1,183 nt of DNA from Naegleria gruberi. Taxonomy: Eukaryota. The notes beneath the pieces were generated by a model. That model saw only the letters and a list, made by a program, of their open reading frames with translations. It did not search any database and was not told the origin of the DNA. Below, one piece after another: positions 1 through 1,183 of this stretch (position 1 is the stretch's first letter; every line of letters starts with the position of its first letter). The stretch is taken from NCBI GenBank assembly GCA_000004985.1, contig GG739516.1; one strand, given 5' to 3'. A program made the position numbers and the translations under genes.

Positions 1-66
1 ACTACAAATAATAATAATGCAACACCATCAAGCAACGCGTACCAACCAACAAGAAATCGCTTATGA
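1..66 (+). CDS. Possible 3' end (last 21 codons, ...TTNNNNATPSSNAYQPTRNRL*) of a plus-strand gene entering from the left edge. Stop TGA at 64..66.
   Basis: Frame 1 is open from the window edge to TGA 64..66. Frame 2 is also open to TAG 77..79. No minus-strand frame here can contain a start, since all three hit stops by position ~73 and the only open one has no ATG. The Asn run NNNN is typical of yeast low-complexity tails. The fragment is too short to validate by codon usage, so this is weak. Confidence 0.25.
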   Translation, partial: TTNNNNATPSSNAYQPTRNRL

Positions 67-91
67 AGGTTTCACCTAGGTGAAACCTTCA
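64..91. repeat. 28-bp perfect palindrome TGAAGGTTTCACC-TAGG-TGAAACCTTCA with central CCTAGG. It can form a 12-13 bp perfect-stem hairpin as RNA or a cruciform as DNA.
   Basis: Verified base by base: 64..77 is the exact reverse complement of 78..91, and the flanks 63/92 break the symmetry. It overlaps the candidate stop codons TGA 64..66 and TAG 77..79. Confidence 0.9.
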
Positions 92-291
92 CTAACAACG
101 CTACGTTCCTCTTGGGAATGCTGAGGATGATGGTAAACCATCAACCTACCAAACAACATCCAAAAACAACTTTCTCTTTGAGAGAGGGGTTTTAGGACAC
201 ACAAGAGGGACACAATGTTGTTTTCATGTTGACAATTTTTTTAATATTTATTTTTAGAATATATTACCGCACCAGCAAGGATCAGTATCGA

Positions 292-316
292 TCTTTTGCT
301 GTTTTTTTTGTTTTTG
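292..316. promoter_or_regulatory. Long oligo(dT) tract on the plus strand (oligo(dA) on minus): TCTTTTGCTGTTTTTTTTGTTTTTG. Poly(dA:dT)-type nucleosome-disfavouring element.
   Basis: Seen in the sequence: 8 T then 5 T, separated by a single G, inside a T-rich 25-mer. In yeast such tracts mark nucleosome-depleted regions at promoters, terminators and ARSs. Its function here is inferred, not shown. Confidence 0.35.
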
Positions 317-393
317 AAATTGATCATTTTCAAAGACCTGTTTTTTGTAAATTGAGGACCTTTGCGATTTTTTCAACAGTCAGTTTGTTTTCA

Positions 394-421
394 TTTTTAA
401 TCGAGGTACCTCGAATCAAAA
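394..421. repeat. Perfect 14-bp palindrome TCGAGGTACCTCGA (401..414, GGTACC core) inside an imperfect ~28-bp inverted repeat TTTTTAA-TCGAGGTACCTCGA-ATCAAAAA. The extension has 2 mismatched pairs.
   Basis: Verified base by base. The 14-bp core is perfect. The extension pairs 399/416, 397/418, 396/419, 395/420 and 394/421, with mismatches at 400/415 and 398/417. Confidence 0.85.
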
Positions 422-575
422 AGAAACACCATCAGAGTTTATACGGGTGGAAGCAAAATTGAGGAGATTGATTAATTTACAGTGTTACAAGTTTATGTTA
501 TCATGGTTTGGAGTTGTAATGAAGTGAAAACGGTTGAAAGTGGACTCGTAATTGATCAAGAGGTTGAGTTGTAGA

Positions 576-587
576 GATGATGATGAT
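576..587. repeat. (GAT)4 trinucleotide microsatellite GATGATGATGAT
   Basis: Seen directly. It is short and probably of no function. Confidence 0.8.
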
Positions 588-699
588 CTGGAACAATTTT
601 CAAGGCAGCTAGATCATTATCTATTAAACAAATTTTTTGGTGGGAAAAAACTGTCAAATGTCGTGCGAGTGTGAAGAAAATAGAAAATATCACAAACAG

Positions 700-767
700 C
701 TAAATCTAATAACACAATTCCAACAAATTATTTAAAAAAGTATTTATTCTAAACTAGCATCATCAAA
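700..767 (-). terminator. 3' UTR and polyadenylation signals of the 768..1007 gene. The minus strand downstream of TAA reads TTTGATGATGCTAGTTTAGAATAAATACTTTTTTAAATAATTTGTTGGAATTG. It has AATAAA (plus 743..748) and a T-rich/TTTTTTAAATAA efficiency-like element.
   Basis: AATAAA positioning-element-like hexamer and UA-rich/T-rich elements lie within about 60 nt of the stop codon on the coding strand, consistent with yeast 3'-end formation signals. The exact poly(A) site cannot be determined from sequence. Confidence 0.4.
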
Positions 768-1007
768 TTATTGAGAAGCTTGATAGATCTTGAAACCCCA
801 CCAGATTGACCAGAACCAACCGATCAAGAAATAGGCCAAGATGAATTGGAGAATACCAACAATAATAGCTGGAGTCTTCTTTTCAGCTTCTTGAGTCAAA
901 ACACCGGCAATGACGGTACCCCAACCTGGGAAGAAAATGTTCAAAATCAAAACGATCAAACCCATAGAGGATTCAACCTTTGGAGTGGAGTTGTTAATCA
1001 TGTCCAT
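768..1007 (-). CDS. Small (79 aa) integral membrane protein with two predicted TM helices (aa ~15-37 = nt 897..965; aa ~47-75 = nt 783..869). N-terminal hydrophilic tail MDMINNSTPKVESS; motifs FFPGWGT and IGWFWSIWWG. Possibly Stum/SPEC3-like or TM2-like, family not confirmed.
   Basis: Complete ORF from ATG (1005..1007 on +) to TAA (768..770). An in-frame TAA lies 13 codons upstream (1044..1046), so this is the first ATG. Context CAACAAGATGG has A at -3. Codons are almost all yeast-preferred (TTG, GGT, GTT, ATT, TCC, ACT, CCA, GCT, AAG, GAA, CAA, TTC, ATC), with no CTG, CGN or AGG codons. Two long hydrophobic segments are separated by a charged loop TQEAEKKTP. The leader is A-rich and G-free, with AATAAA downstream of the stop. 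Confidence 0.78.
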   Translation of the reverse strand: MDMINNSTPKVESSMGLIVLILNIFFPGWGTVIAGVLTQEAEKKTPAIIVGILQFILAYFLIGWFWSIWWGFKIYQASQ

Positions 1008-1090
1008 CTTGTTGTATGAAGTAGTTGTGTTGTTTGTTTTTTTTTAACGCAAAAATTTCTCTTCAACTCGCCGCGTTTTTATGAGCCAAT
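1008..1090 (-). promoter_or_regulatory. 5' leader and core promoter of the 768..1007 gene. The minus strand reads ...TCATAAAAACGCGGCGAGTTGAAGAGAAATTTTTGCGTTAAAAAAAAACAAACAACACAACTACTTCATACAACAAG-ATG. It has a TATA-like CATAAAAA (plus 1076..1083) about 75 bp upstream of the ATG, and an A9 tract with a G-free A/C-rich leader (plus 1008..1047).
   Basis: Read directly from the sequence. G-depleted A-rich leaders and TATA-like elements are typical of strongly expressed yeast genes. The TATA assignment is only a 1-mismatch match to TATAWAWR and the TSS is unknown. Confidence 0.4.
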
Positions 1091-1183
1091 GAAGGTCAAA
1101 GTAGTTGAAAAGTTGGCAAGAGTTCAACTGGATGATAAATGGCGGGAAAAAATCACGCAACTCAAAAATGAACGGCAACAGAA

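Follow-up and report, generated by a model that had tools for sequence, protein, structure and literature searches.

The window, by which we mean the whole 1,183-bp stretch of DNA analyzed here, is AT-rich (36% GC), and the ORF listing of the window places on its minus strand, at 768..1007, a reading frame that runs from an ATG to a TAA and encodes a protein of 79 amino acids, MDMINNSTPKVESSMGLIVLILNIFFPGWGTVIAGVLTQEAEKKTPAIIVGILQFILAYFLIGWFWSIWWGFKIYQASQ. This reading frame is a genuine eukaryotic protein-coding gene. A first-pass annotation of the same DNA had described a two-helix membrane protein of this length, carrying PGWGT and GWFWSIWWG motifs and preceded by an A-rich, G-free leader. 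Its coordinates and features are correct, the strand, which it did not state, is minus, both motifs are present, and the 40 nt that precede the ATG are indeed A-rich, with one G only, at position -1. Table 1 gives the positions of the gene, of the two membrane helices and motifs within it, and of the elements that flank it.

Table 1. The Spec3/Stum-domain gene and its associated features, in window coordinates
Feature	Position	Strand	Basis
CDS of a stand-alone Spec3/Stum-domain protein, 79 aa plus TAA	768..1007	-	ORF listing, Pfam, identical ENA product, N. gruberi relative
TM helix 1, residues 15-37, kink at P27-G28-x-G30; near-invariant N23, I24, P27, G28, G30, T31	897..965	-	Hydropathy, conservation, AlphaFold2
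TM helix 2, residues 47-72; G51, invariant Q54, kink at invariant G63	792..869	-	AlphaFold2, conservation
PGWGT motif, residues 27-31; P, G and G each at least 91% in 74 relatives	915..929	-	Sequence
GWFWSIWWG motif, residues 63-71, Trp-rich, nearly every position conserved	795..821	-	Sequence, conservation
A-rich 5' leader, one G at -1	1008..1047	-	Sequence inspection
AATAAA hexamer, possible poly(A) signal, 20 nt past the stop	743..748	-	Sequence; weak evidence in AT-rich DNA

Position -3 relative to the ATG is A and position +4 is G, the frame is interrupted by a TAA 13 codons upstream, and no further ATG occurs within the 81 nt upstream of the gene start. An N-terminal segment of the form STP+xE..MGLIV is common to the 79-aa protein and to two of its relatives, P0008 and P0011, and this sharing favors the upstream ATG as the start. 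Length in itself is no evidence of a gene in this DNA, because the window also holds a T-rich ORF of 78 aa, at 226..462 on the plus strand, that is as long as the Spec3 gene and shows no homology; the reality of the 79-aa gene follows from its homology and its codon bias. That the 79-aa ORF, too, might be a chance ORF and no gene draws on the same neighbor, which renders length insignificant, but this reading has a probability next to nil and is already refuted by a Pfam match at E = 1.3e-12, by 78% identity to a Naegleria protein, by the existence of hundreds of relatives, and by a codon bias with a tail probability of about 1e-16.

The first-pass annotation had suggested a resemblance to the Stum/SPEC3 family, and a Pfam-A hmmscan bears this out: the protein matches Spec3 (PF15795) at 48.5 bits against a gathering score of 27 (E = 1.3e-12), with residues 7-77 covering profile positions 2-84 of 85, which is nearly the full length of the profile. 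All of the Spec3/Stum signature residues are present, namely N-I-x-x-P-G-x-G-T in helix 1 and G-x-x-Q followed by G-W-x-W-S-I-W-W-G in helix 2, and the Spec3 model is matched by every one of the 74 relatives that we aligned. NCBIfam returned no match for the protein, as is expected because that library is prokaryote-oriented. We consider it practically certain that the gene encodes a stand-alone product consisting of one Spec3/Stum domain and nothing else, membership being defined here by the Pfam HMM rather than by alignment to Drosophila Stum or Strongylocentrotus purpuratus SPEC3. The family and its Pfam model are public already, as is a near-identical Naegleria entry, and the locus is one more member.

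The bare domain raises the question of whether the ORF is complete. Drosophila Stum is a very large protein of which the domain is only the C-terminal part, and although most Spec3 relatives are 76-100 aa long, some reach 150-300 aa and carry the domain at their C-terminal end. The ORF might accordingly represent just the final exon of a larger Stum-like protein whose N-terminal region is extensive, as it is in Drosophila, and the AG dinucleotide directly before the ATG could be read in the same sense. We judge this very improbable, given the in-frame TAA 13 codons upstream, an intervening A-rich segment without a polypyrimidine tract, an opposite-strand ORF that begins 81 bp upstream, and the prevalence of 76-100-aa relatives with an equivalent start, P0008 and P0011 with their conserved N-terminus among them.

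Two other families of small membrane proteins had to be weighed against Spec3. The Pfam hmmscan gave no match of the 79-aa protein to Pmp3 (PF01679) or to TM2 (PF05154), in either case at E <= 10, and across the 74 relatives there were sub-threshold Pmp3 matches in six (best E 5.5e-4) and TM2 matches in four (best E 0.26). When the 74-sequence Spec3 profile was compared by hhalign with the single sequence of YqaE, taken from the annotated E. coli K-12 record, the probability of a relationship was 2%. On these searches of the protein and its relatives we rejected membership in both families. The earlier claim that the protein is not a Pmp3/UPF0057 proteolipid is therefore upheld by the absent Pmp3 match and the YqaE comparison, whereas the looser resemblance to TM2 that had been suggested finds no counterpart in the TM2 searches. 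Automated JGI labels on homologs (DUF485, YqaE/UPF0057, and TM2/YozV) can be read as mislabels of small hairpins. A TM2-domain identity would draw on a loose likeness of motifs and on one homolog auto-labeled "TM2 domain-containing protein YozV" by JGI; set against the missing match and the count of 4 relatives of 74, compared with 74 of 74 for Spec3, it is effectively refuted.

The Pmp3 alternative takes a more subtle form, in which the protein, as a functional analogue or very remote relation of Pmp3/UPF0057, would act on membrane potential or ion leak and not in a sensory or ciliary complex. Yeast Pmp3 and E. coli YqaE are likewise two-helix hairpins, small and abundant, whose helix 1 is broken by Pro/Gly, and the 79-aa protein shares with them its similar size, an aromatic-rich helix 2, and, if the codon usage is a guide, high abundance; the sub-threshold matches in 6 of the 74 relatives and one homolog labeled "YqaE (UPF0057)" by JGI point the same way. 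The best of those matches, however, rises to an E of about 0.04 after correction for 74 tests, the protein itself has neither a Pmp3 match at E <= 10 nor more than 2% hhalign probability against YqaE, the signature residues differ, other residues being conserved in Pmp3/UPF0057, and there is no significant sequence relationship between the two. We regard such an analogy as unlikely, and return to the protein as a Spec3/Stum hairpin.

Kyte-Doolittle hydropathy delimits two hydrophobic stretches, at about residues 15-37 and 47-72, with the hydropathy peaks at 11-34 and 44-69. An AlphaFold2 model built from the 74-sequence alignment (mean pLDDT 92.9, pTM 0.81) resolves them into helices at 13-25, 29-37, 41-60, and 62-78, that is, two membrane helices, each broken once. 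As modeled, the protein is a hairpin of two kinked membrane helices joined by a 9-residue charged loop. Both kinks fall at conserved glycines, in helix 1 at P27-G28-x-G30 and in helix 2 at G63, each helix buries one polar residue (N23 in helix 1, Q54 in helix 2), and helix 2 ends in a Trp-rich belt, G63-W-F-W-S-I-W-W-G71. Among solved structures we found no informative relative of the model.

Conservation across the 74 relatives follows this anatomy. The most constant positions in helix 1 are N23 (91%), I24 (95%), P27 (91%), G28 (92%), G30 (92%), and T31 (88%); those in helix 2 are G51 (92%), Q54 (100%), G63 (100%), W64 (93%), and W66 (99%), followed through the Trp belt by S67 (86%), I68 (93%), W69 (76%), W70 (88%), and G71 (97%). 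The N-terminus, loop, and tail vary among the relatives. A stripe of conserved positions with i, i+3/4 spacing runs along a single face of helix 1 and of the first half of helix 2, and in the segment G63 to G71 conservation extends to essentially every residue.

The first-pass annotation had also called the gene highly codon-optimized, and the counts agree. With codon bias scored against a yeast-type optimal set after the Sharp/Ikemura lists, rather than against a set from the source organism itself, 67 of the 71 degenerate codons in the 79-aa ORF are optimal (Fop 0.94), compared with about half in the neighboring ORFs, where the adjacent in-frame pieces in the same DNA score 0.47-0.57. The preference is nearly absolute for GGT (7/7), TTC (6/6), AAG (4/4), CAA (4/4), CCA (3/3), GAA (3/3), AAC (3/3), and TTG (6/7), and, computed exactly, the tail probability comes to about 1e-22 if base composition is the reference and to about 1e-16 if the codon frequencies of the neighbors are. 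Because this preference for one codon per amino acid is absent from the flanking ORFs, it argues for selection for efficient translation, and it indicates, as far as codon usage can, that the protein would be abundant. The closest relative from the same sample uses 58 optimal codons of 70, with CTC also a major Leu codon, but the bias is not a family-wide property of Spec3/Stum: a distant relative in a 20%-GC genome is without bias, its score of 0.30 being the same as that of its own neighbors.

A word-indexed search found an identical product, 77 aa long and called from the second ATG, on an ENA metagenome contig of 1,197 bp (ERZ929261 k127_59490, here L001). Window positions 697..1183 correspond to L001 1197..711 at 100% identity, and the contig adds 710 bp to the right of the window, giving a composite of 1,893 bp. 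No called gene is on record for the 79-aa form of the product, and an exact 37-mer taken from the left of the window was absent from JGI metagenome contigs. The next best protein is an uncharacterized "predicted protein" of Naegleria gruberi (P0002, 64 aa, Pfam Spec3, no contig on record), which is 78% identical across the domain as a whole and has the PGWGT and GWFWSIWWGFKIYQ segments unchanged; it differs in that its model starts at the equivalent of M15 and ends three residues earlier, and in its loop, which has another sequence and is two residues longer.

An exhaustive HMM search of 1.84 billion representatives of 50%-identity clusters placed the same N. gruberi protein at the top, as the representative of the cluster that contains the window's own protein, and recovered 1,308 representatives at E <= 1e-3, of which 374 reached E <= 1e-10. 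The relatives number more than 1,000 and are diverse, coming mostly from environmental eukaryotes. In a neighbor-joining tree of the domain core the window's protein is sister to that of N. gruberi, and the next branch joins P0008 and P0011 (68-69% identical), the latter on a contig from the same ENA sample as L001. The other named relatives among the matches listed are Moneuplotes (Euplotes) crassus, Hemiselmis rufescens, Rhodomonas abbreviata, and Baffinella frigidus, all of them protists, and no fungal name appears among the matches listed. One distant short relative lies on a 113-kb contig together with histone, Myb, mitochondrial carrier, synaptobrevin, cyclin, PP2C, and HSP90 genes, and this contig is clearly compact and eukaryotic.

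The surroundings of the gene yielded little that could be classified. Bases 1-767, which amount to about 770 bp downstream of the Spec3 gene, contain no ORF with homology, no Rfam family at the gathering threshold, and no tRNA; the sole match at lenient Rfam settings, IS128 at E = 0.82, we attribute to chance. On the other side, a divergent ORF starts 81 bp from the Spec3 ATG (MKVKVVEKLARVQL...), occupying 1089-1183 on the plus strand and continuing on L001 at 805-362 (minus). It consists of three pieces in the same frame separated by a TAG and a TGA, it is without codon bias, and an enumeration of introns gave no convincing GT-AG model; it is either an orphan gene or no gene. The second flanking ORF lies on L001, where its final 87 codons are present. 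Both flanking ORFs lack a Pfam domain, and as a concatenated query they found no homolog even at E <= 10 in 5.8 billion clusters. Orphan neighbors of this kind fit a poorly sampled protist lineage better than they fit the densely sequenced yeasts, with the proviso that their gene models are doubtful owing to the in-frame stops.

Two palindromes also lie in the left part of the window. The first, at 64-91, is a perfect palindrome of 28 bp, TGAAGGTTTCACCT|AGGTGAAACCTTCA, which begins at the TGA that ends the plus-strand frame running in from the left edge (TTNNNNATPSSNAYQPTRNRL, then stop), and is possibly a hairpin at a 3' end or a site bound by protein. The second, at 389-426, is an imperfect 38-nt palindrome (85% complementary) centered on TCGAGGTACCTCGA, in an ORF-poor, T-rich stretch.

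From which kind of organism the gene comes is a separate matter, on which the earlier premise of a yeast or other fungal gene does not hold up. In its favor, the preferred codons (GGT, TTG, CCA, CAA, GAA, AAG, TTC, and AAC) and the A-rich, G-poor leader resemble those of highly expressed Saccharomyces genes, and the GC content of 36% is compatible with it. A yeast-like codon set is not diagnostic of yeast, however; the closest relative from the same sample is similarly biased but uses CTC as well as a major Leu codon. The best relative among the 1.84 billion representatives is from N. gruberi, at 78% identity and as sister in the tree, the other named relatives are from Euplotes and cryptophytes, none of the matches listed carries a fungal name, and flanking ORFs without any homolog would be unusual for densely sequenced yeasts. 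That the gene is a rare fungal member of Spec3/Stum is therefore quite improbable. Its affinity is probably with a Naegleria-related heterolobosean amoeboflagellate, not a yeast, an assignment that draws on one protein of 64-79 aa; affinity with another protist is the less favored possibility, though one to be taken seriously.

Taken together, the best explanation of the locus is a genuine stand-alone Spec3/Stum gene, Naegleria-related, whose product would be an abundant membrane subunit in the form of a kinked hairpin, and to this reading as a whole we assign a probability of roughly 0.6. Both termini of the protein are probably cytosolic and the short loop outside, because the longer members of the family (150-300 aa) carry the domain C-terminally and the consensus tail is Lys-rich. 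Residues 5-8, NNST (984-995, minus strand), form two overlapping N-glycosylation sequons that are not conserved in relatives, and they would be relevant only if the N-terminus were lumenal or exterior, which is the opposite of this topology.

Simple register arithmetic for a hairpin (i + j of about 84, used in place of model coordinates) would have N23 face the kink at G63 and Q54 the kink at G28/G30, and with polar residues and kinks opposed in this manner the N23 and Q54 side chains could clamp the kinked helices into a rigid wedge. The single-face conservation of helix 1 and of the first half of helix 2 would then represent contact within the hairpin, and the conservation of every position in 63-71 suggests an additional conserved contact at the membrane interface, either with other copies of the protein or with a conserved partner. 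We envisage neither an enzyme nor a transporter. The protein might instead be an abundant, oligomerizing structural or accessory subunit of the cell-surface or flagellar membrane, and by analogy a minimal form of the membrane module used by Drosophila Stum in stretch-sensing dendrites and by sea-urchin SPEC3 in ciliogenesis. This mechanism in its entirety, from the rigid wedge through the Trp-rich contact to the surface or flagellar module, is offered as tentative.

The animal members of the family provide the context for such a role. According to the passage of PMC13554239 that cites Desai et al. (2014), Drosophila stum acts in proprioception, in the proprioceptive neurons, and the corresponding passage of PMC4994401 associates sea-urchin Spec3 with ectodermal ciliogenesis (Eldon et al. 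1987). A Spec3-domain gene of C. elegans occurs in a published RNAi screen table. Our literature search found no papers on protist or fungal Spec3, none citing PF15795 or project PRJEB11402, and no expression, localization, or interaction data for any protist homolog; for Spec3/Stum in general it found no molecular function, solved structure, or non-animal work, the Stum and SPEC3 results being the ones restated.

By HMM membership, Drosophila Stum and vertebrate STUM share with the 79-aa protein the domain PF15795, the two-helix membrane hairpin, and the same signature residues. The difference lies in the setting, since in Drosophila the domain is the C-terminal part of a protein of proprioceptive neurons, whereas here it is the bare domain in a unicellular eukaryote. 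Sea-urchin SPEC3, the founder of the Pfam family, belongs to the same domain family and is a longer, metazoan protein. The named protist relatives are all flagellated or ciliated, which by analogy would be compatible with a cilium-related role. A further and more speculative step, which we think rather unlikely as it stands, is that the bare 80-aa Spec3 hairpin is the ancestral Stum/SPEC3 module and serves flagellated and ciliated protists as an abundant, self-associating component of the flagellar or surface membrane. If that were true, a tractable amoeboflagellate such as Naegleria could reveal the molecular role of the domain, for instance that of an accessory or force-coupling subunit in a mechanosensitive complex.

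Conservation of the Spec3/Stum domain extends from protists to humans, and flies require the domain for proprioceptive mechanosensing. At this locus it occurs as a free-standing 79-aa protein of a Naegleria-like microbe, expressed, to judge from codon usage, apparently at a high level. Such a minimal form suits biochemistry and structure determination, and the residues to mutate are N23, P27, G28, G30, Q54, G63, and those of the Trp belt. Taken alone, the locus is a further uncharacterized member of Spec3/Stum that leaves current knowledge unchanged. The main reason for which it had earlier seemed of interest, membership of a fungus in the family, falls away, and what is left is a mild usefulness as the minimal form of an understudied, deeply conserved domain, which will not surprise a specialist.

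Several contigs that carry relatives have features of their own. One is a very AT-rich (20% GC), gene-dense eukaryotic contig of up to 134 kb, recovered from several metagenomes (L004 and L005), which at 10001-10240 encodes a 79-aa Spec3 relative, P0111. This distant protein has Pro in place of the first Gly of PGxG (PPIGT), Phe in place of G51, and Tyr in place of both W64 and W69, and its gene is without codon bias. A second homolog, P0003 (53% identical), is encoded at 3634-3876 on the plus strand of a 4-kb low-coverage contig (L006) whose other genes, overlapping ORFs with Bac_transf and Glycos_transf_2 domains, look bacterial, and the GC content of the Spec3 gene is 49% compared with 35% for the contig; the locus may be an assembly chimera or the result of horizontal transfer, or it may belong to a giant virus or a eukaryote. 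The third, L002, from the same ENA sample as L001, carries the 68%-identical Spec3 gene P0011 at 454-690 on the plus strand, and P0011 is either a paralog or an ortholog from a related species. This gene has a similar A-rich leader, a strong codon bias in which CTC and TTG encode Leu, and an AATAAA-type hexamer in a similar position, and 230 bp downstream of it, on the opposite strand at 921-1037, lies a 5S rRNA gene (96.6 bits).
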